A stretch of DNA of 5,204 nucleotides from the IMG/VR virus record IMGVR_UViG_2548876958_000011, one strand, 5' to 3'. The position numbers and the translations under genes are program-made. The notes beneath the pieces are model-generated. The model worked only from the letters and a program-made list of their open reading frames with translations, had not been told where the DNA came from and ran no database searches. Below, in pieces: positions 1 to 5,204 of this stretch. This DNA comes from a virus (taxonomy: Duplodnaviria > Heunggongvirae > Uroviricota > Caudoviricetes). How positions within the stretch are numbered: the first letter of the stretch is position 1; every line of letters starts with the position of its first letter.

Positions 1-200
1 CCCGGTGTCCTCAACGGGGAAGGAATAACCCCGCCATACTTACCGCCGCGCCATTTTGCGGGTTGCCACAACCGGAAGCGCACGGTCGAATTAAATTTAA
101 CGACACCGTACAGTGAGACGAACTTCGCCGTGCGCTTTCGTGTTGTGTGCCTGCTTTTAACCACGTCAGGCGAGGTGGTATCCTTAAAATCACCACAGTT

Positions 201-776
201 TTAAGGATTCATTAAGCAATGTCGCAACCACCAATAAATCCGCTTAAGAACATGAAAATTGATTACTGGTATAAAGCGCTTACAGTTGTTGGCGCTGCGT
301 TGTTTGTCTTTAATGGAACGTCTTTTTTTGACAGATATCCCGTTGTTCCATTGGGTTTTTTGTCCTCCGGCATCTTTTTTATTGGTTTGGGGGAGTGGAT
401 TAATCACCCTCTCAAAGTGAGATTTATTGGCCCTGGAGTTTGGACTCGTGGATATAATCGTTCTTCGTGCGCACTCGGTATCATCTTCGACATACTTGGT
501 TGTTTCCTGATTGTTACAGGAGTCGTCAAGTTCTTCTGATGTAAAACCGCAAATGGGGCACGTAACGGGAATTTTGAAAAGCGTTTCTCCGGGTTCCAGA
601 ACAAAATTTTCTGCGGTCTGATTTTGCTTCTCATATTTGTGCTCCGCGTCATTGTGAGAGCACATTCTTATTCTGAGTGCCTGTTTAAACTCACTGAAGC
701 TGAGAGCTTCTTCGCCTTCGGCAAGGCCTTCGAAGTATTCTTCGTAAGCCTTTTCCATGATTGTGTCGAAATCCAT
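201..776 (-). CDS. Acidic hypothetical protein, 191 aa as read to the first stop; C-terminal extent uncertain
   Basis: ATG at 776-774 preceded by AGGTGA with 5-nt spacing, 1 nt after the TGA of the upstream 51-aa ORF. N-terminal ~80 aa acidic and protein-like (MDFDTIMEKAYEEYFEGLAEGEE...). The distal ~110 aa is K/R/N/S-rich low complexity and is the codon-aligned antisense of the 219-539 membrane ORF, so it may be a shadow. Confidence 0.4.
   Translation of the reverse strand: MDFDTIMEKAYEEYFEGLAEGEEALSFSEFKQALRIRMCSHNDAEHKYEKQNQTAENFVLEPGETLFKIPVTCPICGFTSEELDDSCNNQETTKYVEDDTECARRTIISTSPNSRANKSHFERVINPLPQTNKKDAGGQKTQWNNGISVKKRRSIKDKQRSANNCKRFIPVINFHVLKRIYWWLRHCLMNP
219..539 (+). CDS. Small predicted membrane protein, 106 aa, about three hydrophobic segments; possible superinfection-exclusion-type function
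   Basis: ATG at 219 preceded by AAGGA (202-206); in-frame TAA at 213-215 prevents upstream extension. Hydrophobic stretches ALTVVGAALFVF, LGFLSSGIFFIGLGEWI and ALGIIFDILGCFLIVTGVV. Opposite orientation to neighbours, as for sieB in Rac-type prophages (synteny recall only). Fully overlapped antisense by the 201-776 ORF. Confidence 0.5.
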   Translation: MSQPPINPLKNMKIDYWYKALTVVGAALFVFNGTSFFDRYPVVPLGFLSSGIFFIGLGEWINHPLKVRFIGPGVWTRGYNRSSCALGIIFDILGCFLIVTGVVKFF

Positions 777-777
777 A

Positions 778-933
778 TCACTCACCTGAGTTTCTTTCCA
801 GCCAGCGACGGGCACCATTTTCGGTTTTAAACGTTTTGCTTTTGGTATACGTCATCGCGGTGAACGTGCCGTCCTGGTTGGGGAACACGCCACATACCAG
901 AGATTCGCTGTTGCCAAGATCGATAGTATCCAT
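778..933 (-). CDS. Small hypothetical protein, 51 aa, first gene of the leftward operon
   Basis: ATG at 933-931 preceded by AAGGGGAAATGAGG; stop TGA at 780-778. Protein MDTIDLGNSESLVCGVFPNQDGTFTAMTYTKSKTFKTENGARRWLERNSGE. Sits where the tiny ydaF/ydaG-type genes lie in Rac-type prophages (from memory, not verified). Confidence 0.5.
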   Translation of the reverse strand: MDTIDLGNSESLVCGVFPNQDGTFTAMTYTKSKTFKTENGARRWLERNSGE

Positions 934-1013
934 GCTGACCTCATTTCCCCTTAACGCCGGGGTAGCGGAACTGTTTGCTGAGAACACCGTGCGGTGTCTT
1001 GATGGAAAGTAAT

Positions 1014-1063
1014 TTAGAATAACCTAACATGATAGGCAAGTGTTTTTTGTTAGATTGGTCTAA
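1014..1063. promoter_or_regulatory. OL-like operator pair with candidate leftward promoter
   Basis: Perfect palindrome TTAGA-TTGG-TCTAA at 1050-1063, flanked G...C to give GTTAGA-N4-TCTAAC. Imperfect copy TTAGA-ATAA-CCTAAC at 1014-1028. On the minus strand a -35-like TTGCCT (1039-1034), 17-bp spacer and -10-like TAAATT (1016-1011) overlap the second site. Confidence 0.45.
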
Positions 1064-1101
1064 CAAAAAGAGTGGGCGCAACTAATCACTTGAAAAGAAT
1101 G

Positions 1102-1509
1102 TTATTTTATTGATTTATTTTTACGCGCTTTAAGCATTTCTTCGAAGAGTTTGTTGAAGTTTTCTACTCTTGCGCGCATTTCAGACAGCAAGGCTTCCTG
1201 CTCGGAAGATGGAAGAGCATCGAATAATTCGATCAATTCTTTGTGGTTGGGAGTTAGCTCTGTTTCCACATGAAGTTCTTGTGCAGGCACTGGTGCCTTG
1301 TCTTCGTCACCAAACATTAGCCATGTAGGTGAGCACTTCAGAGCATCCGCTAAAGCAAACAATCGTTTTCCGACTGGCTGGGTTTCGTCTCTTTCCCATT
1401 GTGAAATTGTGACGTGAGCAACTCCAGCGAGGCGCGCAGCTTCTCGTTGTGTTAAGCGTAATTCTTTTCGTCGCGCCAGAACTCGCTGGCCTAGGGTTCT
1501 TGTATCCAT
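1102..1509 (-). CDS. XRE-family HTH repressor (cI-like, DicA-like), 135 aa
   Basis: HTH segment LTQREAARLAGVAHVTISQWER near the N-terminus. Size and C-terminal region (CSPTWLMFGDEDK ... MRARVENFNKLFEEMLKAR) resemble DicA-type repressors as I recall them. Divergent from a Cro-like gene. No SD upstream of the ATG at 1509, suggesting a leaderless mRNA. Confidence 0.88.
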   Translation of the reverse strand: MDTRTLGQRVLARRKELRLTQREAARLAGVAHVTISQWERDETQPVGKRLFALADALKCSPTWLMFGDEDKAPVPAQELHVETELTPNHKELIELFDALPSSEQEALLSEMRARVENFNKLFEEMLKARKNKSIK

Positions 1510-1510
1510 A

Positions 1511-1574
1511 GTTAGGTAATTCTAATTTTTCTTGACTTAGATATCCCGCGCACAATAATGTTAGAAAAGTCTAA
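1511..1574. promoter_or_regulatory. OR-like region: rightward promoter with overlapping operators
   Basis: -35 TTGACT (1532-1537), 16-bp spacer, -10 AATAAT (1554-1559). Perfect palindrome TTAGA-AAAG-TCTAA at 1561-1574 over the predicted start site; imperfect GTTAGG-TAAT-TCTAAT at 1511-1526 upstream of -35; lone TTAGA half-site at 1537-1541. On the minus strand a TAGAAT -10-like hexamer (1525-1520) lies ~10 nt before the repressor ATG. Confidence 0.55.
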
Positions 1575-1589
1575 CAAGAGGGGGCTTTG

Positions 1590-1817
1590 ATGCTTAAAGT
1601 TGACGCAATTACTTTTTTTGGCAGCAAAACAAAGCTTGCCAATGCCGCAGGAGTGAGACTGGCAAGTGTTGCTGCTTGGGGGATACTGGTTCCTGAAGGT
1701 CGCGCGATGCGTCTACAGGAGGCATCTGGCGGGGAGCTTCTGTATGATCCCAAGGTTTATGACGAATATCGTAAGACGAAGCGGGCGGGGCGGTTGAACA
1801 ATGAAAATCACTCCTGA
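1590..1817 (+). CDS. Cro-like small DNA-binding protein (DicC/YdaS-like), 75 aa
   Basis: ATG at 1590 with AGAGGGGG 5 nt upstream; the track's start at 1587 is TTG one codon earlier. Segment FGSKTKLANAAGVRLASVAAW is HTH-like. Divergent from the repressor across the operator region. Resemblance to DicC is from memory. Confidence 0.75.
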   Translation: MLKVDAITFFGSKTKLANAAGVRLASVAAWGILVPEGRAMRLQEASGGELLYDPKVYDEYRKTKRAGRLNNENHS

Positions 1818-2322
1818 ACAGGCTCGTGAGGCTCTGGATGCCTGGATATGTCGACCAGGAATGACACAGGAGCAGGCGACGATATTAATCACTGAAGCAT
1901 TCTGGGCTTTGAAAGAGCGCCCGAACATCGATGTTCAGCGTGTCACAGATGAAGGTGGCGCGGTTGATCAGCGAGCGCTTGGCGTTAATCGAGTGAAGAT
2001 ATTCGAACGCTGGAAGGCTATCGACACCAGGGATAAGCGTGAAAAGTTCACGGCGCTAGTGCCTGCAATTATGGAGGCTATCCGGATTAATGATTTCAGG
2101 TTGTATCGTGAAATTAGTGACGGAAAAAGCATCACGTACATGATCGCCGGGTTAAACAAAGAATATGGCGATGTGGTGGAGTCCGGACTGCTTTTTGCTG
2201 ATCCTGCCGTAGTGGATCGTGAAACTGACGAACTTATAGAAAAAGCAATTGCTTTCAAACTTGCGTATCGACAGCAATACCAACAAAAAGCTGGATGGAA
2301 TTATGAGCCTTCTTTTTGCTGA
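1801..2322 (+). CDS. YdaT-like protein in the cII position, 173 aa
   Basis: ATG at 1801 overlaps the Cro-like stop by 17 nt. Immediately downstream of the Cro-like gene, where Rac/CP-933P-type prophages carry ydaT, reported as a CII functional analogue. Assignment is by synteny and recollection, not alignment. Confidence 0.55.
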   Translation: MKITPEQAREALDAWICRPGMTQEQATILITEAFWALKERPNIDVQRVTDEGGAVDQRALGVNRVKIFERWKAIDTRDKREKFTALVPAIMEAIRINDFRLYREISDGKSITYMIAGLNKEYGDVVESGLLFADPAVVDRETDELIEKAIAFKLAYRQQYQQKAGWNYEPSFC

Positions 2323-3268
2323 ACGCCCACTGGTTATAAACACACAGCTTGCGATGAAGATTGGCTTAAATGAAGCCATTGTGTTGCAGCAGTTGCATTA
2401 CTGGTTGAGAGATACCAATTCCGGCATGGAATGTGATGGTGTTCGCTGGATTTACAACACAACGGAACAATGGCTGGAACAGTTCCCATTCTGGTCAGAG
2501 TCAACGTTAAAGCGCGCGTTTGCAAGTCTGAAAACGCTGGGGCTTTTGCGTTGTGAAAAGCTCAATAAATCAAAGCGCGATATGACCAATTTCTACACGA
2601 TTAACTATGGGAGCGAGCTTTTAGATGATGGCAAATTGAGCGAATCCATCGGTTCAAAATGCGCCGCTCCATCAGGTCAAAATGACACGATGGAAGAGGT
2701 CAAAATGAAACGCTCCATTGGTTCAAAACGACCCAATGTCATCGGGTCAAAATGGCCCGATGATCCTACAGAGAATACAACAGAGATTACTACAGAGAAT
2801 AAAAACACTTTTCGTCCGGAAGCTTCGCAACCGGACCCGCAGACGGCTGAACAGGATTTTTTAATCCGGCACCCTGGCGCAGTTGTGTTTAGTGCGAAAA
2901 AACGCCAGTGGGATAGCCAGGAGGATCTGGCGTGTGCGCAGTGGATATGGGGGCGGATCGTGGGTCTCTACGAACAGGCCGCCAGTGATGATGGCGAGAT
3001 CATGCGACCAAAAGAGCCTAACTGGACTGTCTGGGCCAATGATGTGCGCACAATGCGGATGCTGGATGGCAGAAGCCACAGACAAATTTGTGAAATGTTT
3101 GGTCGGGTACAGCGGGATCCATTCTGGGTAAAAAACATCATGAGCCCGTCAAAGCTCCGCGAAAAATGGGACGAACTGGTCATCCGCCTGGGGCGTTCAC
3201 CTGTACAGCGTTGTGTTAATCATATTTCTGAACCGGATACAGAAATTCCGCCTGGTTTCAGAGGATAA
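2303..3268 (+). CDS. Phage replication initiation / replisome-organiser protein (O-like), 321 aa from ATG 2303
   Basis: N-terminal wHTH-like segment (LVINTQLAMKIGLNEAIVLQQLHYWL) typical of phage initiator N-domains. Iteron array and A/T-rich block lie inside the gene, as for ori-lambda inside O. The track's start at 2249 is TTG; ATG 2303 is preferred and overlaps the upstream stop by 20 nt. Confidence 0.8.
   Translation: MSLLFAERPLVINTQLAMKIGLNEAIVLQQLHYWLRDTNSGMECDGVRWIYNTTEQWLEQFPFWSESTLKRAFASLKTLGLLRCEKLNKSKRDMTNFYTINYGSELLDDGKLSESIGSKCAAPSGQNDTMEEVKMKRSIGSKRPNVIGSKWPDDPTENTTEITTENKNTFRPEASQPDPQTAEQDFLIRHPGAVVFSAKKRQWDSQEDLACAQWIWGRIVGLYEQAASDDGEIMRPKEPNWTVWANDVRTMRMLDGRSHRQICEMFGRVQRDPFWVKNIMSPSKLREKWDELVIRLGRSPVQRCVNHISEPDTEIPPGFRG
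2646..2755 (+). repeat. Replication-origin iterons, five copies of CCATYGGKTCAAAAYG-like repeat
   Basis: TCAAAA cores begin at 2654, 2677, 2700, 2723 and 2747, spaced 23/23/23/24 bp (about two helical turns). Copies fall in different reading frames, so conservation is at the DNA level. Confidence 0.7.
2765..2810 (+). other. A/T-rich block next to the iterons, candidate DNA-unwinding element
   Basis: Three tandem ACAGAGA(A/T)TAC-like units (2769-2802) followed by AAAAACACTTTT, directly downstream of the iterons, mirroring the ori-lambda layout. Confidence 0.5.
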
Positions 3269-3308
3269 GTTTTGATTTCAGGTCATGAGGTAATTTTAAG
3301 GGGGACTT

Positions 3309-3710
3309 GTGGCAAAAGTTTTTACACAAGAAGAGCGGGAAAAAATTAAAGGGCAGGTGGTGGAACTCGTGCGCCAGAGCGGTCGTGAGACGTTACGGCA
3401 ACTGGAAGCTAAAACAGGTGCGACTAGATATCTGATGAGCGTTCTTGCCAGAGAGCTGGTAGCCAGTGGCGATGTATACAACTCCGGCTACGGGTTATTC
3501 CCGTCTGAACAGGCGCGTAAGGACTGGCAAAACGCCCGCAAAAAACTCTCGAGGGCAAAGGTGAAGAAAACAGCTGTGGTTGATCCGGACCTTATCTGGT
3601 CGTTACCTGATGGAGAAATACGTCGCTACGACAGTCGCCTAAACATAATCTGTCGCGAGTGCCGGATGAGTGAAGTTATGCAGCGCATACTGGCATTTTA
3701 TCAGGGATAA
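3309..3710 (+). CDS. Hypothetical protein, 133 aa, possible winged-helix fold; function unknown
   Basis: GTG start at 3309 with strong SD AAGGGGGA (3299-3305); stop TAA 3708-3710. No Walker A motif, so not a DnaC/P-type helicase loader. Basic C-terminal half. Confidence 0.6.
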   Translation: MAKVFTQEEREKIKGQVVELVRQSGRETLRQLEAKTGATRYLMSVLARELVASGDVYNSGYGLFPSEQARKDWQNARKKLSRAKVKKTAVVDPDLIWSLPDGEIRRYDSRLNIICRECRMSEVMQRILAFYQG

Positions 3711-3806
3711 TGTTAGGTATTTTAGACGTTACTAGATTAAAAAGCATTAGTTCAGGAGTGAATTGACATTCTCATTTTTCATGGCACAGGGTAGATCTGG
3801 CGTGGT

Positions 3807-3832
3807 TGTCCGCTTTGTGCCAAAAGCGGACA
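3807..3832. terminator. Perfect 10-bp stem-loop in the convergent intergenic region; candidate terminator or RNA structure
   Basis: TGTCCGCTTT (3807-3816), loop GTGCCA, AAAGCGGACA (3823-3832). No clean U-tract on either strand, hence low confidence as an intrinsic terminator. Confidence 0.3.
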
Positions 3833-3928
3833 TCGAATAATTTCAGCAGCACTCAACCTTATTAACCAAATCGCCTCAACTCATATGGACATGCATCCGG
3901 AAGTGCCAACTTCGTAAACTTATTCACT

Positions 3929-5176
3929 TTAAGTCTGAGCCTCACTCTCTTGGCCATAAGTGGCTTGCCAGTATCTCGCCGTAGGGTTCATTAGAATGTG
4001 CAATACAAGCCACCATGCAAAAATGCAGGGAGGTTGATTGTAGTAACCGGCAGGCACATATCCGTGAGCTAGTTGATTTCGTAAATCACCATAGATTTTA
4101 TCTACCAGTAAGGCCTGAAGATTGCCAATTATGTCTACGCCGAAAGCTTCAATAATCAGTGGATTATCTAGTAATCCCTTGAGTCCATTTCGCTCTTGCG
4201 AACCGTCCCCGTGAAGCTGCGATGGTTCCTCACCTTTAATTTTAGCCACATATCTCAGACTATTTTCGATCTGGGGAATCAACACGTGGCATGCCGTCAT
4301 AAAATCTCCATTGAAACCGCAAACCATACCCTTGATGAAAAACTCTTCATGCCCAAACGGGATGAAGGGATGATTGATGAACATATCGCGAAAAAACGCC
4401 TCCGAGATTGGATATTTCATTGTGATCTCATCTGTAGCAGGAATAATTTGCCCAGCTACTGCCAACTCATGGTCGATACGCATTCTCGTCATCATTATGG
4501 GCCAAATAACTGCCCCATTTGCATCATCAATCCCCAATCCTGCGGGTATGCGAGCAAGTGTCATTCCCTCATGATCAATATGTGTTGATCCAAACATCCA
4601 AGCTATGCTGTTGGCCTTTTGTTCTATTGCTTGAGCCTTAAGTCTCTCAATGCTGGTTGGCCGACAGACCAGCATCGCAAGTCTGAAAACCATATCAAAC
4701 AAATCTCTTCCGACTACCCGACTCTTGGCTTGATGGACAATCTCACTAATATCTTGAGGGGGAGACTGAAGGATAGACATCTGGTGACGGGATTCGATTT
4801 GGTAATCACGCATTTCTTCATACAGCGCAAGACGTTCTATTCGGGTTCCTGGAATATTAGCCAGTGCTTCAATAGCATTCTGCATGCAGGCTGCCGAAAT
4901 CATACCGCCATCTTGGAATTTTGACTCTTCCAGATGTGTATCGGCAAGAAGCCGCCAGAATTCAAACTGTGTATCTCTGTCACAGCACCTATTCGCAATC
5001 GGGATTGCGGTTTTACAGGCATCGACGGCAAATGAAAATAATTTTTGAGCCAGATAGTTTTTTGTCAGAAACAGGAGTTCCTGGGCAATAAAAGATGGCT
5101 CACTCACTTTACAGTCGATATCGAGTTGCAGGAGTCGCAGCGGATAAGGTGGATTTGCCCCTATATTTCCAGACAC
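3929..5176 (-). CDS. Hypothetical 415-aa protein with C-terminal HEPN-like R-x4-H-x-Y signature; candidate abortive-infection / defence protein
   Basis: Long ORF convergent with the phage early operon. Motif DLRNQLAHGY at residues 364-373 (nt 4058-4081). Duplicated IDHE motifs (HIDHEGM, RIDHELA) mid-protein. GTG start at 5176 with weak SD, so the N-terminus is uncertain. Stop TAA 3931-3929. Confidence 0.7.
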   Translation of the reverse strand: MSGNIGANPPYPLRLLQLDIDCKVSEPSFIAQELLFLTKNYLAQKLFSFAVDACKTAIPIANRCCDRDTQFEFWRLLADTHLEESKFQDGGMISAACMQNAIEALANIPGTRIERLALYEEMRDYQIESRHQMSILQSPPQDISEIVHQAKSRVVGRDLFDMVFRLAMLVCRPTSIERLKAQAIEQKANSIAWMFGSTHIDHEGMTLARIPAGLGIDDANGAVIWPIMMTRMRIDHELAVAGQIIPATDEITMKYPISEAFFRDMFINHPFIPFGHEEFFIKGMVCGFNGDFMTACHVLIPQIENSLRYVAKIKGEEPSQLHGDGSQERNGLKGLLDNPLIIEAFGVDIIGNLQALLVDKIYGDLRNQLAHGYVPAGYYNQPPCIFAWWLVLHILMNPTARYWQATYGQESEAQT

Positions 5177-5204
5177 CTGTTATCACTTAACCCATTACTG
5201 GCTT

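Follow-up and report, generated by a model that had tools for sequence, protein, structure and literature searches.

Antisense overlapping genes of bacteria and phages with good support are very few and contested, and most of the evidence consists of expression data on young ORFs. In the Pseudomonas phage Fc02, ner-gene10 lies antisense to olg1/olg2, upstream of the repressor; strand-specific RNA-seq and assays of the cloned genes show that both strands are expressed and used (PMC9936078). The olg1/olg2 pair of P. aeruginosa (PMC8850804) and the antisense overlapping genes of EHEC (PMC9927249) are described as novel in evolution and supported by evidence of translation, and purifying selection is described for the former pair (PMC8850804). 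In the Qin prophage, the genes ydfA-ydfB-ydfC-dicF-dicB form a repressor-controlled operon of the dicBF type, which is also the context of the minus strand of the present locus (PMC10448788).

The locus lies in a tailed-phage record (IMGVR_UViG_2548876958_000011). The window, which is the whole stretch of DNA analysed, has 5,204 nucleotides. It contains a plus-strand ORF, here called M, and a minus-strand ORF, whose phage-derived part is called X and which reads antisense through the whole of M (Table 1). Sequence comparisons suggest that M is likely to be a lysogen-expressed accessory gene and X an early-operon ORF translated across M, in a mobile two-strand cassette. As in Fc02 (PMC9936078), the antisense-overlapping ORFs belong to a temperate phage and are located at its lysis-lysogeny switch; on the lytic strand a cro- or ner-like gene is followed by one partner, and the other is on the repressor's strand. 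The repressor-strand partner of Fc02 is expressed in the lysogen, and one partner has the behaviour of an exclusion protein of the insoluble or membrane type; for M/X we infer lysogen expression. The two systems also differ. The insoluble protein of Fc02 is encoded on the lytic strand, whereas the membrane protein M is encoded on the strand opposed to the operon. The olg1/olg2 ORFs of Fc02 are in the 0 and +1 frames (PMC9936078). The register of M and X is exactly aligned and its evidence is comparative, across Proteobacteria. The tblastn searches with M and X matched only HannyBb, mEp390, and Bcep176, and no similarity to Fc02 was detected. Like the P. aeruginosa and EHEC cases, this locus has a long ORF antisense to an annotated or conserved gene, argued from conservation and stop depletion. 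Unlike in those cases, the M/X pair is old and mobile, the stop depletion is absolute, the overlap has no amino-acid constraint, and the annotated partner is the questionable one.

Table 1. Features of the M/X locus and its neighbourhood (positions are those of the window)
Feature	Position	Strand	Details
M ORF	219-539	+	ATG 219, TGA 537-539, 106 aa
Chimeric ydfB'::X ORF	201-776	-	ATG 776, 191 aa, stop TAA 203-201
X proper	204-665	-	154 aa from internal ATG 665, probable native start; length agrees with other lineages
X N-terminal motif	543-593	-	P-G-E-T-L-F-K-I-P-V-T-C-P-I-C-G-F; ends two codons before the overlap
X tail, codon-aligned antisense to M	204-539	-	Stop-free, sequence unconstrained
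First 34 ydfB codons (acidic N-terminus)	675-776	-	Identical to K-12 YdfB residues 1-34; phrog_2061 match; PGAP ydfB call
M/X cassette	159-675	.	517 bp; blastn vs NC_000913.3
ydfA (DUF1391), first gene of dicB-type early-left operon	778-933	-	Pfam PF07151, E = 2e-27; PGAP
DicA-like repressor	1102-1509	-	135 aa, helix-turn-helix; PGAP; comparison with K-12 Qin
Divergent cro/dicC-like gene	1590-1817	+	PGAP; comparison with K-12 Qin

The initial annotation had described the two ORFs as antisense and in phase, which is correct: both sets of codon boundaries are 0 mod 3, and M and the minus-strand ORF are therefore codon-aligned. Position 3 of each M codon is opposite position 1 of an X codon, and position 2 is opposite position 2. 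The remaining two antisense frames of M contain 2 and 10 stops. The minus-strand ORF is also open from ATG 818, which gives 205 aa, and GGTGAG is located just 5' of ATG 776. The candidate ribosome-binding site of M, AAGGA (203-207), lies 11 nt before the ATG, a rather long spacing for such a site. Residues 1-79 of the minus-strand ORF have a net charge of -9; the overlapping part, in which N, K, R, and S are abundant, has +9. That its composition is set by the opposite hydrophobic gene, as had been expected, is right, and the dN/dS of the tail is about 1. If only the window is considered, the chance of finding TTA, CTA, and TCA all absent from M is 0.001 under its own third-position usage, 0.016 under the codon usage of the neighbouring genes, and 0.07 under E. 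coli genome-wide usage (approximate figures). The openness of the minus frame in this single window is unusual and not decisive; it is the comparative data that decide.

M is a real gene under strong purifying selection, as the initial annotation had supposed in calling it a protein with three transmembrane segments. It has three hydrophobic segments (about 17-37, 41-58, and 82-106), and its AlphaFold model (mean pLDDT 88) consists of helices 17-32, 42-62, and 85-105 with a β hairpin at 66-78. Homologues with 34-58% identity and conserved length were found in Yersinia, Pantoea, Herminiimonas, Reinekea, Roseateles, and others; gp33 of phage Bcep176 is also a member. They form an unnamed family of three-helix membrane proteins of 100-112 aa across Proteobacteria. 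The residues W17, Y18, K19, A20, G56, G58, E59, W60, N62, H63, and P64 are invariant in the alignment (WYK, GEWxNHP), and the window copy has the family length, the three hydrophobic helices, and the motifs [DN]-[YA]-W-Y-K and G-x-G-E-W-[IV]-N-H-P. Substitutions in M cluster at codon position 3, and dN/dS in the M frame is 0.03-0.23 (Salmonella/Citrobacter lineage). No match to M was found in Pfam, PHROGs, NCBIfam, or PADLOC, and a Foldseek search of the model against the PDB gave no match with E below 0.8. The gene is unannotated in the RefSeq records inspected.

The position of M is that of sieB in prophages of the Rac/Qin type: between the DUF1391-type genes (DUF1391/ydaG-ydfB) on one side and the kil/dicB genes on the other, in an orientation against the early-left operon. 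SieB (Rac, lambda, P22) is a membrane-associated protein expressed from the prophage, which functions in superinfection exclusion or abortive infection. M has no sequence or profile similarity to the SieB family (Pfam, PHROG, NCBIfam, PADLOC). Rac sieB has 7 aligned antisense stops and thus no partner ORF; an open antisense frame as a general property of the slot was rejected on this ground. By position and orientation, M may be an accessory gene expressed in the lysogen, and superinfection exclusion or abortive infection would be its most plausible function.

The minus-strand ORF is a chimera, in which the N-terminus of ydfB has been fused by recombination to the phage ORF X. The window shares with Qin the YdfB residues 1-34, ydfA, the dicB-type promoter region, and the DicA-like repressor, and its left end matches the Qin ydfC-dicF spacer. 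In blastn against K-12 (NC_000913.3), positions 676-1047 and 1-158 align, with nothing between them. Unlike in Qin, the M/X cassette replaces the C-terminus of ydfB, all of ydfC, and about 120 nt. The mosaic junction is at about 675/676, where X is joined in frame to ydfB, so that the window X carries 37 extra residues (34 ydfB codons and R-I-R). These ydfB codons are translationally coupled to ydfA, whose stop codon TGA (780-778) lies 1 nt before ATG 776. The full-length YdfB of 42 aa, as in K-12, is absent from the window, which has residues 1-34 only, and PGAP flags the missing C-terminus. Its calls of the minus-strand ORF are inconsistent: a ydfB pseudogene lacking the C-terminus, or a 191-aa hypothetical protein (WP_000344958.1). 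The phage HannyBb, which is active and has the same ydfB::X fusion, annotates the 205-aa version (phrog_35040). A short acidic protein with an artefactual tail had been one suggestion for this ORF; the acidic N-terminus is indeed a separate entity (ydfB 1-34), but the tail belongs to a conserved phage ORF.

Salmonella, Citrobacter, and Pantoea have annotated protein homologues of X, as does phage mEp390 (gp39). In other lineages X has about 150-165 aa. In 9 lineages a start is located 32-47 codons ahead of the overlap and gives a product of 148-164 aa; 6 of these lineages have a Shine-Dalgarno match at a start in that range. The window has a poor Shine-Dalgarno sequence upstream of ATG 665, and translation therefore more likely enters at the ydfB start. 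The motif G-E-x-x-[FC]-x-I-P-x-x-C-P-[IV]-C-G-F is conserved in E. coli, in Yersinia, and in one further enterobacterial lineage, where third-position changes are synonymous in the minus frame; its alignment to the [FY]PGSV...G-W motif, which is that of the Salmonella, Pantoea, and metagenome lineages, needs no gaps. The features of the X family are all found: an N-terminal P-G...G-[FWH] motif that ends at the overlap, a codon-aligned reading through the antisense of M, and a length of 148-164 aa. The stop codon is 5-12 codons past the M start in most open-frame lineages, and 5 codons in the window. A zinc ribbon was considered for the CPxCG motif and rejected: there is a single CxxC knuckle, it is not conserved in the lineages of the [FY]PGSV type, and the Pfam similarities are below threshold. 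Searches of Pfam, PHROGs, NCBIfam, and PADLOC gave no family match for X beyond the YdfB N-terminus and phrog_35040, which represents this same ORF. In the AlphaFold prediction for X the mean pLDDT is 47, and the only confident element is a helix at 137-152, about the last 16 residues. The N-terminal 40 residues or so, which are outside the overlap, have a dN/dS of 0.10-0.15 in deep pairs; that of the tail frame is 0.6-2. The N-terminus of X evolves as a protein, and the tail is without amino-acid constraint.

A neighbor-joining tree was reconstructed from lineages retrieved with M alone, and the sample is therefore unbiased for the minus frame. Clade A, the prophage clade to which M belongs, contains 12 lineages, all with less than 80% amino-acid identity to each other, and its sister clade B contains 17. 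No aligned antisense stop is present in 10 of the 12 clade-A lineages, where 3.1-5.9 are expected in each. Observed and expected stops are broadly close in clade B (17/14.8, 5/5.9, 9/9.7, and 7/6.9), with outliers in both directions (12/4.7 and 6/12.6). The product of the zero-stop probabilities is 4e-23 with the window's own lineage left out, and a conservative product over five deep groups is 6e-12. Among Leu and Ser codons, TTA, CTA, and TCA account for 0 of 178 in the open-frame set of clade A versus 121 of 336 in clade B (Fisher, 4e-27). These three codons are never used by M in the open-frame lineages; its remaining synonymous codons vary freely. An overall avoidance of A-ending or rare codons was rejected as the cause, since A-ending codons make up 15-29% in four-fold families unable to make antisense stops, and the Leu columns vary among CTT (49), CTC (39), TTG (38), and CTG (15), with CTG the least-used Leu codon. 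The minus frame is thus held stop-free by selection beyond the compositional expectation. It is kept so across distant bacteria, and therefore is not a chance 'shadow' frame.

Both ORFs are conserved in the same register in 10 of the 12 clade-A lineages, with further cases from Salmonella, Citrobacter, and mEp390. The frame has been lost in two (L256 and L264), and two lineages with zero stops (L010 and L275) have no upstream X start. Purifying selection on both amino-acid sequences within the overlap was not found: dN/dS is 0.03-0.23 for M and 0.6-2 for X, and the third-position entropy at conserved M residues is almost equal in the two clades (1.31 in clade A vs 1.41 in clade B). A genuine overlapping pair had been among the original alternatives. 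It is borne out in that the frame is open in about 10 independent lineages, has its own motif and starts, and travels with M; it is not a pair of two constrained amino-acid sequences. Conservation of one frame only, which had been named as evidence against such a pair, is seen for the amino-acid sequence but not for the avoidance of stop codons.

The M/X cassette is present in 806 of 5426 complete E. coli genomes (about 15%), and 785 of these genomes have it at 99% identity or higher. E. coli 55989 and ATCC 25922 carry it at 99.7-99.9% identity. Population counts were also made from two scans of viral contigs, which returned almost entirely near-identical E. coli copies. Both ORFs are intact in 187 of 196 E. 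coli loci; X is broken with M intact in 8 and the reverse occurs in none. The polymorphism of M comprises 19 synonymous changes, 19 non-synonymous changes, and 0 stops. Nonsense changes in the X frame are 2 of 38 SNPs versus 4.4% expected, which is the neutral rate, and 38 SNPs have low power for selection. A nonsense codon lies within the CPVC-G-F motif of L119. The constraint on X openness looks relaxed in the cryptic prophages of E. coli. An earlier suggestion of a degraded gene is accordingly valid in part, within E. coli, where the minus frame gains nonsense changes at the neutral rate.

The gene order in the window is ydfA-ydfB'::X-(dicF-dicB), with dicF just beyond the left edge. In the phages of Salmonella and Citrobacter and in mEp390 the order is cro-X-cII/O; X begins 1-36 nt after cro, and it ends 2-5 nt before the next gene or overlaps it. 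In prophages X is always co-directional with the repressor-controlled early operon, and M is always opposed to it. After X, the enterobacterial early-left contexts have about 280-490 nt without a called gene. The M genes of clade B and those of the two lineages with a lost frame are co-directional with their neighbours, with no opposite-strand operon. No functional clue or conserved partner was found beside the clade-B M genes, where only unrelated DUFs are located. In the cro-X-cII phages, M runs leftward from the cII position through anti-cro to the repressor. The lambda PRE transcripts run likewise leftward, and the lambda antisense transcripts are non-coding over the overlap; PRE/anti-cro and OOP/cII are a functional analogy only. 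An Rfam scan of the whole window gave no match. A consensus scan of positions 1-1200 for promoters and terminators gave no sigma-70-like site and one weak hairpin (716-735).

Taken together, these observations point to a mobile two-strand cassette in temperate phages of Proteobacteria. One strand would carry M as a small three-helix inner-membrane protein, in the window at the slot and in the orientation of Rac sieB. The other would carry X as an early-operon ORF, whose conserved N-terminal domain is encoded just past the M stop codon, and which would then read codon for codon through the antisense of the entire M gene. Since the only detectable constraint on the tail is 'no stop codon', X must be read by ribosomes to its end. 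The selected thing is probably the ribosome passage or the X C-terminus, not the tail sequence. The most likely reason, we infer, is that translation continuing over the embedded antisense gene would maintain the coupling of the early operon. It would spare the operon Rho-dependent polarity, RNA-polymerase stalling, and sense/antisense RNA pairing, and would also deliver the C-terminal helix of X. Three observations argue against an anti-polarity role. Rac sieB, in the same slot and orientation with its antisense stops, indicates that an antisense accessory gene is tolerable without a bridging ORF; the gene-free stretch after X leaves the translation coverage of the operon incomplete anyway; and the protein-level conservation of the X N-terminus indicates that the product matters, not the ribosome passage alone. 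In the window, where X is fused to 34 ydfB codons in a Qin-like cryptic prophage, selection on openness would appear to be relaxed. Two forms of the mechanism go further, and are jointly quite improbable. In one, X would belong to a class of 'bridging ORFs' that ferry ribosomes across an antisense accessory gene, the product sequence being irrelevant. In the other, the X protein, whose hydrophilic parts correspond to the hydrophobic parts of M, might at induction bind M or the M mRNA, or titrate either of them, as a two-strand protein-level switch or antidote pair; this idea comes from the X tail being the exact codon-by-codon complement of M.

Other explanations were weighed against the same data. 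The window copy may be a relic, ydfB::X being a recombination scar in a defective Qin-like prophage in which only M, ydfA, and dicF/dicB are maintained. This is possible, though less likely than not: the in-frame mosaic junction, the weak Shine-Dalgarno sequence at X's own start, the nonsense codon in the CPVC-G-F motif, and X-frame polymorphism at the neutral expectation, stops included (8 of 196 loci with X truncated and M intact, none the reverse), are all consistent with it. Against it stand the near-identity of the cassette in most carrier genomes, the 187 loci that retain both ORFs, the low power of the SNP sample, and the presence of this fusion in the active phage HannyBb. Somewhat doubtful is the view of X as a conventional protein, with an N-terminal domain, a free disordered linker, and an essential C-terminal amphipathic helix, from which stops would be excluded because they cost the C-terminus; such a protein may act on M or on the lysis-lysogeny decision. 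The N-terminal dN/dS of about 0.1, the length kept at 148-164 aa, the helix as the only confident structural element, and the location between cro and cII, where regulators sit, are in its favour, and in Fc02 both antisense partners have a protein-level exclusion phenotype. However, the C-terminal helix is encoded opposite the conserved N-terminus of M (N-P-L...DYWYK), and its conservation is therefore explicable by M alone. The linker composition is also not conserved, being K/R/N-rich at low G+C and G/A/E-rich in Roseateles, and X has a poor model overall and no family or fold match in Pfam, PHROGs, NCBIfam, or PADLOC.

It is unlikely that the locus works like a type I toxin-antitoxin system, in which M would be toxic, the minus-strand transcript would be a cis-antisense RNA antidote or switch, and X translation would only stabilise or time the RNA. 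The transcripts are fully complementary, M is small and hydrophobic, and its orientation is always opposed to the repressor-controlled operon; but at 100-112 aa M exceeds typical type I toxins in size and is far better conserved than they are, the likeness is one of topology only, and the clade-B copies of M have no opposite-strand partner. A pure shadow ORF, in which M alone is functional and gene callers have mis-annotated a chance openness of the aligned antisense frame, is extremely improbable. Under the null, to which most of the 17 clade-B lineages conform, each clade-A gene should have 3-6 stops, and 10 of 12 have none (P 6e-12 to 4e-23); stop-generating Leu/Ser codons are 0 of 178; and the frame always extends upstream into a conserved N-terminal motif on which purifying selection acts, where a start codon is present and, in 6 of 9 lineages, a Shine-Dalgarno match. 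These facts outweigh what such an ORF does account for: the codon-aligned antisense frame is the least stop-prone one, the X tail lacks amino-acid constraint and is predicted to be disordered, nonsense changes accumulate neutrally in E. coli, and the PGAP annotation is inconsistent.

The profile of the M/X pair, with X read across M, is the opposite of that of most reported antisense overlapping genes: the evidence is comparative, deep, and from many lineages, and a complete aligned antisense frame has long been held open with its amino acids free. The pair separates two kinds of selection that are usually conflated, that on being translated and that on what is translated. It also offers a genetically clean test, as X stops that are silent in M are possible in the cultivable lambdoid phages mEp390 and HannyBb. 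A conserved membrane-protein gene that about 15% of complete E. coli genomes carry has no annotation in the RefSeq records examined, in which the questionable strand is the annotated one. The position of M points to an as yet undescribed role in prophage defence or exclusion. If X binds M, the pair would be well suited to testing the long-standing proposal of sense/antisense peptide complementarity.

Both ORFs of the overlap are present as the initial annotation described them: M (plus strand) and the minus-strand ORF have common codon boundaries, and the aligned antisense frame of 219-539 contains no stops, with 2 and 10 in the other two frames. M is a real gene. Its reading as a three-TM protein stands, with three hydrophobic segments, a confident AlphaFold model of three helices plus a hairpin (pLDDT 88), and a conserved family. 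The protein search identified about 60 relatives (100-112 aa, 34-58% identity) from Yersinia, Herminiimonas, Reinekea, and many metagenomes; genome and metagenome scans added Pantoea, Roseateles, Pseudomonas, Shewanella, Arcobacter, Burkholderia phage Bcep176 (gp33), and others. The WYKA and G-x-GEW-x-NHP motifs are invariant across the alignment. Changes between E. coli-type copies are concentrated at third codon positions (e.g. 11/7/36), and dN/dS is 0.03-0.23 in the Salmonella/Citrobacter set. M SNPs in 196 near-identical E. coli loci comprise 19 synonymous, 19 non-synonymous, and 0 nonsense changes, where 23/73/4% is expected under neutrality. No match to M was found among families in Pfam, PHROG, NCBIfam, or PADLOC, or among folds in the PDB. 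M is unannotated in 3 of 3 RefSeq E. coli records inspected (window; L001, L201, L202); annotation of the opposite strand is inconsistent, a ydfB pseudogene in two and the 191-aa hypothetical WP_000344958.1 in the third.

Features of the window
Feature	Position	Strand	Source or remark
61-aa ORF	11-196	-	no family match; probably not a gene
M	219-539	+	
ydfB pseudogene, missing C-terminus	675-776	-	PGAP
Terminator-like hairpin	716-735	+	within ydfB-derived codons
ydfA/DUF1391	778-933	-	PGAP
DicA-like repressor	1102-1509	-	PGAP
cro, ydaT, O-like gene, DUF977		+	PGAP
415-aa DUF4209-domain protein gene	3929-5176	-	right end, convergent with replication genes; probably a further prophage accessory gene

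The window, which is 100% identical to strain DEC9B, covers the immunity region of an E. coli lambdoid prophage of the Qin/Rac type. PGAP leaves 1-675 without any feature; in other strains it calls the same 201-776 stretch a 191-aa hypothetical protein, and the phage HannyBb record carries a 205-aa version (phrog_35040). From these annotations and the K-12 layout, the minus strand is therefore a repressor-controlled early-left operon of the dicBF type (PMC10448788). Only 676-1047 and 1-158 align with K-12 Qin, and 159-675 is a cassette replacing the ydfB C-terminus, ydfC, and some spacer. The 1-158 segment is 86.5% identical to the ydfC-dicF spacer, and dicF is expected about 60 nt past the left edge. 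One strain (L202, NZ_CP180600.1; locus 2208-2680) has a toxin gene of the RelE/ParE family, together with a small partner, inserted between ydfA and the repressor gene. The hairpin in the table is the only terminator-like one downstream of M on its strand and could end the M transcript; shuffled controls yield equally many matches.

The minus-strand ORF is a chimera. Its acidic N-terminus, suggested as one alternative to be a short protein with an artefactual tail, is indeed separate (YdfB residues 1-34), but the tail belongs to X, the cassette's own minus-strand ORF, to which these residues are fused in frame. Elsewhere X starts 32-47 codons upstream of the overlap, with a Shine-Dalgarno match in 6 of 9 lineages, and its product is 148-164 aa. 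The equivalent start in the window is ATG 665 (154 aa), where the Shine-Dalgarno sequence is poor; the ydfB ATG, at 776, is preceded by GGTGAG and is 1 nt past the ydfA stop. In some E. coli prophages (L122 1192-2031, minus strand; P0067; P0069), X takes its start at the ydfA start position and shares that gene's ribosome-binding site, has no stop past the M start, and continues in frame into a YdfC-like protein, as a fusion ORF of 245-272 aa.

The antisense frame was expected to close in diverged homologues, and it was found open there. No stop interrupts it in Yersinia (M identity 51%) or in a third enterobacterial lineage (58%), and in both it extends upstream into an ORF with F-x-I-P-x-x-C-P-I-C-G-F; Pantoea, Roseateles, and several metagenomic lineages are likewise stop-free with an upstream extension. 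A neighbor-joining tree was reconstructed from 29 M lineages, pairwise <80% identical and all found by searching with M. In clade A, the clade of the window's M, 10 of 12 lineages have zero aligned antisense stops, where each gene's own third-position A usage predicts 3.1-5.9 (zero-stop probability 3e-4 to 3e-2 per lineage). The combined probability is 4e-23 with the window's own lineage omitted because of ascertainment bias, and 6e-12 with only five deep groups. In the sister clade B (17 lineages), observed and expected stops are broadly close (17/14.8, 5/5.9, 9/9.7, 7/6.9, 11/8.8) with outliers both ways (12/4.7, 6/12.6), which supports the null model. TTA, CTA, and TCA make up 0 of 178 Leu/Ser(TCN) codons in clade A versus 121 of 336 in clade B (Fisher 4e-27); in clade A, A-ending codons of other families are at normal use, and homologous Leu positions vary freely among CTT, CTC, CTG, and TTG. 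The proposal that the overlapping half of X is a shadow frame of M is thus rejected for this family.

One Arcobacter sp. MAG chromosome has three copies of a clade-B M homologue at distant sites (L021, L022, L023); all match the query identically (38% over residues 7-98), which suggests carriage on a repeated mobile element. Desulfocapsaceae/Desulfobulbaceae MAGs (L033-L038) contain distant M homologues; in L033, L034, L036, and L038 M is followed by a separate small gene, convergent with M and not overlapping it, that has a CPSCG motif (...EEFDATCPSCGMFHLTR...) and is a possible relative of X's ancestral N-terminal part.

In prophages from Salmonella, Citrobacter, and metagenomes, and in phage mEp390, X comes second in the early-right operon: it starts 1-36 nt past cro, and a cII-like, KilA-N, or O-like gene follows within 2-5 nt or overlaps it. 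M is embedded in X in antisense, on the strand that encodes the repressor. The cassettes of E. coli, Yersinia, and related prophages lie in the early-left operon, downstream of the repressor, where Rac has sieB in the same orientation. The M genes of clade B, like those of two clade-A lineages with a decayed antisense frame (L256, 3 stops; L264, 7 stops), are co-directional with their neighbours and face no opposite-strand operon. Therefore, the open frame accompanies an opposite-strand operon running through M. A GenBank note records similarity of mEp390 gp39 (X; L292) to Bcep176 gp33 (L293). The latter is encoded on the M strand with M motifs, its annotated start being about 40 codons too far upstream, and the note looks like cross-strand annotation confusion.

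Constraint on X differs along its length. The N-terminal motif, outside the overlap, is conserved with changes synonymous in the minus frame (dN/dS 0.10-0.15, deep pairs), and aligns without gaps to L..L..LER[KQ][FY]PGSV.ID..TG.V[ST]L.GW of Salmonella, Citrobacter, and Pantoea proteins. Within the overlap, dN/dS in the X frame is 0.6-2. Clades A and B show the same third-position diversity where M is invariant (1.31 vs 1.41 bits), and the X residues facing these sites vary freely, e.g. R/G/W opposite Pro64. AlphaFold predicts disorder in X except for a C-terminal helix, on which independent constraint is not demonstrable because it faces the conserved N-terminus of M. Only one conserved M residue in clade A has a seemingly fixed synonymous site, the Tyr of D-Y-W-Y-K (alignment column 15; window 264-266). 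Tyr is present in 10 of 11 lineages and is TAC in all 10, giving Val in X; clade B mostly has TAT, giving Ile.

Among 5426 complete E. coli genomes, 806 carry the cassette, which is >=99% identical in 785 of them. Both ORFs are intact in 187 of 196 loci. X is broken in 8 by a nonsense change to which a conservative missense corresponds in M, and one frameshift disrupts both; M broken with X intact was seen in 0 of 196. L119 has a stop within the CPVC-G-F motif. The SNPs in the X frame, 10 synonymous, 26 non-synonymous, and 2 stop, are as expected under neutrality (20/75/4.4%), and thus selection on X appears relaxed in these largely cryptic prophages, with low test power. The suggestion of a degraded gene is partly borne out within E. 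coli.

Stop codons are visible to translation only. The simplest reading is that a functional cassette would have X translated in full, and two reasons for this are possible. Ribosome passage might itself be selected, keeping translational coupling and Rho protection and helping RNA polymerase past a gene transcribed head-on; this is favoured by the tight packing of cro, X, and the next gene and by the free sequence of the tail. As a general necessity, however, passage is opposed by Rac sieB, which has no such open frame, by the lack of a gene call over about 280-490 nt beyond X in enterobacterial early-left contexts, and by two zero-stop lineages without an upstream start. Alternatively, the C-terminal helix, or a tail of given length, might have to be delivered, which is favoured by the conserved length of the product and by conservation of its N-terminus at the protein level.

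No published description of M, X, or their overlap was found. The closest case is Pseudomonas phage Fc02, where lytic-strand ner and gene 10 are antisense to olg1/olg2, which are located upstream of the repressor. By strand-specific RNA-seq, each strand there is used in its own life-cycle phase, and superinfecting phages are excluded by Olg1 and also by Gp10, a protein of the insoluble fraction (PMC9936078). The topology is the same as in M/X, but sequence similarity was not detected. Long antisense overlapping genes were also proposed in P. aeruginosa (PMC8850804) and EHEC (PMC9927249); these are described as evolutionarily novel ORFs, with expression data as their main support. M may function in exclusion or defence. 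Conservation of a single frame had been posed as the argument against an overlapping pair; only M is constrained at the amino-acid level in the overlap, but stops are avoided in the second frame. A genuine overlapping pair is therefore supported in a qualified form: two maintained ORFs, of which one is sequence-constrained over the common bases.

Follow-up and report, generated by a model that had tools for sequence, protein, structure and literature searches.

Genes of the locus and their relation to dicA-dicC

The window, by which we mean the whole stretch of 5,204 nucleotides that was analysed, carries on its minus strand a gene (1102..1509) for a repressor of 135 aa, a DicA homolog with an N-terminal HTH domain (Pfam HTH_3, E 1.5e-14). 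The protein is 57% identical to K-12 DicA across 132 of its 135 aa (E 4e-55), its residues 1-71 match the N-terminal domain of P22 C2 (PDB 1adr and 2r1j; E 1e-18), and no Pfam match to the S24 peptidase domain was found in it. Across an intergenic region of 80 bp (1510-1589), a divergent Cro-like gene on the plus strand (1590..1817) encodes a DicC homolog of 75 aa, which matches Pfam P22_Cro (E 2.6e-11) and is 84% identical to K-12 DicC; an alternative TTG start is present at 1587, and an SD sequence, GAGGGGG, at 1578-1584. On the other side of the repressor gene lies a ydfA homolog (minus strand, 778..933; Pfam DUF1391, E 8.8e-28), the first gene of the leftward operon, and homologs of both ydfA and ydfB are found in the window downstream of the leftward promoter. 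The window has a near end-to-end match in ATCC 25922, in DEC9B and in over 100 further complete genomes; the annotation of the DEC9B copy of the prophage gives ydfA, then ydfB, then dicB and ydfD, and also includes a rem gene.

Judged from sequence, the region is homologous to the dicA-dicC immunity locus of the Qin prophage. As in Qin (Kim) of K-12, the gene order is ydfB, ydfA, repressor and divergent cro-like gene, and the repressor has 135 aa and lacks an S24 domain, whereas the rightward genes (ydaT-like, replication-like and DUF977), which are deleted or truncated in K-12 Qin, are intact here. An earlier account of the dicA-dicC locus presents it as a switch of the lambda kind, whose operators lie partly between the dicA and dicC genes and partly between dicA and dicBp, and reports that DicA has no cleavage site and is antagonised by Rem (PMC10448788). 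In K-12, DicA represses dicC and activates dicA (PMC3441716), while DicC ChIP-seq peaks flank dicA on either side and induction of DicC lowers dicA 48- to 84-fold (PMC11430063). The window is a new allele of this known system, the design of which has already been described for E. coli K-12 dicA-dicC.

Palindromes and predicted promoters flanking the repressor gene

Four sites of the form GTTAGA-N4-TCTAAC were found, at 1013-1028, 1049-1064, 1511-1526 and 1560-1575. Two of these are perfect, GTTAGATTGGTCTAAC at 1049-1064 and GTTAGAAAAGTCTAAC at 1560-1575, and two are imperfect, TTTAGAATAACCTAAC at 1013-1028 and GTTAGGTAATTCTAAT at 1511-1526, each of the latter with mismatches at 2 of the 12 specified bases. 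A preliminary description had claimed perfect palindromes, each paired with an imperfect copy, and our analysis confirmed both their positions and their sequences. With up to two mismatches allowed, these four sites compare with 0.13 expected, and none of 200 dinucleotide shuffles reached four; any two perfect 6-N4-6 palindromes with a common arm occurred in 3 of 2000 shuffles. The same description had proposed a search across the prophage; when 25 kb of the DEC9B prophage, which is nearly identical, were searched, the same four sites were the only matches apart from one, which lies inside an IS2 element and is probably a chance hit. The symmetry of both perfect sites in fact reaches 7-N4-7, with the arms TGTTAGA/TCTAACA in common, and at the left site the arms lengthen to 11 bp (1044-1069). 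Centre-to-centre spacing is 36 bp in the left pair and 49 bp in the right pair; since neither distance corresponds to complete helical turns, cooperative binding of a simple side-by-side kind is not evident.

The half-site TGTTAG...CTAACA is that of the genetically validated K-12 operator Oc, TTGTTAGTCATAACTAACAA. Genetic evidence and an EMSA with crude extract showed that DicA binds Oc (TTGTTAG-N6-CTAACAA), and changes of single bases in this operator abolish the binding (PMC3441716). The TGTTAG-N6-CTAACA half-site arrangement is thus shared with Qin of K-12, but the inner base of the half-site is A here (GTTAGA) and T in K-12 (GTTAGT).

In the right-hand cluster, the perfect predicted operator TGTTAGAAAAGTCTAACA (1559..1576; arms TGTTAGA and TCTAACA around AAAG) is the equivalent of K-12 Oc, with which it shares both the half-site and the position relative to the repressor ATG (-67 to -50). 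It spans approximately -6 to +10 of a predicted rightward promoter of the dicCp/PR type (plus strand, 1532..1559), which consists of TTGACT (1532-1537), a 16-nt spacer and AATAAT (1554-1559), with a predicted start at ~1566 that is covered by the 1560-1575 core. This promoter was the sole promoter-like match of a consensus scan in 700-1900 (10 of 12 positions) and is homologous to the K-12 dicC promoter, the start of which was mapped by 5' RACE (PMC3441716). The right-hand imperfect candidate operator, GTTAGGTAATTCTAAT (1511..1526), is the equivalent of K-12 Oa and lies at -14 to +2 of the predicted repressor promoter. Accordingly, the earlier proposal that the right-hand pair overlaps the rightward promoter holds for the perfect site and fails for its imperfect partner, which covers the -10 element and start of the repressor promoter. 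A possible degenerate middle site, weak and equivalent to K-12 Om, may be present at 1536..1551, 24.5 bp from each of the other two right-hand sites; it has a single half-site, TTAGA (1537-1541), which overlaps the rightward -35, and 6 mismatches at 14 positions. The overall arrangement, a perfect or near-perfect site over the cro-side promoter start and an imperfect site abutting the repressor ATG, is that of Qin in K-12, with the difference that the middle site is reduced to one half-site here.

The predicted repressor promoter (dicAp/PRM-like; minus strand, 1512..1547) has a -10 TAGAAT (1524-1519), nearer to consensus than the K-12 TAGCAT, and a poor -35 GGGATA (1547-1542). It fell below the threshold of the consensus scan and, since that scan recovered only the rightward promoter, was placed by homology and conserved spacing. 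Its predicted start, an A at 1512, would give an mRNA beginning 5'-ACU-AUG. No purine-rich SD was found before the repressor ATG (1509-1507, minus strand), which lies 9 nt downstream of TAGAAT, in agreement with the earlier observation of an SD-less ATG about 10 nt past this hexamer, and a -10-like hexamer stands 6-9 nt before the ATG in 13 of 13 DicA-type loci. Previous studies mapped a 3-nt leader for K-12 dicA mRNA, among the few mapped leaderless E. coli mRNAs (PMC4681348, Table S3), and list dicA among known leaderless genes (PMC8794815). Because the start context CTAACTATG is identical in the window and in K-12 dicA, the mapped K-12 leader supports, by homology, the suggestion that the repressor mRNA of the window may be leaderless. 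The almost leaderless repressor mRNA is part of the earlier description of dicA-dicC, and leaderless repressor mRNAs form a class in mobile elements that includes lambda cI, dicA, racR and ymfK.

The left-hand pair lies past the 3' end of the repressor gene at a candidate leftward promoter, as had been proposed, with 1013-1028 in the promoter core and 1049-1064 upstream of the -35. The distal, perfect predicted operator comprises the core GTTAGATTGGTCTAAC within its 11-bp arms (1044..1069), at approximately -45 to -60 of this promoter, and the proximal, imperfect candidate, TTTAGAATAACCTAAC (1013..1028), falls in the promoter spacer and -10. The leftward promoter (dicBp/PL-like; minus strand, 1003..1039) consists of TTGCCT (1039-1034), a 17-nt spacer and TAAATT (1016-1011), with a predicted start at ~1003-1004. 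It scored 8 of 12 in the consensus scan, under the threshold, and we therefore infer it from homology to K-12 dicBp; the layout TTGnCn-17-TAAnnT followed by CCATCAA is common to nearly all loci that were compared.

Two sites are likewise found at the leftward promoter of Qin in K-12, where the counterpart of 1013-1028 is TGTTAGTCATGGCTAATC, between TTGACC and TAATCT, and the counterpart of the distal site is GTTAGCTATAGCATAC, a weak palindrome upstream of the -35. Thus, the layout is kept, but the strongest left site is distal here and in the promoter core in K-12. The location of the DicA sites at dicBp was called unknown by the authors of Reg-Seq in 2020 (PMC7567609). Our comparative analysis would place one of these K-12 sites, TGTTAGTCATGGCTAATC, inside the promoter core and the other, GTTAGCTATAGCATAC, on the upstream side of the -35.

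The leader of the leftward operon was also examined for a conserved RNA element of the nut type; RNAalifold gave essentially no consensus structure (-1.96 kcal/mol) and the single-sequence fold was no better than shuffles (z -0.83). Against Rfam, with E values up to 1 accepted, the complete window had no match to a known RNA family, at the palindromes or elsewhere.

Comparison of DicA-type loci and competing explanations

The comparison set comprised 13 DicA-type loci from several Enterobacterales genera, three of them from metagenome bins labelled otherwise; loci with degraded repressor genes (L021-L023) and near-duplicates of the window or of K-12 (L004, L008 and L009) were left out of the comparative tables. 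In an ungapped alignment anchored on the repressor ATG, the palindromes stand at fixed offsets in the 13 loci, and the site sequences change together with immunity type while their distances to the repressor gene are constant. When the Oc pattern of each locus was sought past its own repressor stop, it recurred in most loci at 35-41 nt (the distal left position) and at 70-78 nt (the proximal left position), and in 10 of 13 loci the recurrence was at a mismatch level unreached in 300 background segments. Mean mismatches between the own Oc and the post-stop region were 2.8 on the diagonal and 5.0 off it, and the Oa and Om positions likewise co-vary with the Oc of their own locus, although the permutation tests of both kinds of co-variation ignore the kinship of the loci. 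The operator layout of K-12 DicA/DicC thus extends across Enterobacterales, conserved in position and co-varying in sequence.

Altogether, these results indicate that the window very probably contains the immunity region of a Qin-like lambdoid E. coli prophage, in which a DicA-type repressor and a DicC-type Cro would use the four palindromes as the operators of a bistable switch. The proposed OR/OL-like layout, with only the repressor gene between the two clusters, is supported by homology to dicA-dicC and by the literature on that locus. The preliminary observation is therefore correct but ordinary. It brings in no new principle, and the main value of the analysis lies in annotation, in that positions are fixed for the predicted operators and the three promoters of an immunity allele that is common among E. 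coli prophages.

The best-surviving alternative, which we nevertheless consider unlikely, is that only the two perfect palindromes are operators, and that the imperfect copies are simply the -10 regions of the repressor and leftward promoters, bound specifically by no protein, with a likeness to the operator that comes from their AT-rich hexamers containing TA. A -10-like hexamer does occur in both imperfect sites, which have two mismatches each: TAGAAT (1524-1519) in one and TAAATT (1016-1011) in the other. Moreover, K-12 Oa and Om, when each was cloned alone, were not bound by DicA in vivo (PMC3441716, data not shown there). The imperfect copies of the window may therefore be sites for Cro only, sites that depend on cooperativity, or mainly promoter elements. 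However, chance would give 0.13 sites per window at up to two mismatches, far fewer than the two additional ones seen here, each of which lies no more than 50 bp from a perfect site. The imperfect positions also co-vary with the Oc type of their own locus from one immunity group to another, a behaviour not expected of a generic -10 element. Furthermore, the site in the dicBp promoter core is the better of the two left-hand sites in K-12, and the strong repression of dicA by DicC (PMC11430063) requires a site at the dicA promoter.

It is highly improbable that the palindromes act as RNA hairpins and not as DNA bound by protein, 1044-1069 for example by terminating the repressor mRNA or stabilising its 3' end. 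Transcribed from the minus strand, 1030-1080 can form an 11-bp hairpin (-10.2 kcal/mol, z -4.6), located 32 nt past the repressor stop, where some relatives (L007 and L017) have a G+C-rich, terminator-like hairpin. In contrast, the stem of the left hairpin is A/U-rich, no U tract follows either palindrome, a terminator scan was empty at both, and the right palindrome is not unusually stable (z -0.97). The reading as a terminator was rejected, since neither the scan nor the RNA folds favour it and unusual stability is confined to the left palindrome. The equivalent left distal site of K-12, GTTAGCTATAGCATAC, is only weakly palindromic and yet the layout is kept, and the same 7-bp arms recur at both perfect sites and match the site at which single base changes abolish DicA binding. 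Finally, although the loose limit of three mismatches is unimpressive (1.54 sites are expected where four are observed, and 13 of 200 shuffles have at least four), the idea that the repeats arose by chance in AT-rich intergenic DNA is refuted by the shuffles at two mismatches, by those for perfect pairs with shared arms, and by the positions kept in 13 loci.

Proposed switch and its relation to other phages

The functional roles that we propose for the operators and promoters of the window are transferred, by homology, from the 57% identical K-12 DicA. In the repressed state, repressor dimers on 1559-1576 would block RNA polymerase at the rightward promoter, which would drive the cro-like, ydaT-like and replication genes. 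On the left, the repressor would also occupy the strong distal site (1044-1069) as well as the weak site inside the promoter core (1013-1028), and would thereby keep the operon from ydfA to dicB silent. The repressor promoter combines a good -10 with a poor -35. Since a mere 54 bp separate its predicted start at 1512 from that of the divergent rightward promoter, polymerases at the two promoters are expected to be mutually exclusive, and repressor bound to the perfect right site would consequently favour its own synthesis. Autoactivation was shown for K-12 DicA; the mechanism by promoter competition is our inference. With a leader of ~3 nt and no SD, the repressor mRNA would be translated as a leaderless message. 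Occupation of the weak site at 1511-1526 by the Cro-like protein, or by excess repressor, would then stop repressor synthesis and flip the switch, and because the repressor has no S24 cleavage domain, induction is expected to proceed through an antirepressor.

The strongest sites, 1559-1576 and 1044-1069, are 511 bp apart, with the repressor gene alone between them. If repressor oligomers held the two sites together, the entire gene could be looped out in the manner of the lambda OL-OR loop on a smaller scale, a speculative possibility to which we attach little weight. Such a loop would bring the weak sites at 1013-1028 and 1511-1526 under cooperative control and would explain why the weak sites of K-12 do not bind DicA when alone. 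If this reading is true, the DicA family would also possess a set of operator specificities, no fewer than five or six, that are legible in the sequence.

The operators of P22 are also 18-bp palindromes with a 4-bp central spacer that is not contacted by C2. Resemblance to P22 immC is seen in the N-terminal domain of the repressor, which is homologous to that of C2, and in the assignment of the Cro-like protein to P22_Cro. However, C2 has 216 aa and a RecA-sensitive C-terminal domain, whereas the repressor here has an unrelated, short C-terminal domain, and the half-site is GTTAG here but TTAAG in P22.

As in lambda, with OR/OL and cI transcribed from PRM, repressor and cro are divergent and operators, predicted ones in the window, lie on both sides of the repressor gene; a repressor mRNA with essentially no leader and, by analogy with K-12, autoregulation may be further common features. 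The switch of the window would work like lambda OR/OL, yet its repressor, with 135 aa and no Pfam match to peptidase S24, stands outside the CI/S24 repressor family. The operators have no sequence homology to those of lambda, and S24 autocleavage is lacking. Here, unlike in lambda, the repressor gene is alone between the operator clusters, and in place of three good sites a cluster contains two clear ones and, at most, a third that is degenerate. The divergent repressor and cro starts of lambda are ~82 bp apart, compared with ~54 bp in the window.

By description, the window also resembles the GfoR/GfhR systems of Salmonella Gifsy prophages, with a short, non-cleavable repressor and with rem in the DEC9B copy. 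GfoR and GfhR are short, non-cleavable repressors that are relieved by an antirepressor (PMC10448788).

Operator-like sites around a DicA-type repressor gene

The window was found to be nearly identical to a prophage region of E. coli DEC9B, ATCC 25922 and many more strains (99.9% match over 1-5151/5154), and at least 80% of it was covered in 139 genomes. The DEC9B copy (NZ_CP074760.1) belongs to a lambdoid prophage. There the repressor gene is flanked by int, xis, exo, ydfD, dicB, ydfB and ydfA to one side and by cro-like, ydaT-like, replication-like and DUF977 genes to the other, with hokD, rem, an antiterminator gene and lysis genes further on. The repressor gene (1102-1509, minus strand) encodes 135 aa, with HTH_3 as the sole domain found by Pfam; the protein is 57% identical to E. 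coli K-12 DicA over its full length, and residues 1-71 match the P22 C2 N-terminal domain (PDB 1adr, 2r1j; E ~1e-18). The divergent Cro-like gene (1590-1817, plus strand) belongs to the P22_Cro family and is 84% identical to K-12 DicC, and the gene at 778-933 (minus strand) is homologous to ydfA (DUF1391). Judged by these gene identities, the locus is an allele of the Qin prophage dicA-dicC-dicBp immunity region with a variant sequence; related sequences in phage records carry dicA/dicC annotation.

The preliminary description had located four operator-like sites of the pattern GTTAGA-N4-TCTAAC flanking the repressor gene, and all four were recovered: a left and a right perfect site at 1049-1064 (GTTAGATTGGTCTAAC) and 1560-1575 (GTTAGAAAAGTCTAAC), and a left and a right imperfect site, with two mismatches each, at 1013-1028 (TTTAGAATAACCTAAC) and 1511-1526 (GTTAGGTAATTCTAAT). 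Both perfect sites are 7-N4-7 palindromes with identical arms, which at the left site lengthen to 11 bp (1044-1069). With up to two mismatches, the chance expectation for the window is 0.13 sites and four were reached in 0 of 200 shuffles, and any two perfect 6-N4-6 palindromes with a common arm occurred in 3 of 2000 shuffles. At a limit of three mismatches the site statistic is weak, and the case therefore rests on site quality and placement. A search across 25 kb of the DEC9B prophage returned the same four sites plus one inside IS2, which is probably a chance match.

Putative promoters at the sites and the predicted repressor start

A consensus scan of the region gave a single match, the rightward (dicCp- or PR-like) promoter on the plus strand (TTGACT 1532-1537, 16-nt spacer, AATAAT 1554-1559). 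If its start lies near 1566, the right perfect site covers about -6 to +10. The right-hand pair had been assigned to this promoter; that holds for the perfect site, whereas the imperfect site covers the -10 and predicted start of the repressor (dicAp- or PRM-like) promoter. The latter, on the minus strand, has a -10-like TAGAAT (1524-1519) and, as its best -35 candidate, a poor GGGATA (1547-1542). The repressor strand reads ATTAGAATTACCTAACTATG just before the ATG, which follows TAGAAT by 9 nt and has no SD in its upstream sequence, in agreement with the earlier reading of an ATG without SD near this element. Past the repressor stop, the sequence on the minus strand is TTTTTGTTAGACCAATCTAACAAAAA-ACAC-TTGCCT-ATCATGTTAGGTTATTC-TAAATT-ACTTTCCATCAA, where homology with K-12, which has the same layout (TTGACC-GATATGTTAGTCATGGC-TAATCT), predicts a leftward (dicBp- or PL-like) promoter (TTGCCT 1039-1034, 17-nt spacer, TAAATT 1016-1011). 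This promoter was absent from the scan list because only 8/12 consensus positions match. As had been suggested for the left pair, both members lie at this promoter past the repressor 3' end: the perfect site is upstream of the -35, and the imperfect site falls within the spacer and -10.

The same design is known for the K-12 dicA locus, and the preliminary description was essentially right in its overall reading. For K-12, the literature already reports operators to either side of dicA, a leaderless mRNA for dicA and a bistable switch; the present analysis adds only the allele and the comparative case for a family-wide layout with operators that co-vary with immunity type. Yun et al. described a 20-nt inverted repeat, Oc (TTGTTAGTCATAACTAACAA), in the K-12 dicA-dicC intergenic region. 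Oc overlaps the dicC promoter -10, and the start of this promoter was mapped by 5' RACE. High-copy cloning of the region gave single base changes in Oc, one of which eliminated repression by DicA when the operator was assayed in vivo, and a promoter fragment was shifted by crude DicA extract (PMC3441716). Alignment placed Oc at 3158-3177 of the K-12 locus, and K-12 Oa (GTTAGCTAATGCTAAA) adjoins the dicA ATG just as 1511-1526 adjoins the window repressor ATG. Ragunathan and Vanderpool placed operators in two intervals, dicA-dicC and dicA-dicBp, and reported that DicA, which has no cleavage site, represses dicBp, that the antirepressor Rem relieves repression and that bistability depends on DicC (PMC10448788). 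DicC bound either side of dicA in ChIP-seq, with a palindromic motif TT(A/C/T)G...C(G/A/T)AA, and its induction lowered dicA 48- to 84-fold (PMC11430063). The location of DicA binding at dicB was stated to be unknown in Reg-Seq (PMC7567609). By the comparative approach described below, putative K-12 dicBp operators can be placed in the dicA-ydfA gap (2613-2665 of the K-12 locus): TGTTAGTCATGGCTAATC in the stretch separating TTGACC from TAATCT, and GTTAGCTATAGCATAC ahead of the -35.

Romero et al. listed dicA, racR and ymfK as three prophage regulators among leaderless mRNAs; their supplementary table gives the dicA TSS as 1645954 and the gene start as 1645957, a 3-nt leader, which was checked by RLM-RT-PCR (PMC4681348). 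A 0-based tabulation of the gene start would make the leader 4 nt, and A stands at both candidate positions. The known leaderless genes listed in a ribosome-profiling study also include dicA (PMC8794815). K-12 reads TAGCAT-TAGCTA-ACT-ATG and the window TAGAAT-TACCTA-ACT-ATG, with a -10 nearer consensus. Because the start context CTAACTATG is identical in the two and the tabulated K-12 start lies at the canonical distance, 7 nt past the hexamer, we predict that the window repressor starts at A1512 (minus strand), giving an mRNA 5' end of ACU-AUG.

The window sequence directly shows the sites, that they are symmetrical and that they overlap promoter elements. In K-12, DicA has been shown to bind Oc and to repress dicC, and dicA transcription depends on DicA, which was required for dicA promoter activity (PMC3441716). 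By analogy, repressor at 1559-1576, the Oc equivalent, would block the rightward promoter, and repressor at 1044-1069 and 1013-1028 would block the leftward promoter, while 1511-1526 may be a shut-off site for repressor synthesis, acting mainly via the Cro-like protein. Only ~54 bp separate the divergent starts, and the two elements of the repressor promoter (-10 at 1519-1524, -35 at 1542-1547) enclose the rightward -35 (1532-1537); because of this spacing and interleaving, RNA polymerases at the two promoters would be expected to compete. At least part of any repressor 'activation' of its own promoter may thus be relief of competition rather than a lambda-style contact; the center of the right perfect site is at about -55.5 from the repressor start, unlike the position of lambda OR2 relative to PRM. 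The feature would work like lambda OR/OL. The repressor falls outside the CI/S24 family because it has no S24 domain, and every sequence-level property that could be tested places the feature in the DicA/DicC family, which has a P22 C2-like DNA-binding domain.

Comparison across DicA-type loci

When one genome per species was scanned, DicA relatives were found to be encoded at 21 loci, in Escherichia, Citrobacter, Enterobacter, Symbiopectobacterium, Rahnella, Buttiauxella, Superficieibacter and others. Three of the contigs (L008, L012, L013), from metagenome bins labelled Collinsella, Bacillota and Veillonella parvula, are E. coli-type dicA contigs with ydfA leaders identical to E. coli, and their labels probably reflect binning error rather than real hosts. 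We compared 13 non-redundant intact loci, including the window and K-12, in an ungapped alignment anchored solely on the repressor ATG. All 13 share a ribosome-binding site for Cro, a palindrome spanning about -67 to -50 from the repressor ATG, a rightward -35 that reads GTCAA on the repressor strand, a weaker second site at -17 to -2, and a -10-like hexamer (TAGAAT, TAGCAT, TAAGAT or TATATT) 6-9 nt ahead of the ATG. The palindrome sequence varies by locus group: TGTTAG...CTAACA in the window, K-12 and Citrobacter L005 (less perfect in L011 and L016), CCTTAGG...CCTAAG in L007, TTGAG...CTCAA in L012 and L019, GTTGAG...TTAAC in L010 and L015, and ATAACT...AGTTAT in L014. Changes in the recognition-helix region (e.g., AHVTISQWE, SHATISLWE, SSVSVFKWE) run roughly parallel to this grouping.

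When each locus was scanned with its own Oc pattern, the pattern recurred 35-41 nt and 70-78 nt past the repressor stop, and in 10/13 loci the best downstream match beat all 300 background segments from the same locus. Oc patterns matched their own downstream region with a mean of 2.8/14 mismatches, vs 5.0/14 for other loci, and the Oa and Om positions matched their own Oc better than foreign Oc, with 0/20,000 permutations as good; the permutation figures for both comparisons ignore the relatedness of the loci and are not to be read as probabilities. Shared descent of a single site cannot give this result, since different positions within a locus are compared. This is good sequence evidence that Oc, Oa, Om and the downstream positions are all read by the same locus-specific proteins. 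At the window equivalent of Om (1536-1551), a single half-site is left, TTAGA (1537-1541), which overlaps the rightward -35.

Chance origin of the repeats was ruled out by the shuffle statistics and the conserved positions across loci. That the palindromes are instead terminator or RNA hairpins is unlikely: neither is followed by a U tract, a terminator scan had no site there, the stems are A/U-rich, the fold is unusually good at the left palindrome only, and K-12 retains the layout although its palindrome at the left position is poor. The sole alternative with real weight, which we nevertheless consider improbable, is that the imperfect copies are promoter elements rather than protein-binding sites. 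It is favored by the report that the sequence-predicted K-12 Om and Oa, assayed in isolation, gave no DicA binding (data not shown there; PMC3441716), but the imperfect copies exceed chance, are fixed in position and co-vary with Oc. If they are operators, the imperfect sites may well be Cro-preferred or cooperativity-dependent.

The leftward leader and other features of the window

The leader of the leftward operon (940-1003, minus strand), from the predicted start to the ydfA ATG at 933, reads CATCAAGACACCGCACGGTGTTCTCAGCAAACAGTTCCGCTACCCCGGCGTTAAGGGGAAATGAGG and is recognizable in very divergent DicA-type loci. It contains hairpin 1 (ACACC-GCAC-GGTGT, 984-997), a linear box (GTTCCGCT) and hairpin 2 (946-961), in which, by eye, the stem varies (CCCC/GGGG, CCCTG/CAGGG, GCC/GGC, GCCT/AGGC) and the loop GCGNTAA is constant. 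Another leader type (L011, L016-L018, L020) has ACAGTTCTGAC and a GAAAGA-loop hairpin that recalls lambda boxB. The leader may act as an RNA element, nut-like or of another kind; the RNAalifold consensus was only -1.96 kcal/mol, on a poor alignment, the single-sequence fold gave no support (z -0.83), and an Rfam scan found no family match for the leader and no DicF-like RNA in the window.

Within the leftward operon region, on the strand opposite to ydfA and ydfB, an ORF of 106 aa (219-539, plus strand) has hydrophobic stretches and no Pfam match; DEC9B has no annotated feature between ydfB and dicB, where this ORF falls (the observation covers 1-200 as well).

The segment 900-1900 matched four places in the DEC9B chromosome, indicating several DicA-type immunity regions within one genome. 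Since alleles have the TGTTAG...CTAACA core in common, repressors of co-resident prophages could plausibly cross-talk.

The final 50 bases (5155-5204) begin TGGATTTGCCCCTATATTTCCAGACACCTGTTATCACTTAACCC and resemble an IS2 terminal inverted repeat. The DUF4209 gene (3929-5176, minus strand) is intact at 595 aa in DEC9B, where IS2 lies just past the gene. Since the last 50 bases are IS2-like and related genomes match only up to 5151-5154, IS2 appears to interrupt the DUF4209 gene in the source of the window.

Follow-up and report, generated by a model that had tools for sequence, protein, structure and literature searches.

The gene that follows the Cro-like gene in this prophage raises the question of whether it encodes a toxin of the YdaS/YdaT type or an analogue of the phage lambda regulator CII. 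It lies in a stretch of DNA of 5,204 nucleotides (hereafter the window), which was 99.9% identical to a lambdoid prophage of Escherichia coli ATCC 25922 and of many other strains. This prophage is located beside rspAB/ynfA, where Qin sits in K-12. The analysis pointed with considerable confidence to a CII-equivalent regulator of lysogeny establishment, belonging to the YdaT family and encoded by a Qin-like prophage, which would act through binding to a box, activation of a PRE-like promoter, and probable control of xis-int.

The genes around the locus were arranged in the order repressor, Cro-like gene, YdaT-like gene, and replication genes, in agreement with the YdaS/YdaT arrangement that had been proposed from the sequence. 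The CI-like repressor DicA is encoded at 1102-1509 on the minus strand (NCBIfam DicA, 224.7 bits against a cut-off of 101). DicC, the Cro/YdaS analogue, is encoded at 1587-1817 on the plus strand (NCBIfam DicC, 163.4 bits against a cut-off of 130; Pfam P22_Cro); its ORF runs from 1587, and the RefSeq start is the ATG at 1590. With both scores above their cut-offs, the predicted DicA/DicC-like switch was borne out as well. The YdaT-family (CII-analogue) gene (1801-2322, plus strand) lies directly 3' of the Cro/YdaS-like gene, 5' of the replication genes, and opposite the CI-like repressor. It is followed on the same strand by genes for an O-like replication initiator (2303-3268; ATG at 2303 as in RefSeq) and a DUF977/Ren-like protein (3309-3710), and the minus strand further carries a DUF1391/ydfA-like gene (781-987) and a DUF4209 gene (3929-5176; 595 aa in ATCC 25922). 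The combination of a DicA/DicC-type switch, a YdaT-like gene, and replication genes was common to 10 diverged loci. From a PR-like promoter, identified as a consensus match (TTGACT-16-AATAAT; 1532-1559, plus strand), dicC would be transcribed together with the YdaT-like gene and the replication genes.

Several other features were observed in the window. Inverted repeats of the TTAG...CTAAC type flank the dicC promoter (1511-1525 and 1561-1575) and recur upstream of the ydfA-like gene (1014-1029 and 1048-1065); they probably serve as operators for DicA/DicC, comparable to sites of the OR and OL type. The O-like gene contains five direct repeats of 23 nt in tandem (2647-2762) and three repeats of 12 nt (2766-2804), and these iteron-like repeats (2647-2804) suggest a phage origin within this gene, as in lambda O. 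An ORF of 205 aa on the minus strand (201-818) matched PHROG 35040, of unknown function (2.8e-149), and carried no Pfam domain; the stretch is mostly without annotation in the RefSeq record of ATCC 25922, which shows only a partial ydfB pseudogene at its right end, and a hydrophobic ORF of 106 aa (219-539, plus strand) overlaps it on the opposite strand. The last ~55 nt of the window (5149-5204) resemble the terminus of an insertion element and interrupt the DUF4209 gene; we take this tail to belong to an IS2-type insertion element. The best genome matches to the window all ended at about 5154, and the tail matched thousands of places, including plasmids.

The ORF after the Cro-like gene was found at the coordinates originally predicted, with an ATG at 1801 and a TGA at 2320-2322, and encodes 173 aa. 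Its overlaps with the flanking genes were also confirmed, namely 17 nt with dicC (1801-1817, dicC ending at 1817) and 20 nt with the O-like gene (2303-2322). These overlaps are compatible with the translational coupling that they had been taken to indicate, but they do not prove it. Most relatives have a 4-nt ATGA overlap instead, and the gene in the window has a Shine-Dalgarno-like stretch of its own. An identical protein (100%) is encoded by phages HannyBb, mEp460_ev081, and PhiR42_1, and full-length relatives with 35-45% identity were found in Citrobacter, Salmonella, Raoultella, and Enterobacter prophages; because the gene is identical in isolated phages and has full-length relatives across genera, the ORF was regarded as a real gene. 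When 1.84 billion cluster representatives were searched exhaustively with HMMER, only 80 matches were obtained at E<=1e-3, and the family is therefore a small one of enterobacterial prophages. The identical gene is named 'toxin YdaT family protein' in RefSeq and 'CII-like transcriptional activator' or 'cII' in phage records.

The Pfam search for a YdaT domain was positive: PF06254 (YdaT_toxin) matched residues 59-131 with 26.1 bits, above the curated gathering cut-off of 21 (E 1.2e-5), and the domain was present in all relatives. PHROG 163 ('CII-like transcriptional activator') was matched with an E value of 2.3e-40. The original prediction had seen no resemblance to lambda CII, and this held: YdaT_toxin was the sole Pfam match at E<=0.01, BLASTP against the lambda CII sequence gave no alignment, and the two proteins differ in size (173 aa versus ~97 aa).

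Similarity to the YdaT proteins of Rac and CP-933P was reached to different extents. BLASTP against Rac YdaT (P76064) gave 41% identity across 29 residues only, and given this limited direct pairwise similarity the protein was considered to represent a distant subfamily. In a single-sequence phmmer search against the PDB, matches were borderline (E 0.05-0.07), and a family profile was therefore used. The profile, built from 34 relatives, matched over residues 2-95 the solved YdaT structures 8bt1 (cryptic prophage CP-933P of E. coli O157:H7; 1.5e-5) and 3c4r (E. coli O6; 5.5e-5). All residues invariant in the family-wide alignment (M1, I3, N63, R70, W71, L86, P88, A89, and I90) were present. 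R70 and W71, which were invariant in alignments including the Rac, CP-933P-type, and Klebsiella homologues, correspond to R57/W58 of the recognition helix of Rac YdaT and R60 of that of CP-933P YdaT, and these Arg-Trp residues are needed for DNA binding (PMC11879457, PMC9986795).

The AlphaFold (AF2) model of the protein had a mean pLDDT of 83.7 (~90 over residues 11-100), with helices at residues 5-16, 23-36, 57-71, 77-97, and 99-106. Residues 1-106 were predicted to form an N-terminal POU-like helix-turn-helix (HTH) domain, in which the recognition helix (57-71) carries R70 and W71 and a 20-residue loop (37-56) lies between the two HTH helices. A long loop at this place is a hallmark of YdaT (PMC9986795). 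Foldseek comparison of the model with the PDB returned convincing matches only to 8bt1 and 3c4r (prob 1.00; TM 0.59-0.66 on target).

Beyond residue 106, the model contained two helices (111-130 and 135-164) broken at FADP, and a helical hairpin was accordingly predicted for the C-terminal module (111-164), in contrast to the one helix found there in the solved YdaT proteins. The family-wide alignment revealed hairpin and single-helix modules as two interchangeable C-terminal modules. The hairpin type, with the motif 'SIxYL..LKE..LLxAP..RECDEA', was found in the window protein and most relatives, some of them with Rac-like N-domains, and the single-helix type in Rac, CP-933P/Tritos, and a Klebsiella phage. 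On the basis of the models, the stoichiometry of the hairpin type may differ from that of the solved YdaT tetramer, and the Qin-type hairpin module may give a dimer rather than a tetramer. K-12 ydfX (locus L003 4347-4637) corresponds to the window gene truncated after residue 93, and in many database proteins residues 1-93 continue into sequence of unrelated kinds (IstB-like, DUF968, and others). Breaks thus appear to recur where the DNA-binding domain meets the C-terminal module.

An 18-bp element resembling the YdaT box was found at 1794-1811 (TTGAAC-AATGAA-AATCAC, TTGAACAATGAAAATCAC; no strand assigned) as the predicted binding site. It begins at -7 of the ATG, so that the start codon falls within its 6-bp spacer. 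The footprint of Rac YdaT, ATGATT-CATGAA-AATCAA (ATGATTCATGAAAATCAA), likewise has the ydaT ATG in the spacer (PMC11879457), and the ATG register of the window box is identical to that of the Rac YdaT-box. CP-933P YdaT gave footprints on TTGATT-N6-AATCAA at the ydaS/ydaT junction (end of ydaS) and activates PRE933P (PMC9986795, PMC8630535). A box at the start codon, at the junction of dicC and the YdaT-like gene, is therefore shared with Rac and CP-933P and forms part of the support for the YdaT reading. Just upstream, a G-rich Shine-Dalgarno-like stretch (GGGGCGG; 1786-1792, plus strand) belonging to the YdaT-like gene lies inside the 3' end of dicC, and columns -4 to -1 before the box were G-rich in all relatives aligned.

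The window box differs from the CP-933P consensus at three positions and is poorly palindromic (3/6 positions). A scan of the window for TTGATT-N6-AATCAA with up to three mismatches found six sites against 4.3 expected, that is, no enrichment for this pattern. The box at 1794 was considered meaningful because of its position and its cross-species conservation, not as a bare pattern match. NTGAAC-N6-RATCAN was present at -7 or -10 of the start codon in 14 of 14 diverged loci, comprising the window and 13 others, with protein identities of 35-63% and otherwise no resemblance in the upstream sequences. The loci of these diverged relatives were retrieved individually; a scan of genome contigs yielded few. 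A TGA-N10-TCA core was common to all 14 subfamily loci as well as Rac, Tritos, and a Klebsiella phage, and the half-site positions carried 1.6-2.0 bits each versus 0.1-0.7 bits in the flanks.

The internal spacing of the box was constant despite a 3-nt register shift relative to the ATG (loci L015, L017, L021, and L022), and the left half-site is read in two frames, as TTG AAC AAT in DicC and as xCT GAA CAA TGA in most other cro-like genes. The presence across diverged loci, the information content, the kept spacing, and the two reading frames together speak for an element maintained as DNA and against a constraint from coding. Codons 2-4 (M-K/x-I-S/T), which are conserved, overlie the right half-site, and the conservation of this half could be partly coding.

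In most relatives (L011-L026) the right half-site is GATCAR, which contains the Dam methylation site GATC, and the window and Rac types have AATCA (1806-1811); binding is possibly methylation-sensitive in part of the YdaT family. Two further PWM matches, at 1587-1604 (dicC start) and 1921-1938 (a near-palindrome in the coding region), were dropped, being not conserved or no better than chance. A perfect 14-bp palindrome (GAACATCGATGTTC; 1923-1936) inside the YdaT-like coding region contains the same GAAC half-site core as the box. Relatives did not conserve it, and chance alone would give ~0.3 such palindromes per window.

Leftward of the box at a distance of 20 nt, a candidate -10 hexamer of a putative PRE-like promoter was found through the spacing analysis only (TACGAT; 1768-1773, minus strand). 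Of 20 sites, several of which are related by descent, 19 had TAnnnT at a leftward distance of 20 or 21 nt from the box, against a background of 1.1% per position. Any other leftward offset had this hexamer in three or fewer of the 20 sites, and the rightward control at 20/21 nt from the box had it in 2 of 20. TACGAT falls in the conserved DEYRK codons of DicC. A scan of the window for the sigma-70 consensus detected no leftward promoter, as expected because the promoter would be activator-dependent.

Assuming a start ~7 nt downstream of TACGAT, leftward transcription would begin near 1761 on the minus strand. The centre of the box would then be at about -41.5, 41-42 bp upstream of the start, overlapping a non-consensus -35. 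From this overlap we infer the classic activator-dependent layout and a functional equivalent of lambda PRE. The PRE-like transcript would run antisense through dicC into dicA, and DicA is its presumed beneficiary. Rac YdaT activated leftward transcription up to 29-fold, and this activation was assigned to a promoter at a distance of ~190 bp rather than to one close to the box (PMC11879457).

The original YdaT-like reading was thus supported by the Pfam domain, the profile match to 8bt1, Foldseek, R70/W71, gene order, and the start-codon box. The analysis established membership of the family, by sequence and predicted fold, as well as the gene context and the fact that both the box and its distance to the -10-like hexamer are conserved.

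In addition, the half-site PWM was scanned across whole prophage stretches, in which ~0.06 matches of the top score are expected per 58 kb. The top match besides the start-codon box was located upstream of xis-int in the prophages of ATCC 25922 (TTGAAC-ATTAAG-AATCAG), Salmonella (TTGAAC-ATCAAT-GATCAG), and Citrobacter (TTGAAC-ATTAAT-GATCAG). Each of these boxes lay on the same strand, 50-66 nt upstream of a xis-like gene preceding int, and each again had TAnnnT 20-21 nt leftward; the xis/int genes of the three prophages belong to three different families. The xis-int box is outside the window and was seen in close relatives only. Because a second box of the same geometry precedes xis-int in these relatives, the YdaT-like protein probably turns on integration functions too, in the manner of CII at PI. 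With the box upstream of xis, both xis and int would be transcribed.

A second box was also found in Rac (TTGATT-ATTAAT-AATCAG, TTGATTATTAATAATCAG; NC_000913.3 ~1413503-1413520, locus L027 2004-2021), 51 nt upstream of xisR, between xisR and rcbA. TAACAT lies 21 nt leftward of it, towards xisR-intR, and TACAAT 20 nt rightward, where it agrees with the start annotated for the ralA antitoxin sRNA. In phage Tritos, a YdaT of the CP-933P type is combined with the same xis box as in the window-type prophage, which fits the reported cross-recognition between the Rac and CP-933P YdaT proteins, and no co-variation was found between YdaT type and the xis-proximal box. A strict scan for box plus -10 in the 45-kb phage HannyBb returned two sites only, at the start codon and at xis-int (PP925841.1, 25762-25779).

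In the literature, two Rac YdaT sites are given in a paper from which xisR is absent (PMC11879457), and a single strong YdaT site is described for CP-933P (PMC9986795). Depletion of RacR with a rise of YdaT increased xisR/intR ~100-fold, and the pathways were treated as functionally independent (PMC11014345). These three papers make no mention of a xis-proximal YdaT box (PMC11879457, PMC9986795, PMC11014345).

The DNA binding, activation, oligomeric state, and biological role that we infer for the YdaT-like protein can be combined as follows. The gene would be co-transcribed with dicC from the DicA-repressed rightward promoter. Its product, composed of the POU-like HTH domain and a C-terminal oligomerisation module, would bind the inverted-repeat-like box of 18 bp (1794-1811) over its own start codon, and the bound protein would activate the otherwise silent leftward PRE-like promoter (-10 TACGAT, 1773-1768).

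The same box lies within the rightward operon and overlaps the start of the gene itself, and the protein might instead act mainly as a repressor or roadblock, its occupancy of the box stopping rightward transcription into its own gene and the replication genes (negative autoregulation, a brake on lytic replication) with no leftward activation. The wording 'YdaT repressors' in the structural paper on CP-933P (PMC9986795) and the binding of Rac YdaT over the PydaST promoter as well (PMC11879457) would suit such a role. We consider it unlikely: the constant distance of 20/21 nt to a -10-like hexamer on the left, seen in 19 of 20 sites, points to activation, as does the identical geometry ahead of xis-int, where a roadblock would have nothing to stop, and binding to the Rac box left rightward expression unchanged (PMC11879457). 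Repressor and activator roles are not exclusive of each other.

A role as the toxin in a toxin-antitoxin pair of the YdaS/YdaT type, partnered by DicC, is highly improbable. The name used by Pfam and RefSeq is 'toxin YdaT', but the predicted fold is that of a DNA-binding HTH domain, the gene occupies the cII position in viable phages, and DicC is a Cro-family repressor. Expression of Rac YdaT leads to filamentation and death (PMC11879457, PMC5700377); this toxicity has been ascribed to off-target activation of host rcsA (PMC11879457), and CP-933P YdaT was non-toxic, its pair being shown not to be a toxin-antitoxin system (PMC8630535). The debate between toxin and CII analogue, to which the original prediction referred, exists, and the literature largely favours the CII analogue (PMC8630535, PMC9986795, PMC11879457). 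That the gene is a functionless relic left by decay of a cryptic prophage is hardly to be expected, since the truncation of the K-12 Qin copy ydfX to 96 aa, the many truncated or chimeric database copies, and the IS-like insertion nearby in the prophage of the window are set against a full-length ORF with 100% identity to its counterpart in isolated phages, full-length conservation across genera with every family-invariant residue kept, and conservation of the cis element, the box, as well.

Identification of the gene as a YdaT-type CII analogue is correct, yet it was already in databases and the literature, where YdfX was called 'Qin prophage YdaT homolog' in a 2025 paper (PMC11879457). The lambdoid immunity-region architecture had been read correctly from raw sequence, and current annotation is not extended by it. 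The added value is comparative and consists of the conserved box-to-(-10) geometry and the second box before xis-int, Rac included. There is about an even chance that YdaT-family regulators of the Qin type and of Rac are in general class-II-like activators, with the box 20-21 bp from the -10 and its centre at -41.5/-42.5, acting at both PRE-like and PI-like promoters. If so, they would be full CII-regulon analogues, with a PI-like promoter just upstream of xis-int that is so far unreported. The published coupling of YdaT induction with the rise of xisR/intR and with Rac excision would be directly explained, and the '190-bp distance' model for Rac would be worth re-examination. The model is testable, and in it a widespread class of prophage regulators would control repressor synthesis together with integration/excision genes, which has implications for the stability of prophages and for the 'toxic' phenotypes described in Rac.

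Compared with lambda CII, the likeness lies in the immunity-region position and in the proposed regulatory logic: the site would span the start of the regulator's own gene and overlap the -35 of a weak leftward repressor promoter, with a second site at the int promoter. In contrast, no sequence similarity was detected, and the two proteins differ in size and in fold family. The window has an inverted repeat as its site and lambda CII a direct one, and the xis-proximal site is upstream of xis here and inside xis in lambda. No third site comparable to lambda PaQ was found in HannyBb, the phage with an identical protein.

YdfX of K-12 Qin is an orthologue, with 98% identity to residues 1-93; its gene likewise overlaps dicC by 17 nt and lies next to the same DicA/DicC switch. 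It is a 96-aa truncation without the whole C-terminal module, whereas the window gene is intact (173 aa), and YdfX is probably non-functional as an oligomeric DNA binder.

CP-933P YdaT shares with the window protein PF06254, the predicted N-terminal POU-like HTH fold, the Arg-Trp pair of the recognition helix, and a long alpha2-alpha3 loop (20 residues in the window protein versus 9-23 reported). Its gene also lies after a Cro-like gene and before replication genes, and its 18-bp box also has a 6-bp spacer and is located at the junction with the upstream gene. The two proteins differ in that the match was obtained by profile only (1.5e-5) and covered residues 2-95 only. The C-terminus of CP-933P YdaT is one 29-residue helix that forms an antiparallel four-helix-bundle tetramer, whereas that of the window protein is a predicted hairpin. 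The half-sites are TTGATT/AATCAA in CP-933P versus TTGAAC/AATCAC in the window, and the partner repressor is PaaR2 versus DicA.

Rac YdaT differs in having H56 where the window protein has E69, in its single-helix C-terminus, and in the short extent of BLASTP similarity (41% over 29 residues). Additional operators in the repressor-cro intergenic region and the host target rcsA are further features demonstrated for Rac. Rac YdaT and the window system are alike in the box on the gene's own ATG, in the identical register xTGAxx-xATGAA-AATCAx, in the leftward -10-like hexamer 20 nt from the box, and in the second box upstream of xis-int.

Follow-up and report, generated by a model that had tools for sequence, protein, structure and literature searches.

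A lambda-type replication origin predicted within the initiator gene of a lambdoid Escherichia coli prophage

In phage lambda (read here from J02459) the replication origin lies within the initiator gene, between the parts that encode the two domains of the protein. Its dyad iterons stand in tandem, spaced by about two turns of the helix and with a CAAAAYG-like centre; a purine-rich block of low duplex stability comes after them, and then a palindrome. RepA_N-type plasmids also have their origin within the rep gene, and the iteron-binding winged-helix N-domain of RepA is dimeric in solved structures. Direct repeats and an A/T-rich stretch in or beside the initiator gene are likewise found in SPP1 (G38P/oriL), in the lactococcal phages Tuc2009 and TP901-1, and with DnaD-like initiators. 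Grouped with ori-lambda are the lambdoid variants phi80, 82, P22 and the Stx phages 933W and P27; the Stx phages have six iterons, the distal ones of which are weakly bound (PMC7466680).

We analysed a stretch of 5,204 nucleotides (the window) in which positions 2625–2836, within the linker-coding part of an initiator gene, very probably form the replication origin of a lambdoid E. coli prophage of the mEp460/HannyBb type. Judged from its sequence, this origin appears to be a new member of the ori-lambda kind. The genes of the window are ordered repressor, cro-like, cII/YdaT-like and initiator, and the pR-like promoter listed in Table 1 would be expected to drive rightward transcription across the cro-like, cII/YdaT-like and initiator genes and the origin. 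We also considered the iterons as repressor operators and rejected this assignment, as the operators are a different palindrome (TTAGR-N4-YCTAA).

With an E value of 9e-92, the initiator matches phrog_391 (‘replication initiation O-like’). In a BLASTP alignment that begins at residue 147 of the initiator, the C-terminal domain shows homology to lambda O residues about 150–270, with 33% identity over 148 residues (E 3e-26). The N-domain has no family in Pfam or NCBIfam. Phage_rep_O (PF04492), which finds lambda O itself at E 5.7e-36, does not match the window initiator even at E 10, and a profile of the N-domain aligned to lambda O residues 1–128 with hhalign gave a probability of 0.1%, that is, no relationship. 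As the N-domain lacks sequence similarity to Phage_rep_O, homology of the DNA-binding part to that of lambda is not established. An AF2 model of the N-domain, of medium confidence (pLDDT 77, pTM 0.69), found winged-helix proteins as its best PDB matches in Foldseek, with modest E values of 4e-3 to 4e-2 and TM scores of 0.47–0.61; the staphylococcal plasmid initiator 4pt7/5kbj was among them as a weak match (E about 2e-2 to 4e-2, 17–19% identity). The N-domain is accordingly a putative winged helix, and it belongs to a family that comprises 11,838 clusters (E up to 1e-10) and has no Pfam model.

The last residues of the initiator resemble those of the host primosomal protein DnaT, with 14/20 identical to K-12 DnaT in BLASTP (E 2e-9). 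A sequence search of the PDB with the initiator returned only this tail and a chance match to YteR. The tail is a candidate handle for host helicase loading; a role for the last 20 residues of DnaT was not found in a 2026 preprimosome paper. Neither a P-type nor a DnaC-type loader is encoded next to the initiator, the following gene being DUF977/Ren-like. Homologues of the initiator are present in 3,026/5,426 complete E. coli genomes, and in most of them RefSeq calls the product a ‘hypothetical protein’, which can now be read as an initiator with a mapped, though predicted, origin.

Table 1 Features of the predicted origin and its surroundings, in window coordinates unless given as residues (aa)
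Feature	Position	Strand	Remarks
Repressor operators, TTAGR-N4-YCTAA	1014, 1050, 1512, 1561		
pR-like promoter, TTGACT-16-AATAAT	1532..1559	+	10/12 matches; flanked by operator-like palindromes at 1512 and 1561
Initiator gene	2303..3268	+	321 aa, intact ORF; same coordinates in RefSeq and in the phage HannyBb annotation
Initiator N-domain, winged-helix (modelled)	aa 1 to about 110		
Initiator linker, origin-carrying	aa about 108-190		
Initiator C-domain, lambda-O-type	aa about 190-296		followed by the DnaT-like tail
Iteron 0, degenerate, ATGATGGCAAATTGAGCGAAT	2625..2645	+	one 23-bp period upstream of iteron 1
Iteron 1, ATCGGTTCAAAATGCGCCGCT	2648..2668	+	
Iteron 2, ATCAGGTCAAAATGACACGAT	2671..2691	+	dyad reaches TCCATC...GATGGA
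Iteron 3, AAGAGGTCAAAATGAAACGCT	2694..2714	+	
Iteron 4, ATTGGTTCAAAACGACCCAAT	2717..2737	+	
Iteron 5, best dyad, ATCGGGTCAAAATGGCCCGAT	2741..2761	+	inverted repeat, 91% complementary; 24 bp from iteron 4
Three 12-bp units of the form ACAGAGAnTAnn	2768..2803	+	candidate DNA-unwinding element
Module junction	2799..2802	.	the upstream part (N-domain, iterons, 12-mers) and the downstream part (C-domain) are each found recombined with other partners
Inverted repeat, GTCCGGAAGC-ttc-GCAACCGGAC	2814..2836	+	arms 2814-2823 and 2827-2836, 8/10 complementary
DnaT-like C-terminal 20 residues, QRCVNHISEPDTEIPPGFRG	3206..3265	+	70% identity to the last 20 residues of E. coli DnaT

The motif GKTCAAAAYG occurs exactly five times in the 5,204 bases, always on the + strand, with starts at 2652, 2675, 2698, 2721 and 2745. 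The initial annotation had proposed five copies at 23/23/23/24-bp spacing in different reading frames, and all of this is borne out, the frames being 0, 2, 1, 0 and 0 when counted from the start codon at 2303 (ATG). In 200 first-order Markov simulations the longest phased chain of 9-mers (at most 1 mismatch, 21–25 bp apart) was 2, against the five observed. What that annotation overlooked is that every iteron is an imperfect palindrome of about 21 bp, that a sixth, degenerate copy precedes the five, and that a further palindrome follows the repeats at 2814–2836. The specificity base of the degenerate copy is G in the window and T in relatives, which carry GAGGTCAAAGTGACC at this position. Lambda-type origins have four or more tandem dyad iterons; here five good ones and one degenerate one lie 23–24 bp apart. 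The repeats occupy codons 108–178 of 321, between the modelled winged helix and the lambda-O-like C-domain.

The three ACAGAGA(A/T)TAC units reported earlier were also recovered, at 12-bp spacing: ACAGAGAATACA at 2768, ACAGAGATTACT at 2780 and ACAGAGAATAAA at 2792. The motif ACAGAGAWTA is absent from the remainder of the window. These units lie on the promoter-distal side of the iterons, as lambda-type origins require of their low-stability block, and the least stable 40-bp duplex inside the initiator gene is 2772–2811 (z 2.98). The description of this block as A/T-rich holds as far as stability is concerned but was overstated in composition, as 2772–2811 is only 65% A+T and the GC of 2760–2799 is 0.35; three intergenic stretches of the window are less stable still. 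The A-run after the 12-mers had been counted as part of the origin as well, and this too claimed too much, as relatives do not conserve it. They do keep the palindrome, in the form GTCMGGTTnC-n3-GnAACCnGAC with 9–10 of 10–11 positions paired and with compensatory changes (TTGC/GCAA, TTTC/GAAA, TTCC/GGAA, CTGC/GCAG). A palindrome with at least 8 matched pairs is found at 51% of loci, compared with 4.9% of control 60-mers, and the 2814–2836 palindrome is part of the origin unit with the iterons and 12-mers. Searching the whole window with Rfam covariance models gave nothing at E up to 1, so the repeats are not explained by any known RNA element, and a literature search with the 12-mer sequences returned unrelated primer matches only.

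In the sister phage HannyBb, deposited as an isolated phage with a complete 45-kb genome, the module is 97% identical and the iteron cores are the same as in the window. Across that whole genome the iteron core occurs 5 times (0.59 expected), only at the initiator site, and ACAGAGAWTA occurs 3 times (0.08 expected), only at the origin site. The HannyBb annotation contains neither a helicase loader nor a helicase. Where HannyBb has genes for a DNA methyltransferase and a hypothetical protein, the window carries a DUF4209 gene on the reverse strand. This replacement, together with IS elements close by in near-identical prophages of E. coli genomes, leaves some room for the reading that the origin is genuine by descent and inactive in the source strain, the prophage being cryptic or defective. 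We consider this unlikely: the initiator ORF of 321 residues is intact, the promoter and operators are present, and the five iteron cores and three 12-mers are identical to those of HannyBb. It is, moreover, a statement about the state of the element rather than about the nature of the feature.

The same layout extends well beyond these prophages. Palindromic sites in a phased array are found at this place in about 80 homologous genes, which range from Enterobacterales to Bacillales. The layout is seen in six more distant phages, and phages of Staphylococcus, Bacillus and Listeria have true N-domain homologues with it. Across 75 homologous loci from many phyla, phased 9-mers (period 21–24 bp) just after the N-domain reached a mean best count of 3.9; control regions taken from these genes gave 2.2. 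A homologue search with the N-domain gave only short or truncated products, which entered the alignment and were left out of the architecture comparison; an initial scan of viral contigs returned near-identical copies only and was uninformative. The repeats persist in the DNA of phages that are 78% identical and of relatives as remote as the homologues in other phyla, whose protein identity is about 50%, rather than being lost while the protein is conserved.

Within this set, the base adjoining the CAAAWTG core tracks a single initiator residue, which is S67 in the window. Serine goes with T in 31/31 loci, aspartate with G in 16/16, lysine with A in 6/6 and asparagine with C in 1/1, so that the rule holds in-sample for 54/56, the two exceptions having V and E. 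The mutual information between residue 67 and the flanking base is 1.12 bits, and that of the next column 0.70. Five of five phages outside the set fit as well: AF (D/G), Staph 96 and Vibrio SSP002 (R/A), and those of Listeria and Stenotrophomonas (N/C). The half-sites of the iterons change together and stay complementary, with T/A in 31 and G/C in 15 of the 56 loci. The correlation is confounded by shared ancestry, yet each class recurs in distant clades. What the sequences of the relatives show can be read as a one-residue DNA-recognition code, with S, D, K or R, and N at position 67 for T, G, A and C, respectively. The proposal that the iteron sequence reports the DNA specificity of the initiator gains support from this residue-to-base correlation.

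Co-variation of this kind proves that protein and site have evolved together and not that replication begins there. Plasmid iterons also act in control, and the array might bind the initiator for autoregulation, titration or copy control while replication starts elsewhere. This seems quite improbable, however, as the array leads into the gene's least stable duplex and then a palindrome, in the order known from ori-lambda, and the 45-kb HannyBb genome has no second cluster of iteron cores. A site inside the coding region, downstream of the start codon, would also be a poor spot for promoter control.

We next compare codon positions among the homologues. Of the third positions, 11% are invariant in the N-domain, 53% in the iteron array and 83% in the 12-mers; third positions in the origin are thus 5–8 times more conserved than in the N-domain, and the codon-position signature of protein selection vanishes within the origin. 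The origin sequence is under selection at the DNA level, as the initial annotation had supposed. CAGAGA is present in at least 2 copies at 58/75 homologous loci, and the CAGAGAnTAC 12-mers are more conserved across phyla than the iterons. Being in frame, the 12-bp units are translated as T-E-x-T in most homologues, which is what one would expect if the repeats were flexible-linker peptide repeats (SIGSK..., TENT/TEIT) that arose by slippage and were kept for the protein. This explanation is very hard to sustain, as the iterons lie in three frames and encode different peptides, and the excess conservation falls on third positions. Furthermore, ACAGAG encodes 150/170 TE dipeptides (88%) in the 12-mer block and only 9/56 (16%) elsewhere, and at 7 loci a copy of CAGAGA lies in another frame, read as DRDY, TREY or TRDF. 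Equally remote is a partition (centromere-like) or packaging site, for although par and pac sites can also be phased arrays of dyad sites, the adjacent genes include neither ParA/ParB nor a terminase, the HannyBb terminase gene is about 30 kb away, and the array is in every case located within an initiator gene, with whose protein it co-varies.

The origin is inherited as part of a module. Klebsiella phages match the initiator gene at positions 46–496 only, whereas many E. coli prophages match at 500–966 only and have a different N-domain. The N-domain, iterons and 12-mers are co-inherited with three C-domains (lambda-O-type, Phg_2220_C and DnaB_2/DnaD-like). Conversely, the same C-domain is joined elsewhere to an HTH_36 N-domain, and there the iterons are different (TTGACCCGTCAA, 15-bp spacing).

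In the mechanism that we propose, rightward transcription from the pR-like promoter would reach the initiator gene, and the N-domain, as a winged-helix dimer, would bind each of the five good dyad iterons of 21 bp. The helix starting at residue 66 would read the bases flanking the CAAAWTG core, with Ser67 pairing with the T of GGTCAA. The phased array would then form an O-some-like nucleoprotein that strains the adjacent DNA, and the three CAGAGAnTAC 12-mers, in the least stable duplex of the gene, would open. The lambda-O-type C-domain and the DnaT-like tail would bring in the host DnaB helicase, there being no phage loader gene. Binding, bending, unwinding and helicase recruitment at the window origin are in this way proposed by analogy, and recruitment is the weakest step because no helicase loader is encoded nearby.

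It is conceivable, and we suggest it tentatively, that the 12-mers, instead of being a generic melting tract rich in A/T, are a sequence-specific element recognised by the N-domain, likeliest as single-stranded or distorted DNA in a loop-back arrangement like that of RepE/TrfA on their DUE. This would explain why conservation of the 12-mers extends from E. coli to Bacillus, Staphylococcus, Campylobacterales and Desulfuromonas even as iteron specificity changes, why in every case they accompany the N-domain, with any C-domain or helicase partner, and why drift to CAGATA occurs only with the most diverged N-domains (Lactobacillus and Flavobacterium phages).

Origins of the N-domain family appear to be predictable from sequence, as nnn-CAAAWTG-nnn palindromes at 21–24 bp followed by CAGAGA-type 11–12-mers. 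If the recognition of the 12-mers and the residue-67 code are true, a very large family of initiators and origins becomes readable from sequence, and incompatibility groups could be read from genomes. That one residue predicts one base of the site suggests a direct experiment, in which the initiator would be re-targeted by point mutation. The 12-mers shared across phyla offer a handle on how iteron-type initiators lacking an AAA+ domain open DNA, and the DnaT-like tail points to a way in which the host helicase might be reached by a phage that lacks a loader gene.

Among known systems, the RepA_N-type initiators of pSK41 and pTZ2162 (PDB 4pt7, 5kbj) have solved folds that rank among those closest to the model of the N-domain, but they belong to plasmid replicons of Gram-positive bacteria, not to phages, and have no sequence-level relationship to the window N-domain. 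G38P and Rep2009 differ from the window initiator in their C-domains and helicase partners. In the RK2 (TrfA) and F (RepE) plasmid origins, the iterons adjoin a DUE of short, sequence-sensitive repeats (13-mers), and Rep binds one DUE strand sequence-specifically in a loop-back model (PMC10797057). No better precedent is at hand for a possible reason why the 12-mers are conserved in sequence, although these initiators are of another fold and family, DnaA boxes are usually needed, and the origin lies outside the rep coding sequence.

The K-12 prophage Rac, reported to have an active origin, oriJ (PMC3945230), shows the same arrangement of RacR-like repressor, YdaS/Cro-like, YdaT, initiator and DUF977 genes. 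We rejected the identification of the element with Rac, as the initiator YdaU has a different N-domain (DUF1376), and so another specificity module, and is followed by the DnaC-like YdaV. Literature searches on oriJ/ydaU and on replisome organizers with direct repeats found no description of this origin type. Lambda is a close parallel, and every testable prediction of the ori-lambda design proposed in the initial annotation held. The parts follow in the same order, the iterons share a CAAAAYG-like centre and the low-stability block is likewise purine-rich, the initiator is O-like with a homologous C-terminal domain, and the repressor, cro, cII-like and initiator genes are arranged as in lambda. 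The window differs in its N-domain, which has no detectable sequence similarity to Phage_rep_O, and in that neither it nor HannyBb has a P-type or DnaC-type loader gene; the initiator ends in a DnaT-like tail. Finally, in place of a plain A/T tract its candidate unwinding block has 12-mers that are conserved in sequence.

The repeat array within the initiator gene is very probably the phage origin, working as ori-lambda does; that it lies silent in a defective prophage is unlikely though far from negligible, and would be compatible with its being an origin. The motif GKTCAAAAYG occurs exactly five times in the window (2652, 2675, 2698, 2721 and 2745), on the + strand only, with spacings of 23, 23, 23 and 24 bp. 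The copies lie in reading frames 0, 2, 1, 0 and 0 and are followed by three 12-bp units (starts 2768, 2780 and 2792), which bears out what the initial annotation had noticed. A phased chain of 9-mers reached five copies here, against two at most in all 200 Markov simulations. Across the complete 45-kb genome of the sister phage HannyBb both motifs are confined to this locus, with five iterons (0.59 expected) and three 12-bp units (0.08 expected). Every iteron is an imperfect palindrome of about 21 bp, the best being ATCGGGTCAAAATGGCCCGAT (2741-2761). The A/T-rich block proposed alongside them stands only in part: positions 2772-2811 form the least stable 40-bp duplex of the gene (z 2.98), but A+T in the repeat block is only 65%. 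The A-run that had been counted as part of the origin is not conserved.

Homologues lacking the repeats at the DNA level were looked for, and instead the homologous initiator genes were found to keep them. Phages of approximately 78% identity (mEp460_4F5 and Klebsiella phages) retain the array in register. An N-domain profile scan, using one genome per species, gave 80 loci from Enterobacterales, Pseudomonas, Xenorhabdus, Desulfuromonas, Campylobacterales, Bacillales and Staphylococcus. In 75 loci the best 9-mer just past the N-domain averaged 3.9 copies at 21-24 bp spacing, compared with 2.2 in same-gene controls, and the iteron cores are lineage-specific (GGTCAAAATGACC, GGGCAAATTGCCC, GGACAATTTGTCC, TGTTCAAAATGAACA, TGATCAAATTGATCA). 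The same origin plan was observed in the more distant Vibrio SSP002, Pseudomonas AF, Listeria, Lactobacillus, Flavobacterium and Stenotrophomonas phages and in Staphylococcus phage 96. The iteron of this S. aureus phage, CATCGGGACAAAATGGCCCGA (locus L169, 1824-1892), differs from window iteron 5, CATCGGGTCAAAATGGCCCGA (2741-2761), at the specificity base alone, despite hosts in different phyla.

Comparing the iteron consensus across homologous initiators, we found that the base flanking the repeat core tracks a single residue. In 56 loci with a derivable consensus, the bases flanking the invariant CAAAWTG centre vary together as complements (T/A in 31, G/C in 15), as expected of a symmetric dimer. 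The most informative alignment column for this base is S67 of the window initiator (1.12 bits against 0.70 for the next best), within FPFWSE-S-TLKR, where the predicted recognition helix begins. Serine accompanies TCAA (31/31), aspartate GCAA (16/16), lysine a GGACAA half-site (6/6) and asparagine CCAA (1/1), with two exceptions, Val and Glu; these counts are inflated by shared ancestry, yet each class recurs in unrelated host clades. Five phages outside this set fit the rule: phage AF pairs Asp with GGGCAA, Staph 96 and Vibrio SSP002 pair Arg with GACAA, and in the Listeria and Stenotrophomonas phages Asn goes with CCCAA. Short of a footprint, this co-variation is the strongest available support for the predicted binding of the N-domain to the iterons. 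Sites bound by the initiator but devoid of origin function, which would share this recognition, are improbable in our judgement.

Across phyla, 58 of 75 loci have CAGAGAnTAC units after the iterons of the proposed origin, irrespective of iteron core, in 2-5 copies spaced by 11-12 bp. Thr-Glu dipeptides in this stretch are encoded by ACAGAG in 150 of 170 cases, compared with 9 of 56 in the remainder of these genes, and seven loci carry one CAGAGA copy in another frame (DRDY, TREY or TRDF), from which it follows that the constraint acts at the DNA. Third codon positions among ten sequences of the GGTCAA group agree with the initial proposal of selection on DNA, being invariant at 53% in the iteron array, 83% in the 12-mer block and 62% in the palindrome, against 11% in the N-domain (68% at position 1, 83% at position 2). 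Peptide repeats can be practically dismissed, as can a par or pac site. CAGATA replaces CAGAGA in Lactobacillus and Flavobacterium phages, which have the most diverged N-domains, and only there; thus the motif tracks the N-domain rather than host or helicase partner. Plasmid Rep proteins, which bind one strand of repeats in the DNA-unwinding element, offer a precedent for sequence-specific unwinding elements (PMC10797057), and lambda-type O proteins bind single-stranded DNA of the A/T-rich region (PMC7466680). No description of CAGAGAnTAC was found in the searchable literature, subscription journals aside.

In Enterobacterales a palindrome, GTCMGGTTnC-n3-GnAACCnGAC, follows the 12-mers. Its compensatory pairs (TTGC/GCAA, TTTC/GAAA, TTCC/GGAA, CTGC/GCAG) keep complementarity while altering the amino acids; the window's copy is weaker (8/10). 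In Geobacillus, Anoxybacillus and Brevibacillus relatives, a (GAA)n run and a ACGCGCGCGCGT-like palindrome of alternating CG come after the 12-mers, and the GTCMGGTT...AACCnGAC palindrome is absent from those loci.

The 321-aa initiator matches phrog_391 ('replication initiation O-like', E 9e-92), and an alignment with the C-terminal half of lambda O covers its residues 147-294 (33% identity, E 3e-26). The N-terminal 110 residues matched no family in Pfam or NCBIfam. Their AlphaFold2 model has winged-helix topology (pLDDT 77); the closest solved folds, with modest scores (E 4e-3 to 4e-2, TM 0.47-0.61), belong to DNA-binding winged-helix proteins and include RepA, the initiator of a staphylococcal plasmid, on its iterons (4pt7, 5kbj). 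A profile search returned 15,564 clusters (50% identity) at E <=1e-3 and 11,838 at E <=1e-10, so this family is very large while lacking a curated model. Many top-scoring relatives (proteins P0121-P0135 and others) are 450-880 aa long with two separate profile-matching stretches, and seem to carry two winged-helix copies.

Domains and origin parts are exchanged as modules. What Klebsiella phages have in common with the window is confined to gene positions 46-496, which cover the N-domain, iterons and 12-mers and are joined in those phages to a Phg_2220_C domain. In many E. coli prophages the common part is positions 500-966 alone, the C-domain, attached to an HTH_36 N-domain; the gene there has its own repeats, TTGACCCGTCAA at 15-bp spacing. 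Staphylococcus phage 96 combines the N-domain, near-identical iterons and 12-mers with a DnaD-like C-domain, a loader and a DnaB-like helicase. In the Rac-like prophage of E. coli STEC383 (L004, 1332-1411), an HTH_36 N-domain with the same C-domain and an in-gene TTGACCCGTCAA-type array precedes a DnaC-like ydaV.

Initiator dimers would occupy the phased dyad iterons, a step to which the co-variation points; by analogy with lambda, the array would then strain the DNA, the neighbouring 12-mers would open and the C-terminal part would recruit the host helicase. This last step is the least certain, since the stretch after the initiator (window 3269-3710) has neither a helicase nor a helicase-loader gene, and the annotation of the whole HannyBb genome lists none either; the initiator seems to be the phage's sole replication gene. 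Its last 20 residues (QRCVNHISEPDTEIPPGFRG; window 3206-3265) are 70% identical to those of E. coli primosomal protein DnaT (E 2e-9), and other phage initiator families (phrog_3729, phrog_18526) finish with this same tail. As a lead rather than a result, the tail may give the phage access to DnaB/DnaC of the host or to the restart primosome.

The window spans the immunity and replication region of a lambdoid prophage of E. coli. Its replication module is 96-97% identical in HannyBb, mEp460_ev081 and PhiR42_1, and initiator homologues, usually annotated 'hypothetical protein', are present in 3,026 of the 5,426 complete genomes of E. coli. Four TTAGR-N4-YCTAA palindromes occur where chance would give 0.01: two to the left of the repressor gene, the other two flanking the pR-like promoter in the repressor/cro-like interval. 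They probably serve as OL and OR, the operators of this immunity type. Next to the DUF4209 gene, a near-identical prophage has a DUF7380 gene and IS elements; the DUF4209 gene may be a moron or serve in defence.

Features of the window and of related loci
Feature	Coordinates	Strand	Remarks
DUF1391 gene	778-987	−	first in gene order
Operator-like palindromes	1014-1027, 1050-1063, 1512-1525, 1561-1574		TTAGR-N4-YCTAA
cI/RacR-like HTH repressor	1102-1509	−	
pR-like promoter	1532-1559		rightward through cro-like, YdaT/cII-like and initiator genes; 10/12 matches
P22-Cro-like gene	1590-1817	+	
YdaT/cII-like gene	1801-2322	+	
Initiator gene	2303-3268	+	321 aa; phrog_391 match
Sixth iteron copy	2625-2645		degenerate
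Module junction	~2799-2802		
Inverted repeat	2814-2823 / 2827-2836		after 12-mers
DUF977/Ren-like gene	3309-3710	+	
DUF4209 gene	3929-5176	−	415-aa product; just past replication module
(GAA)n / CG-alternating palindrome, other loci	L148 811-824; L155 1725-1738; L162 and L163 ~1733-1787; L153 ~1679		

Origins that lie inside the initiator gene and combine iterons, an A/T-rich block and a palindrome are a textbook design, of which the window's is a new example. Lambda's own block (ACAAAAGA..., plus GTCAGAGAAT within the lambda palindrome) resembles the 12-mers loosely. The window differs from the ori-lambda type in its DNA-binding domain, which lies outside the Phage_rep_O family and has no detectable similarity to that domain of lambda O. 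For the family as a whole, the recognition code set by one residue, the 12-mer shared across phyla and the size of this uncurated group of initiators may be new.

Follow-up and report, generated by a model that had tools for sequence, protein, structure and literature searches.

A lambda ren homologue behind an empty helicase-loader slot in a lambdoid prophage, and a DnaT-like initiator tail that may recruit host DnaB-DnaC

In phage lambda, the replication origin lies within gene O, and ren is found directly 3' of P, giving the order O-P-ren. In the host primosome, DnaT serves as the adaptor through which DnaB-DnaC is passed on to DNA. The phenotype by which ren is defined is resistance to exclusion by Rex (rexAB). 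Lambda ren is dispensable (PMC10695390), and a preprint described Ren as 'likely involved in DNA replication' and reported two-hybrid contacts of the Rex proteins with O and Ren. Lambdoid modules that possess an initiator without a loader have been recorded as well: according to a survey, O-only replication modules occur in 34 of 314 lambdoid phages (~11%), and the O-only phage LLS forms plaques on E. coli K-12 (PMC12315714). As for the host primosome, a 2026 preprimosome paper reports that dnaT and dnaC interact genetically, proposes the N-terminal domain of DnaT as the recruiter of DnaB/DnaC, and describes docking of the DnaT C-terminal domain on PriA via a conserved hydrophobic interface (PMC13377028).

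The viral DNA analyzed here (5,204 nucleotides, hereafter the window) shows 99.9% identity with a lambdoid prophage of E. coli ATCC 25922, in which it is integrated beside rspB, and of many further E. coli genomes. The genes follow the order ydfA (reverse strand), cI-like, Cro, YdaT/CII-like, initiator, a 133-aa ORF and a convergent DUF4209 gene (Table 1), and the early-right operon within the window is of the lambda type, complete, and part of a lambdoid prophage at the Qin site; it comprises Cro, the YdaT/CII-like gene, the initiator with its origin, and a ren homologue. A scan of positions 3200-4000 for terminators and promoters returned nothing beyond chance level. The original prediction placed a convergent defence-like gene next to the 133-aa ORF: the full DUF4209 protein has 595 aa (gene at L001:23929-25716) and matches the PADLOC model PDC-S39 with an E value of 2e-102, so that by this match it is a candidate defence gene, lying outside the replication module. 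The stretch from DUF977 to hokD resembles a cargo hotspot, at which mEp460_ev081 and Tritos have a different reverse-strand gene of ~1.3 kb and HannyBb has a methyltransferase and further genes. Two further observations concern the upstream genes. A 205-aa ORF on the reverse strand (201-818) has a full-length match to PHROG 35040 (E 2.8e-149) and is a CDS in the HannyBb annotation; the same stretch appears in the ATCC 25922 RefSeq record solely as a ydfB pseudogene fragment. In a few genomes, 448-aa proteins (P0002-P0004) consist of a YdaT-like part fused to the initiator (PF06254 plus 99% initiator coverage), which probably arose by frameshift artefacts or by reading through the 20 nt in which the two genes overlap (2303-2322).

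Table 1. Features of the window, with coordinates, strand and supporting matches.
Feature	Coordinates	Strand	Evidence or remark
cI-like HTH repressor, immunity region	1102-1509	-	Pfam HTH_3 E 1.5e-14; RefSeq CDS
Cro-like regulator, gene 1 of the rightward operon	1590-1817	+	Pfam P22_Cro E 2.7e-11; RefSeq start 1590
YdaT/CII-like gene	1801-2322	+	Pfam YdaT_toxin E 1.2e-5; PHROG 163 'CII-like' E 2e-40
Replication initiator, 321 aa	2303-3268	+	PHROG 391 'replication initiation O-like' E 1e-91
Origin iterons, five to six 23-bp repeats with internal dyad symmetry	2624-2762		spacing 23-24 nt; families D1/D2
Lambda-O-like C-domain segment, residues 147-294	2741-3184	+	BLASTP against lambda O
A-rich 12-nt repeats beside the iterons, candidate unwinding region	2766-2804		repeat family D3
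C-terminal tail QRCVNHISEPDTEIPPGFRG, 20 codons plus stop	3206-3268	+	similarity to the DnaT end
Spacer, 40 nt, site of the dnaC-like ORF in relatives	3269-3308		conserved in 45 loader-less loci
DUF977/Ren-like (LygF) protein, 133 aa	3309-3710	+	PF06163 E 6e-27; PHROG 142 E 1.9e-44; RefSeq CDS
Predicted winged-helix domain, DUF977 residues 7-65	3327-3503	+	AF2 pLDDT >90, H-H-H-beta-hairpin
C-terminal motif N..IC.ECR.S..M.R.LAFY, residues 112-131	3642-3701	+	common to lambda Ren
DUF4209 gene, 3' part, cut at the window end	3929-5204	-	Pfam DUF4209; 3' end 3929

The 133-aa ORF had been predicted to be a genuine gene for a non-ATPase, and this was borne out: a RefSeq CDS has the same coordinates ('DUF977 family protein', WP_001151189.1, in ATCC 25922 and many genomes), the DUF977 profile, with a cut-off of 22.1 bits, gives the protein 94.8 bits and aligns residues 1-133 with 1-131 of its 134 positions, and the protein contains no Walker A sequence, either as G....GK[ST] or as GK[STN]. 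Translation starts at a GTG codon with the ribosome-binding site AAGGGGG ~5 nt upstream, and homologues have a MAK start at the identical position, with ATG. The protein database holds 870 homologues, the PHROG 142 profile ('Ren-like exclusion protein') matches over the full length with 151 bits, and 24 phage records annotate DUF977 homologues as LygF or Ren-like; in the literature searched, LygF is found solely as a Salmonella marker name, and DUF977 in one unrelated paper. Searches of the protein with Pfam, NCBIfam and PADLOC returned DUF977 alone, with no match to the DnaC/IstB-type AAA+ loader family (PF01695) or to the P-type loader family (PF06992, Phage_lambda_P).

AF2 predicts a winged helix followed by a long helix, a disordered stretch at residues ~86-110 and a short helical C-terminal motif (mean pLDDT 77), and in a Foldseek search of the PDB the modelled winged helix resembled generic GntR/MarR types only, with E values of 0.014 or weaker. 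The last 20 residues are 50% identical to residues 73-92 of lambda Ren (E 4e-6), and when 15 diverse homologues, Ren among them, were aligned, N112, E117, C118, R119, S121, M124 and R126 did not vary; the N-terminal part also aligns with Ren, but without significance by itself. In the window, in lambda and in the relatives, the rightward early operon has this gene directly 3' of its replication genes. Judged by its family, motif and position, the 133-aa ORF is an ordinary lambda ren homologue and no stand-in helicase loader. The idea that DUF977 might be a hidden loader was rejected on the basis of the family assignments (DUF977 only), the predicted winged helix and the generic Foldseek matches. 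The window copy, with 133 aa, is 7-8 codons shorter than the typical protein of 140-141 aa, which ends in ...YxGNFQEVME; these last codons are replaced at the boundary of the DUF4209 island (3690-3710), and the conserved motif is intact.

No loader gene follows the initiator, as had been stated from the outset: the gene at 2303-3268 is succeeded by the 40-nt spacer and then by the 133-aa ORF. The accompanying statement that this ORF 'occupies that slot' was misleading: it is the ren position that the ORF takes, and nothing stands in that of the loader. When the window was compared with L025, a locus that has the same initiator and is 90% identical at the nucleotide level, positions 540-1284 of L025 were found to be absent from the window; these 745 nt correspond to a dnaC-like ORF, and the alignment resumes at 3286, with the spacer segment 3286-3308 aligning to the final dnaC-like codons and the DUF977 ribosome-binding site. 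From this alignment, the 745-nt difference looks like deletion of a loader gene, the direction of change being unproven.

In the 45-kb region around the window, no DnaC-type loader, P-type loader or helicase is annotated between the integrase gene and the tail genes at which the region stops, and tblastn with E. coli DnaC, two phage DnaC-like proteins, lambda P and the short P-like protein of Rac-SA53 found none there. The same five queries detected no loader in the complete genomes of HannyBb or LLS; the absence of a phage DnaB-type helicase from the 45-kb region and from HannyBb was determined by annotation. A canonical loader just outside the window, a possibility raised by the original prediction, was thus sought by annotation and tblastn over these 45 kb and none was seen, and displacement of the loader to another part of the prophage was rejected in the same way. 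Having an O-family initiator (PHROG 391, the C-domain and iterons) and no loader in the 45-kb region or in HannyBb, the window module belongs to the O-only class already described in print. The order initiator-DUF977 without a nearby loader is also present in the sequenced phages HannyBb, mEp460_ev081 and Tritos, and O-only modules are present in LLS, which has been grown on E. coli, and in SPN1S.

To survey such loci, viral contigs were scanned for the C-terminal peptide of the initiator, which gave 111 tail-bearing loci with enough downstream sequence. A DnaC-like gene begins 6 nt past the initiator stop in 56 of these, DUF977 follows the conserved 40-nt spacer without a loader in 45, and other genes come next in 10; a P-type gene comes next in none (0/111). 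DUF977 lies within the next four ORFs in 37 of 48 DnaC-containing loci. Both states occur within single initiator families: initiators at least 90% identical to that of the window were loader-less at 10 loci and accompanied by a loader at 2, a 58%-identical family was divided into 10 and 14, and Tritos-type initiators into 20 and 1, respectively. Rac-SA53 and Stx phage 75/02 show the order initiator, loader, DUF1627, DUF977, and locus L295 shows initiator, P-type loader, DUF977. Since DUF977 is present after a DnaC-type loader, a P-type loader or no loader, the ren slot is filled and the loader slot is empty in the window, and since DUF977 is kept in both states, it is the loader that varies and DUF977 that stays. 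As judged from these gene orders, DUF977/LygF is a winged-helix protein of accessory type, found in company with replication genes, with no predicted part in helicase loading, and a modulatory role in replication may be envisaged for DUF977/Ren. For annotation, DUF977 behind an initiator should be read as the ren slot and not as a sign of a missing loader. Over its full length, the phage DnaC-like protein has 51% identity with the DnaC of the host. Its gene is usually accompanied by DUF1627, an HTH protein of ~256-270 aa (e.g., L005:4216-4986), which is absent along with the dnaC-like gene in most loader-less variants.

The initiator is predicted to consist of an N-terminal winged-helix/DnaD-like domain, a disordered linker, a lambda-O-like C-domain and a DnaT-like tail. 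No Pfam family matched it, and because the alignment was shallow and the mean pLDDT only 52, its AF2 model is usable for domain layout only. The C-domain is 33% identical to lambda O over 148 aa (E 3e-26, BLASTP). The iterons, with the consensus CATCGGkTCAAAATG..CCGATG, are inside the linker-coding part of the gene, and the AT skew reaches its maximum at 2551-2850.

The last 20 residues of the initiator, QRCVNHISEPDTEIPPGFRG, are 70% identical to the last 20 residues of E. coli DnaT (E 1e-7), and over the last 13 residues 11 are identical (stretch SEPDTEIPPGFRG). The DnaT family model NF002770 scored 16.4 bits against a cut-off of 201 and matched at model positions 160-179 only, and the DnaT DNA-binding domain PF17948 gave no match in the initiator; by these profiles, the initiator is outside the DnaT family, and the tail is the only part common to both proteins. 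In viral contigs, matches to the tail pattern were true C-termini in 120 of 120 cases, with the consensus R.VN.[IV]S.PD..IPPGFRG. The IPxGFRG end is kept in all full-length initiator homologues except P0034, which has a DW...DVL end, and it is retained in 69%-identical Citrobacter and Salmonella initiators whose preceding residues differ. Between the window and L025, the last nine codons contain 5 synonymous and 0 non-synonymous differences. In comparisons with unrelated initiator genes, nucleotide similarity sets in at the first tail codon (3206 for Tritos, 3208 for 75/02), and the tail is therefore a portable mosaic unit. It was found on several scaffolds, namely Phage_rep_O (Gifsy-2), a DUF1376 type, a DnaT-domain type (SPN1S), HTH_36 plus Phg_2220_C (LLS, as IPEGFRG) and three types without a Pfam match, a count of lineages that is only rough because single-linkage clustering merges mosaic proteins. 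Taken together, these results suggest that the tail is a selected peptide and no accident. A literature search for the motif PPGFRG found no paper containing it, a search on DnaT-like phage proteins and the DnaT C-terminal tail found no statement of a partner, and the excerpted text of the O-only survey does not mention the tail (PMC12315714); within these searches, no earlier description of the 70% likeness was found. In some phage contigs (L049, L105 and L116), a gene for a protein that combines the DnaT DNA-binding domain with the tail precedes a dnaC-like gene, with the order and spacing of E. coli dnaT-dnaC (L007:2239-3518). The similarity hints at common ancestry of the host dnaT-dnaC operon and phage replication modules.

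The tail varies with the type of loader. It is present in 73 of 73 initiators upstream of phage DnaC-like loaders and in 0 of 78 upstream of lambda-P-type loaders, which end in ...LDLTNTDWIYGVDL; both counts refer to close relatives of two query loaders, include many near-identical prophages and represent few independent lineages, and modules with a phage DnaB-type helicase (P22 gene 18/12) were outside the scope of this census. Within the YdaU group, the Rac-SA53 protein has the end ...LDCTDWRDD and a P-type protein (PF06992) encoded next to it downstream, and shorter YdaU-type proteins with an IPPGFRG tail are followed by a DnaC-like gene. The exception mentioned above, P0034, belongs to the initiator family of the window and has a lambda-O-like DW...DVL tail ending in ...GDWNSADGWEDVL. 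A P-type loader was predicted to follow P0034 before the locus was inspected, and a Phage_lambda_P gene (PF06992) does overlap its stop, with DUF977 next. The P0034 case indicates one module family in three states, in which DUF977 is constant and the tail is matched to the loader. P-type-paired initiators have acidic/aromatic ends (lambda O ...TNTDWIYGVDL, YdaU ...LDCTDWRDD and P0034 ...GDWNSADGWEDVL; loci L004:2664-4188, L295:4001-5697 and, for lambda, L006:2030-3627). These ends suggest a second docking tail, specific to P-type loaders. As the tail-coding sequence and the dnaC-like start are 6 nt apart, co-occurrence of the two could mean physical linkage and not function.

The original prediction offered three readings of the absent loader, of which only the first, that the initiator C-terminus or host factors take over, was favoured by our data; it is the best-supported option in view of the lambda-O-like C-domain and a DnaT-like tail that co-varies with DnaC-type loaders. 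We consider, with a probability of roughly 60%, that the locus combines a ren-homologue ORF and an empty loader slot with a DnaT-like initiator tail that recruits host DnaB6-DnaC6 directly. The proposal builds on what was observed: the family to which the ORF belongs, its presence whatever the loader state, the lack of any loader, the identity of the tail to DnaT and the co-variation of tail and loader. From the sequences we infer physical binding of the tail to DnaC or DnaB-DnaC, and loading by the DnaC of the host. That the initiator manages with no loader of the phage's own is most likely due to its last ~20 residues, a copy of the end of host DnaT. Bound to the iterons, the initiator would open the A-rich region, and its flexible tails would then recruit DnaB-DnaC, using the phage's DnaC homologue if one is encoded and that of the host otherwise. 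Origin-bound initiator oligomers would recruit host DnaB6-DnaC6 as lambda O does P-DnaB, and the window phage, with its own loader gene absent, would use host DnaC for the loading of DnaB.

Other partners and roles of the tail have to be weighed against direct recruitment. The tail could dock PriA or another part of the restart primosome, in which case host PriA-PriB-DnaT would be channelled onto the opened origin and would load DnaB. Because the C-terminal domain of DnaT docks on PriA through hydrophobic contacts and its N-terminal domain, not its C-terminus, is favoured as the recruiter of DnaB/DnaC in the preprimosome paper (PMC13377028), PriA is a serious alternative partner; the N-terminal domain of DnaT is absent from phage initiators, and the hydrophobic core IPPGF of the tail is also in keeping with such docking. 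However, the excerpted text of that paper does not name the extreme tail as part of the PriA interface (PMC13377028), a PriA handle alone does not explain why the tail switches with loader type inside the same initiator families, and an initiator placed at PriA's DnaT site would compete with DnaT, so we regard docking on PriA as unlikely. The tail might otherwise be a hitch-hiking recombination linker, with the helicase arriving via the O-like C-domain, DnaA or transcriptional activation, together with host DnaC. The similarity of unrelated initiator genes that begins at the first tail codon, as in a mosaic joint, and the dnaC-like start only 6 nt away would both be expected of a linker, but the peptide is constant where the DNA varies (5 synonymous and 0 non-synonymous differences), the IPxGFRG-COOH core recurs in divergent homologues and in host DnaT, and the tail persists in the 45 loader-less loci, which were themselves found via the tail search. 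We therefore think it quite improbable that the tail is a mere linker.

The two remaining readings of the original prediction concern the 133-aa protein and the integrity of the module. A DUF977 protein acting as a new non-ATPase helicase adaptor in place of the loader would fit its location directly 3' of the initiator in the same operon, as well as the preprint that links lambda Ren to DNA replication and reports the Rex contacts with O and Ren. Yet the protein belongs to a known, unrelated family (DUF977/PHROG 142), an outcome that the original prediction had itself named as refuting, and is equally present, unchanged, behind DnaC-type and P-type loaders; its homologue lambda Ren coexists with P and is dispensable; the tail-bearing O-only phages LLS and SPN1S have no DUF977 beside the initiator; and structure prediction, suggested at the time as a check on an adaptor role, gave a generic winged-helix fold with generic Foldseek matches only. 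An adaptor of this kind is thus very unlikely. An incomplete module of a cryptic prophage, in which the loader was lost and the prophage became unable to replicate alone, would agree with the clean loss of the dnaC-like ORF relative to a close relative and with a site that is that of the defective Qin prophage of K-12. The operon genes are, however, all intact, the origin has its iterons and A-rich repeats, and the 45-kb region has integrase, lysis, terminase, portal, capsid and tail genes as far as the tape-measure gene, where the region ends; the same loader-less order recurs in HannyBb, mEp460_ev081, Tritos and 45 viral contigs, O-only modules exist in LLS and SPN1S, and LLS plaques on K-12 (PMC12315714). 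Decay was rejected because sequenced phages, namely HannyBb, mEp460_ev081 and Tritos, have the same architecture, which leaves it highly improbable; the module does not appear defective and is better regarded as functional.

The finding on the ORF is mostly ordinary, as it is a Ren/DUF977 member and loader-less lambdoid modules have already been recorded. The locus is of value because it opens two questions to testing: the way in which O-only lambdoid phages replicate, left by the survey (PMC12315714), and the way in which DnaT brings DnaB/DnaC to the primosome, left by the preprimosome paper (PMC13377028). The peptide of 14-20 residues that ends both DnaT and the initiator switches with loader type in natural variants, and is small and directly testable. 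More generally, and tentatively, at somewhat short of an even chance, initiator tails may specify the loading route: DW-type tails would go with P-type loaders and IPxGFRG, a host DnaT element, with DnaC-type loaders, and O-only phages would enter host DnaB-DnaC by DnaT mimicry. If true, the part of DnaT that draws in DnaB/DnaC during replication restart, long sought, would be revealed by the phage sequences as well, and these would tie phage replication modules to the dnaT-dnaC operon of the host.

Compared with the described systems, the window is closest in its origin to the lambda O-P pair, with which it shares iterons inside the initiator gene and a C-domain that is 33% identical; it differs in having no P and in the exchange of the lambda O end ...LDLTNTDWIYGVDL for a DnaT-like end. 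The 133-aa protein resembles lambda Ren in being small, in being encoded by the first gene after the replication genes of the pR operon, in its N-terminal helix-turn-helix region and in the C-terminal motif N..(I/V).(C/K)ECR.S..M.R.LA.Y, whereas Ren has 96 aa rather than 133, significant pairwise similarity is limited to the last 20 residues, and the window protein has a predicted extra helix and disordered linker. With E. coli DnaT (primosomal protein i), the initiator has in common the 70% identity of the last 20 residues, and in relatives the tail-bearing gene is followed by a dnaC-type gene after 2-6 nt, as in the E. coli dnaT-dnaC operon; the initiator, however, lacks the DnaT N-terminal domain and the PF17948 domain, and it binds an origin whereas DnaT acts as an adaptor in restart. 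Phage DnaC-type modules (Gifsy-2, Stx phage 75/02, i.e., 'Eru4', and Rac-like prophages) have the identical tail type and DUF977 downstream, but encode their own DnaC homologue and usually DUF1627, both of which are missing from the window. LLS, in turn, has an HTH_36 plus Phg_2220_C initiator and a methyltransferase as the next gene instead of DUF977, yet it shares with the window an O-family initiator, a phage that encodes no P, DnaC-type loader or helicase, and an O protein that ends in IPEGFRG.

Follow-up and report, generated by a model that had tools for sequence, protein, structure and literature searches.

A probable IS2-interrupted remnant of a prophage DUF7380-DUF4209 HEPN gene at the edge of an Escherichia coli contig

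The bacterial and eukaryotic proteins closest to the one described here are grouped by DUF4209, which corresponds to the C6orf70 HEPN family and has a conserved catalytic motif (Anantharaman et al. 2013, PMC3710099). Bacterial DUF4209 members are fused to TPR-like repeats and occur in R-M-related operons (PMC3710099). A separate set, the PDC systems of PADLOC, comprises 145 phage defence candidates drawn from genes embedded in BREX, DISARM or type I RM loci (Payne et al., bioRxiv 10.1101/2024.01.29.577857). In the literature, PDC-S39 appears in two papers, both of which only list PADLOC predictions. A literature search found no experimental paper showing RNase or anti-phage activity of any family member, and no papers on DUF7380 or on ERMARD together with HEPN. 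The characterised HEPN RNases that we count among the closest systems are the HEPN-MNT toxins (SO_3166), Csm6/Csx1, RnlA/LsoA, and the HEPN domains of AbiA and AbiV.

The stretch of DNA analysed here (the window) is the entire 5204-bp contig AIBX01000156.1 of the draft E. coli assembly GCA_000447005.2. It contains a long reading frame ending in a DUF4209 domain, which a sequence-only reading had proposed as a moron-like defence gene, perhaps of an undescribed HEPN architecture.

The reading frame and its junction with IS2

The minus strand of the window carries an ORF of 415 codons, running from a GTG at 5176 to a TAA at 3929, with the string RNQLAHGY at ORF residues 366-373 (window 4081-4058, minus strand). 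The ORF and its Rx4HxY motif are thus both present as the sequence-only reading had described them. The reported convergence with the phage early operon is also borne out, as the ORF faces plus-strand genes for a Cro-like protein, a YdaT-family protein, an O-like replication initiator (PHROG 391 match, E = 1e-91) and a DUF977 protein. A perfect 10-bp inverted repeat with a 6-nt loop (3807-3832) follows the gene, within the 218 bp that separate DUF4209 from the convergent DUF977 gene, and possibly forms a bidirectional terminator hairpin. It was not flagged by the consensus terminator scan, because it has no clear T-run.

Comparison of the region upstream of the ORF with complete E. coli genomes showed an abrupt end of homology. 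A megablast search with window positions 3700-5204 gave many matches at 99.8-99.9% identity, all ending by query position 1455 (window 5154), while the last ~50 bases of the window matched thousands of other places. In a direct alignment, window 1-5151 was 99.86% identical to a prophage of E. coli ATCC 25922, and homology ended at 5151. Comparison with phage records showed that window 5150-5204 (minus strand) is identical in 55/55 positions to the terminal bases of IS2 downstream of insD, in elements annotated with InsC and InsD. This segment is the IS2 right end (IRR) and includes the last 13 codons and stop of InsD (5202-5161). From 5150, the sequence TGGATTTGCCCCTATATTTCCAGACACC... matches the outermost IS2 bases adjoining insD; the 2 nt at 5150-5151 could belong to either the gene or IS2.

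The minus-strand frame that runs off the contig edge reads ...ASNGLSDNRCLEI* and is identical to the InsD C-terminus, with its stop codon TAG at 5163-5161. Another phase, ending in TAA at 5189-5187, had earlier been offered as a possible sign of an upstream gene; it consists of five open codons from the contig edge and carries no meaning, the true edge frame being that of InsD.

Because the alignment stops at 5151 and window 5150-5204 is the IS2 end, the GTG at 5176 and codons 1-9 are IS2 sequence. This apparent start (GTG and 8 further codons, MSGNIGANP; 5150-5176, minus strand) is not native, and its residues do not align to the family. The view of the ORF as a complete gene therefore fails, since only codons 10-415 are native. 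In the intact allele, the residues on the two sides of the break are ...ERTREQGDS and PYPLRLLQ.... The GTG sits 13 nt before the insD stop codon; the remnant is fused in frame and shares the strand of insD. The GTG lacks a preceding Shine-Dalgarno-like sequence (upstream ...TTAAGTGATAACAG), and a consensus scan within the window detected no promoter-like site between the GTG and the contig end. Across the surroundings of the gene, in the window and at the intact locus, consensus scans for promoters and terminators gave counts not above those of shuffled sequence.

The contig holds a single IS2 junction, with the other junction, and with it any 5-bp target-site duplication, lying outside it and the 5' piece of the gene presumably on another contig of the assembly, so that the event may have been either a simple insertion or an IS-associated deletion or rearrangement. 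The evidence for the junction is an IS2 end at the edge of a draft contig in one assembly.

The intact gene and its HEPN domain

Codons 10-415 of the ORF correspond to residues 190-595 of the 595-aa protein WP_000340969.1 ('DUF4209 domain-containing protein'), with 0 DNA differences over 1221 nt. The native 3' portion of this DUF7380-DUF4209 (PDC-S39) gene, codons 190-595 and the stop, occupies 3929-5151 (minus strand), does not differ from ATCC 25922 over 3929-5149, and ends with the ATCC 25922 alignment at 5151. In the intact allele, the 187-189 residues that the window copy has lost match Pfam DUF7380 (PF24098) over nearly the whole profile (E = 2e-35); a Pfam search of the window ORF gave no DUF7380 match. 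Alignment of 41 sequences showed DUF7380 and DUF4209 together in 40/40 full-length homologues, the window ORF alone being without DUF7380. Residues of the lost part that are at least 90% conserved include A104, R105, D108, A124, Y128, R151, A152 and L155.

An exhaustive profile search retrieved representatives of 7365 clusters at 50% identity with E ≤ 0.001, of which 2788 had E ≤ 1e-30. The best 150 of the 7365 representatives are all 554-673 aa long and align to the profile nearly end to end. The exact 415-aa protein is confined to a single contig; its RefSeq entry, WP_024244752.1, is already labelled DUF4209. As the full-length homologues keep DUF7380 and the exact 415-aa form is unique to one contig, this form is not a natural architecture of the family. 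The proposal of an undescribed HEPN architecture is accordingly replaced by that of a shortened copy from a large, catalogued family. The intact architecture is an N-terminal DUF7380 domain, TPR-like helical repeats and a C-terminal DUF4209 HEPN domain, encoded as single-gene prophage cargo.

The PADLOC PDC-S39 profiles also match the ORF strongly (E = 1.2e-74 and 1e-73), with only positions 248-584 of 595 and 212-602 of 615 aligned; neither full-length coverage of PDC-S39 nor a DUF7380 domain is found in the window ORF. A match to PHROG 5183, a family without assigned function, was also obtained, and an NCBIfam scan gave no match.

The retained part of the protein contains Pfam DUF4209 (PF13910, ERMARD/C6orf70-type HEPN) at ORF residues 304-393 (3998-4267, minus strand; E = 1.8e-8), with a score of 34.7 bits against a gathering cut-off of 22.3. 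All 41 aligned sequences match DUF4209. In these sequences, which extend down to 24% identity, R546 and H551 (R366 and H371 of the ORF) and G552 are invariant, and the N of the HEPN R-x4-H motif RNQLAHGY (4058-4081, minus strand) is at least 90% conserved. The general string R-x4-6-H occurs four times in the ORF, and at least once in 85% of residue shuffles (mean 1.7); the other three occurrences are not invariant. The longer form R-x4-H-x-Y was found in 2% of residue shuffles of the ORF. The presence of the motif is by itself not beyond chance, and its weight comes from conservation and fold.

A second conserved motif, PQIENSLR (full-length residues 481-488; 4253-4276, minus strand), has Q482, E484, S486 and R488 invariant in the 41 sequences, and lies inside a model helix (472-493) that precedes the helix carrying R-x4-H. 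It is as conserved as R-x4-H and may contribute to the active site; we found no description of this motif.

The AlphaFold2 model of the full-length protein had a pLDDT of 90.0, and that of the C-terminal domain (full-length residues 400-595, ORF residues 220-415; 3932-4519, minus strand) a pLDDT of 90.2 and a pTM of 0.85. In the model, helical repeats are followed by a HEPN-like domain, with the compact all-alpha, four-helix up-and-down arrangement of the HEPN fold. A Foldseek search of the C-terminal domain against the PDB returned no significant match, and a PDB sequence-profile search with the family alignment returned marginal TPR-like matches only (best E = 0.004), with no solved relative. 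Of the structural support sought by the sequence-only reading, the confident helical HEPN-like model was thus obtained and a significant PDB match was not. Its Pfam check was positive, and its assignment of the C-terminal region to HEPN is upheld by the DUF4209 score above the gathering cut-off, the classification of this family as HEPN (PMC3710099) and the invariance of R366 and H371 in the 41 sequences. As judged from these matches and the model, the retained C-terminal part is a HEPN domain, already known as such.

Context and distribution of the intact gene

The intact gene of ATCC 25922 belongs to a Qin/Rac-like prophage, where it has the DUF977/O-like replication genes on one side and hokD/rem/ydfU/Q on the other. 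It is encoded on the opposite strand to the surrounding operon, in the kind of location described for morons. Upstream of it there is a 675-bp spacer followed by divergent hokD, and a consensus scan detected no minus-strand promoter upstream of the gene.

Homologues in other bacteria have different surroundings. In Vibrio cholerae, the homologue is solitary, in a small island between housekeeping genes and with no defence neighbours; in a Pseudomonas island, it is again solitary, beside a HigBA-like pair. A homologue in an Enterobacter kobei prophage, 39% identical, lies just downstream of the Q antiterminator genes and upstream of the holin gene (L008/L009 8001-9815). The E. kobei slot is the one where Shiga toxin genes sit in Stx phages. 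It differs from that in ATCC 25922, which means that the family occupies different cargo slots in different prophages. No conserved partner gene was found next to the HEPN gene, the neighbours in Vibrio, Pseudomonas and Enterobacter being wholly different. These solitary contexts support a mobile single-gene cargo in moron-like positions and argue against a multi-gene system. The idea that the ORF is the distal gene of such a system does not survive, since IS2 lies upstream and the homologues elsewhere are solitary genes. A role as a prophage accessory or defence-candidate gene, which had also been put forward, is plausible for the intact gene, given the PDC-S39 match, the opposite strand within a prophage and the E. 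kobei homologue.

To describe the occurrence of the gene in E. coli, 5426 complete genomes were considered. The gene is present in 152 (2.8%), in each case chromosomal and at least 99% identical, with at least 80% of the gene covered in 147 of the 152. The IS2 junction of the window was found in none of the 5426 genomes. IS1203 has inserted at another place in the gene in two genomes, and deletions are found in a few, showing that damage to the gene is recurrent. Disruption of the ORF in related genomes had been named as a finding that would speak against a functional gene. It applies here in reverse: there is a disrupted copy, and it is the window's own.

In E. coli 720632 (L010 1501-4601), and also in H50, the gene is split further downstream by IS1203, an IS3-family element, and RefSeq annotates the split copy as two separate CDSs, 'DUF7380...' and 'DUF4209...'. 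Strain A10 (NZ_CP195143.1, L011 4540-4660) has a 5.3-kb deletion of nearly exactly the segment present on the window contig, from 84 nt upstream of the dicB start to nucleotide 576 of the gene (compare ATCC 25922, L001 2102 and 7442). At the joint there are 6 bp of microhomology (TATCCG). One end is just 9 bp away from the IS2 site of the window, which may be a coincidence or a fragile spot. An IS2-mediated origin of the A10 deletion was considered and rejected, as no IS is present there and the joint is one of 6-bp microhomology; we take it as an independent event.

The remainder of the window has some further features. An ORF of 191-205 aa at 201-776/818 (minus strand) has an end-to-end match to PHROG 35040 (E = 2e-140), and the short family PHROG 2061 matches its first ~34 residues; at the position of this gene in ATCC 25922, RefSeq has only a partial 'ydfB' pseudogene, leaving ~900 bp unannotated. 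Antisense to it, at 219-539 (plus strand), is a 106-aa hydrophobic ORF with no Pfam or PHROG match, probably a shadow ORF. The Cro-like (1587-1817, plus strand) and O-like (2249-3268, plus strand) genes are intact in the window and annotated as frameshifted in ATCC 25922 (L001 3893-4119 and 4605-5569), and the three gaps of the 5151-nt ATCC 25922 alignment probably lie in these two genes. The immunity and replication module of the window copy thus looks less decayed, despite the broken HEPN gene. An Rfam scan of the whole window gave no match, and DicF is not in the contig.

Explanations of the locus and comparison with known systems

The 415-codon ORF is best explained as a pseudogene fragment, with a probability of roughly 0.88: a 595-residue prophage gene was interrupted by IS2 between codons 189 and 190. 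Its 3' 406 codons are retained on the contig, joined in frame to 9 codons from the right end of IS2, where a chance GTG opens the frame. The IS2 event appears recent, because the remnant has no further mutations. Without DUF7380, the native promoter, ribosome-binding site and start codon, the window copy is most likely silent or non-functional. So understood, it is an ordinary, recent IS2-inactivated member of a known and annotated family, and not a new gene.

For the intact protein, the analysis shows the domain order, fold and motifs; the mechanism beyond these features is inferred from characterised HEPN effectors, and would be that of a stand-alone, sensor-coupled HEPN endoribonuclease. 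Its N-terminal domain and helical repeats would either restrain the predicted RNase or detect infection. Once activated, a pair of HEPN domains may bring their R-x4-H motifs together and cleave RNA, which would arrest the infected cell and block the phage as in abortive infection. As a separate possibility, the allele of ATCC 25922, being intact, may be a working single-protein abortive-infection RNase of a large candidate family.

Other explanations have evidence in their favour. The ORF does close with a conserved HEPN domain whose R-x4-H motif is intact, and its kept part is free of inactivating mutations, as would be expected of a complete and functional HEPN defence gene starting at GTG 5176 and possibly standing last in a longer operon. 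We regard this as very improbable, given that the start codon and first 9 codons come from IS2, the GTG has no Shine-Dalgarno-like sequence, the upstream frame is that of the InsD transposase with no partner gene, the full-length homologues are all ~600 aa with DUF7380, and the exact protein is restricted to one contig. An assembly artefact, in which an IS2 tail was mis-joined at the contig end and the gene is intact in the real genome, is equally hard to credit. The junction indeed lies close to where a short draft contig ends (53-55 nt away), in one assembly only, and recurs in no complete E. coli genome. However, the first base of the foreign sequence is precisely the terminal one of the IS2 inverted repeat (TGGATTTGCC...), as in a true insertion, which is unlikely for a random chimera; draft contigs at real IS copies usually end one k-mer into the repeat; and independent IS1203 insertions in the same gene are found in two genomes. 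The IS2-interrupted gene could also still be expressed, by read-through from insCD or from an internal start, giving an N-terminally truncated, deregulated HEPN RNase whose toxic or defensive activity would be residual or altered. Both the helical repeats and the HEPN part have been left whole, and the remnant shares its strand with insD in a fusion that keeps the frame, with the GTG just before the insD stop. Against this, IS2 transposase is weakly transcribed and translated, a ribosome-binding site is absent, and the nearly invariant residues of the lost domain argue that this domain is needed. In the model, moreover, a continuous helical stack loses about six of its helices through the break, so that the fragment probably folds poorly, and a constitutively active RNase would presumably be counter-selected. 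Such expression is thus unlikely, and we give the same low credence to a translated in-frame IS2 fusion that yields a 'decapitated' HEPN protein lacking the DUF7380 sensor or lock domain. If it were produced, the decapitated protein would represent a separation-of-function allele that arose spontaneously, and would reveal whether the RNase is autoinhibited by its N-terminal domain.

A further alternative concerns the function of the family, and is therefore compatible with truncation of the window copy. The intact DUF7380-DUF4209 protein might not be an anti-phage effector but a toxin for maintenance of prophages or islands, or an RNA-processing or regulatory HEPN protein. PDC-S39 is a guilt-by-embedding candidate only, the Vibrio cholerae copy lies between housekeeping genes without defence neighbours, eukaryotic C6orf70/ERMARD is predicted to act in ER-associated RNA degradation, and some HEPN proteins, such as MtlR, are non-catalytic. 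On the other hand, the predicted catalytic R-x4-H is invariant, the distribution is patchy (2.8% of E. coli) at 99% identity or more and on prophages and small islands, and association with R-M loci emerged from two independent analyses. We consider a non-defence role a real possibility, though a doubtful one.

Interruption of the gene by IS2 makes the locus itself of little import, as the breaking of a prophage accessory gene by a mobile element is routine. It does carry a lesson for annotation, in that an ORF at a contig edge can take its start codon from an insertion sequence. The remaining interest lies with the family and not with the window locus. The family merits experiment: it has thousands of 50%-identity clusters and an invariant predicted HEPN catalytic motif, two independent context analyses point to it as a defence candidate, and it is present in the reference strain ATCC 25922.

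Compared with known systems, the gene resembles PDC-S39 in being a single gene with a strong HMM match, while the window copy is a fragment, matched from about profile position 212 onward. It shares with Pfam DUF4209 (PF13910, now labelled EMARD_N), or the C6orf70/ERMARD family, the conserved R-x4-H and the succession of helical repeats and HEPN-like domain. The eukaryotic prototype differs in having a transmembrane segment and a predicted ER role, whereas the bacterial protein is found on prophages and islands, and the window copy departs from the DUF4209 family in having no N-terminal third. The exact right terminus of IS2 and the InsD C-terminus abut the gene remnant, as in inactivation by this IS3-family element, of which 55 bases are inside the contig. 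The nearest relative is E. coli WP_000340969.1, carried by ATCC 25922 and about 150 other complete genomes. Unlike this gene, the window allele is cut by IS2 after codon 189 and lacks DUF7380 together with the native start codon and upstream region; over residues 190-595 the two are identical in DNA, and they share the same flanking genes, DUF977, O-like, YdaT, Cro, repressor and ydfA.
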